NCBI RefSeq assembly: GCF_009914755.1 | Contig: NC_060930.1 | DNA length: 64,000 nucleotides | Direction: 5' to 3' (one strand) | Source of the DNA: the human T2T-CHM13v2.0 reference genome, Homo sapiens | Program-made: the position numbers and the translations under genes | Shown: piece by piece, positions 1-64,000 of the stretch | Layout of the letters: every line of letters starts with the position of its first letter | Numbering within the stretch: position 1 is the stretch's first letter | The notes under the pieces: model-generated | What the model was told of the DNA's origin: nothing | The model's database searches: none | The model's input: only the letters and a program-made list of their open reading frames with translations

Positions 1-2532
1 CTTCTACTTTATCATTCACTAGTGAAGATACTAAAGAATGTCGGATTTATAGTCAACCAGATTGAGTTTAAACATTCATTCTGTCGCTTACCAGACCTGT
101 GAATTTCTGAAGGTTGATTTCTTTGTCTTAAAATACCGTATTACCTATTTCCTCTGATTGTTTTGAGAACTCAATGACAAGGCATATCGAATTACACAAA
201 GCACCTAGCACAGTTCTTGACACAAATGCTTTCAATAAATATTAATTCCTTTCCTTTCATTTCCTTTAGCAAATATATGTAAGAAAGCAATTTGTTTCAT
301 TTAATTCAATTTAAGTAAACTTTAAAACTTAGGGCAAAGCTTATTTCTCAATTATGACAGTTTTTTTGCAACTATAACCATAGAAACAGCTAAAAAGTAC
401 TATATCTTCTAACTAAATTGATTACATTTATATTTCCTCTTAATGTTTTTGTCACTCTTGATAAACTGCCTTACCTCAGTTAAAGGTTGGGCTTTTCTTT
501 TACAATTTCAAGAATCTTAATCAGTCATTTTCTGCCCCTTCCTGCCCTACACCTCTCTACCTCTCACCCTCCTCACTGCCCCCACCCCTACCTCAACTCC
601 ATACAGTTTTTCTGTTTCACAAACCTTAGACCTTAGGTAGTTAATCTTTGGTATACGCCTTCCTGGAATATACTGTGTACCTAGATGCCAGGACACATTT
701 TTAAAGTCCAGATACCATCAATGTTGATGAAGTAAATAGGTTTGCTGTATACTTATTAGATTATTAAGTATTCCAGATTTCTAAAGCTCAGTTTTTCAAA
801 ATGTAAAGCTATGTACCAAGACCAAATGAAAGAGGAATTTACAAAATAATTGAGACTGTCTTTACAGTTCTAACTATCAGTTATCTTTAATATTGATGAA
901 ATGCTATACTTTCACCTAGCAATCACTCTCATAGTGGAAATCAAGCACATATTCTTTTGGAAGTGAAATATTGTGAAATTTATACACATTTTTGTAAAAG
1001 TCAAATACATGGCCTTGTATTATCTAACACTGAGAATCCAAGGAGGTAGAAGTTATTCAAATCAAAACAATTATTAAAATGAGTGGGGAAGTGTAAACAA
1101 AGTCCCAATTAATACATTTAATAATTGTTATCCTTTGCTGCTTGGAATCTTTGGCTTTATTATATTTCTTGGACTTCAGCCATGGTTATAAAAGAAGCCT
1201 GTTTAGTTAGGCACAAAATAAAAACTGACCTATTAGCCTGGTGCCAACACTGAAATGAGGTTGGCTCTAATGAGAAATGTAACATACCTACTTCCTCATT
1301 TTCATCCCTGTTTATACTTTGGTGGGCATAGATTGAGAACAGAGTGCTTGCCTTTTATAAAGAGAGGAGGAATTGTTGAGTAGAAAAATTGCTCAGCTAG
1401 TGTTCAGAAATTGAGATCACATCTGAGCTTGACCGTTTATTTACTGGCTGTCACTCTTTGGGCAAGTTATTTTATCTCTACACATTTAGTTCCTCATCTA
1501 TCAAATGGAACTTTAACGTGTATCTTGCTGGCTTCCTTACCGAAAACATATATTTGAAAATGCTTGGCAAAGTTTAGAATGCTGAATAGTTGTAAGATAT
1601 TAATGTGACATGAAATTGAGAAAAAAAGTATTGGTGACAACTGGCTACGTGAGGATCTGATGATATTTGCAAAGTATGAAAATTCCAAGTATTATTTGAA
1701 TTTTTATATTTGTTCATTTAGCAAAATTCTTTTATGGCACTAAATTCACATGTACTATTCTTCTTAAATAAGTCTTAAAATAATTGGTTAATGTAGGAAT
1801 AATATATTTTTTATAAGTAAGAAGTAACTAGAATTGTAAAAAAAAAAAAAAAAAAAAAAGTACCTCAATTTAAAAACCCCATAAAATCTCAGTCATAGTA
1901 AGGTCTAGTGCAAAAGTAGGAGACTGGGCTCTCTGTATGTTTCAGATGAAAGTAAGAAATTGGGATTTTTCTGCCTAGACGATTGCCTTGGTTCTTCACA
2001 ACTTTTTGCCTATTTTTAAATTCCTTCTTTTTAAATGTTATAGAATTGAATTTACTTAAATGCCATCTGTACTCAATAGCTACTCCTGTGACTACGATGC
2101 AAAGTAAACAATGTTATTAGTCATCTGGAAAATTCGGTCTTGAAAAATCTAATTTTTAATCCGGATATACCAGGTAAAATTAATTTTGGTTTTAGCTTTA
2201 TCAAAAATATATATGGAGTACAGTTTCCAGATGGCACTAAGGTTTAAACTGTAGTATTTATAAGCAACACCATTTGAAAGTTTAAAAGTATTTTTATCAA
2301 CAGGTTAGATTAGTTGGCATTAGACCTTGAACCTGTATTGTTTCTTGTTTTACTTCAAATGAATCCTTAAAGCCATTTTTTGTTTGGCCCAGTGGATCTC
2401 ATAATTATAGGAATCCAGCTCAGAAACCAGAGCAGTTCATTGAATTTGCTATAAAATGTTCAGTTGTTTTGCATTAAGGTGTAAGGCTTTTTGGTTTCCA
2501 ACGTTTCCAATAATCTCCCTTTGTTTCCTCAG

Positions 2533-2593
2533 CGTCAGTCCAGCTGCCGTGGCAAAGATCCATTTCACATAATAAAGTGCCCTATTACATCAA
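2533..2593 (+). CDS. UTRN: Utrophin coding exon (equivalent to dystrophin exon 62), first half of WW domain: (T)SVQLPWQRSISHNKVPYYI(N)
   Basis: ttcctcAG acceptor at 2531-2532, GTAAGT donor at 2594; 61 nt; translation matches the dystrophin-family WW domain with utrophin-type residues; phase 1 in, phase 2 out. Confidence 0.96.
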
Positions 2594-2848
2594 GTAAGTT
2601 GATTTTAATTCTCCTTTATGATACCAAGAAAATCATGTTTTATTGATAACTTAAGAGGCTTCTCCCCCCATAACTTTTAAAAATAGAATTCAGTCCTATT
2701 ATCTGAAAGAAACTGTGATATAGTTAATATTAAAAAGAAACTACTTTTAACATGAGAATTATATTTTTCATGTATCAGATTAGGGATATAGGTGTGTTTA
2801 GCTGATATATTTTAAAGTAGAGATTTAAATATTTGGAGACAGACAATA

Positions 2849-2923
2849 AGCTATGATGGCCGTACTGTATTCCAGCCTGGACAACAAAGCAAGATCCAGT
2901 CTCTAAAAAGTAAAAAAAAAAAA
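2849..2923 (+). mobile_element. Alu 3' fragment with A tail
   Basis: ttccagcctggacaacaaagcaagatcc followed by poly(A). Confidence 0.7.
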
Positions 2924-4062
2924 ATTGGAGAAAAATGACAGAATTTCAAAATACTCTTGACATAATGATATTTGTCAAATTGTACAAATTCTAAACCATT
3001 TTTCTTCCTCTAAGAAAATCCATATAAAAATGTCTTATACTCTTGTCATTTTATTCCACCAATAAGAAATAATGATTTATCATGAAAAAGTGAAATATTG
3101 TCAAGTTTTTCTTTGTCTTATAGAAGTTATCTGCATTATTAGCATAGGCTCATCATTCTTTGATTCTGTTGTCCAGTTAGTTTCTCCTTCTTGCATACTG
3201 TTTCTTCTTCTTATATGACATTTTATAAGTTTTGTATAATTTACACAGGCTCTTAGTAGGCGTTGATCCTTGGCTTAGGGCTATATATTGTCATGGAACA
3301 GAATGATAAAATTCTACTTCTATAGTCCCTTGGAGTGTAACTTAGTAAAGATATTAATTTACAACGTGCTCTAGTGATGAGTCATAGTTGACCCTATTTT
3401 ATGTGTCAGACGAACAGCATCATAATCATGACAACACTTACTTATTGTCAGGAGACAGCTCTGTCTCAGGTTAGCTGTGTGACCTCAGGTAAGTCAGATG
3501 AAGATCTCTGGGCCAAGTTTCCTTTTTATCATTTCTAACATGGGGTGTGGTATCTCCAAAATCTATACAAATGCTAATAATCTGCTCTTCCAGTATACTT
3601 CCTGAAAACGTTGTGTGAAGTCCATGTTAGTGAAATAGTCTTTTCTTATAATTTTTTATTACAGTCTGAGATGTAAGCTCAGGGTAAAAAACAGGTTTGC
3701 ATAATATATAATAAATATAATAAGCAATATACGTTACATTAGCTTATGGGAGTTTAATATTTTTATCAGTGTATAACCTACAATGCACTGAGTTGTGAAC
3801 TGAGTTGAGAACAAGGTATTAAAGCAATTGATTGGTGTCAAATTTGCCCAAGTAAGAATGGAAAGAGGTCAGACGCTGGTTAAGTTGGCATGTCTCTAGT
3901 GAAAGAAGATGTGATTATCTAACTGAAAATGTTTAAAACTGTTTACATTTTTATTGTACACTATAACAATAATAATAGTAATAGTATTAGAGAACTTTAA
4001 TTTGCTTGGTTGAATATTGACTTGAATTTAATCTTACAAATTTAGATATAAATCTGATGTAC

Positions 4063-4480
4063 TGTGGTAGGCAAAATAATAACTGCTCCCAACCCCTGAA
4101 AGATGCTCACATCATAATCCCTGGAACCTGTGAAAATGTTAGGTTACAAAGCAAGGGAGAATTAAGGTCGTAAATGGAATTAAGGTTGCAAATCAACTGA
4201 CCTTTAATTAGGGAGATTATTCTGGATTATCCTGATGGGCTTAATGTAATCCCAGGGGCCTTTAAAAGTGGCAGGGGAGGCAGAGATTTGAGAATGCTAG
4301 CTACTAGCTTGGAAGGTAAAGGAAGCAGACATGATCCTTAAATGCAGGCAGCTTCTAGAAGCTGGAAAAGGCAAAGAAATGGGATTCTCTCTTAGAACCT
4401 CCAGAGAAGGAATTCAGCCCTGCCAACTTTGATTTTATCCCAGGGAGACATTTTTGTAACAGCAATAGAAAATTAATGCA
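4063..4480 (+). mobile_element. MaLR solo LTR (MLT1D/E-like)
   Basis: tgtggtaggca start; gagattattctggattatcc, ctagaagctggaaaaggcaa and acagcaatagaaaattaat motifs. Confidence 0.75.
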
Positions 4481-5700
4481 TGTACTATAAAAAAATCAAG
4501 AAGTTCACGCAAATTAATTGAAATTAATTAATTTATTGAATTGACTTAGAGTCTTTTATCATCTGATTTTTTTAAAAATGCAAACTGGATCTAGTTTTTG
4601 GGTTTTACTAAATAAAAAAAATTAAATATCTTGCTTTATGTTTATATCATGATTATCTGTGTGGTTTGGGACTTTTAAAGTCCATCCTTAATTTTAGCTC
4701 TTTTTTAAAAATGAATTTCTATATGTTTAGGTTAATTATATATGACTGAGAATTGTCTAAATCAGAATTTCTCTAATTCAAAATGTTTATAATTTTGGAA
4801 GGATCTGGTAGGATTGTATTCTTGTTCTTGTGGGGCAGAGTTCTTATGGGGCAGATTGGTAGAATAAAAGTTAGTTTTACCTGGCTTCCCATTGGCTAGA
4901 GCACTATTACCAGCACTGGAAAATAGATATAATATAATGATGGCCACTATTTTAAATAATAACGTTTAGGACTGTAGCATTTAAAAAAATCTTCTCCATC
5001 ACCAGTAAAAGATCAGATTGTTTAAAATATATGTAGTTTTAGTGTTAAATGTCTTTTAAGTCTTCCAAATTTTTAGAAATGTGCTCATTTGTATATAGCA
5101 AATTCCCATTTTCACAAAACTTGTTTAACCAGGATCTTTCATTGTGTAATTTAACAGTTTATTTCCTCATGAAGAAGGAACATCAAATTCTGAAGGTAGA
5201 GTTATAAAAGCCAGTATTTATGTGTGAAGAATTGTTATGAAAACAAAATTTAATTCCCAAATTAATAACCAAGCAAATGGAGAATGAAAAAGCTTTTAAT
5301 ATACACTTCCCTTTGCGTGGCTTCAAAAGTAGAAGAAAAATGTTTAAAACAAATTTTGCATGATTGCCATGCAATGAGAATTTCCTGGAGCAAATTAGAA
5401 TGTATATGGCTAACAAAAAATAATATTCAGGTAGAAATATTCAACGTTTTTGGTGTTTAAGTATATCATCTTTGTATTCACTGTTAGAATATGGCCAGAA
5501 AGTTGAAAGGAGACTAGGAAGGGCAAATTATTTTTATGTCATATTTTAATTTTATAGATCACTTAAAGCCCACTTTGATGGCTTCCCACTGCATTTCTGT
5601 CTCTCTAGGTAATTCCTTATTAATATTTTGAAGTGCACTGCGGTGGCTCCATGGCTCATGTGTTTGTAGAAAATGAAAGAATATAAATCTGAACTGAAAG

Positions 5701-5850
5701 AGTCTATATAGTATAAACCCCTCTATTTGTTGATATCTTAAGTTAAAACTAGTCTATATAGTATAAATCCCTCTATTTGTTAATATCTTAAGTTAAAACT
5801 AGTCTATATAGCATAAACCTCTCTATTTGTTAATATCTTAAGTTAAAATT
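5701..5850. repeat. Minisatellite, 3 x 50-bp unit
   Basis: agtctatatagtataaacccctctatttgttgatatcttaagttaaaact repeated three times with a few substitutions. Confidence 0.95.
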
Positions 5851-5976
5851 AACATTTGAAAATTTTATTTGCTTCCTCTAAGGTAGACTTTCTGAAACTG
5901 ATCTAGTTATTTCTTTTTTCCTAGTATAGTGCAATGAGAGCTCATTGTATTCAGGGTTTAAGAACATTTAAAATGG

Positions 5977-6280
5977 GGCCGGGTGCAGTGGCTCATGCTT
6001 ATAATCCTAATGCTTGGGAGGCTGAGGCGGGTGGATTGCTTGCCCCCAGGAGTTCAAGACCAGCCTGAGCAACATGACAAAACCCCATCTCTACAAAAAA
6101 TTAGCTGGGCATGGTAACATGCGCCTATAGTCCCAGCAGTCAGGAGGCTGAGGTGGGAGGATCACTTGAGCCCGGGAGGTCAAGACTGCAGTGAGCCATG
6201 ATCACACCACTGCACTACAGTCTGGGCAACAGAGTGAAACTCTGTCTCCTTAAAAAATAATAATAATAATAATAAATAAA
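5977..6280 (+). mobile_element. Alu (AluJ-like), full length
   Basis: ggccgggtgcagtggctcatgc start; ggaggatcacttgagcccgggagg; (AAT)n tail. Confidence 0.92.
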
Positions 6281-6599
6281 GAGAGAGAGAAAAAGAAAAT
6301 TTAAAATGGTTCTTGCTGCCTTCACAATATACAAAAATCTGCCATAAAAGCCAGATATCTCTCATTGTAAATTTTTGGTTATGTATTTTGCACAAGTTGT
6401 TCATTTCCTCAGATAAAAGTCAACTTCCAGGGAATATGAGGAATAAGAGGAATGAAAGCTTTGGGTTCGGTTGAACTTTCTTAATGCATCACATTAACCA
6501 TGTAAAATTCACCATTTCTCAGTTTGCCACAGAAATAATAATAACATATAATAATGATAAATAGTTGCTGTGGGAAGTAATAATGATCATTGTAATAAA

Positions 6600-6880
6600 T
6601 TACATTTTTGAACAGTCATTTATTTGCCAGGTGTTGTGCTGAATCTTGTGCATAGATGATCTCTTTTAATTCTCTCATTAGCCAAGTGAAGTATAGGTAC
6701 TATAATTACCCCCATTTACACATAAGTCTTAATGAATTATCAATAACTGCATTAAAAGTAATTAATAAGCACGCTTACAGCTTGCTTGAGATTACACAGC
6801 TGGTAAATAGAAGAGCTAGTGTTCAAACCCAGGGATTGTCTACAGCTCCTGAACTCCTGATCACTATGCGGTGCTGTGTC
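6600..6880 (-). mobile_element. MIR
   Basis: tatttgccaggtgttgtgct, ccccatttaca and cacagctggtaaatagaagagctagtgttcaaaccc motifs. Confidence 0.6.
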
Positions 6881-9800
6881 CTGGCCCCAATATTAGTTGA
6901 GTCAGAGGACGGAAGTTTTTAGTCCCATGGAAACTTTGAATAGGATGAAGGATTATATTTAGGAAGGAGGATAGTAGTGGAGAAAGTATGAGCAAACATC
7001 CTTTCTTTCATACCATAGACGGTTACCATTTACTATGCACCTCCTGTGTGCCAGCAACTGAGTCCAGCTGTCCAAGGACAAAGCCCATGCTTTTTCCAGT
7101 ACTCCACACTGCCGTTGTATAGGCTTTTCCATAGGCTAATTTCTACAGGAGGATCTATTTTCTAGATGTTTAAAGCAGTTTCACACTGTGGTCTGGTAAT
7201 GGACAAAGGTGCTTTTTCATAGATAGGAAGATGTCATTCCCACAGTGCTTGCCAGTTGGACCTTGAGAGGAACTCTGAGGTGGGGAAACACACTCTTTGG
7301 CCTTCCTCTATCTTTCCCCATTCACATGATCTGAAGATTTCTGTCAACTGGTAGATTTAAGTATCTGCGAGTAAGATGGCCAACAAAGCTGGCTTATAAG
7401 TCCTAAGGGACTTGAAACACAGATGGTTCTCTATACATCCGGCCTGTTGGTAAGTCACAGTATTTAATAGAATTTAATAAGATGTAGTTAGGAAATAAGA
7501 TTTTCCTTTTTCCTTATAACACCTTCTCTAAAGCCTGAGTTGTTGACTTTTCAGTAAGCCTTTAGTCTTGCTACAGATGACTATTCTGTTCTTGTGACAA
7601 GGTGTCACCATCACAATTTAACAATTCTATAGCTCAGTTTTTCCCACTGGAGTCTGCAGTGCAGATGTTAATTCTTCATAGAACCCTAAATACAATGTAC
7701 AATATCACACAACACACAGCTTTCATTATGTACATATTAGTAATCTCTGGTTATATATACCATGCATGTCACATTTTCTAAAACTGACATTCCTCAATAT
7801 TGCAAGAAATTAACCAGCATAAACTTGTCTATATCTATAAAATTTGCTGTCTTACATTTCTTTCCCTTGTTCTAACTCCCCCTCTGAGTGGATCCAAATG
7901 AAGATTATCCTCAATTTGTTACATCTCTCTTTATACTTTTATTTTCCATTCTTGTGCCCATTATTGATAATCCTGCAAAGCTCTTTTAGACCTACTCTCA
8001 TTTCCCAAGGCCACCCTCTACCTGCCCTAATCCTTCAGTAACTGAAAGGAATTGAAGTTTGTAATAGTTGTAAAATCTTGGGGAGCGAGTAGTTGATCTT
8101 TATCGCAGTCATACAGTTCATTTGCATAGATTGTATATACTTGTCTTGGCAGAACTACATATACCGTCTAGAGGAGAGAATTCATGCATACTTCTTTAGA
8201 AGAATTGTGCGCCAGCTTAGGCAATACAGAAGAAATAGTCCTTCCCTAAATATGGTCAGAGAGGAGTATCAGCAAGGCAATCTCCAAATACTCAGCCTAA
8301 CAGGAAAATGAAAGCTAACAAAGTGTGTGTAACAGCAACAACGAAGAATTAACATAAAGCATTTTATCATTAACGGTTATAGAAAACTTATCCCAGAACA
8401 GAATAAACCCGTAACAAAGGTATAATTAACAATGAAAAATAAACATAGCTCTCTCCAAAAGGGTCCCTACAGCAGTCTTTATTTCTCCCTTCCCTCTTTC
8501 GTGAAGATGAGGGATGGTATCTTTTTGGTTCCAGTTTTTTAAGTAAAGAACTCTTGGGCCGCACTTTGAATCTCTTTCAAGAACTGGAGCTTGTGGTTTT
8601 GGTTTTAATGATAAAGAAGTAAATGAAATAGAAGCATAAGCAAAATGTACTGGAGAGTCTGTCTTTCTAGTAGTCTGTGACTCTGTTTTTACTGAAAATA
8701 AATATTTAAAACTCACTGGGCCAAGTCTGCTGATGGGGAGGTAAGAACAAAATTGCTTTATGAAAGAATGTAAGTACCTTAGGATCACTAAACCCCTGGG
8801 CTTGGAGGGGCTTCAGATAAATGAGCATAAGCATACCTTGGCTAACTAAAAATCTAAACAGTAGAAAGCCTGCCCTGCAGCAGCCAGCAAACCGTCACTG
8901 GGAAGAAATCTTATGTATTACTGGTGTCCTAGTTAATTGAGGTAATTTAGGTGGAATTGATATTGTCTTTGAGAGACATTAGGTAGTTAAGGACTTAAAA
9001 TATCACCTTCACTGCCATTAGTCTACATATTGTTGGGCCATGAAGTAGTATTTTGGCTTGGAATCTTCTAGATTACCCAACTCTATTGCATTATAGTGAC
9101 ACCATCAGCCTTACTGGGCAATTTGATTTTTAGGGTAAGGGATGCAGTTAGTAAAGTTCTACCATACAATGTAGGAAGGATCACTGTGGGGCCATTTAGA
9201 GAGGAAAAAAGATATCTATACTTTATAAAGATTAAATTTTTAAAACTGCCATTGCAATTAGCAAAAGTACAGAAGTAATAATGTTTAAAATTGTAAAATA
9301 AATAGAAATATGCTGATTATAAAGTAAAATAATACAGTAAAAGATTTCATATAACCATATAGAAAAAAATAGAAGTAATTAATCCCTTCTTTTAAAAATA
9401 CATAAAAGAAAGAGATAAAGTAGTAATTTTTTTTAATAAAAAGCTAAAAGCTACAAATCCAGCTTTTAAAAGCAAACTTAAAGGATACAATGATCCCCTC
9501 AACTGTTGTGGGAACATAGTCCTGGTGTTAACACCTTCAGATGGGGGCATACAAGGCTCCCCAGGGCCAATGCAACAACAAATGACCTACAGGAATTTGG
9601 CTGATGGTCTGAATCTCCCCAGTTTGAGAGTCACGGAGATGAGGGTAGGGTTGGGTGGGAGGTGGGGTTCCCTATGAATTCTGGGCTCATGTAGAAATAT
9701 TATCAAGCTAGCAGATCCCCTGGGTTTACTGAGTATTTGCATGTTTATATTTCCAAGCAATTTAGTACCCTCAAGACAATTATCACCTGTCCCTCCCCTC

Positions 9801-10024
9801 GCACGTAGACACATCAGTTTTGATCATTAATTCTACTACTTTATTTAAAAACAAACACAAATAAACTTTGTCTTATTGTTTTGTAACAAATGTTCTAGTA
9901 GTCATACATGCAATATTGACATCTTATATTTTGGGGTGTATGGTATGGTAGCCTATTTCTATATAGTCCTTTCCATGTTTGTATCTTTAAATCTACTCTT
10001 GAGTGTGAAATTACTTTAAGTGTA

Positions 10025-10312
10025 TTTTGTTTCAGAGACAGGGTCTCACTCTGTTGCCCAGGCCAGAGTGCAGTGGTGCAACCATGGCTCATTGCAGTCT
10101 TATACTCCTGGCCTCAAGTGAACCTCCTGCCTCAGCCTCCTGAGTAGCTGGGACTACAGGTACATGCCACCATGCCCAGCTAATTGGACTTTTTTTAGAG
10201 ATGGAGTCTTGCTATGTTGCCCAGGCTGGTCTCAAACTCCTGACCTGAAGCAGTCCTCCTGCTTTGGCCTCCCCAAATGCTGGGATTACAGACATGAGCC
10301 ACTGTGCCCAGC
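10025..10312 (-). mobile_element. Alu (AluJ-like), antisense
   Basis: gagacagggtctcactctg ... gagccactgtgcccagc. Confidence 0.92.
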
Positions 10313-10705
10313 TTAAATGCATTTTATAGTCAAATCCTACGGAATTATTCATTATTTACAATGTTGTCTTCCTGCCTCCTGTCTTCATTATCATGAGATA
10401 CTAATGGCATTTTTTAAGGAAGACTCTAAACTTTTGCAGTACCTATTATCAAATAGGATCATATATCTTATTTGAATTTTGGACAGAATTTTTTTTTTCT
10501 TGAAATTCTGACCTCCACGCTTCTTTTCTCTTAAGTTAATTTTTGTTTCTAAAAGTATATCTTTGGATTTCCTGCCTTTAAAAGCTTAGAGGACAGTAGA
10601 CAGTGTTTGCGAGTGGATGAGGAAGTTGAATATAACCTGAGGAATATATAAGTTATTCCTGCAGCTTTCTCACCCACTACCTCCATCCTCTCCCCAGGGG
10701 CTTTT

Positions 10706-10750
10706 CCACACAGACACACACACACCCACACCCACACCCACACACACACA
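10706..10750. repeat. Interrupted (CA)n microsatellite
   Basis: cacacagacacacacacacccacacccacacccacacacacaca. Confidence 0.85.
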
Positions 10751-13700
10751 AGCACGTGCACAGAGTGAGAATCAATGTTACTGATGGGGGTACTCCACAT
10801 TCTTCCTATATTCTAGTCTTGGGTGAAACAAGGACTGAAAAGATTATAAATTCCAAAGTAAGTACACCACCTCTCAGATCTTTAAGAAGGTGTTACTCAA
10901 ATAAATGTTGTCATATCAGATTGCCAACATTTGTTTTCACTCTTCATACTTTAGGCAGTTGAATGCAAAATCGATTAGTTGGGAGCTCGTGCTTGATTGC
11001 TATATATATGTAACTTCTATAAGTGTACATAAAGTAAATGTTAACAGAACCTGTATTTTGCCTGTGTCAACTTCCTTTTCTGGAGACTTCTGGTTTTCTC
11101 ATAGTACCTCCCACCTTCTAATACACTGTATAACTTACTTACAGTGTTTGTCGTCTCTTATTTTTCCCCATCCTGAGGCATGGCCACTCCACTTGGCACC
11201 ATGGAGTTCATTGCTAATAATTATAGGACCAGTTTGAGTGCAGGAGAAAAGTTGGAAGCCAAACAGAAGTGGCTGGAGTGGTGAATGGGACACGAGGAAG
11301 TAGATATGGTACAGTACTCATTGGTGAATTTTGCCTGTGAAGGAGAGAAAAAAGGTGATAACTAGCAGAAAATGTAGATTTGAGGTAGGGGTGTGTGTGT
11401 GTGTGTGTGTTTAAGGATGGCACGTCTGTAAACATTTATATTCTACAAAGGATAGTCTTCTTGAGAGAGGGGTTGACAGTGCAGCACAGGAAATTTTTAA
11501 GAAATCATTGGGAAGAATTGGCCTTTAATAAGAAGGGGGACAATTTCTCAGTTAAAGGGGAGATAGGATAACAGACTGGCAGTTGGAGGGAAGTTTCCTG
11601 AGTTGGTGGTGGAGAGAGAAAGGAGTCCTCATCTAGTAGTATTTAGGTTTTCAATGAAGCGTGAGATAAAGTAAAATGATATTAAGGCAGAGAAATAAAC
11701 CAGTTTGGGGAGAGAGATAGCAGTAGTGAATTTCTGTTTTGGAGTTTGGGAAAGCAAGTTTATTAGGGAATATAGTGCAGTTGCCAGGAGTTGGACATTT
11801 GAGGTTTGAAATCACATATTTTAAAGTAAATTGAGTCTGTCTGTTGAGTGATTTTCTCCAGTTGTTTTTATCCACAGCTGCTCAGGTCCAGAGTAGGCAA
11901 GTAATTGAGCTGATCCAGGCCTGGGATTTGCAAGGGGTGAGAGAGAAGCAAGGGAGATGAGGTTATTTGTAATGATTCTAATGATAGACCATGGACTCAA
12001 ATTTGGACAGATTCATCAAGAAATATTTTAAAACCTTAATTATGCAAATATACTTCCATATCAAGAGCTTAGCTTAAAATGAGACTATCTCTGTTTAAAT
12101 CCCATTTCTATTACTTACTATAGGACCTCAGACAAGCTATCTAAGCACTCTCTGCCCTAGTTTTTTCCATCTGTAAGATGGAGACAATATTGTCACCCAA
12201 GTCATAGAATTGTAATCCAAATAGAATTTACACATAGAAAAAGTTTATCCAAAAAAGTTTACTTGGTACAAATCGAGCACTCAAATAGCATGTTATTACT
12301 GTGATTAATATACATCCTGACCTAGTATATTTTACTTTGCACAGCAAAGAAGAAATATTTTTTTCTTTGATTGTCTTATCTCAGAGCAATATACATAGTT
12401 CTTGTCCCCACATTTGTATTTTTACTTATCTTTAGTTTTGTTCTGTTATATGCCTTTATAATTATAATTGGAATGGAATGATATATAACAAACCTCACAA
12501 AATCCAGTTATAAGCATAAAATTGGATAGCTAGTAACAAATAAGTATATTTGGGTAAGTGTTAGTTTTTGGAGAAACAAGTTGCCTTCTGATCATCCTTT
12601 AAGGTTTCATGGAAAAATATGAGACCACTCTAATGAGGACAAATGGGTTTAAGAAGTATCTTCCACAGAGCAGTCATTTGCCCAGAAATCAAGATTTTAC
12701 CAGCCTATCAAAAGTGCATGTCCTTTGCTGTTGGTTCATTGTGTTACATGTTAGGCAGTATTGCAGCACAACTTTTTTTGTTTTATTTGTTGGTGCTACA
12801 GTCTTATATTATTTGTGTTTTACTTTCTGTGGCTTATCAGTGTTATATTGTTATGAATAATAATAGGTGGAAGGATATACTACTTCTTAACCTTATTGGC
12901 TTAATATTTTAATAATGTCCATAAAATGCAGAGATTATATGTTATCCCAGCTGGGGCTCTTCAGAGTAAGGGGGCACTTTTAATAATTATACCAGGATGC
13001 TGATGTGTAATTCCTGTATACAGTCTAGTATAAAGCAGGATTTATACTGCTTGAAGGATAGTTTTCAAAATAGGCAAAAATCTTAACTCTTATACAAATA
13101 CAAAAAGAGCATGTTTCATTTAACTCATAATAAGGGAACCAGTAAGAAGTTATAATAGGTTCCAAAGAGAATACAAAATGTCACATATTTATAGTGAGAT
13201 TAGGGATGCTAAAATGAATTTACCTCTGGATGCAAAGCTGACAAACTGGTCAATATCCACAGGACAATAATCAATTGCATTCCACTGGGCACAATTTGCA
13301 TTTATATGGACAGAAATCATTTGCATTACTATCTGTTTTCTTCAGTTTGCAGAGTTTAAAATAGCTCAGAGATAATTTAAGCTTTGCAGGATACCCACTC
13401 ATTTTTTGCCCACAACAAAGACCTTCACAATTTTTCCCTGCACAGGCAAAACTGGATGGCTGGCCAGCCTAGTTACATGTCACATGTTCTCACTATTGTT
13501 TGCTTCATATGATTTTGTACTTAACTGTTAATTGCTACTTTGTTTTTTGTTTTTTGTTTTTTTTTTTTTTTTTAATTTTATTCTTGGATAGATTCCCATG
13601 GCTGTTGCCTTTTAAAGAGAGGATTTTTAGTAATAAAATCATAATTTTATTTTAGAGCTTATCAAGCTGCACAATATGAAGTCCCACTCCCTGTTCATAT

Positions 13701-15904
13701 TTGAGATTAATTAGAACCCAAGCTGTTGTTATTTTGGGGGAAAATGCTACTTTTATTCTGTTTTGGTTGCCTACTCTGGGAGAACTTCAGGCATTTTGGC
13801 AAGAGGAGCTGAGCTATCTGCAGCTGTTCAAATACTTTAAGCCTTTGGGTTCATTGTGGATTTTGCTTTAACCCTCTCCCCCGACTTAAAAAAAAAACAG
13901 CAGCCAACTGCATTGCCTGTTTTTTTTATTTCTGTTGTTTGGTAAGCAGCAGTTATACTTTTGTAACCAGAGGCTGTATTTATTTTCTGTGTTGGCAGTT
14001 CTGCCTAATGAATCAACTGGTATTGAATTCACAAAGGGAGATGCCCGTTCCCTCCCTCCATCTGTTTGCCAAATGTGTGTGTTCCGTCAGCTCTCAGTAG
14101 TGGTTTCACTAAAAAGAGCCATTAGCAAGAGGTGTTCACCTTGAATTCTTAGTCCTCCGCCTGACTGAGAAATAGTGGTATTTTCCTCTTGTGATTCCGT
14201 AGGGGTTGTGTGAGGTGAAGACCCACACCTGTAATTCCAGAGAAAGCATATTTGTTGTTTAAGTATAACGTCTGGCTCTACATTACCGATGGCTTTAGTT
14301 TGGTTCTTGAGCCTTGGTTTGCTCCATCATGATGGGATGTCTGTCTCTGGACAGTACTGTTGTCGTGGGGATTGAAATTCCCTGAAAGAGAAGACAAGAG
14401 ATCAATGAACCCTAGTAGGTTCTCTCAGACTGGGAGCCCATGATGCCTTACTGGAATTGCATTACCTCCTCAGCAAATCCTTCCATATTTGTTGGTGATA
14501 GGGAGGAAATTCTTTTTGAGACTCTGCATTTCTGTAAAGCTCTGAGCCTAATGATGAATAGTAAGAATTTAGGTCAAACAACTTCAGTACCCGGCTCCAT
14601 GGTCTTTTGAGCAATTTGTAGTATCACTACCATCAAACCGAAAGGGTGGAATGGTTTTGTTGGTGTTCAGTAGTGGACCATGAAGTAGAAGTATTTGTCT
14701 CTGCATTGGAGTCAAGAATCTGGGTAGAGGAGCCCGACAACTTTCCATCTCTTTCCAAGACAGATCTTCACATTGTAGTTACATTATTTTGTTTGAGATC
14801 TTGGAATTTCCAGGATACATACCCAATTGCTAATATTTCCGGGATACGTACCCAACTGCAAATACACACTTTAAATATTTTTCAAAGGTAAGTATGAGTT
14901 ATTTGGGGTTTTTGTTACCTGTGTATATATAACAGTGATGATATTCTTTTCCCAGTGACATGCCCCAGTTTTTGATATATTACGTAGGCTTGAAAAATAA
15001 TTTCTCTTGAATTTGATTTTATGAATGTTGTAATATCACTCTCTTAGGTACTATGCTGGTTCATTTAGTTTACTAAATAGTTTTATAAGAACTAGGTGTC
15101 ATTTAAGAAGTCTTTGGAGCACTATTAAATGTTATGAATCTACCCTGACCTAGATAAGGGGCAGTTAACTCTTTTTAAATGTAAGGCCACTGACCCACCA
15201 AAGTCATGAACTGTTTACCTAAGAAACTTAATTGAAGCATTCCATTTATGTTTTAACCTCAATTTATTACCCCAAAACTTCCATCTAACATATGAATTAG
15301 TTTTGAAATTTACAGAAAAAGAGAAAGTATAAAACTTGCTTTTAAAGTGAAGAACATGAGGAAAACAATTTAATACATATAGAAAATAATAATACTGGTT
15401 AATGAGAGGAAGCTGAGAAGAGGAACACAGAGTCTAAGTGGCAAGAGACACTTGCCTGAGGGGAGTGGGGAATCCAGATACACATGAAGAGAAGAAAGGG
15501 TAGATCTGCACTGAGGAAAGTTCGACTCAAGGTAGAAGAGGAGGGAGGCTCTGTAGATTGTGGGATGATGTTATTCAGAGTTAAACTTGTTTCTGCAATC
15601 TTTGGAAATATGACGAGACTTTTAAGGTGTAGTGACTCCCACAGCACTACTTCTGCTGTTGGAGGATTCGTTCTGAATGATAATCTACATCTGTTTAACA
15701 GATATGGGTTTATTCTGGAGCCTGCATTGATCTGGCCACATCAAGCCAAGACCGAAGGGTTCATGACAGTCACATTTTATATCTAGGTTTTAATTTGTAG
15801 TTTCAGTTCTGTTTGAAATAGGCAAAGCAAAGATTTCATTTGTGTTTTTACAATGTAGTTGCTCAAATGAAATTTATTATTAAAAAATTTTTATAAAAAA
15901 CTTT

Positions 15905-16013
15905 TGTATAGAGATGAGGTCTCGCTATGTTGCCAAGCTGGTCTCAAACTCCTGGGCTCCCACCTCAGGCTCCCAAAGTGTTGGGATTATAGATGTGAGG
16001 CACCACACCTGGC
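15905..16013 (-). mobile_element. Alu monomer (FLAM-like), antisense
   Basis: gagatgaggtctcgctatgttgcc ... caccacacctggct. Confidence 0.8.
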
Positions 16014-16034
16014 TAAAATTTATTATTAATATTT

Positions 16035-16326
16035 TTTATTTTTTTGAGACAGTGTCTCACTCTGTCACCCAGGCTACAGTGCAGTGAAACGATCTCGGCT
16101 CACTGCAACCTCCACCTCCCAGCTTCAAGCAATTCTCATGCCTCACCCTCCTGAGTAGCTAGGACTACAGGCACCCACCACCATACCTGGCTAATTTTTG
16201 TATTTTTAGTAGCGATGGGATTTCATCATATTGGCCAGGCTTGTCTCAATCTCCTGACCTCAAGTGATCCACCTGCCTCGGCCTCCCAAAGTGCTGGGAT
16301 TACAGGAAGAGCCACTGCCCCTGGCC
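16035..16326 (-). mobile_element. Alu (AluS-like), antisense
   Basis: Complete dimer ending ccactgcccctggcc, about 180 nt upstream of the 16509 exon. Confidence 0.92.
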
Positions 16327-16508
16327 AATGTTTCAAATGTTAAGTAACAATTGGGCATTGGGTTTCTGAATGGTTGATAATGAGGATAATTTTGCGTGTA
16401 TTTTTAAAAATTTGAAAAAAATCATTTCTACTTGGGTATTTCGTTTTTGGCCTATATGAAGTTTTTTGATTTTTTGTTTATTTTTAAAATTTTACCTTTT
16501 TTTTCCAG

Positions 16509-16570
16509 CCATCAAACACAGACCACCTGTTGGGACCATCCTAAAATGACCGAACTCTTTCAATCCCTTG
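16509..16570 (+). CDS. UTRN: Utrophin coding exon (DMD exon 63 equivalent), second half of WW: (N)[20 protein letters not shown](A)
   Basis: ttttccAG acceptor, GTAAGT donor at 16571; 62 nt; frame continuous with the previous exon. Confidence 0.97.
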
Positions 16571-16603
16571 GTAAGTGTTATTAATAGTAATAAATTAACC
16601 TAA

Positions 16604-16948
<345 letters not shown>

Positions 16949-18049
16949 TAATCACCAGCCTTTCTTACATGGCATATTAATGTTAAAAGAATCATGTCAT
17001 TGACATTTAAAAGTAGTTAAATTTCTAAGGGCAATGCAGTAAACAGGTATTGCCTTTCTTAGGAGAATTGTGTGGTTTGAAATCATGTGAGCCAAAAAGA
17101 GTTGATTTACAGGGAGGAATGTAATTGTAGTTTTTACCTCCTTCGTATTGAGTCATCTTAACCTTCAGCTTTGCACGCAAAAAATATATATAGATATACA
17201 ATTACAATATAGACAACTTTAATCCACTGCCTTAAATTTGCTTTTGGCTCACTTTTTATTTAGTACGTGCCATCAAATTAGCTCACCTAGTTTAAATTTG
17301 TCTAAATTGTTAAAAGCTAAATTCATTTTTATATAAAAATGCAAGAAAACACAGACGAGAATTCCGGTTTTGTTTTAATTTCTAGTGCAATGTGGCTTTC
17401 AACTTATTGTTTAACCTACTTCCTCTGGTTGGTCCAGCGGTTTTTTTAAGTTTTCTCTTTGGGTAGCTAAGGAGATGCTGGAGGGAAAAACAGCACCCGA
17501 AGCCTCCCTCTCCCATTTCAATAAAAAGGATGCCCCCTTTTTTAATCTCTTTAAATGTTGGGCTTCTGTGTGAGTGTTTTTTTTTTTGGTGGGTGAAGGG
17601 GCCTGCAAAAGTTGGACAAACAAAAGACATAGAACTGGTTTGCTTAGTTTGTAAAATGAGGGGGCAAATTTTGATGATATCTGAGTTTTCTTTTAACTCT
17701 ACTAATCTCTGATACTCTGTCTTTAGGGGACAAAGAAAGAAATTACAATATCTATTGTTTCCAAAGAGTTGAGTATTGGTTGTAGGATCATTTGAACCAG
17801 ATCTGCAAAAGGGCAGGAAAACCAAATCAATCAGGATGGGAGGAGCATAGAAATAAGATGAGCTCCATGAATAGTGAGCTGGACAGTGTGGTTGGAAGAA
17901 AATGAAGTGTCCTTGGGGAAGATGCCCCTGGAGGAAAATCTCCTTTATTGGGAAAAAAAGGAAGGGCCCTCTGCCTACTGTGCAGTGCATTTAATAAGCC
18001 ATGTGACAGCTGTGCTTTCTCTTCATCACCTTCCTCTTTTTCCTACCAA

Positions 18050-18647
18050 AGGGCTGAAAGGGGTGGTACCTTTTCTCACCCATCATAAGGGTCATGGTGA
18101 CCCTCCTATAACAAAAGACAGGTCAACCAGAAAAGCACAAGAAATTTACTTAATCAAAGTTTTACCTGACATGAGAACCTTCAGAAGACTCAAAGAAAAC
18201 AGGGAAAAGTGTCTGTTTTTACACTTAGATTGAGTGAGGAATGGATGACTGCATTGAATTGTGATTGGATGAAAGGGTATAATTTAATGATAATAGACTG
18301 AGAAGGGAATTCCAGCAAGGCCTATCTATTCAGATTCTTCTTGGCTTCTCCCTGCAGCATATTCCTTTCCTCTAGGGACAGGATACCTGTCACAGGAGAA
18401 TCTTCAGGAGAGAAGGGAGAAGGTGACAGTGAACTTGCTAGATTTTATGGCTTGCTTTGGGGAAGAGAAGTTCTAGTTTTCATGACCCACCTTGGGGAAG
18501 GGGAATTCTGGTTTCTATTTATCACTTTGGAAGGAGAAAGAGGGTCAGGAGACAAGAGACCCAGAGGTCAGAGAGACCTTACTACTGAGGCCTTCCAGTC
18601 TCCTTCATTTCAAAGTACTCAACCCACCATGTTCTGAGCCCTGACAC
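18050..18647. mobile_element. ERV1-class solo LTR (related to the element at 54415-54900)
   Basis: Shares cctataacaaaagacag, gcaaggcct...ttcagattctt and aggtcagagaga motifs with 54415-54900; ends tgaca. Confidence 0.55.
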
Positions 18648-18886
18648 CTGTTGAAAATACTTTCTTAGAATTTTCTCTGTAGCACTGCTTTGAGATGTAT
18701 CTCAACATGGTGCTAATGATCATTTAACTTTTTTCTTAAATACGTGTTGGGGAATTTGGGAGAAGACTTTTTATTTCAGGCAAACATAATATTTTTTCAT
18801 CATCCAAAGTAACCAAATACATTCTGGGCATTCAATATATATTCAATAATAAGCCTATCTTCAAATTGTTTCTTTTTCTATTTCAG

Positions 18887-18961
18887 CTGACCTGAATAAT
18901 GTACGTTTTTCTGCCTACCGTACAGCAATCAAAATCCGAAGACTACAAAAAGCACTATGTT
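18887..18961 (+). CDS. UTRN: Utrophin coding exon (DMD exon 64 equivalent): (A)[24 protein letters not shown](L)
   Basis: tttcAG acceptor, GTGAGT donor at 18962; 75 nt; conserved RFSAYRTA motif. Confidence 0.97.
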
Positions 18962-21356
18962 GTGAGTTATTCTACCAAAGTTAATCAATCTGTTACTTGA
19001 ATTGCGTTTTTTTTTTTTTCCAAGAGGAAGATAAATGAAGAGGATGGAGTGTTTGCCAAGTTAATCTGGTCTTCAGTGTACCTCACTCAAGGAGTTGGTT
19101 TTGTTTCTATAAATGTTTTATTACTTGCCCCATCAGTGTGCAGTACTGAACACATGCCATTCTTACTTGGAGAACAAAATTAACCAAAACACAGGAGTAA
19201 TGTAAAAAGCTTTTTCAAAAATTGTGCTGCCACCCAATTTAAAAGGATTAAATCAAAGAAAGTATTAAGTCATGTGTTTTCAGTACCTTTTGCCCATTTG
19301 GCAATGTAGAGTTCCAGTTTGTCTCAATACCACTATATATAAAGAAACACTAAAAAATCACATTCCTGATCTAAATTTGAACTGGCACCTTAACAAGTGA
19401 GATAAAAGGCTCTATTTTCTTTTAAATATATCTTGAGACATTTAGTATTATCAATGCATTTTTCCTGTGGAGGATGTGTTCAGAGTGGAATTCTGTGGCA
19501 GTCCTTTCATCAAAAGGATATTTCCTCCCGCAAAATAACCTAAAATTAAGTAGCAGTGTGAATACTTAGCATATAGATTTATGCTATCTGGATTCTATTT
19601 GTGGTTGTAGTTCTAATGATTGAGTCTACCCTAGGCCTTGTCAGATAGTTGATGTGGAAAGTGATATTTACCTGTTCTTTTAAGATAGGGTAAATTGAAA
19701 AGTTTCAAGTATTCTTCTTTGCTACCTTTTGTTAACTGTTAATATACGTCTAGGCAGTTCAGTGATGCTTTGAAAATTATGCTTTGAAAAATGATATGTT
19801 AGGGTTGAAAAATCTGCTCCTTGAAAGTCAATAGAAGTTAGCAATAAATTTTAAGCTGGCTGCACGAAGAATTGAGGAAAGAGAGGTATAATGTCATTGA
19901 GAAAAAATAGCAATGCAAAGCTTGAAAATAGGAAAAGCTTAAGCTATGTATGGAAGAGAAGTCTACAGGGCTGAAAGACACCTCCAGATGAGGCAATGCA
20001 AGGAAGAATGAGATGACCTTGACTTTTGCATAATCCACAGAGCCTCAAAGATAATTAGCAGGTGGTAGTAGTTGCAGCAAGTGTTGCAGAATTACCCGGA
20101 CAAAGAAAAGAAAGCCACCACGCTCTGGCTACTGATCAGTATGTTGAGCGAAAAGAGAATAGGAAGTAAATTACGAACACACAAAAGGGATGTTTGGTCT
20201 GCGCAGGAGTCCATGGTGACAGCAGTTTTGAAAGAGGCTCAGCTGCACATCCAGGATCCAGTTGATGGGTCTGGAAGTTCTTCTCAGGCCTGATGAGCTA
20301 TAAAATGAGGACAAATGACTCAGCCACAAAATTTCCATTGACAGAAGACTGCTTTTTGTCATTATGAACATGGTCCCAGTTTTCGACAACACTTATGGGT
20401 GGATAAGCATATTAACACATTTGGTGTTTTCTTCTCTTGGTTCTTTGGATTCCTGAAGAAAAAAACCCCCTCCTCAGCTCTTCCCCTCAAACCTGAGAGG
20501 AACAGAAGGGACGCTTCTCCAACTTCTAAACTAAACGAGATTGGTAATGACAATTAAACAACTAAATGACAGTTAGAAAAGGGCTAGATTGTATTGGATT
20601 TCAAGTATATGAGGTGCTTTTTTCAGAGCCAACTGACCTTCACTTTTCCTACAGCCTTCTCCCACTGCCCTCCAGCCAAGGCCTCTGGGCCACTCCTGGA
20701 GCTCATCAGTTTATTATTAATCTGCTTCTTCCTCTCCCTTCCTTTCAGTTTACTAGAAATACCCTGACCCTTTCTCTGCACTGGCTTGTAACCCTTTTTT
20801 CCTCCCAAATACTGTTAAAGATTTACCTCTTTTGGAAACATTTACAAGCTAATCCTACCCGTCTCCACATTTTTTCCCAGTAGTTTATGATTGCCTGTAA
20901 TAGCAGGTTCTCTCACCTTAGTGACAAGTGCTTGCCTTTGTGTGCTCGAATAATGTTTGGTGGATTGCCCCATCTCCACTGTGAACTACTTTAGGTCATG
21001 GCTGTCTCTCATTATGTGCAAATCCCCACCCAGCATAAGGCAGAGGGCAGTGTCATTGTTCATTCATTTGTTGGGCTCCAAGATTGTGCAGGAGATAAAA
21101 CACTATAAAGAGACTTGATTCTCACACTGAAGGAACTCATATTTCGAGAACGTTGCACATGGACCCAATGCCCTGCTTACAAAAGATTCCTGCTGCCCTC
21201 AGAATGGAATGGTCTTTGCCTGGCTCACCTCTCTGTCCACCTCCTTCCCTCTGCTCCACCGGGGCATCACCATTTCATCATCCACTTAGTGATAGAAATG
21301 GCAAACTCTGTATTCCATTCCTCCTGCCTAAAAAGCACTTGTCTTAGCTCTTTGTA

Positions 21357-21459
21357 TAGGTTGATGCAAAAATAATTGCAGTTTTTGCCGTTAAAAGTAA
21401 GTTAGGGTATTTCATTAAAAGTAATGGCAAAAACCTCAATTACTTTTGCACCAACTTAA
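21357..21459. mobile_element. MADE1 (Hsmar1-derived MITE) with an internal insertion
   Basis: TIRs taggttgatgcaaaaataattgcagtttttgcc / ggcaaaaacctcaattacttttgcaccaacttaa. Confidence 0.9.
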
Positions 21460-23957
21460 TCCTTCTGTTCTTCCCTTGGCTGGGACACTCATTCCTGTAG
21501 GTCTCAATGTTGTCGATCACCTCTCTTTTAATGAGGTTTTCTATGGCTCCTCATAGAACTGTTCTTTTCCTTACATGACACTTCTGGTGCTTGGTTTAGG
21601 CACTAAGGCAGAGTGTCAATGGTAATTTTTAATATTCTGTTTATTAGTTATTGTTTGCTTCTCCATCATGGGAGGGATGAGTCTGTGTTCGTCTCTACTT
21701 AGGACCTCATACAATTTCTGGCACAGAGCAGGGGTTGCTTAGGACACACTGAGTGAATGATTTGAGTTTGAAGGTTATATAGCAGTACTCCAGAAGATGT
21801 GTCCAAGGAGATTTATAGCAGTACTTTTCATAGTAAAACTCATTCAGTTTTGGCATATTTATAAATATAATACAGCAACAAAAATCAATGAGCTAGTAAT
21901 CAGCATCAACATGATTTAATCTTAGAACTATAAAATTAAATGAAAAAATTAAATGGCAGAAAAAAAATGTGTACCACTCTGTTCCATTTATATGTAGTTC
22001 AAACCCATGCAAAACTAATGCTATATACACTTTTAAAAACTGAAAGTGAAATACAAAGGTTAATGGTTACCCCATAATTGTAAGAGGATGTAATTAGGCA
22101 GGATTCAAGGAGCTTCCAAGATAGTGGTAACATTCTGTTTTTTTCAGCTGTGTGATGGACTAATGGGTATTTGTTCTATTATTTTCTTTTAGACCACACA
22201 TATGTATTTTCTGTTTTCCTTTGTATTTTGATTTTGAAACTTTATGTGATAGGTAATAGCAGAAAAGCAAAAGGGAAGTATGTTCCGAGGAGGGGGAGAG
22301 TCCTCTCATTATGAAGAAGAAGGCAGGCTTCCTTGATTAGTGGGCATATGAGCCAGGCTATAAAAGGCACCTGGGATTTAGGCATGGGGCAGTTAATTGG
22401 GGATAAGAAGGGAAGGAGTTATCTGTGTGAGAATTAAGGTGTAGATGGTGTTCAAGGAACATTAAGTTATAGAGTCTGAATGGAATAGCTTAGCTATTTT
22501 GTCCAATATCCAGAAATTTCCTTAAAGTTAATTTAGGTCAATTTGAACGTCATATTTTTCCTGAAATTCCTTTCGGTTTTTTTCCTCAAGTTCTTATTGT
22601 GTTGTATTTCATGTTTGGATATTTTTCGTTATAGAATGGGGAGCCATGAGGCATTTTCTGTATTGTGGGAGTTTAGAGATAGGGCCAGAAGTGGAAGTAT
22701 GCTTTAGGGAATATCTAAGAAAGACCAAAGGGCAGAGAACAGAGAATGGGTAAATAGTTCAGGTGAAGGATGATCAAAGCTGAGCTGGCTGGGAGTTGTA
22801 GGAGGGGAGATCAGGGTCTGGATTTTTAAGGCTGCCTGAGGAAGAACTGATGACTCGGGGTATTGGGTAGTTGGTAAATTGTGGCAGGTAGAAGAAGGAA
22901 GGATGTTAGGATATTTCACGGTTTGCAGACTGGATTTCATCATGACAAGAAGGCCGGGCCTTTATGGGGAGAGGTTCCTGAAAGAGAATTATATAGCTCT
23001 TGTAGGGATCAGAGCAATGGGACATGGGTCAAGTGTTGAGGCAGGAGATCAGCAGGAGAAAAGAGAATCTGGAGCCATCCAAAGAGAAGCAATAATAGAA
23101 GTAAGAGGAGTGAGTGAGGGCCTCAGGCTCACAGAATGAAATGCCAGATGTGAAACCTTGAGCTCTGCCTATATTTCTGGGGAAGAGAAGATAGGGGAAA
23201 TGCTAATAATAATAATAATAATAATAATAAAATAAAAAAATAAAGAATGGCCACATAGCTTGACACCTGGAGAAGTGTCACTGAAGCCCAAGATTGGATG
23301 CTTAACAGTGTTCATTGTTTTGCAGAACAGGAGAATGATGATGCATTTCTATTCCATCCCCTGTGCCTTGTATGTGGGATTAAAGAAAAAGTCAGAAAGT
23401 TGGATAGAAAATGATTATGCTGTTTGTTTCATTTACCACATGACTGAGCTGTCATTTGTCTCCCTTTGAAATGAGAAAATCTTAATCATAATTTTCTGTG
23501 ATTTAAATGTAGTCAGTTCTTTAAAGGTACCTAAATGTGACACACTTCAGGAAGATTTACGCTTGACTTAGGCACTAAGACAAAGTGTCAGAGTAAATCA
23601 CTAAAAATTGAAGACATGATAGTCTGTGGGATGTGGCAAATTAGTGTCACAGCTACAGAGTGTATAACCAGGGAGACTTCAGAAAGAAATGCAAGGACAG
23701 CCTGATGCAGGAAATGGGCTTTTTGGAATTTGGTCTGTTGTCACCTGATGCCATGTGGGGATCCAATAGCAGTGCTGTGTTACTGGCATAATTAATGTTG
23801 GAATTCAGAAAACTTACAGCCTTTTGGCCATATTTGAATATGTTCCTTGGTGTCTGTGGGGAGCTGTAGTTCCCTAGCTACTGCCCTTTATTAAACACTT
23901 TCCTTTGTCAGGCACTTTGCTTCTGCCCTCTAGAGGTTTACAATTGAAAACTGTGTA

Positions 23958-24345
23958 CAGTTGACCCTTGACACCCAAAACTTAACATGTTAACAGTCAA
24001 TTAACACATATTTGATATGCTATGTATTATATACTCTTATTCTACAACAAAGTAAGCTAGAGAAAAGAAAATTTTAAGAAAATAGTAAAAGACAAAATAT
24101 ATTTAATATTCACTAATTGGAAGTGATCATCATCAAGGGTCTTCATCCTTGTTGACTTCATGTTGATTAATCTGAGGGGGAGGAAGAAGAGGAGCAGTTG
24201 GTGTTGCTGTCTCAGGGGTAACAGAGGCAGAAAGGGTAGAGGAGAAAAGAGAGGCAGGCACGTTCAGTGCTTAACTTTAATTGAAAAAACTCCACGTGTA
24301 GGTGGACCCTCACAGTTCAAACTGGCGCTGTTCAAGCGTCAACTG
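23958..24345. mobile_element. Tigger2a/MER8-like non-autonomous DNA transposon
   Basis: TA|cagttgacccttga ... ttcaagcgtcaactg|TA terminal inverted repeats with TA target duplication. Confidence 0.85.
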
Positions 24346-26519
24346 TACAGGGCAAAGAAATGAGGTAAGAATTACAGTGAAAATTCCAGATGGTTCTTAG
24401 TTTTTTTCTGACACCTTCTCTAACTCATATGAAGCTTATTTGACTTATTTTTGTTATTAGCTTAAGTTTACCAATGATACATTTGGCATCTGAAGGAAAT
24501 GGATTGGTTCGTTATCCAGACTTGTATGTTTTATGTTTATCTCTTTAAAAAAAAAAAAAGTCTTCCCTGTTGAGTTGTTTTTGAAATCATTTTACTCTGT
24601 ATGGGTTTAAAGCAGTTCTTTTAATTTGTAGATAACTTAAAAAATAAATAATTCTGTGTTACTCAGACAGCTAGCATGGACACATTTCATACATGTCTTT
24701 AAAAATTCAAAATTATTAGTTATTCAGTGGTTACAAATGGATAAATACAAAGGAAGCTATTTGTTCATTTTAGTTAACTGTCAAAATATGTCATATTTTT
24801 TGAGAGAACAGTTTTTGCATCAGGCAAAGAGAAAGAAGTTGGTTTTATATGTATATAACCTTATTTTTTCTCTTTGCCTCTTATTTTTCATGCTAAAAGT
24901 TAAATATATAACATATGTGTATATATAACCAACTATTTTCTCTTTGCCTCTTATTTTTTTAATGCCAAAAAGTTAAAAAATAAGAAAAAATAAGATTAGA
25001 GTTCTTCTAGTCTAATTTTTTTATGCTAAAAGGTTAAATACAGAGACAGAGAAAGAATTTTATAAAAACTGATGTCTATGAGCAGACCTTAAATTAATGT
25101 GGACTCTAATTTTCCTTACTCAGATGTTTAGATTTAGAAGAGTCATCTCCACACTCAATAAATGTATAGATAGATACATGGTAGTTTGATAATCTGCTTT
25201 GTCTCTTTGTTTTCAGTTAGTGAATGAAAGACTTAAAATTGATTAAATTAAAAAAAAATTTGTCGTTTTCATCTAAACTCCTCCTTCGGGCCTTTGCGGG
25301 CCTCCCCTTGGGCAGTGTGTGCCTGGACCATGCATTTCTCCTGTCTGTTTCACTGCCGGCAAACACCACTCGTGTGTAAGTCACGCATCACCCACACTGC
25401 AGTCCACCATTCCTTAGAGCCTCTGGGCTTGAGTGAATTCTTGCCTTTTCTCAAGTACTTCTCTAAACCTGGAATTCTTTCCTCACTTCATGTGGATCTC
25501 TTGTATTTTATCCATTTTTCAAAGCCCATTTCAAATCGCACCTCTCCAGGGAGCCTTTTCCAGTTGTCTTTCCTCTCCTAGAAGTAGTAGCTCTAGCAGA
25601 AATTTGCGTATTCCTCTCATAGGGCATGTTTACTCCTCCTTTTAGTAAAGCCATCAGTATGTCTTTGAGAGCAGGGGCTCTGCCTTCACCTCCTGTGCAC
25701 ACCCTCCTGGCTCTAGCCCCAGCCATGCCTACCATAGATGTTGTACACATGAAGAGTAAGGATGGGAACAAATTTGTGAAGACCAATGGATGTGGGGGCT
25801 GTCTAGTACTTCTTCTTAGCTACAGGTCACCTCTGTGTCTAGAGTACTGACTGCTCTAGTACTTCTTCTTAGCTACAGGTCACCTCTGTGTCAGAGCATC
25901 ATCGGAAGTAAACCAGGTTAGGGCCAGTTTGTGACAATCTTATAGATCGGGCTTGATTCAGCAGGCAGTGGAGAGCTGTTATTTTTCTATAAAACCTGTT
26001 TTTTAATATGGAGCATCTTCAGTAAATTTTGTATGTAATGATGTACATGATAAAAGACTGTTTAAGAACAATTAGTTTGGCTGTGATACAAAGAATGAAG
26101 AGAGCAGTGCACAGGCTGCTTGCAGGAGTTAAGATGAGGAGAGCAGTGTAATATTTGAGATGCGCTGCCATTTGGAGTAGATTGAGAGATTTATGCCTTG
26201 CTACATTTAAAAGCAAAAAGAGCCTGGCAAAGGGAAAGCCAGAAAAAGAAAGTAGGAATAATTAATATTCCAAAGAGCAAAAAATGAGATAAGATTGGGA
26301 AGCAACAGAGTTCAGATTCAAAAGTATGAAAGTGTGGTAAAATGTAAGAATAGAAATGTGTTTGTTTCTTTAAAAGCTGAAATTTAGCTAAAAAGGATAG
26401 ATTCTTAAATTGAAGAATCAAGCTAAATACTTGAGACTAGAAATGCCTTTGTTGTGATGTTGTTATGTAATGTAATGTAATGTAATGACTGTAAACATTC
26501 CTTCTTCTCTCCTGGTTAG

Positions 26520-26721
26520 TGGATCTCTTAGAGTTGAGTACAACAAATGAAATTTTCAAACAGCACAAGTTGAACCAAAATGACCAGCTCCTCAGTGTTC
26601 CAGATGTCATCAACTGTCTGACAACAACTTATGATGGACTTGAGCAAATGCATAAGGACCTGGTCAACGTTCCACTCTGTGTTGATATGTGTCTCAATTG
26701 GTTGCTCAATGTCTATGACAC
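26520..26721 (+). CDS. UTRN: Utrophin coding exon (DMD exon 65 equivalent), EF-hand region: (L)[66 protein letters not shown](T)
   Basis: ttAG acceptor, GTAAGT donor at 26722; 202 nt; corresponds to ORF 26519..26725; [17 protein letters not shown] family signature. Confidence 0.98.
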
Positions 26722-27453
26722 GTAAGTTTATATTTTTTCTCATTAAAATACGATCACTGAATGAAATATGTTAATAGAAAATGTCTGATTTTTAAGTGAA
26801 TTTTTTAATAAGTGCTTTCAAATTACTTTCCCAGTGGAAATATTTATGTTTGTTGTTGAAACTGAATGATTTTACAAATCATTGAGCTTCTTAACAAACA
26901 ATAGAACAGAAAAGAATGTACATCTTTCATTTTAAAATTTTGCTTCAATTTACAAAGACTGTCAAATTTATAGTATTCTTTGCCAAAATGCTAGGGGAAA
27001 CAATATAGCTAAGTCCTACTTTCTTCTTGTTTCATAATGTCTCACAGTATTTCTTTTTTCAAAATAAAAAATCTTCTGTTTATTGTTATGAATTACAGTA
27101 ATTTATTAGCTCATAATAATCTGCTCTACAATCTTTGTAATCCAACTGAAGAGTGATTTGAATGGCCATGAACGAGGTAGTCTTTTAATATTTGCTTTAT
27201 TTGCATAGTGGTTATGTGTGTGTGTATATATATATAATATATATATATATGGTGTTTTAAATAATTTATGCTACAGGACACTTTAATATCTGTCATTTAA
27301 TTAGGTACTCACTGTTCATAAAGCACACTCTCAACTCCCAGCATAACTCATTTGCCATTAATTTGGCCCTTTTGAATACGACAGTACATTTGTGAAATAG
27401 TCAGTTCTAGAAAGACCTGCTGTGGGCTGACATTTCTGAAACATTAGGAATTA

Positions 27454-27865
<412 letters not shown>

Positions 27866-28039
27866 TTAGCTACATGAAAACTTCTATTTACCAACCTTTG
27901 ATTTAGAGATAAATAAGATAGATGATCATTCATAAATGCACACATTCAGGAGCTGATTGGTTCTGTATAGGAAGTAAATAATGATGACAGTAGCTTTAGC
28001 AATGAGCTGACTAAAAATCTGGATTTTTTTTCTATTCCT

Positions 28040-28330
28040 TTTAGTTTACATGTAATAACTGTACATATTTATGAGGTACACAGTGATATTTCAATACATG
28101 TATACAGTTTGTAAAGATCAAATCAGGGAAGTTAAAATATCCATCACCTGAAATATTTATTACTTCTTTATGTTGGAAACATTCAGAATCCTCTGTTCTA
28201 TCTTTTGAACCTGTGAAATAAATTATTGTTTACTATATTCACCCTACAGTGCTATAGAACACTAGAACTTATTCCCCCTACCTATATGTACTTTTGTACC
28301 AATTAATGAAACTTTCCCTGTCCTCCTCTC
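28040..28330 (-). mobile_element. L1MA-type 3' end fragment
   Basis: ctgtacatatttatgaggtacacagtgatatttcaatacatgtataca ... gctatagaacactagaacttattcc. Confidence 0.75.
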
Positions 28331-28839
28331 TCGATTTTTTTTAATTAGAGAAGTATTTTATCTTTTAGTGTTCATAAATATCATAACAAAGTCTTTCTAA
28401 ATAATCAGCCACTGTGTGCTTGAGGGCTCTTAAGAAACCTGCTGAAGCATGAGTCTCAGTTACCATAATGAATACGGGATTTGCGATATCTCTGTCTGAT
28501 ATTTTTTAATACATTTCATTTTAATGCACATTTTAAGTTCTCCTAGGGTAAAATATTACCATTAGCCTTAATCCACCATTAAGTTGCTCTTCAATAATTT
28601 GAATCCTCAGAAGATGCTTTTTCATAGTAAATTCACCAAAATAGTTGGTCAAAGGTGTTTTAACTACAAAACCTGTAACTTAACTTTTACATCCCAGGAA
28701 AATTGCTAAATTCATAGAATACTTAGGAACTCCATTCAGTCCTATAGAATATGGTAGAGGTATACATCTTGAACTACATTTTAAGGAAGAACTGGAGAAG
28801 AGGTTCAGTTGCCTTATATTGTCCATGGCTCTGACACAC

Positions 28840-29226
28840 TGTTTTGGTTTTCTGGGGCTGCCATAACAAAGAATGATAGACTGAATGGCTTCAACAAGAG
28901 AAATTTATTTCCTAACAGTTCTAGACACTGAGAGTGTGAGATGAAGGTGTCGGCTGGGTTGAGTCTTTATGGAAGCCACTCTTTCTGGTCTGCAGATGGT
29001 CGTCTTCTCCCTGTGTCTTCACATGGTTTTTCCTTGTCTGATGTGTGCTCATCTCCTCTTCCTCTAAGGACACCAGTCATATCAGATTATGACCCACTCT
29101 AATGACCTCATTTTAACTTAATTACATCTTTAAAGACCCTATCTCCAAATACAGTCCCATTCTGAGGTACTAGGAGTTAGGACCTTAACCTGTAAATTTT
29201 AGGGGACACAGTTCAGTGCATAATGC
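28840..29226 (-). mobile_element. MaLR solo LTR (MLT1B-like)
   Basis: gggctgccataacaaag, aaggacaccagtcatat and aagaccctatctccaaatacagtc motifs. Confidence 0.8.
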
Positions 29227-30877
29227 ACACATATGCTCTTTTCACTGGACAGCCCAAAGGGAATAGTGCCACTTGGTTGGGAGGAAGCAGTGTGTGAAAT
29301 GCCGTGATTCATATTCTAGGGAGTTAAATGTTGGCACAGTTCCACTTGCCTCCATCAAATGGGAATATGTGGGAAATGCTACAATTTGCCACTGTTTCTC
29401 ATTTAGAAAGACAGTATCTTGAAATTTCTCATTTTTCATTTTAAAGGAAAAAAATCTTTCAGGACTAACCTCCCTTCTATGAAAAAGAAAGATGGCAAAG
29501 ACCATGCTGGATCAGAATGGTGCCCATGCAGTGTAGCTTTCTATCTTGGAGAGAGTATTGGGGATTAATCTATGGAAAAAACAGTTATTCTTATGACAGT
29601 AATGTCAGACGGCCAGAGCTGGTTGCCCAGGTTTCTCTAACAACCATGATTTATTTATTAATCTAAATAATAGTTATTAACTCTTTTCAACCAATAATTT
29701 TCTTTGAGAATCAGATAGAAATTACTATCTACCCTCCAATTAGGACATTACAGACTCATACATCTGTGAATCTGAGGAATGGTACCTTGTTCTAACACTT
29801 CTATTCATTCAGCCGTCCTGACATTCACTCACTAATCATATACCCGTGACTGCCTTCTTTCCTGGCATGTGATACAGCCAGAACTGGTGTTTTCAGCTTC
29901 AGCCAGCTCTTGATAATGAGTGATGCACACACAGATCACAGAATTCTCAAAGTAGAAGGATTTGGGGATCTTTAATTCTGCCCTTTTCTCTTTACTAATT
30001 GAAAACCTTGCCCGTTGAGACAGGAGAATTTATCTACCTATTGCATATTAGTCATAATTAAAGAACTAGTGTTCAGTCTTTTGATAATCATTTGATTATT
30101 CTTACTATATTTCTATATCTAGGAAACATAGTACTTTATTTTAAGTGAACAGTTTTTTTCCAATTTTAACATGTACCCACCTCCTGATATTCTGAACTTT
30201 GTAAAAAAAATTTATTTTCATCTGTCATGGATGACAAGAATTCAAATTTTTGGTTCTGGTTGCTGTGTGAGTTGGCAGCTACTTAACATTGGCATCTTAA
30301 TTTTTCATCTGAAAAATTGAAATAAAAATATCCACTCTGCTTACCACACAAAAGGTGATTATGAAGGGCAAATGAACTAATATATGTAAAAAGTACTTTA
30401 TAAAGATAAAATTGATTTCATTTATGAATTTGCAGCCTCAGTCATCTTACCAGATTAAAAGGTCTTAATTTCACAATCTTCCTTCTGGATTTAATGGAAA
30501 TCAAAAGTGTTTAAATCATGATATAAAGCAATAGTCTGTAGTACTTGGTTTAAATGTGTTTTTTTCTACCAAAAATATTAACCTCATTTGCAGTAGTGTC
30601 ATTTGTTCCACTATTCCAAAGATGGTATAATTTTATAAAGTAAATGTCTTTATAGTTAAACCAGTTTAAAGAGTTGCCTATGAAAACTATCAGGAGACTA
30701 AATATGTCAACACTGGGCTATGTCACTCACTAATATATTTTACTGTCTCCCTCTTGTCTCTCACATCCATGTAGCTTATTTACATCAGTGTCCTTTATTG
30801 TCTGGTCCCACGTAACCTGTACAGTTCAGTCAACCAGTTAACCTTGATGCAAGTCTCTGACCCACCTGAATGCATCT

Positions 30878-31180
<303 letters not shown>

Positions 31181-32895
31181 CTGAATGTGTCTTATCTCCG
31201 ATGCTCACACCCCTGCCTCTGTGCCTTTGCTCAGGCTTTCTCTGTGATACTCTATGTTCTCCTACTTGGGACTGTCATGGCATGACATACCTTCTATGTC
31301 TGATTTTGGGTTTATCTTCTCTGTCACATGTTGTGAAACTAATGACTACCTAGACTAAATCACTAATGATAGGCAGCCACAATGATCTTGTACTTGATGT
31401 TTGATTTCCATACATAAAGGATTGTCTCATATGTTTTCTAGTTGTATTCCTATCTTACCTTCCTCAGCTAGTGTGTGAGTTCATCGGGGTAGGAATCATG
31501 TCTTCTGCTTTTCTCTTGGTCCCAACAGTACACAGAGCAATGTCAGGATCACAGTAAGCCTTTGTAACTGGTGATGGTGTGATGAATGGGTGATTGACAG
31601 CATCAGTTGTCTTCCTGATGATATTCCTTTCTTGTGTTGTGACAGTAAAGTGGGAGTCATGCTTTAATGCATATTATTTTGACCATTTTTCCCTGTAGGG
31701 ATCACTTTATCCTTAGCCACATTCATGTACTTGTCTCAGCCCGTTCACAAAGCCTTCTGTTATCCTCTGCAAGTCTATTGTCTGACTGGGTCCAGAGAGT
31801 AAAAATTTCCTGCTTTTGAAAGGAAGCAAACATTGTCTGTTTCATGTGATAATTAGGAAACTTCTAAAAAATATAAAGTAGAAACACAGTTTGTAGCATG
31901 GCTGTCTGTAGGGTTAATGTGAAACTGGTGTTTCTGTAATTGTGAGAAATGATTATATTAATTTAGAAATTCTGCTTAGAAGGGCTATGTTTATTTTAAT
32001 ATTAAGTATTAGTCACTTCATAGGTTAATTCTGAATGTCATATACCTACATACTAAGGGTTCAGTAAGTTTATTAGATATGATTTAATATAAATTATAAA
32101 CTCTATCCTATTGAGGGAGTACTTTGAAAATACATTGCACCAATCCCTAAGCACGATTTCCTTTCTTATTTATTGCATACTTTATATGTCATAATATGCG
32201 TACAGAAACTTCCTTCAGTACATATAGTTGAGAATGGAAGAATATCAATTAGTGTAAGTAGTAAAAATATCAATAAAATCAATGATTAAATATAGTTTGG
32301 CAAGAAGACTGCTTAAAATTAAAGTTACGTGATACAAATATTTATGTTTTTAAAATAGCACAAATTGTTAACTTTTATACATTCATATATTTATGTAAAC
32401 TTTTAGTTATAGGTTTTAAGTGTGCTGTACTTGTGTATTAAAAACATATAAGAAAATGGACAATAAAAACCTAAAATGAAAATGGATCCTAAATGTGTAA
32501 TAATAAAGATAGCAATAAAGGCTTTTTTTCTGGGCTATGTGTTATTCCATAGCAAGGATAATATCTTATTAATTTTTGTAATTATCTTCCAATCCCTAGG
32601 ACTGGGACTACTGTGACTAACATTTGGTAGATTACTCAGTAATTCTTTGATAAGCAATGAAATTAAGAAAACTCTTTGGTTTTAAAGATAAAAAAACATG
32701 TTTCATCTGGTCGACTTATAAGTGAAATAGAAATGATCTATCCTTAGCATTGTGTAAAACTATGTTCTAATGTTGATTAATTAATACATTCTGGTTTTAA
32801 TTATAATTTGATATTTCCCCAAATAGGGATTTCACATCTGTCTAAGATCACTGACTATTAAAATTGCAATAGTAATTTATAAAAACTGCATTGAC

Positions 32896-33026
32896 AGAAA
32901 ATTAACTATATACTGAGGGCTTATAATTTGCTGAATACTTAAATACCAATATTTATACTTAATTAATACTTAATTACCAATTAGTATTCAGCAAGTTGTA
33001 AGCTCTTAGTATATAGTTAATTTTCT
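32896..33026. repeat. Imperfect palindrome: 44-bp arms (32896-32939 / 32983-33026), 43-nt loop
   Basis: 40 of 44 positions are Watson-Crick; the other 4 are G.T on the + strand. Confidence 0.9.
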
Positions 33027-33154
33027 AGTCTGTGTTCTTGTTTTTAGATATATCACTAGACTTTTCTTCCTGTATGAAGTCATATATATATATAGTGTGC
33101 GTAGCTCTAGCTGTTTTGAATCTTGCATCTACAATTATTAACGTATAGGTTTAA

Positions 33155-33500
<346 letters not shown>

Positions 33501-33791
33501 TAATCATCATTTTCATTTTGCTTTAGTTCGTTCTTCTTAGTTTATGTGTTGTGTGCAAAGTGGCTTCAAGCTGTGTGTTCTTCTAGCCTTGGCCAAACAC
33601 CCTGTTAATATATGTCATGAAATTACAGTATTGGTTTAATATTAATTGTTAAAAGTTAATAGAAAAGTTGCATCTTTAAGATACAATTATTTTTGATGGT
33701 TTACCCCCAAGAAAATAGATATTCAGAAACAATGAACATGCTGTATATGGTTTTAAATGCATCTAACACATTAACATTCTTATAATTTTAG

Positions 33792-33877
33792 GGGTCGAAC
33801 TGGAAAAATTAGAGTGCAGAGTCTGAAGATTGGATTAATGTCTCTCTCCAAAGGTCTCTTGGAAGAAAAATACAGAT
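33792..33877 (+). CDS. UTRN: Utrophin coding exon (DMD exon 66 equivalent): (T)[28 protein letters not shown](Y)
   Basis: ttttAG acceptor, GTATGT donor at 33878; 86 nt; in frame. Confidence 0.96.
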
Positions 33878-36022
33878 GTATGTAAGACCTTTCTTATACC
33901 AACAGTGTTTTTAGTAATAATAATGATTATAACAATTTATTGGAAACTTAAATTATATAATTTGTTAGTAGTAATAGTTCTCTCTCTTTTTTTAACCCTT
34001 ACTGTGCCTATACCAAGTTAGACAGAGGGTGGCAGTGCAAAGACTTGGGGCTTTGTGTGAAATGGAAAGCTGATTATAACTAAGAGGTGAGGTGCCAGGA
34101 TGGAGTGAGACCCAACTACAAATTATACTTCATTTAATTCTTAGAATAATCCCTCCATAATGTAGGCATTTGAGATTTTCATTTTCTGGCTGAGAAAATT
34201 AATGCTGAGATAGGTTAAGAATCTAGTCTAAGACTGCAGAGCTGATAAGGGATGGGGCTAGAATTAGATACTAGGTTTTTCTGACTCCAAAGCCTAAACT
34301 TTTTTTTATTTCTTTATACTTCCAATGCTTAAAAGAAAAAGATGAACTAGAACCTTTACAGTCATAGACGATAATCCTAAATAAATATATTTTACAGCTG
34401 TGACAAAATAAAACATGATTTTTAAATTTTTATTATATTTGGATTTATCAAATAAATCAACAGTGTTCCTTTACCTGTCAGTTAATGAAAGGTATATTGG
34501 CTTTGGAAAAGACTTGTGTTCAGGAGCCAAGGAGACCTGTCTTCAAATCTCTACCACTTAGTAGCTGAGTGTCTTTGGGCAGGTTATGTGATTTCATTGA
34601 ATATTGCCAACTAAGAGGTAATAGTATTCCAATTTTACAGTTCAAGAAGCTGAAATTTAGCAAATTTTCTTCAACTGAAAAAATGAAGCTAATAATTCCT
34701 GCTTGGAGAATAATTAGGAGTAATGTTTAAGGTACCTAGAAATAGCAGTTGTTGAATAAATGGTAGCAGTTGCTGCTGAGTCCCCAAACCCTTAACTACT
34801 ATCACATATCTTTTGATTTATTTTTGTCCATAAAATGTGAATTTGATCCCACCATGCATATTCCCAGATGATTCTTTACAGATAAATCCATACATTTGTG
34901 GGAGAGGTTTAGGGATATTCCATGAATGGAGAGATACTAAAAAACAATAGGATGTTTGATTATAGGCCCTGTAAACTGAGTTAAGTTTTGTGTCTTATGT
35001 CAACATGCATACATTTTAAAAGCTTTTATTTTCTGGGATTTCTGTGAGGTTATTGGATTTTGAATTTCAGGTCTAGACCATGATGGCTTGTTTTTTCTAC
35101 ATAGTTTGACAAGAATGTCAGTGAAAAGAAATGTGGATTTATATAAAATGAAAAGCTGATTGTAGGATTAGGAGATAAGGTGCTATGACGGAGTGAGAGC
35201 CTAGTTAGCCATGCAGAAGAAAGCTTTGCCCAAGACTTTTGCTTTGTGGCACTTTATCCAGAATTGAAGTAGTTTTTGGAATCATAATCATGAAAAGATA
35301 TAATTTCAACAGCTGAAAACGTTATCTTTTTATAATGATCAGGAAAGGAAAATGTTAATGAAAACACCAATGTTACAAAATTAGAAATGGATTTTTTATC
35401 ATCTCTGATTTGGGGTTTCTTGTGCTTCTGAAACAATTAGGGTTCTCTGAAAGTAACAGTTATAGTGTGGAGCTTACTCTGAAATATTTGCAAATTCAAC
35501 CTCAAAGCTTACATTGTGGATAATTCAACATTAACTTTCAGATTTTGGCAGGGGAAGCAGAAGGCTCTGCCGTGAAATTTCTGATATTTAATTGAATCCA
35601 GGAAGTATGCCATTTTAGAACTAATTAAATATGAAATCTCTTGGGTTTTAATCTTTAATCTAAATCTTTACTGGGATATCTAGACTTTGGAATGTCCTGG
35701 GGTTTTATTTTGCTTTTTACTTTGAGGACCTTCACCACTCTGATTCCAGTTTCTGTGATATCATTATTGTTTCCTTTATTAGAATTAATATTCAAGACAG
35801 TTTGCTCTTCAAATGCAATGGCAGGGCCGCCATTCAAGATCATTGGTATCTGTCTGAACATTGATTTTATTAATACAATGCCCAATGTCAGTGTCTTCAC
35901 CCCATAACACCTTCTTCTCTTGGTCCTTTCCTAAGAATATTCCTTGTTTAGTTTCTAACAGTGCCCTGGCCTTTATGCTTATAGCTGGCTAGCTTCCTTG
36001 CCTCATCAAAAACACATTTACA

Positions 36023-36181
36023 GACCAGGCACAGTGGTTCATGCCTGTAGTCCTAGCTACTTGGGAGACTAAGGTGGGAGGATCACTTGAGCCCCAGGAA
36101 TCGGAGGCTGCAATGAGCCATGGTCGGACCACCACACTTCCAGCCTGGATGACAAAGCGAGACCTTAAAAAAAAAAAAAAA
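36023..36181 (+). mobile_element. Alu monomer (FRAM-like)
   Basis: Single right-arm-type monomer with A tail. Confidence 0.8.
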
Positions 36182-36860
36182 GTACACATTTTCAAACCAT
36201 CCTTTTAAATTATCATTAGTATCTCTTCTGTGCTTATTTATTAGAATTTGAGTTTTTAGATTATGACTTTCTTATTACCTGCCCCTTTACCCTGACACTG
36301 CTTTTTGTATCTTACTATAATGTTGAGAATGTGAACTTTTGTAGGAACTTTTATAAGGATTTATAGAAATATGTCAAAATGTCTAAGGACACTTTTGTCC
36401 TTATGTTTTGTGAGTAGTTTTACTTTAATAGTGGCATAGTGGTGTAGCCATATGCCTCAAAAGAGGAAAGTTGGGCATAGTTGATCTTGCTGAAAATGTG
36501 CACTTTTCTGCAAAGATTATTATACATATGCATCAACTTTTATTTACTTAACAGACCTCTTCCCAGGGACTGGTTTAAAATAAACATCATGCTAAGACTA
36601 CTGGATAAATATTTTTGTCTATGATAGTCTTATTGTTTTTAATGGAAAGAAATAAGTAGAGCTCTAACCAAATCTAAGTGAAAAAATTATAATAAAAATC
36701 AAATTTATCTTCATTGAATTTGCTTTCCCTATGTATGCTTATAATTAAAGCCATACTTCATTATAATTACTGTGTCAATATCACTGAGCTTGGTTCAGTT
36801 TGAAATTTCACCACTGACAGTGTTAGATCTAGCATTATATTCCTTATAAAAAGAGAGAAT

Positions 36861-37189
<329 letters not shown>

Positions 37190-37871
37190 TCAGGTACTGT
37201 TTGAAAATAGTTTTAGAATCCAATAAATATTTACTCCACTTTCTTCTATTCTTGGAAAATGTCACATGAAGAGCATTTAGATTTTAAGTACTTTTGAATT
37301 TTTAGAACTTGAAAATTTATTTCCAAAAAGTATTAATTTCTATAATGAAGTAGATTGTTTGTATTTGAAATTTCTTCCTCTTCCAAAAGTAACTTATCTT
37401 AGGATATTAGCTTTATTGTTGAAAATAATATATAATTTTGATCTTCAAAGTATTGTATATGGTGAATAAAAGGTAAACCAAGAGTGGACAAAATAGAAGA
37501 GTTTTAATTTTACTGAATTAAGAAAATTATAAAACAAATCAGTTTTTTAATGAATGGAAAAACCTAAAAACTGTATGAAAATATGCACAAATTTTTAAAT
37601 TTGATTAAATGTATTTCATTACATGAAGTAAAACAAAAATAGTGGTTATAGCTAATAAGGAATGGGAGACTGGCCCAAAGGAGAAAAAACACACCTTCTT
37701 GTACTTTTTAGTGTTTCTTATATAAAATAGATGTGAGTATAAAAGTCTTTAAAATAAGTTATAATATATATACATTTAGTAGAATATTGAATTTAGGAGT
37801 GAACACACAAAGTTTGTAAACAAATCTGTTAAAATTTAAAGGTTTGTTATTTAAGGTACGTTTATTCCTTT

Positions 37872-38005
37872 GTGTTTTTTTATTTTTTTTTGAGTTGGGG
37901 TCTTGCTATGTTGCCCAAACTGGTCTCAAACTCCTGGCTCAAGTGATCCTCCTGCCTTAGTCTCTCCAGTAGATGAGATTACAGGCATGCACCACAGCAC
38001 CCAAC
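37872..38005 (-). mobile_element. Alu monomer (FLAM-like), antisense
   Basis: ggggtcttgctatgttgccc ... gattacaggcatgcaccac. Confidence 0.75.
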
Positions 38006-38431
38006 TACATCTATTCCTTTGACAAGTCATGAAGGAAGCTTTGTTTTGGCTCATTCTTTCTCAATAAGAAGGGGAGTTCTTATGAAGATCATAAAATTAA
38101 TTCATATGCATTTATTGTATCATTTTAAAAAGGAAATTTGCGTTTATTGATTTATATTATATATGCATGATTTATGTTTATATGTATACATAACCCATTC
38201 TTGCAGGAACGGGTTAACTACATGCTTCTTAAAATAATCTAATATCATATGTAATGCAGAATATTAAGATCAGAATATTAAGGTCATTGGAATTCAGGAG
38301 ACAACGAATCAGATTCATGTCCTTCTGAAATTTTTTTAATCTGCATGGTTCAGTCCACATTACCAAAGATATATTTTAAGTAAAAGAACATGGTAGGCAG
38401 ATGAAAGTTAACCTCTTGCCTCTCTTTGCAG

Positions 38432-38589
38432 ATCTCTTTAAGGAAGTTGCAGGGCCAACAGAAATGTGTGACCAGAGGCAGCTGGGCCTGTTACTTCATG
38501 ATGCCATCCAGATCCCCCGGCAGCTAGGTGAAGTAGCAGCTTTTGGAGGCAGTAATATTGAGCCTAGTGTTCGCAGCTGCTTCCAACAG
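38432..38589 (+). CDS. UTRN: Utrophin coding exon (DMD exon 67 equivalent): (Y)[52 protein letters not shown]
   Basis: tttgcAG acceptor, GTAAGC donor at 38590; 158 nt; lies within ORF 38401..38640. Confidence 0.98.
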
Positions 38590-39254
38590 GTAAGCATGAA
38601 GGATCACTGGTGTGTAGGATGTGTTGGCGAAGGGTTTTGAGGATGTTCTGAGACATGGAATAGGGAACTCGGGCTGGAGCCAAATACTGGAAGACTTTGG
38701 GTACCATCCAACAAGTGGTGTATTTTATTTCCTAAGGCTCATTTGCTTCAAAAAATAGCAACCCTTGCAAAGAGACTTGCTGTTTTTCTTTGATAAAATC
38801 TACAATCTTTAACCTGTGCCATTAGATTGCTGTTTGTCCTGCCCTTTTCCTGGCCTCATCTCCTACCATTCCTCTCCTTGCTCTCCGCTTTCCAGCTGCA
38901 CTGTTTTATTTCCTTGATTCCTGCCTCAGCAGTGCCTTTGGACCTGTGTCTGCTGTTTAGACGTTCTTCCTTCCCCATTGCCCACTACCTCCCTTCTCAT
39001 ACCTAATCTTTATTTGATCTTTAGATTTTAGCTTTAGCTATTACATCCTCTGAAAATCTTTCTCTGACCTCTTCAGATAATGCTGTATTTTCCTATTATA
39101 TTCACCTAATATCGTCCACCTCTTCCTTCTCATACTCAGTGCAATTATAATTACACACTGAGTTATATAATTCATGGCTTAGTGTTTGTTTCTTCTCTAG
39201 GAACCTAAGCTCCATGAAGACAAGGACTACGGCTATCATTTTACTGTTGTATCC

Positions 39255-41002
39255 TGTCTTAGTTCATTCAGGCTGCTGTAACAAAATACCATAAACTGGA
39301 TGGCTTTTAAACAACAGAAATTTATTTTCTACAGTTCTGGAGGCTGTCCATGATCAAGGTGCTAGCAGATTCAGTATCTGCTGAGGGCCCACCTTCTGGT
39401 TCATTGCAACCTTTCTTGCTGTTTCCTCATATGACAGAAGAAGTGAATGATCTCTCTTGGGCCTCTTTTTTTGTTTGTTTGTTTTGTACTTTAAGTTCTG
39501 GGGTACATGTGCAGAACGTGCAGGTTTGTTACATAGGTATACATGTGCCATGGTGGTTTGCTGCACCCATCAACCCATCATCTACATTAGGTGTTTCCCC
39601 TAATGCTATCCCTCCCCTAGTCCCCCACCCACTGACAGGCCCCAGTGTGTGATGTTCCCCTCCCTGTGTCCATGTGTTCTCATTGTTCAACTCTCACTTA
39701 TGAGTGAGAACATGTGGTGTTTGGTTTTCTATTCTTGTGTTAGTTTGCTGAGAATGATGGTTTCCAGCTTCATCCATTTCCCTGCAAGGGACATGGACTC
39801 ATCCTTTTTTATGGCTACATAGTATTCCATGGTGTATTTGTGCCACATTTTGTTTATCCAGTGTATCATTGATGGGCATTTGGGTTGGTTCCAACTCTTT
39901 GCTATTGTGAATAGTGCCTCAGTAAACATACGTGCGCATGTGTCTTTATAGTAGAGTGATTTATAATCCTTTGGGTATATACCTAGTAATGGGATTTCTG
40001 GGTCAAATGGTATTTCTGGTTCTATATCCTTGAGGAATTGCCACGCTGTCTTCCACAATGGCTGAACTAATTTACACTCCCACCAACAGTGTAAAAGCAT
40101 TCCTATTTCTCCACATCCTCTCCAGCATCTGGTGTTTCCTGACTTTTTAATGATCACCATTCTAACTGGTGTGAGATGGTATCTCATTGTGGTTTTGATT
40201 TGCATTTCTCTAATGACCAGTGATGATGAGCTTTTTTTCTATGTTTGTTGGCTGCATAAATGTCTTCTTTTGTGAAGTGTCTGTTCATATCCTTTGCCCA
40301 CTTTTTGATGGGGTTGTTTATTTTTTTCTTGTAAATTTGTTTAAGTTCTCTGTAGATTCTGGATATTAGCCCTTTGTCAGATGGATAGATTGCAAAAATT
40401 TTCTCCCATTTTGTAGGTTGCCTGTTCACTCTGATGATAGGTGTTTTTTGTTGTTGTTTTGTTTTTGTTTGTTTTTTGTTTGTTTGTTTGCTGTGCAGAA
40501 GCTCTTTAGTTTAATTAGATCCCATTTGTCAATTTTGCCTTTTGTTGCCATTGCTTTTGGTGTTTTAGTCATGAAGTCTTTGCCCATGACTATGTCCTGA
40601 ATGGTATTGCCTAGGTTTTCATCTAGGATTTTTATGGTTTTAGGTCTTACATTTAAGTCTTTAATCCATCTTGAGTTAATTTTTGTGTGAGGTGTAAGGA
40701 AGGGGTTAAGTTTCAGTTTTCTGCATATGGCTAGCCAGTTTTCCCAACACCATTTATTAAATAGGGAATTCTTTACCCATTGCGTGTTTTTGTCAGGTTT
40801 GTCAAAGATCAGATGGTTGTAGATGTGTGGCATTATTTCTGAGATCTTGGGCCTCTTTTATAAGGGCACTAACCTCATTCAAGAGGGCTCCACCCTCATG
40901 ACCTAATCATTTCCTAAAGGCTCTACCTCCTCGTACCATCTCCTAAGTGGTTAGGTTTTTAACATATGAGTTTTGGGGGACAAAAATATTCAGATTATTA
41001 CA
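39255..41002 (-). mobile_element. MaLR LTR (MLT1A0-like) split by an L1 insertion
   Basis: The halves 39255-39469 and 40845-41002 join into a continuous MLT1A-type sequence. Confidence 0.8.
39470..40844 (-). mobile_element. 5'-truncated primate L1PA (ORF2 C-terminus and 3'UTR), frameshifted
   Basis: ORFs 40426..40833, 40184..40429 and 39729..40205 (-) are L1 ORF2 pieces ([23 protein letters not shown]); 15-bp TSD tcttgggcctctttt at 39455-39469 and 40845-40859. Confidence 0.96.
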
Positions 41003-41681
41003 TTTCCTGTGCCTTGAACATCATAACTACTTTAATAAATATCTGCTAAAGAACTGAATTAAAATGTCCTGAGTTCTTTTTAAGACAAGATTTTTAAAAT
41101 ATATATACATTAAAGATGTTATTAAAGTATCAGTTTTTTTTCTTTGAGACTATGCATACAAAAGAAAGATGTACGAAGTTTTATACTGATCTAAGTTACT
41201 AATTTGAAACTGAGAAAGCACTTTCATTTCTTTTTAATGTTTACTGCATATAAAGACATTTTAGAAATGTTACTACTGATGTTATACATATGCATAAAGT
41301 ACAAGTCTACAGATATTTTGGCAAAGCATATCCAGTGATTTATCATTGCTAGGGAAAAAAAAGGCTCACACCGTGTCTTTGAGGAGAATTGATGTCATGG
41401 GTTATTACATTTTATAATGGCCCTTTTTCTTATTTTAGAAATACAAAAAATATCAAATGCAAATTCTAAATATGATTTATAGTCATACATGTAGGTTCAC
41501 AGAATGACCTCAACAGCAACAGGAGGATAAAATTGGTAGATATTTAGCTTTGCACATAGGAAAATTACTTAGTATTGGGAATTGAAGAGGGATTGGGGAG
41601 TTTTATGTAATTTATCCTGATAAATTCTGCAAAGTACATCCATAGCAATATGCTTTCTGTGTGATGATATAATGGGACTAG

Positions 41682-42092
<411 letters not shown>

Positions 42093-42421
42093 AAATGAGT
42101 TTTACAGAATTATTTATGTAAAAAGATGACTTTAAATTGAGTGGTTTGGGTTTTTGCTTTTGTTTCTTTCAAAATCTGAGTATATTGAAGTCTTGGTATT
42201 TTTTTGCTTCTTCCTATGTGACAATTTCTGCTTTTTCTACTCATAAGTTCTAGCATTTTCTTGACTTGAAGAACCTTAAAGCATTGTGACTTAACTGACA
42301 TGGAAAGAGTTATATAGTTTCCTCTTCTGCACAAATTTTCAGAAGATTATGAAGCAACAACACTAGCTACAGTTTAAATGAAGGCATTTCTTCACTTTTA
42401 ATATATTTCTTTTTTCACCAG

Positions 42422-42588
42422 AATAACAATAAACCAGAAATAAGTGTGAAAGAGTTTATAGATTGGATGCATTTGGAACCACAGTCCATGGTTTGGCTCC
42501 CAGTTTTACATCGAGTGGCAGCAGCGGAGACTGCAAAACATCAGGCCAAATGCAACATCTGTAAAGAATGTCCAATTGTCGGGTTCAG
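42422..42588 (+). CDS. UTRN: Utrophin coding exon (DMD exon 68 equivalent), start of ZZ zinc finger: [55 protein letters not shown](R)
   Basis: ttcaccAG acceptor, GTAAGG donor at 42589; 167 nt; [15 protein letters not shown] and CNIC motifs. Confidence 0.98.
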
Positions 42589-43291
42589 GTAAGGCGTGCC
42601 AGTGCTGGAGGAGGCTATTTTCTGTTTCCTTTGTGTAATCTCAGTGGTACGTCCATCCTCCATTCCCATTCATTCCCATTTGGAGGTTTGCTTTCTAAAT
42701 AAATGGTATGTTCAGTATGTCTCATCTATCTAAAAGTAGCATTTCTTTTTATAACTACTACATGAAGCATATTTTATTATTGTTGCTATTATTATTGTCA
42801 TTTACACTACTTGGATCAGAACCAGAGATTTTTATGAATGTCTGTTTACTTAGGTCACAGAAATGATTCATCCATGAAAACTGTATGGCTGATTATAAAT
42901 ATATAACCCTGATGGAATTTGGTAAATATTCTGAGGTCTTGGGGTCAAACTTAGTAAGCAGGAAGCAATGTTTAATTACCAGCTGAGAAGTAATCAAATT
43001 ACTTTGTGTTATTTCTGCCAAGTTTGATGTGAAGTACATTAACCCGACTTCTTCCCATGAGGAGCACTGCTAAATGCCATACTTTAATGTAATCAGTGTG
43101 TCAGACTCTTCAGTTTGTGACCCCAAAGCCGACAGTGCAGAGTCTGTGGTTTGTCCTAAGGTGGACATTTTTGGACATCCTGATCCACTCCTCTTAACAT
43201 AGGTATGCATTTGACCTCTTGAATATATTATATTTCTCTACTGGGGGGAATCTGGAAAATAGCCCCAGTTTAATTTGGAAATCTATTATGA

Positions 43292-43637
<346 letters not shown>

Positions 43638-44219
43638 CTATGTGTATCTTTTATTCGTACCAGAAGATGAAGTACCAATACGGTGATTCTCTGAGGGAGA
43701 GTCAAATCAGGAGGGCTGGGATTGGTTGTTGTTGTATATTGTATCAGTATTAGTATCTTGAATTAAACAGAATTGTTTTCATTTGACTGACTTTATCAGC
43801 ATAATAGTTTGTACGAAGCATATCATTGCATTCTCTGTGGATGGCTAACATAAGAAATGAAAATTCAAAAGTTCTCTTCTCTCATGCATTATGGTGTAGT
43901 TGGGAAGACTAAAGTATTGTGAGGTCAGAGGGCCTTGCTGCTATGCATTCTAAGAGGAGGAAAAGACAGGTAGGTAGTGTGAAGTAGAGTGAGCATTAGC
44001 CTGGCAGACAGCTAGGGTAATAGATGACTTCCAGTGGAAGTCAAAGCACAAATGTTGGAAGAAGAAGAATGGTAAAGTCACAGTTTAAATGCAGCAGGGT
44101 TCTTGGAATGGCTACATTTGGAGTATCTGGTAGACATAGATGTGTGGGAGAGGGAATAGCTGGAATGTGGCAAGGTCAGTCTGGGAAGATAATTCAAATG
44201 AGAGATGTAGTCATCAAAG

Positions 44220-44460
44220 CTAATAATCACTGCTATTTATTGTTTACTTTATGCCAGACAATGTGCTAAGAGGTGTTATATTTGTTATTTTAGTCACTTT
44301 TCTTAATAACTCTGTAAGATTGGGAGTATTACCTCTACTTTACACATAAAGGAACTAAGACTCCAAGATTAGTCAACTTGCCCAAGGCCAGGCAGCCGAT
44401 TGTGCAGAGACAAAGTTAGGATTCAAATCCAGAACCCTTTGGTTTTCCAGTTTGTGTTCT
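44220..44460 (-). mobile_element. MIR
   Basis: tatgccagacaatgtgctaag, aacttgcccaaggcca and ggattcaaatccag motifs. Confidence 0.65.
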
Positions 44461-45099
44461 TAATCAAGATGGTTTTAAAAAGCAGATTAGATTTTTAGGA
44501 GAGAGAGATTTAATATTAAGAAGTAATTAAATGGTATTGAAAAGAGCAATTGATTTAAAGCACTAATTATTAGACCAAAAATATTACTCTGGATATAAAC
44601 GGTAATGTGAAGCCATGGGAAAGATCCAGATTAATTGACTTGGGAAGAGACTGCCATATATAGATATATATAAAATCTGCCATATATGGCCATTGGTATA
44701 ACCTAGAGATGCCATGAGGGACCATGTTTCTCAGCATCTGATGGATGTAGAGAGTGAAGGAGAGGATAAAATACTCTAAAAACATTAAATATTTGAATGA
44801 CCTTTAAAGTTTCATTTCTTAAATTAAAAATGACCTGAAGCAACTATGTAGAATATTAAGATTTAACTGAGTTGTGGGACATGGAAGTTTATTATATTCT
44901 CCCTACTTTTGAATTAACTTGAAATATTTAATAAGAAAAATATGAAAGAGCAATTATAAAGGGTGAACAACCTGAAGTGTTAAATTTCAAGGGTTTAAGT
45001 TTCTGCTAGTACTATCAAATTGACCTGTAAATGTCTCTATGATAGAGATGTGAAGTTGACCAGCAGGTCAGAGATTAAGGTTATGGGAGGATATTCAGG

Positions 45100-45325
45100 A
45101 GATAGTGTATTGAGAAGTAGCTCTGGAGTCAGGCTACTTGGATTTCAATCCTGGATCTATTGTTTGGTGCTGAGACTTTGAATAAGATACTTGGCCTGCT
45201 TGAACCTGAGTTTCTTCAACTTCAAATTCTATGAGTGTTTCCTCATAGGAATAGTTAATACATGAAAGTATCTAGGGCAGTTCCTATCACAGAGTAGGCA
45301 TTCAGTAAATGTTGGCTCTTTTTGT
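45100..45325 (+). mobile_element. MIR
   Basis: gctctggagtcaggctacttggatttcaatcctgg ... gtaggcattcagtaaatgttgg. Confidence 0.65.
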
Positions 45326-45732
45326 TACTACCAATAACATCATTAGTGTGATAGTAGCTAAACCTATGAGTGTGTTGTTGAACATTTCCATTAAGTGGAA
45401 ATGCCAGAAAAACCTGGACAATGATGTTGCTCAGTAAAAGGCAAGATTAGAGAGAGGTATAATAAGGGACAGAACAGGATTCTTCAGAGAAATAAAGACG
45501 CATAGTGTGCTTTAGCAAGATGGTAGAGGTGTTAAGTGCATCAGAAAGATTCTTTGAATCAGAAGTCATTGGGAATCTTAGAGAGGATTCTATCCGTGTC
45601 GTTATAAAGATGGCTCAGGAAAATACATAGGCGAATATGTGCAAACAACTTGTTTAAGAAATCTAGCTATAACTTAAAATATGTCAGGATATTGAAAATT
45701 GGAAGATGGTAAGTGATATATTGTCTTACTTT

Positions 45733-46031
45733 TACTTGCATTTATATTTTTCCTGTTTTCTACATTGAGAATATAGTACATCTAAAATTTGTATTTCGAA
45801 TGAGAGAGAAATATGTCCAGACTTGATACCTGGTTTAGGCACAAGAGTGAGCAAGCAAAGGTTTCTTCAAGCTAATGGTGACTTAATTATTGCACAAAGA
45901 TTACACATGAAGGGAATGAATATAAGAACAATTCCAATAGTAAAATGGGGTCCAGTTGGAATAGGTCTGATTAGTTTAGTTGTAAAGAGATGCATCTTTC
46001 TCTGTGGCTTCAGAGAATGAATGGAAAGACA
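45733..46031 (+). repeat. Left arm of a 299-bp perfect inverted repeat (pairs with 51167-51465)
   Basis: Base-by-base comparison shows an exact reverse complement; the ORF track gives identical 65-aa peptides at 45823..46020(+) and 51178..51375(-). Confidence 0.97.
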
Positions 46032-47627
46032 AGTACAGAAATAAAGATAGAGGAATATGTCTATTATAGAATAATCTTAACTTCATTCAGACTGTCTTTC
46101 TATCAAGCTTCTACCCAAGATATATATATATATATTTCATTTTCCCCGAACTTTTATAAATACTGCTAGAGTTTTTCACTAATTACTTCCAAATAAAATG
46201 TTAATGAAATCTTAGATTTACATAATGTTTTGTAAGCTGGGAATTGTTTCAGTTAGAATCATACACAATTCCTTAATAGTAGTTGCATAAATAAATTAGA
46301 ACTTTAGTTTTCTTTCTTGTAAACAGAGTGAAGGTAGGTAATCCAAGACTGTTCTCTGTGACCACCTGGGCCCTTAGCTCTGTTTTCATGCACTGTCATC
46401 CCTGACATGTGGCTTCCATCTTCAAAGTCACTTCATGCTAACAAAGTGACTCTTCTGGATGTCAGATCCATTTTCCAGTGGGGAGGAAGAGGCAGCATGC
46501 CTCTTCCCAGCTAACTCAGTCCCTTGAAATTCCAATTAGAACCCCCACCCAATAACTTTGGTTTTTATTGCACTGGTCACCAACATCAGCAAGAGAGGCT
46601 AAGAAACAGTAATTTTCTCAAGGCTCATTGCTAAAATGTGCTAACAGTACAAGGGTATGTTACCAATGAAAAAGAGAGAATGGCTATCTGCCAAGGGAGT
46701 ATTCAGCAGAAAACAAAATTTCATTTAGAAAGAAGATGTCAGTCATACCTGTCAAGCCATGCTGATAAGCCAAGAGATGTCGTTAGTGTATGTGATTGTT
46801 TCAAACCAATAGCCTCCTTGGCAAAAGTAAGCTGGCTGTAGTATATGCAGAATGATTTCCTTAAGATTGATTTGCAAGTGATTTTTCAGGTCATTTTAGA
46901 AGCTACTCAGTACTTAGTAGTTTACAGCCACACAACTTTTAAATTTTGCTTCCATTTTCATTCTGTTGGTTCTATCATTTAATTTTTTTTCTGTAGATGT
47001 GGGTATAATTTATGTTCTTAGTTCTACCAGCAATTCTGACAGAACAGATTTCGGAGAAGATGTTTTCCACTCAGACCCATAGAAACTTATCGTCTAAGGT
47101 TTTGCTTTTGTAAATAAGATTCTGCAAGTACAAGTCAATGTGCAGTGTCATTCTTACGCCAGAGATTTTAAAACACCATTTCCATTCAAGGATGCAATGT
47201 GATCAAGGCTTTATTTAGTTTTTCCTTTGTTACACAGTATTTCTTGATTTCTTTTTTTTCTAGTGACTAATTTAAACCAAATATAAAAGTGCTCATTGTT
47301 GAAAACTGTATCTTTGTGAGGGAATTTTAAAATTCATTTCTTATTGGTGGTATAATTGATATTTTAAAATTTGATGTTTCAACTTAATAGATATAATTCT
47401 TTTCTTGCCTATCATTTTCCATTCGTATTCAAACATTAAAAGAAATCTTCTGACATGCATATTTGTCTCCCTCTCATGTATAAACAGATAGAAGCATGTT
47501 TCAGAGACTTGAACTCCAAAATTTTATATTTTATTTTTTGGTAATTCGGATGACTGAAATTTCTTACCACAAATTTAGACTAAATGATAGTAATGCAAGC
47601 CAATAAATTTTCTTTTGTTTTCTCTAG

Positions 47628-47739
47628 GTATAGAAGCCTTAAGCATTTTAACTATGATGTCTGCCAGAGTTGTTTCTTTTCGGGTCGAACAGCAAAAGGT
47701 CACAAATTACATTACCCAATGGTGGAATATTGTATACCT
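47628..47739 (+). CDS. UTRN: Utrophin coding exon (DMD exon 69 equivalent), second half of ZZ: (R)[37 protein letters not shown]
   Basis: tctctAG acceptor, GTGAGT donor at 47740; 112 nt; lies within ORF 47584..47769. Confidence 0.98.
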
Positions 47740-49024
47740 GTGAGTACTAACCCACTGTTTTGTTTTTAATACATTGCCATTGAATTAACTAGTATCTAAA
47801 ATTTTATTATTTATTTAGACTTAATCTTTTTTGAAAAAATATCACTTTGAAGATTTTTTTTTTCTTTTAAGTAAACTCATTTATGTTGAATTAATTAGTG
47901 CAGAAAAAAATATTAACTTTTTTAAATATCTGTGTTTTGATTTTAAACTTTTTTGGTAGCAAATTCTTTTAAGAGCTGATACTGACCTACACTGAAAATG
48001 ATACTATGTAACGAAAAATCATGTTTCTTTTAGACATATTTATGCTTTCATAGTTAAATACCATATTCATATTAGCAAAATACAGAAAATGTAGATATTA
48101 AAAATATAGTTCCTAACTCTAGCTCCTGAATAAACTACCTTCTAATTTTTCCATATCTCTGGTTTTAAGATTCTATTTATATTTATATTTATGTATCTTT
48201 TTCCCTGATATTTTTCACTCGACATTCCATTTCGTCACACAGTGTAATTTTTTTTAGTCACAAAATTTTTAATTGAGTGAATTACTACAGTTTACCTAAC
48301 CATTCCCTGAAATTTGGACATATAGTTTATTTTCAATTTTCTGATGTTATAAATAACACTCTTACAAGTATCTTTGTGAGGGTAGCTCATTCCAGATATT
48401 ATGTAAACTACATTGCAATAGAATAAAGCACTATAAGTAGGTTATTTCAGTCAATGAATATGGGTATTTTTTATGGTCAAAATACTTGATGTCAACGTTT
48501 TTTTCAAAATAGGTTTATCCCAATTTACATTATTATCACACTTTGTTAAAGTTTCAATTTTACTAAGCCCCACCAGTATTGGACATAAGTTCTTGTTTTT
48601 CCTTTGATTTACAGCTATTTTTTCCTGAAGTTATCCTCATGTTCTATTAATAGCTATTCTTTTACTTCCTTCCAAATAATGCCCAAATGTATTCATCAAG
48701 CTGTCTATTTTCTTTGGTTTAGGGAATTGAGTTACTTTTTTGGATCATAAATTGACAGAAAGGCTGTAATACTTATAAAATATACACATATAAATCTCAC
48801 ACTCATAGGTATCTTATCTCAAATAAATAAGTGCCCTGTGTATGGAGAGGAAATCTGTAGAAAATATTGCTGAATTATAATGGAGGAAGTGCCCACATCA
48901 CATTATAGCTTTAACCAGGAAAAAGAAATCTCCCCAAGAAAATTTGTGAGACATCATTTATTACTATTATCAACTTATTCACTCAACAAATTAATATTGA
49001 ACATTTTGCAGGTGTCAGGCCCTC

Positions 49025-49782
49025 TTGTCAAAGATAAGCAAAACCAGACACTAGTTAAAGTGGTAAGGACAGATTTTAATCAATAATATACTGATTATGC
49101 ACATGTATTTCTGTTTGTACAGAGGTGACTGGGTGTTTTCAGAAGGGAATAGACTGGGGAAACAAAAGAGGAACTTGAGCAGAGGCAAGGAAGTGAAAAA
49201 TGACAAAGCATTGGTCAGCATCAGTTCCATCAGACCAGCTGTGTCTGTGAGCTGGCAATTGTCAGAGTTAGGATTCTACCATTCCAGAGAGAGACTGGGA
49301 GACAGGGGTCCTATCCTTCCTGATGATTACATTTCAAAGAAATGGTTTTCAGATCCTTGAGAAAGACACTCCTGAGTTGTTGGAGATACATCCACATCTC
49401 AAAGGGACAGAGGAAGGATTCCCCATTGTAAACCCTTTCCAGTAAATGCCCTAAGAAAGAGTGAGCAGGGACCTGTCTTCAGGTGTTGGCTAGAGTGAAC
49501 AGTAAATTCTTTTGGCAGTCTGGAGTTTGTTTTTCAGGCAGACGCTTTAAGGGGTCAGACGCCTTAATAATCCCTTTTTTAAGGGTCATCCTAGGGATGT
49601 GGTCTTGAACTGTTATAAATTATGTTCATGTTTGTTTAAGTCTTTTAATGGAGAAGTGGGTGGACAGGGATGGACAAAATGATTTGTGCTGAAAATTTGC
49701 AGCTTTTATAGGCCAAGGCTTCAGTAGACAACAGAGCTTACAGGAGGCCAACTCAAATTTGGTCAAGGAGAGAATCCTTGTC
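49025..49782. mobile_element. Probable ERV1-class solo LTR
   Basis: TG...CA bounded block (tgtcaaagataag ... tccttgtca) interrupting L2-like sequence; family not assigned. Confidence 0.5.
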
Positions 49783-50180
49783 AGTAATTTCAGCTCTGAT
49801 AGTGTATCAGAGTATACCCAGAAAGATAAGATTGTGGACTTCCTGCTACTCTCCCTTTAGGAGGAAGAATGTGTGAGAATGAACAAGGAAACGAATAAAT
49901 GGGGTTGTTATACATTGCAGTAAGTGCCTTTAAGGAAATGAATGGATAATGAGATAGAATGATTAGAAGAGACATTTTAGATAAAGAAATCAGTAAGGTT
50001 TGTCTGAGTTGACATTTGAGTTGAGACCAAAGTTTGAGAAAGATTCAGCCCTGTAAAGAACTAGTAGAAGCATGTTTCAGAAAGAAGAAACAGAACATAT
50101 AGTGGTCTGAGTTGGGAAAAAGGTTAGCGTGATTGGGCTGCAGAAAGTGAAGCCTGTTCCCCAAGGGGCGCATGGAAAGG

Positions 50181-50408
50181 AGCACTGGTTACACAACTGG
50201 AAGTGCCCAGTGCAAAATGAAACTGGGGGGCCCCTTGTTTAACAATTATTAAGACTTCCGAGTTGGCAACATCAGAGGAGTAAATGAAGTTCAAAGCCCT
50301 TCTGATTGTAGGGCCCTGTACAACTGCATAAGTGCAATAGTTCAAAGCCCTTCTGATTGTAGGGCCCTGTACAACTGCATAAGTGCAATATCTTTGAAGC
50401 TCACCCTG
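50181..50408 (-). mobile_element. MER45A-like hAT MITE containing a 51-bp tandem duplication
   Basis: Minus strand reads cagggtgagcttc, cagggccc and aacaaggggcccc...tttcattttgcactgggc, matching MER45A motifs. Confidence 0.75.
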
Positions 50409-51166
50409 AGGCTGGGAAAGAGGTGGGTGTAACCAGGGAACAGAAAGAAACCAGGACAAATTTGACAAAAGAGAGACAATAGTAGGAGATGGAATTAAAA
50501 AGAAAGGCAACTATCAGATTGTATAGAACCCTGGGGATCATTGTAAGGAATTTGGATTGGGGGAAAATATCATAGTAATATTTACATGAATAGCTATTAT
50601 AGAAATTTAGAAAACTGATTATAAAATGCTAGTATCAAAATATCATAAAGTAAATATATGTTGTTATAGTAAAGATATATAAAATTACTATTTTTCTTGG
50701 TCTTGAACATATAATAATTCTTAATGGCTTTACAAAATACCTAAACAATTTGAAACCCACATATCTTCAACAGTTGTCATGCAGTAGGTGCATACTTAAG
50801 AATCACTGATACACATATGAATTCCACTCTCCAACTACCAATTTTAAATGAAATCTGTAAGTTACCCAAAACTGTTCTTGTTGCATAGTCTTTCAAAAGT
50901 CACTGTTTATCATTTCCAAGATTGCAGCTTATCCTGCATTATACAAGGATAGCTTCATTTTTCAAGACATCCTTTGCCCATTTCTGAGGCTTTGTAGTGA
51001 TCTTATCAACAGCCTACTTATAAATCATCTGTATGACAGGTCACTTTCTGCATTTGACCCTACAACTTTTTGTAAAATAACTAGAAATATATGTAAATTG
51101 AATCTTTAAAAAGATACTTGCATTTAATAGCAATGAATGATCTGATTGCTATTATTGTAGCATTAA

Positions 51167-51465
51167 TGTCTTTCCATTCATTCTCTGAAGCCACAGAGAA
51201 AGATGCATCTCTTTACAACTAAACTAATCAGACCTATTCCAACTGGACCCCATTTTACTATTGGAATTGTTCTTATATTCATTCCCTTCATGTGTAATCT
51301 TTGTGCAATAATTAAGTCACCATTAGCTTGAAGAAACCTTTGCTTGCTCACTCTTGTGCCTAAACCAGGTATCAAGTCTGGACATATTTCTCTCTCATTC
51401 GAAATACAAATTTTAGATGTACTATATTCTCAATGTAGAAAACAGGAAAAATATAAATGCAAGTA
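51167..51465 (-). repeat. Right arm of the 299-bp perfect inverted repeat (pairs with 45733-46031)
   Basis: Exact reverse complement of 45733-46031; identity ends abruptly at both ends. Confidence 0.97.
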
Positions 51466-53129
51466 TTCAGAAATCATTGCTTTCTGAAATTTCTTTCTGT
51501 TCACCCACATTCTTTACATTTGCTCTACTCTTTTAAGTTTTATTTATGGTTCATCCATCTTTTACTCAACATTTCCTAAAGTCGTTTCATGTCTGCCTTA
51601 GAAAATGAACTCAAGTGTGAATTTGTTTGGTACAGTGATAATAAGCAACACTTGAGTGTTAAATGGATCAGACCTTCCCATATGGACCTTGATGTTTGCA
51701 TTCCTCAGACTGCATCTCCCTTTTTAGTTAAGAAGATGCTCCAGTCACCTTACTGACTTCATCTCTTTCCTTTTCAAAGTCCTTTACAGCTGACTCTGAA
51801 TGTTTCTATTTTTAAGAGCTTTCTGCAATTTAGAAACCTTATTTTAAATCCACAAAGCACCCTAAATATTTTGCCAATATATCTGCTTATGATTTATGGT
51901 AATGTTTTCCTTTAGCTGTAAGAAGACTAATGGTATATGAATGAACTATCATGACTCATGAAAGTATTTTATGATATTGATAATTTATATATGTATATAT
52001 AAATTATCTGAAGAAATGTAGCAGAATTTTTATTTCTCTAGGAAATGATTTTTTGTCTTATTTCCCCCTACTATTCTATAATCCAAATTTGTACATTTAA
52101 GAATTCTTTCATTAGGCTTAATAAGAGTTGATCTACAAGAGACAGCATGACACAGATGATATTTAATGCCTGTCATCATTCTGTCTCCATATGTCCAAAT
52201 CCCACCTTCTCACAAAAACAGCTCAACTCCCACTTTGTGTGTGAAATCTCTCCCAGCTCCTCCAGTTTTACCCTCATCAAAGCACTTAGTTCAGGGGCCT
52301 CTGCCAATAGCCTCTACTTTACCAATTAGGATTTGATTCTATGTTCCCTTGTATCATTTTCTAACTGTGGTGTTTTTGTCTTCTCAATTATCTTTTTACC
52401 TCCTTGAGGACTGGGATGACTTTTATACTTTTCTCCCTGTGTTAGTTAAATTTGCCTCATAAAAGCCAGATGAGCTCGTATCTGACTTTATAAATACTAG
52501 TTATAGAATATTAAAGCTGGAATTAAAGCTCTAAGAGATCATCTAACTTATCTTTATTTTGAAGAAAAAACTAAGTCTTAGAGAAGGTAAGTGATTTGTG
52601 CAAAGTTAATGGTATGGATTTAGTGACTTAACTCCATTAGGGAAATACACACACACACACGCAGTTAGCACATTGGAAAATAGGGGTTTGTGTATATCCT
52701 TGCTGGAATATTATGTTTGTTGAATACCCTTTTACATACCAGGCATTTTGCTAGGAGTTGGAAATAGAGAGAAAATTTCATGAAGGAGAAAAAATACCTC
52801 TATGTGGAGAAATTCAACAAGACTGTAATATTTTTTAGAATGATTAAGCTTATGAATCAAGAGAGTAGTCAATTTTTTTTTTGTATTATCCATGCATTAA
52901 ACCTTTGAATTCAGGGATTATCATTTTTTAAATAAATAGTTATATCTTATATTAAAGATGTTCAGATTTAAATTTCTTTTTTATTTATGATGATTTAATT
53001 TCATCGTGAAAATTACCCTACTCAGATCTTCTTTAAAATCATCTTTGTTGTAAGTAACCAAAATTTAATTCAAATTAGAAACATTTTCATATGTTGTTAG
53101 AGCATATAAAAGATAGTGTGTGGTTTTGT

Positions 53130-53705
53130 TTTTTGAGATGAGATCTAGTCTGTTAGTGAATTTCAAGTGTATTATCTGTAGCCACAAGCTGTACATTAGG
53201 TCTCCAGAATTTATTCATCATATAACTGAAAGTTTATACCCTTTGACCAGTCTCTTCTCTTTTCCTCCACCCCCCAGCCCCTGGTAACTACCATTCTACT
53301 CTGTGCTACTATGAGCTTGACTTTTTTTTTTAAAGGTCCCACATATAAGTGAGATCATGCAGTATTTGTCTTTCTGTATCTGGGTTATTTCACTTAGTAT
53401 AATGTCCTCCAGGCTCATCTAAGTTATTGCAAATGACAGAATTCCCTTCTTTTTTTATGACTGGATATATTTCACTGTGTTTTCTTTATCCATTTTTCTG
53501 TTGTAGGATACTTAGTTTGATTCCATATCTTGGCTATTGTGAATAATGCTACAGTGCACATAGGAGTATAAATACCTTTTGGAGATAATGATTTTATTTT
53601 CTTTGGATATGTACCCAGAAGTGGGATTACTGGATGATATGATAGTTCTATTTTTAATTTTTTAAAGAACCTTTAGATTGTTTTTCATAATGACTGAACC
53701 AAAGA
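53130..53705 (-). mobile_element. L1MA-type fragment (3' region)
   Basis: ccacatataagtgagatcatgcagtatttgtctttctg ... ttggctattgtgaataatgct. Confidence 0.85.
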
Positions 53706-54414
53706 TAGTTCTTTAAGTTGGAGAGTTCTTCTTTAAATTTCACATGATTTATAAAAGTTCATACAATTGCTGACAGTGAGAGAGAAGTGGATAGGGTTAA
53801 ATACTAAGGATAATGGAAAATGTTTAGAATAGCTACTAGGGTCAATCTTGAGTCACACAGAGATGAGTAAACTGATTGCTACCTTGCCACTAGAGTGCAG
53901 CTGAGGTTAATTGACAAGGATTTGTAGTTTGTGACTCCATCATTGCTCAGCAGCTTTGGAATTAAAAGATGAAAAGTATATTTGAAGGCCAAGGGAGTGA
54001 AAAATTCCAAGGTGTTAATGATACTGTGGTTGATTTGAGGTATCCTCATGCTGAAGAAATCCCAAGGTGGGATAAAGGGCTAGACGTCAAGATGATGGGG
54101 AAAGAAGAGGTTTATTTATAATATAAGAAGTGAGAAGAAGAGTCAGAAGATTCCAGTCAGTGAAAGATTTTTTCAAGTTAGAGATTTTGGACTAAAAGTG
54201 GTTTTAAGTTATGATGAGGCCTGGGGTATGGCCATACCCCAATGTGTGACTGAAGTGGGACATAGAAGGTTCTAGAAATGAGATGGCTTTTAGAAGGTCA
54301 TCACTGCATTTCTAGAAGTGAAGTGACAGATGATAGCCCTGTCTGGCGTTGTGCCATCAAAGGAGAGGGGAAGGGCACATTGGCTTTAGTAGATGAAGCT
54401 AAGGGGAAAAGGGT

Positions 54415-54900
54415 GTGTAGGAGAGGAAAAAAATATCTTCTTCCCATCTTAGTTTCATAGTTGAGGCTCCTGTAACAAAAGACAGATTAACAAGAGAAAA
54501 GCATACGAATTGATTTAATATAAATTTTACATTATATGGAAGCCTTCATCAGGAAGAGAAGACCCAAAGAAACGGAAGCCTGTGTATTTTTATGCTTAGG
54601 TTTGATGAAGAGTGGACAGTTGCGTAGAAGTATGATTGAATAAGAAGATACGACCTAATGCTAATGAACTAGGCGAACTTAGCAAGGCCTGTTTGTTCAG
54701 ATTCTTTTCTGTGTCCTTCTGTTTTCAGTGATAAGGATGTTTCTTCCCTCCAGGAATAAGGAGGGCACCTCTCAAATAAGGGTCTTATGACCCTTTAGGG
54801 AAGAAGGATGGGAGAAGGTCAGAGAGATCTTGCTACGTCTGCTGTTTTCTCAACTGCCAATGTGCCATATTTGGAGGTAGTGTGTCCTGAACCCTTGCCA
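54415..54900. mobile_element. ERV1-class solo LTR (MER31/MER67-like)
   Basis: taacaaaagacagattaacaagagaaaagcatac and ttagcaaggcctgtttgttcagattc motifs; TG...CA ends. Confidence 0.6.
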
Positions 54901-57739
54901 AGTGTAAACATCCTTTTCTCTTGGTTGTTATGAAAAAGAGATTATACAGCCACAAATGAAAAAGATGTTATAGGAAATGGCATTATCATGGGAGCTTCGG
55001 GATTGATTCAAGGAGATAGGTTGAAATACTAATTATGAACAAAATGTAAGGTAATGTGTAAAAGAACACAGAATCCACTGTAATGGAGAAAGAAAGGTAG
55101 ATAGATAGGCTGTATGCATATAGTGAGGTACAGTAACCCCATCCATGGAGAGAAAATGTGAAACAGAGCAAGGTAATGGAGGAAATAGTAAAAGGAAAGA
55201 AGGAGGAAATAAGCAAGGAAAGGTTAGCCAGGATAGAAAGGTAGTTTGAGAGACATGTTAGCTGAGGGAGAAGAGACAGGATATTTGCAAAATTTTGTAG
55301 CTTGAAAGGTCAACAGCATCAGCTACTTCCAGCATTTCAATTGCAAGGGTAGATTCATTGTCAATGTCATAGTTTAGTTGCTGAGCTTTACATAGGACTA
55401 GTTTGTACTGGTAACTTTGATGAGTTTAGTGAGAAGAGGCAACAACAGGAAAAAAATACCTCAATGAGAAACAGCTTATTAAATTAATACCACTCAAAAC
55501 AGATTTATATTGCAGGTTTTAAGCAAATACAGTTGTTTTAAAAGCAAGAGGTTCAACTGTATTCTTGTTGATATTGATTAATATGTAGGGAAATAAACCA
55601 AAATTACATGTTTTCCATGAGAAGAATCATATTTTCAGTGAGAAGAATTACAATTTTCTAGTAAAAAATATCGAATTTCTGTTTTAAAAGATAAATTGTG
55701 CCTTTTTTTTATGAACTATATGCCATTGGCAAAAATAAAACACACACACACACAAAACACCCGAAAAGAACAAAGAAAAAAATCTAGAAGCAGTTGTTTT
55801 GATCAATCCTTTCCACCCCTGCCAGCATCAATGTACTTCGTAAGACTATAAAAATCAAATATTTTAAAAATGCTGATTCATTCTTTGGAAAGCTCTACCT
55901 TGAGTTAGGGTAGTTTGTTTTTTGGCAGTCTTGTCTCTTCAGATGTGATGTGGGGTGTTTGCCAATATACTGAAAACGCAGCATCACGGCTGTTTCTCTG
56001 ACCTCAGCATCCTGAAGTGGTGTTTCAGCTCCTGCTCTCCTTACATCGTTTTACCAGTAGGTCCAGTGCATTTAGATTTGTCATTAGCTTTTAAGGTGAG
56101 GTTTGGGCAAAATCCATTTTATTTTGGATGACTTATCATCCCACTGATTCTTGACTCCTTGGTAATTCTGCTAATGCTAATTTTTTTAGCTTCATATATT
56201 TTCATTAGGGCTTGAAAGTCTCTGAGCTTTTCTTACTGATTGCATCCTATCCATGGCATTCAAATGTGTCTGAATTTCAACTTGTTGAAATCATTGAAAC
56301 TTAAATAAAAACTGAGAGGTTGTTTTATAGTTAAAAAAAAAAAAACCTGTTAAGAATGTCTTTAAAATAAGTCTTGTGATAATGAAATGTACCGCTTAGC
56401 AGTATGCATGTACCAGTTGGGACTACTGGTTTCTATATTTAAGAAGTAACTCTTGCTAATGAGGGTGCTGTTCAACAATGATTTTAGCACTTGTGCATGA
56501 TCCAAATGATAATGTTTAATTATTCTGTTTGCGTGCCAAGTGACTTTTTTTATATAACCTTGATTTGCCTCTTTGTAAGCCTTTGTTTTCCTCTGTATGT
56601 AACTTATTCATATTTGTAATTAACAATTTAAATCCACTGTTTGGAGCATTAAGGAATTAGTTAATACTGATATCTCAAGTTAAGAAGTGACTCCCCAAAA
56701 AAAAGTTGTGGGGAGAATTAAAACAAATATTTTCTGTTTTGTTTTGTTTCTTTATTTGTGGTTCTTTATCTTGTTTTGTTTAAATTGTTTGGTAATTAGA
56801 AGTTATTTACGGGATTTAGGTTATTTGGTAGCATTGTAAATAGCTTCCTTTCATGTGTTGCTTTGCCGGTCTTTGGGGATAATAATAAGAGTCCTTTGAG
56901 CTGACCTAGTAAAGCCGTTTATTCAAGGATCACTTGATTATGAATACTGGGGGAAGGGGGTTAGCTTTTCTACATTCTAGATTCTTCTATACCTTATCCT
57001 TGCTGCTTCTTGTGATACATATTAGTGAAAAGGGAACTTTCAGCCATGTATTAATGCTTTTGAAGTTCAGTAGTGCATAGATTTCAGCATAAAGTAAGAT
57101 TATACAGTTTGCAATATGAACAGGGACATATAGAAGGATACACATGCATTCATATAGAGATATACAAACTCAAGCAAAAGATAGAGTAACTCTAAATTAT
57201 GTTCCATGTGATGTATCTATATTTGTTCTCTGTCAAGGATAAAATGGAAGAAAATTGAAAATTTCCTAACTGTATTTTGGTTGGTAAAATACAATCTCAA
57301 AAGTAAAAAATTATTTGATTTCGCCTTAAAAGTGATTTTGTTTAGGGTTTTTCTTTAGGGTTTTGCTACAGATAGATGTATCACAGGGTACATTTTATAA
57401 TTCAGTGATACTTTCCATATTTTATTTATTCATTTATATTAGTTGGTGGGGAACAAGTAAAAAATTGATTAATTCTTATTATACAGGTAAGTTTTCATTG
57501 TTTTACGGCTACTTAATAGCAGTACAGTGGAGTAAAGCACATTTTCAGAATTCACATGCCCACTTATCTGTGTAGGTTCAGTTCTAAAATGTTTTTCACA
57601 GTGAGTCACTGTCATTAGCTTTCCAAAAATGACAATTTCAAGGACAGCCCTAATTTGTACATGTGAATTTTTATGTGCTTGTTGAAAATCAGTCCAGAGG
57701 CATCTGGGGAAGATGGTGGTAGCATGGCATCAGAGTTTT

Positions 57740-58082
57740 TTTGTTGTTGTTGTTTTATTTTTTTATTTTTATTTTTATTTATTTATTTATTTATTTTTTT
57801 GAAATGGAGTTTCGCTCTTGTTGTCCAAGCTGGAAGCAATGGCGCAATCTTGGCTCACTGCAACCTCTGCCTCCCGGGTTCAAGTGATTCTCCTGCCTTA
57901 GCCTCCTGAGTAGCTGGGATTCCAGGCATGTGCCACCACGCCCAGCTAATTTTTGCATTTTTAGTAGAGACGGGGTTTCACCTTGTTAGCCAGGATGATC
58001 TCGATCTCCTGACCTCGTGATCCGCCCGCCTCGGCCTCCCCAAAGTGCTGGGATTACAGGCATGGGCCACCACACCTGGCCC
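57740..58082 (-). mobile_element. Alu (AluS-like), antisense, with a long compound tail
   Basis: Full dimer; TSD cagagttttt on both sides. Confidence 0.93.
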
Positions 58083-58664
58083 AGAGTTTTTCCATGTCTT
58101 TTGCCTTTGCCATTTTCCTTCCATTGGTAAAGCAGTTACATTTATAAAGAGACATTTGTAAAGAGAATAACTAGACAGCAAAACTAAAACGTACAATGTT
58201 TGCAACCAAACTAGATGACAAGAGAGATCCAAAATAAATCCAGGTGGCGATAAGCCACCACCAGCCACAAAACGTACAAGACATCACTGCCTGTATGAGA
58301 GGAAAGAGAAGGAAGTGAGGGTGCCTAAGAACCAGATAGCCCCCAAAATAGGCAACAGATATTTAATGGAAAGCTGGCTTGAGAGCAGAGCTAAACCTGG
58401 AAGGGTTTTGCCATGCGCAGAGGCTAGGGTAAAAAAGGTGTGACATTTCTAGAATGCTCTTGCCTGCTGTGAGCTCTCAGACTGGACCCATCAGGGCTTC
58501 CTTCTAGAAAGAAGGTCTCATGCTGAGCAAAACTTCTGGGAATAGAATCAATATGGAGCATCTCAAGGCAACAGAAATGAAAGGAGAAGGCCTAGTCCAA
58601 ACTGTTCCTACGTGCTGGTAGAGGGTATGGGGGAACAGGACCAGGAAGTCTCAAACTCAAGTAC

Positions 58665-59029
58665 TGCTATGAATGGAATGTTTATGTCCCCCAAAAATTC
58701 ATGGGTTGAAATCTAATCCCTAGTGTGATAGTGTTAGGAGATGGGGCCTTGGAAGTGATTAGGTCATGAGGATGGAGCTGTCATAAATGAAATTAGTACA
58801 TTCATAAAAGTGACCCCAGAGAGCTCTCTCTTCCCTTCCACCATGGGAGGACGCAGTGAGAAGACGGCTGTGTATGACCCAGGAAGCAGACTCACTGGAC
58901 CACAGATCTACCAATCCTTTGATCTTGGACTTGCCAGTCTCCAGAACTGTGAGAGATAAATCTCTGCTGTTTTATTTAAGCCACTCAGTCTATAGTATTC
59001 TGTTATAGCAGACTGAATAGATTGAGACA
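58665..59029 (+). mobile_element. MaLR solo LTR (MLT1A0-like)
   Basis: tgctatg, tgtcccccaaaaattcat, ccagaactgtgagagataaa motifs; ends gagaca. Confidence 0.85.
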
Positions 59030-59921
59030 CATGCTGTAATTGTAAATACCACACAAAAGCAAAAGAAGAGGAATCTCTGTGAAGTTAGAAAAGCTCTCCT
59101 CAACCTCATTTTGTTATAAAAGTTTAGGAAAATTAATTATACAACCAAAAAAATGAGCAACAAAAGTATCAAGACCAAATCTCATATAAAGGAATTTTAA
59201 GAAAAAGAGATAAGGAACAAAATTATATCACTACAAATAAAGCATGCCAGTGTAACTACTTTATGAATGGGAGGAAAATGGAAAAGTAAATCTATATTTT
59301 AATGTTTTCACTAATCATGTGGGTGGTAGTATTGGTATTAGTGTTCTAAGACTATTGTGTACGTAATATGATAAAAAGCAAATGAATAATTATGGGATTG
59401 TCTAGGTCTATCATCTCTTGTGTCCTTGAGAACCAGATTTTTGGTTTTGAAAAAAGGAGATAGAGGTGTATTAGAAAACAAGTTAAGTTAAATCAGAAAT
59501 TTGAATTGGAATCATCAATGTAACTTCAAGAGAAATTTTACCTTCAAATGCATATTTCCCAGCTCTGTGCAAAGAAAAAGCCTGTTAACACTGAAAAGGC
59601 CTAAAAGGTGTGCTTGGAACATCTTGTAATAGTAGCTAATAAGGAAGCTGTTGAAGACTGTTAGAGTCACATTAAAAGTTGCCAACTGAACTTGACCTTC
59701 AATAATGAGAATTGCAATAGATTGAAACCCATCAAATACATTAAAATCTCATGATATTTAAAATGAACAAAAGCATTGATCATCTTTGGAAAATAATAGG
59801 AAACCATTTCATGATACTGAAAATTAGTCAACACAGTAAAATATTTATCCTGACTTTTCTAAATGAACTGTACCACAGAGTACCTAAATGTTAGACATGG
59901 TGATGTTTCTTTATAAAAGTA

Positions 59922-60475
59922 TGTATTAGGCAGGGCTGTCTAGAGGGTCAGAACTAATAGGATAGATGTATATATGAATGGGAGTTTATTAAGGAGTATT
60001 GACTCACATGATCACAAGGTGAAGTCCCACAGTAGGCTGTCTGCAAGCTGAAGAGCAAGGAAGCCAGTTTGAGTACCCAAACCTCAAAAGTAGAGAAGCC
60101 GACAGTGCAGCCTTCAGTCTGTGGCCGAAGGCCCAAGAGCCCCTGGCAAACCACTGGTCTAACAGTCCAAAAGTTGAAGAACTTGGAGTTTATGTTCGAG
60201 GGCAGGAAGCTTCCAGCACGGAAAAAGATGAAGGCCAGAAGACTCAGCAAGTCTGCTCTTCCATCTTCTCCTGCCTGCTTTGTTCTAGCCATACTGGCAA
60301 GTGATTAGATGGTGCCCACTGATTAGATGGTACCCACCGGGTTTGAGGGTGTATCTGCCTCTCCTAGTCCACTGACTAAAATATTAATCTCCTTTGGCAA
60401 CACCCTCACAGACACACCCAGGAACAGTACTTTGCATCCTTCAATCCAATCAAGTTGACAGTATTAACCATCACA
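59922..60475 (-). mobile_element. ERVL solo LTR (MLT2A-like)
   Basis: tgtattag ... caatcaagttgacagtattaaccatcaca; 5-bp TSD aagta at 59917-59921 and 60476-60480. Confidence 0.9.
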
Positions 60476-61283
60476 AAGTATTCCAAGTAATAAATGAAAA
60501 ATGAATGATAGAATGACACCATTTTGCAATTCCCAATGAATGGATACGGACACTTAGCATGAACAGCTGCTAAGATCACCTAAGAGAGGTGACAGCTATT
60601 ATGTGCCTCCTATAACACTGCCAAATACCACTAATTGTCTTGACAAAAGTCTGCTGCATTATCTGGATCAAGTTGCAGATTTGTAGGAGGTTATCAAGAG
60701 GACAGACGAAAGTACTGAGCTGTACCAAAAATAGACATTCTGTAAAATCCAGACTCTGGAAAACTCTGCAGGTCAAATTGCCTGAGTTTTCCAACAGACA
60801 AACTGTAGGGAAATGGCAGGTGTGGAGGAGGGACCTGTAAATTAAAAGTGATTTAAAATATGTCAGATTTTTTTTTAATAAGCAAAACAAATTAAGGATA
60901 GACATTGGAGTGATAAAACTATTTTTGAAACATAATTCAAGTTATGTACTACTTCAAAAAATGAAGTTGATGGTAATAATGGAGAGGGGAAGAAAGTTTT
61001 GCCTGGAAGCGGCTTCTCGAATGTGCAGCAGTGTTCCATTTTCTGACTGATAATATTTCATTAAGCCATACTTTTTTGTGTATATATTTTGTTTTACTTT
61101 AAAATAAAAAGAATTCTAAAAATAAATCAGTCTAGTCACCAAAATTTTACAAATGGCTGTCTCTGGATGGTCAAATAGCTGGCAATTTTTATTTTATTTT
61201 TATTCCTTCATGTATATTTTATTTTTCTTTCTAGTTGTACTTATACCAAACATGTGTTATATACACCATTTAAATCTTTTTTA

Positions 61284-61477
61284 AGTAGCTGGGACTGCAG
61301 GCACGTGCTGTCATGCCTAGCTTTTTTCCTTTTTTTTTTTTTTTTTAATTTTTTTTTATAGAGATGGGGTTTTGCCGTGTTGCCCAGGCTGGTCTCGAAC
61401 TCCTGAGTTGAAGCAATCTGCCCTCCTTGGCCTCCCAAAGTGCTGGCATTACAGGTGTGAGCCACTGCATCCAGCCT
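61284..61477 (-). mobile_element. Partial Alu (AluJ-like), antisense
   Basis: gtagctgggactgcagg ... gagccactgcatccagcc. Confidence 0.85.
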
Positions 61478-62754
61478 ATTTATAAAATGACATTTTAATA
61501 TAATTTTTTAGAAAACCAACCACATGGCATCTAATCAGTACATTATTTAAAATGAAGGACAAATTTAGGATGCAATATTAGATATTTTAGTCAATGGCTA
61601 TGGATTCTTTCCCTTTCAAAACTTAAAACAGTTCCATTTTTCTAGAAGCAGTGACATAGTCTTGTAAAAAGGCTCAAGTTTTCAAGAACATTTTTTTCCT
61701 TACTGAACTTGGTTGGAGTCCATCAAAGGCTTAGTGTGAGTTTACTTAGGCTTCAAAAACCTGATGATAATCTCCTCAGAGGCCATGATGGTTAAATGAG
61801 ATTGAAGGAAAACAATTTATAAGGTACAAGGTCCTATGCTAACCTGTTACCCTTGTGTTTGATCTAATGGGATCTGCAAAATCTGTTCTCCTTTTCTTAC
61901 AGAAATAAACAGAAACCGAATCTTCCAAGAAATGCATTTAAAATGTTGGGTAATTTGTGTAGTAATGATTGTTCCTTTCAATTTTATCTTTCTATCATAA
62001 TATCAAAAGTTATTTCCTTAAAAAAAATAAAAATGTATTATACCTAGTGTAAAGGCAGAGTTGAGTTTGATTATATTTATTATGGTAAGTGGGTGGTTCT
62101 CTTTTTTCTTTCTTTCTTTTTCTTTTTTTCCAAACCAAACCATTACTTTAGCATTTTAAAATAGAGAAATATTAGGTACTACTATTATATAATAAAAATC
62201 AAATTGGACCAAGTATATATAAATGTTTTAACATTTCGGTGCAAAAATGGGTTAAATTCACTTTATTGGCTCTATCCCAGCTGAAGAATTACATTCTGAT
62301 AACCTGAATATAATCCCTAATTCCTTGGGATGAATTACTTTTCACTTTTTCTTTTAATATTGCATAAAGTTTATGGCAATAATGAGTTAATGCTCTTAGA
62401 TTACAACTCTTTGTGCTAGCTTTTCCCCAAGGAAATAAAAATAAGCTATTTCTGTGTGTGTACTAACTTTTAAAAACATGTAAATATGAGTATTATTAGA
62501 AACTCTAATTTCAATAACTACTATAACTTTTGGGGACAGCAAGTAGTTGTTTGTTATTTTGTGCATGGGATAGAAAGGGGTTGTTTTTGTTATTGGTGGT
62601 TTTGCTTTGGTCTTTCATGTCTTGAAAATATTTAGCTAAAGAATGTATGCTGTGGAATTGAACTGGCACTTTTGAATAATTTGTCATTTTTTTCACAAGC
62701 AAGAGTTCATGTTGGAACTCAAATATAGATAAACTAGAAGAACTGATGCTAAGT

Positions 62755-62980
62755 AAAAGAAGCAAGTCATAAAAGACCATATATTATATTAATTTGTTTA
62801 TATGAAATGTCCAGAATAAGCAGATTCATAGAGAAAATAGATTAATGCTTGCCATGGGTTGTGGGAGGCGAAGGGTCATGGGTACAGAGTTTCTCTTTGG
62901 GGTGATGAAAATGACCTGTAATTAGATAGTGGTGATTTTTTTTAACTTTATGAATTCACTGAAACCACTGAAGTGTAAAC
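62755..62980 (+). mobile_element. L1MB-type 3' end fragment
   Basis: tatgaaatgtccagaataagcag, tttggggtgatgaaaatg and aaccactgaa motifs. Confidence 0.75.
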
Positions 62981-64000
62981 TGTACCTTACCCTTTCTGAG
63001 GCACACTGGGTAAGGGGCCTGATGCCTTGCCCACCTGGCCTTTCCTCTCACCCACTCACTCCACTCAGGGCTGTGAATTGAAGACCTGGATATGGCTTGA
63101 AAACCACTGGCCTAAGAGATCAAAACTTTTACATTGCTAGGTATGGAGTTTACTCCCAAGTAAAAGCTGGAGTCCATTGCTTATTAAGTATTTCTCTATA
63201 TTAACAGTGTACTAAGAACAGACAAAGAAATAAATTGGGTCATAAATGCTTATTCTTATACACGGGTCCTCTTTATGCATTTCTATTATGGAAACTTCTT
63301 TTTTTCCTTCCTTACCAAGACATTTAGGGTAAGCATATCTCTACACTAAATTATCTGCAGTTGTGATAACCATTGCAAAAGATGTGAAAATCGTTTATAG
63401 TAGATGATATATCCTTTTGGCTTTATTCTGAGACCCAGATACTGCTTCTCTAAAAGTTTCCTTATTTGCTCCCAACTACAATCTGTTTTTTTTTTTTTTT
63501 TCCTTTTCTGCCTGGTAAGAGCTGAATACTCTCAAACCGTCAGATCTTATAACAACCCTTTTTTCTCCACAGGGTTTCCTTGAATTCTTTTTCTTTTCAT
63601 GAATACCTTTTTCTTCTGCACTTTTGCTTTGCATTTGGGAAGCCCTATATCCATATAACTGCAGATCATTATGTAGTTAATATTCAGTTATTCAGGAAAA
63701 GATGGGTCATTGTGAATCTGATGGCAAAGCCTGGTGATAGCATGGGGCTGGCACCTTGTTGCAGGTTGTTTGTTTTGTCAGTGTAAAAACTGATGAATTT
63801 TAAATGATAAGTAGCTGCGGCTTAATCATGTCTCATCTCTGCTTTGCAAGCCAAGAGAATCAAAAGTTCCCTTAATTATTGACTAGAAGCAGACATGTTT
63901 TGATAGAAGGGGAATGGATAGAAAGTGGCAAAACTATATAAGGGTTAACTCAGAACTTAGTTGTTTTCAAAAATAGTTTGGTTTTTGTTTTTGTTTTTTT

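What the first reader, a model, noticed from the sequence alone, without database searches (positions are those of the whole stretch)
45733..51465. 299-bp, 100%-identical inverted repeat bracketing the ZZ-domain exon
Seen: 45733-46031 is the exact reverse complement of 51167-51465, with no mismatch found over 299 nt and a 5135-nt spacer. The arms lie in the two introns flanking the 112-nt exon 47628-47739. The sequence is not an Alu or a young L1, and its surroundings look like old, decayed repeat DNA. Perfect identity therefore needs a recent templated copy, ongoing gene conversion, or an assembly or construct artefact. Established: intronic complementary arms that loop out an exon can drive skipping or back-splicing, long perfect dsRNA is an ADAR substrate, and inverted repeats can mediate inversion of the spacer. 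Inference: in pre-mRNA this duplex would sequester an exon whose length is not a multiple of 3. Skipping would frameshift utrophin within the ZZ finger (likely NMD). This could be a lineage-specific structural dial on utrophin output, or a substrate for an exon-inactivating inversion of about 5 kb.
Basis: partly seen in the sequence, partly recalled or inferred. Interest (0 to 1): 0.9.

Follow-up and report, generated by a model that had tools for sequence, protein, structure and literature searches.

The report
Inverted duplicate flanking utrophin exon 65
A 299-base stretch of unique intron sequence has been copied, backwards and without error, into the next intron of the utrophin gene; it looks like an ordinary small inverted duplication, and no effect on the gene has been shown.

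Summary
Bases 45733-46031 are the exact reverse complement of 51167-51465: 299 nt, 0 mismatches, 5135-nt spacer. These are the only two copies found in the CHM13 genome. The arms lie in introns 64 and 65 of UTRN and bracket exon 65. That exon is 112 nt and encodes ZZ-domain profile positions 20-44 of 45.

Homology stops dead at the arm edges. There is no target-site duplication or poly-A tail. A third copy of the arm's terminal 12-mer sits 40 nt from arm B. This points to a replicative template switch that copied intron 64 (donor) into intron 65 (acceptor).

Small inverted duplications are a known human variant class, with a median length of 284 bp and mostly 1-15 bp junction microhomology (PMC12350158). 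Zero differences is compatible with any age up to about 10 Myr.

In pre-mRNA the arms would form a duplex of -538 kcal/mol around exon 65. Skipping would give a premature stop. Against a strong effect:
- the arms are 1.6 and 3.4 kb from the exon;
- the splice sites look strong;
- the exon is very short for circularisation (PMC4201285, PMC2533698).

No function is shown. Population and lineage status could not be tested here.

The parts
45733..46031 (+). Arm A, in UTRN intron 64. It ends 1596 nt upstream of exon 65. Inferred to be the donor (original) copy.
   Evidence: 34% GC and 1 CpG. The flanks are unique in the genome.
51167..51465 (-). Arm B, in UTRN intron 65. It is the exact reverse complement of arm A and starts 3427 nt downstream of exon 65. 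Inferred to be the inserted (acceptor-site) copy.
   Evidence: The flanks are unique in the genome. No target-site duplication or poly-A tail at its edges.
51115..51126 (+). 12-mer TACTTGCATTTA, identical to the first 12 nt of arm A and complementary to the outer end of arm B. It lies 40 nt left of arm B. With A51114 and T51466 the complementarity reaches 13 nt. It is the likely homology or snap-back site of the template switch.
   Evidence: 3 matches in the window against 0.02 expected, and 0 of 100 shuffles reach 3 or more; only the B-left flank has an exact match to the arm longer than 9 nt, and 8 of 1000 shuffles reach 12. One search shows the 13-nt alignment.
47628..47739 (+). UTRN exon 65 of 75 (NM_007124.3): 112 nt, aa 3082-3119, encoding the C-terminal part of the ZZ zinc finger. 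It lies inside the 5135-nt loop.
   Evidence: annotation; Pfam ZZ PF00569, E 4.9e-9; splice-site sequences; frameshift on skipping.
46032..51166 (.). The 5135-nt spacer between the arms. This is the loop of the predicted RNA structure, and the segment that recombination between the arms would invert.
51466..51488 (+). Small perfect hairpin with an 8-bp stem (TTCAGAAA / TTTCTGAA) and a 7-nt loop, abutting the outer edge of arm B. It may have stalled replication at the acceptor site (inference).
   Evidence: Read directly from the flank printed and the sequence.

Best explanation
This is a small inverted dispersed duplication. About 287-299 nt of unique sequence from UTRN intron 64 (arm A, the donor) was copied in reverse-complement orientation into intron 65 (arm B, the acceptor), 5.1 kb away. 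The likely cause is one switch-and-return error of a DNA polymerase during replication or break repair. In the four-point template-switch description this is a long-range '3-2-1-4' event.

The acceptor site carries a 12-nt word identical to the donor's first 12 nt. That word could have acted in either of two ways. It could have given the nascent strand a 12-nt homology with which to land on the donor. Or it could have let the newly copied end snap back on its own strand and so end the copying there.

The product is most probably a neutral structural variant or lineage-specific insertion less than about 10 Myr old.

Consequences (inferred, not shown): in any pre-mRNA where intron 64 is still present when arm B is transcribed, the arms should form a perfect 299-bp duplex that loops out exon 65. 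Such a duplex should be a good nuclear ADAR substrate. Its effect on exon 65 inclusion or circularisation is probably small.
For: Shown:
- Exact 299-nt inverted identity.
- Only two copies in the genome, and unique flanks.
- No masked repeat nearby.
- Identity ends abruptly. Outer and inner flanks of 100, 300 and 600 nt score no better than shuffles in inverted or direct orientation; 44-275 of 300 shuffles reach the observed score.
- No target-site duplication or poly-A tail.
- The terminal 12-mer of the arm recurs 40 nt from arm B: 3 matches in the window against 0.02 expected. B-left is the only one of 4 flanks with such a match, and 8 of 1000 shuffles reach 12 nt.

From the literature:
- Among 733 non-mobile-element inversion-type variants in 1,019 people, inverted duplications were the commonest class: 277 events, median length 284 bp. 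Only 8.8% showed breakpoint homology and most had 1-15 bp of microhomology, which the authors read as a replicative origin (PMC12350158, passages).
- The four-point model defines type 3-2-1-4 as one that creates an inverted repeat (PMC5453318, passages).

RNA side:
- Duplex energy is -538.2 kcal/mol, against -58.0 and -48.2 for the arms folded alone.
- Only one other cross-exon complementarity exists, an 85% Alu-like pair 20 kb apart.
Against: - No outgroup or second human assembly could be consulted. The empty acceptor site has therefore not been seen, and the donor-to-acceptor direction rests on the 12-mer alone.
- Neither variant of the switch model explains the inner junction by more than 0-1 nt of microhomology.
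- A 299-nt copy taken from 5 kb away lies outside the short-range events that the four-point paper modelled. Its authors say they do not model long-range switches (PMC5453318).
- Perfect identity could also be kept up by later gene conversion, so the age bound is soft.
- Neutrality is an assumption. No RNA data were available.
Confidence: 0.75

Rival explanations
1. Functional RNA clamp. The duplex is a lineage-specific regulator that lowers full-length utrophin by forcing exon 65 skipping (frameshift and NMD) or back-splicing.
For: The arms are the strongest complementarity across exon 65 by far. They have no competing partner within their own introns. Arm B is transcribed 14,024 nt before exon 66, so the duplex has time to form before intron 65 can be removed (coordinates; inference). 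Skipping gives a premature stop with 9 junctions downstream. Inverted intronic repeats can change a constitutive exon to an alternative one (PMC2533698, abstract), and 30-40 nt repeats suffice for circularisation (PMC4201285, abstract).
Against: Both RefSeq transcripts include the exon. The splice sites look strong: a long pyrimidine tract and GTGAGT. In the RABL5 minigene the repeat effect vanished when the repeat was moved 68-800 nt from the exon (PMC2533698, section 11); here the distances are 1596 and 3427 nt. Exons of 400 nt or less circularised poorly or not at all, and stronger hairpins sometimes inhibited (PMC4201285, passages); this exon is 112 nt. The only circUTRN found in print is from exons 18-21 (listing; PMC12773704, passages). 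There is no evidence of selection.
Confidence: 0.1
2. An ancient inverted repeat, for example two old copies of one element, kept identical over 299 nt by ongoing gene conversion.
For: Gene conversion is known to homogenise inverted repeats (general knowledge). Zero mismatches alone cannot exclude it.
Against: There is no residual similarity beyond the arm edges at 100, 300 or 600 nt. No further copies or relatives exist in the genome, and no masked repeat is present. Conversion tracts would not be expected to end at the same base in both arms with unrelated sequence right outside.
Confidence: 0.05
3. The direction is reversed: arm B in intron 65 is the original and arm A in intron 64 is the inserted copy.
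For: Nothing in the window directly shows an empty site. A short TACTT word recurs 6 nt before arm A, which could be slipped microhomology.
Against: Under this direction the 12-mer at 51115-51126 has no role. Its exact register with the arm terminus would then be a coincidence. My own estimate of that chance is roughly 1e-4, derived.
Confidence: 0.2
4. An assembly or consensus artefact in T2T-CHM13.
For: None found.
Against: The whole 5.7-kb structure is shorter than the long reads used for this assembly (recalled, not checked). The insertion has clean edges, and its size and junction features match real population variants (PMC12350158, passages).
Confidence: 0.03

Closest known systems
Polymorphic inverted duplications in human long-read structural-variant catalogues (PMC12350158)
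   Same: A reverse-complement copy of nearby unique sequence. The size is 299 nt against the catalogue median of 284 bp. There is little or no long breakpoint homology, at most 12-13 nt of short homology, and no mobile-element hallmarks.
   Different: Whether this one varies among people is unknown. I could not see the catalogue's call set because supplements are closed. The paper passages I read do not give donor-to-copy distances, so I cannot say whether 5.1 kb is typical.
Short template-switch mutations, four-point model type 3-2-1-4 (PMC5453318)
   Same: The same geometry: replication leaves its template, copies a fragment in reverse complement, and returns. This creates a perfect inverted repeat able to form an RNA hairpin.
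   Different: The passages read give a lower limit of 14 bp for copied fragments and describe inserted segments as coming from nearby sequence within the same replication fork. Here the copied fragment is 299 nt and lies 5.1 kb away. The authors state that long-range switches are outside their model.
Inverted Alu pairs flanking exons: alternative splicing (PMC2533698) and exon circularisation (PMC4201285)
   Same: Complementary intronic sequences on either side of an exon are predicted to pair in pre-mRNA and bring splice sites together.
   Different: The arms are unique sequence, perfectly paired and without competing partners. They lie kilobases from the exon, and the exon is only 112 nt. 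Both features were unfavourable in the published minigene tests.
Long, highly paired endogenous dsRNAs (dsRNAscan preprint, PMC11838218)
   Same: A predicted intramolecular dsRNA of about 300 bp with near-complete pairing and a loop under 10 kb. This class is rare: 2,018 of 5,134,754 predictions.
   Different: Most members of that class come from inverted LINEs and 88% are intergenic. This one is non-repetitive and intronic. At 299 bp it falls just under that paper's cut-off of more than 300 bp. UTRN is not mentioned in the main text (0 occurrences).

Membership tests
Inverted duplication structural variant of replicative origin | A second copy in reverse-complement orientation on the same chromosome, near the source | tested here: met
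   two copies only, 5135 nt apart, inverted.
Inverted duplication structural variant of replicative origin | Discrete copy: identity ends abruptly, with no extended flanking homology | tested here: met
   flank alignments of 100, 300 and 600 nt are no better than shuffles.
Inverted duplication structural variant of replicative origin | Short (1-15 bp) microhomology at the breakpoint junctions (PMC12350158) | tested here: inconclusive
   A 12-nt word shared by the donor terminus and the acceptor flank fits one junction if the acceptor already held its complement. The inner junction shows 0-1 nt. The empty site has not been seen.
Inverted duplication structural variant of replicative origin | Absence of one copy in an outgroup or in other haplotypes | not testable with these tools
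Dispersed repeat pair (Alu, L1 or other mobile element) | Many related copies genome-wide, plus target-site duplication or poly-A tail | tested here: not met
   2 copies; not masked; no target-site duplication or poly-A tail.
Conversion-maintained palindrome or old inverted repeat | Decayed homology continuing outside the identical core | tested here: not met
Repeat-driven circular-RNA locus | Complementary sequences in the two introns flanking the circularised exon | tested here: met
Repeat-driven circular-RNA locus | An observed back-splice junction | not testable with these tools
   No RNA-seq is available. The literature search found only the exon 18-21 circUTRN (listing; passages).
Repeat-driven circular-RNA locus | Exon long enough to circularise efficiently | tested here: not met
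   The exon is 112 nt. ZKSCAN1 exons of 400 nt or less circularised poorly or not at all (PMC4201285, passages). That is one minigene system, not a universal rule.
ADAR hyper-editing substrate | Long, near-perfect intramolecular dsRNA within a transcribed unit | tested here: met
   299 bp fully paired, -538.2 kcal/mol, inside UTRN introns on the sense strand. This is prediction only.
ADAR hyper-editing substrate | Clusters of A-to-G mismatches in RNA | not testable with these tools
   No RNA data are available.
Substrate for inversion by recombination between inverted repeats | Inverted identical arms at or above the minimal length for homologous recombination | tested here: inconclusive
   The arms are 299 nt and 100% identical. 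The threshold of a few hundred bp is recalled, not checked. No inverted allele could be looked for.

The most novel reading that the evidence does not exclude
The duplication is a human-lineage or still-polymorphic variant whose perfect 299-bp intronic duplex measurably lowers full-length utrophin. It could do so through exon 65 skipping with NMD, or through occasional arm-to-arm recombination that flips exon 65. Either way it would be a natural modifier of utrophin dosage, which matters because utrophin can stand in for dystrophin.
Probability: 0.08. Interest if true: 0.65.

Novelty: new member of a known kind. Interest (0 to 1): 0.3.

Why it matters
Taken as it stands, this is a clean, well-resolved example of a small inverted duplication, with a readable junction clue (the 12-mer) to how the template switch happened. 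It sits around a frame-breaking exon of a medically watched gene.

If the arms do pair in vivo, this would be a rare non-repetitive, perfectly paired, roughly 300-bp dsRNA inside a gene. A genome-wide scan found that class to be scarce (2,018 of 5.1 million predicted dsRNAs, mostly LINE-derived and intergenic; PMC11838218).

If it also varies among people, it would offer a natural test of whether a distant perfect clamp alters splicing of an enclosed exon, and a possible modifier of utrophin level. None of that is shown here.

Tried and rejected
- Rfam gathering scan of 44000-53000: 0 matches. No known RNA family is present.
- Junction-flank local alignments in all orientations. A resemblance between the right flank of arm A and the right flank of arm B (CAAGTA..CAGAAAT, score 11) looked suggestive, but unrelated pairs in the same call scored 8-16. 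I treat it as noise.
- An 8-mer (AATGAATG) shared by the B-left flank and the arm's end. I rejected it because 8-mer matches are the norm in shuffles, where the mean longest match is 8.2-8.4.
- The idea that the spacer was inverted by a staggered-break inversion that duplicates its ends. I rejected it because exon 65 lies in the spacer in the correct orientation and order.
- Transposition or retroposition. Rejected: no target-site duplication, no poly-A tail, only 2 copies.
- Literature searches for this specific repeat:
  - 'utrophin' + 'inverted repeat' + 'intron': 12 papers, none with a title or abstract start about this locus (listing only).
  - 'UTRN', 'inverted duplication', 'intronic', 'T2T-CHM13', at least 3 of 4 terms: 10 papers, 9 listed. 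8 of the 9 have 0 occurrences of UTRN, and the ninth is an antisense-therapy review (listing only).
  - 'circUTRN': 40 papers (listing). I read passages of only one.
  So I found no description of this repeat in print, within those three searches.
- Supplements are closed and I did not try to open them. The variant call set of PMC12350158 and the dsRNA tables of PMC11838218 could show whether this repeat is polymorphic or present in GRCh38.
- The mutation rate (0.5e-9 per bp per year), Pol II speed, the recombination length threshold and the CHM13 read lengths are recalled, not taken from any call.

Full report
OBSERVATION. The repeat finder reports a single inverted pair, 45733-46031 and 51167-51465: 299 nt, 100% complementary, 5135 nt between the arms. 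I read both strands, and a script asserted identity. A search of the whole CHM13 genome with the arm returns 2 of 2 places, both here. Searches with 1.5 kb around each arm return only the region itself plus the other arm. The tool warns that very common words are skipped and closed regions hidden, so these counts are lower bounds. In the 64-kb window nothing else of 100 nt or more is identical; the other 20 inverted pairs are 74-89% Alu-like.

SETTING. The annotation file shows the enclosed exon 47628-47739 is exon 65 of 75 in NM_007124.3 (exon 15 of 25 in NM_001375323.1). It is 112 nt and covers aa 3082-3119. Intron 64 is 42589-47627 and intron 65 is 47740-65489. Arm A ends 1596 nt before the exon. 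Arm B starts 3427 nt after it and ends 14,024 nt before exon 66. Translated in frame, the exon matches Pfam ZZ (PF00569) positions 20-44 of 45, E 4.9e-9. The end of exon 64 carries ZZ positions 2-18, after the end of EF-hand_3. Joining exon 64 to exon 66 in a script shifts the frame and gives a stop 131 nt into exon 66, with 9 exon junctions downstream.

WHAT THE ARMS ARE NOT.
- They are not a dispersed repeat: there are only two copies.
- They are not masked. No masked stretch of 100 bp or more lies between 43632 and 53198.
- They match no Rfam family at gathering score.
- They have no target-site duplication or poly-A tail (flanks printed).
- They are not the core of a longer, older inverted repeat. 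Outer and inner flanks of 100, 300 and 600 nt, aligned in inverted or direct orientation, score within the shuffle distribution; 44 to 275 of 300 shuffles reach the observed score. The identity begins and ends at a single base on each side.

THE JUNCTION CLUE. The first 12 nt of arm A (TACTTGCATTTA) occur a third time, at 51115-51126 on the + strand. That is 40 nt to the left of arm B, and the word is complementary to arm B's outer end. The window holds 3 matches against 0.02 expected, and 0 of 100 shuffles reach 3. Of the four 100-nt flanks, only B-left has an exact match to the arm longer than 9 nt, and a 12-nt match anywhere in the arm arises in 8 of 1000 shuffles. That this match is in register with the very terminus of the arm makes chance much less likely; my own rough estimate is about 1e-4. 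With A51114 and T51466 the complementarity is 13 nt. Other small similarities at the junctions are at noise level.

ORIGIN (INFERENCE). The 12-mer makes sense if intron 65 was the acceptor. There are two variants:
- (a) The acceptor already held a 13-bp inverted pair with a 40-nt loop. A strand that had just copied its right half then landed by 12-nt homology on intron 64, copied 287 nt, and returned.
- (b) A strand that had switched to intron 64 copied leftwards until its new 3' end became complementary to the 12-mer 327 nt behind it on the same strand. It snapped back, fell off the donor, and rejoined.
Both variants make A the donor and B the copy. If B were the donor, the 12-mer would have no role. 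In the four-point description of template switching this is type 3-2-1-4, which creates an inverted repeat (PMC5453318, passages). Those authors state, however, that they do not model long-range switches. An 8-bp hairpin abuts arm B at 51466-51488, and a (TA)n run lies 86 nt right of arm A. Either could stall a fork, but that is speculation.

HOW ORDINARY IT IS. A long-read survey of 1,019 people reports that, among 733 inversion-type variants outside mobile-element insertions, inverted duplications were the commonest class. There were 277 events with a median length of 284 bp. Only 8.8% showed breakpoint homology, and most had 1-15 bp of microhomology, which the authors read as a replicative origin (PMC12350158, passages). 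At 299 nt this event is typical of that class. I could not see the call set because supplements are closed, so I do not know whether this locus is in it.

AGE. With 2 x 299 nt at risk and a recalled rate of 0.5e-9 per bp per year, the probability of no difference is 0.74 at 1 Myr, 0.41 at 3 Myr, 0.14 at 6.5 Myr, 0.05 at 10 Myr and 0.0025 at 20 Myr. The arm has only 1 CpG, so the true rate is probably lower. Perfect identity therefore bounds the age only to under about 10 Myr. The repeat could be private to this genome, polymorphic, human-specific, or shared with African apes. Later gene conversion would loosen even that bound.

RNA CONSEQUENCES (PREDICTION ONLY). The two arms pair over all 299 positions at -538.2 kcal/mol, against -58.0 and -48.2 when each is folded alone. 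Neither arm has another partner in its own intron. The only other complementarity across exon 65 is an Alu-like pair, 43343-43624 against 64022-64303 (85% over 286 nt, 20 kb apart). The downstream member of that pair also has a partner within intron 65. The duplex would therefore be the dominant long-range structure around exon 65 in any transcript that still holds intron 64 when arm B is made. Each arm offers about 100 adenosines (102 and 95) to ADAR.

WHY THE SPLICING EFFECT IS PROBABLY SMALL.
- Both RefSeq transcripts include the exon.
- Its 3' splice site has a long pyrimidine tract and its 5' splice site reads GTGAGT.
- In the one detailed minigene study I read, the effect of an inverted Alu pair was lost once the nearer Alu was moved more than about 68 nt, and up to 800 nt, from the exon (PMC2533698, section 11).
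- In the ZKSCAN1 system, exons of 400 nt or less circularised poorly or not at all, and strengthening the hairpin did not help and could abolish circle formation (PMC4201285, passages).
- The circUTRN in print derives from exons 18-21 (PMC12773704, passages).
These are results from other genes and are not a test of this one.

RARITY AS A dsRNA. A genome-wide predictor found 5,134,754 candidate dsRNAs, of which only 2,018 were longer than 300 bp and more than 96% paired. Most of those came from inverted LINEs and 88% were intergenic. Non-repetitive dsRNAs averaged about 2 per Mb, with median lengths of 75-144 bp (PMC11838218, passages). A perfectly paired, non-repetitive, intronic 299-bp duplex is thus uncommon, though it falls just under that paper's length cut-off. 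UTRN does not occur in its main text.

DNA CONSEQUENCES (INFERENCE). Recombination between the arms would invert 46032-51166 and with it exon 65. At 299 identical bases this is near the recalled lower limit for efficient homologous recombination. A 5.1-kb spacer makes hairpin or cruciform extrusion in DNA unlikely (recalled). No inverted allele could be looked for.

VERDICT. The feature is real and cleanly delimited. It is best explained as a small inverted duplication made by a replicative template switch from intron 64 into intron 65 (confidence about 0.75; direction about 0.75-0.8 within that). It is a new member of a known kind. The functional reading is possible but unsupported, and on the published minigene evidence unlikely to be strong. 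Interest is 0.3. It would rise sharply if the variant proved polymorphic and correlated with exon 65 inclusion or UTRN level.

Noticed in passing
window 50288-50389: A perfect 51-bp tandem duplication (2 copies, 100%) inside the spacer, 778 nt left of arm B, with 1 nt of junction microhomology. It is a second error-free duplication close to the acceptor site. It could belong to the same complex event or be an unrelated small variable repeat.
   Followed up: partly
window 50892-51092: RefSeq lists a 'silencer' (an MPRA reporter fragment, peak6190) ending 75 nt before arm B and 23 nt before the 12-mer. This is the only functional-element annotation between 40000 and 56000.
   Followed up: no
window 43343-43624, and 64022-64303 (the latter in L003, just past the window end): An Alu-like inverted pair (85% over 286 nt) also spans exon 65, 20 kb apart. 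The downstream copy also pairs with 57786-58076 in the same intron (83%).
   Followed up: partly
window 51979-52008: A perfect 14-bp AT-rich palindrome with a 2-nt gap (GATAATTTATATAT / ATATATAAATTATC), about 500 nt right of arm B.
   Followed up: no
window 46117-46138: A short (TA)n run 86 nt right of arm A, able to form a hairpin. It lies close to the inferred donor end.
   Followed up: no
window 47489-47505 and 50065-50081: An exact 17-nt direct repeat (TAGAAGCATGTTTCAGA). The first copy is 123 nt upstream of exon 65. There is also an exact 15-nt direct repeat at 47308-47322 and 48368-48382. About one 14-mer repeat is expected by chance in 7 kb (my estimate), so these are borderline.
   Followed up: no
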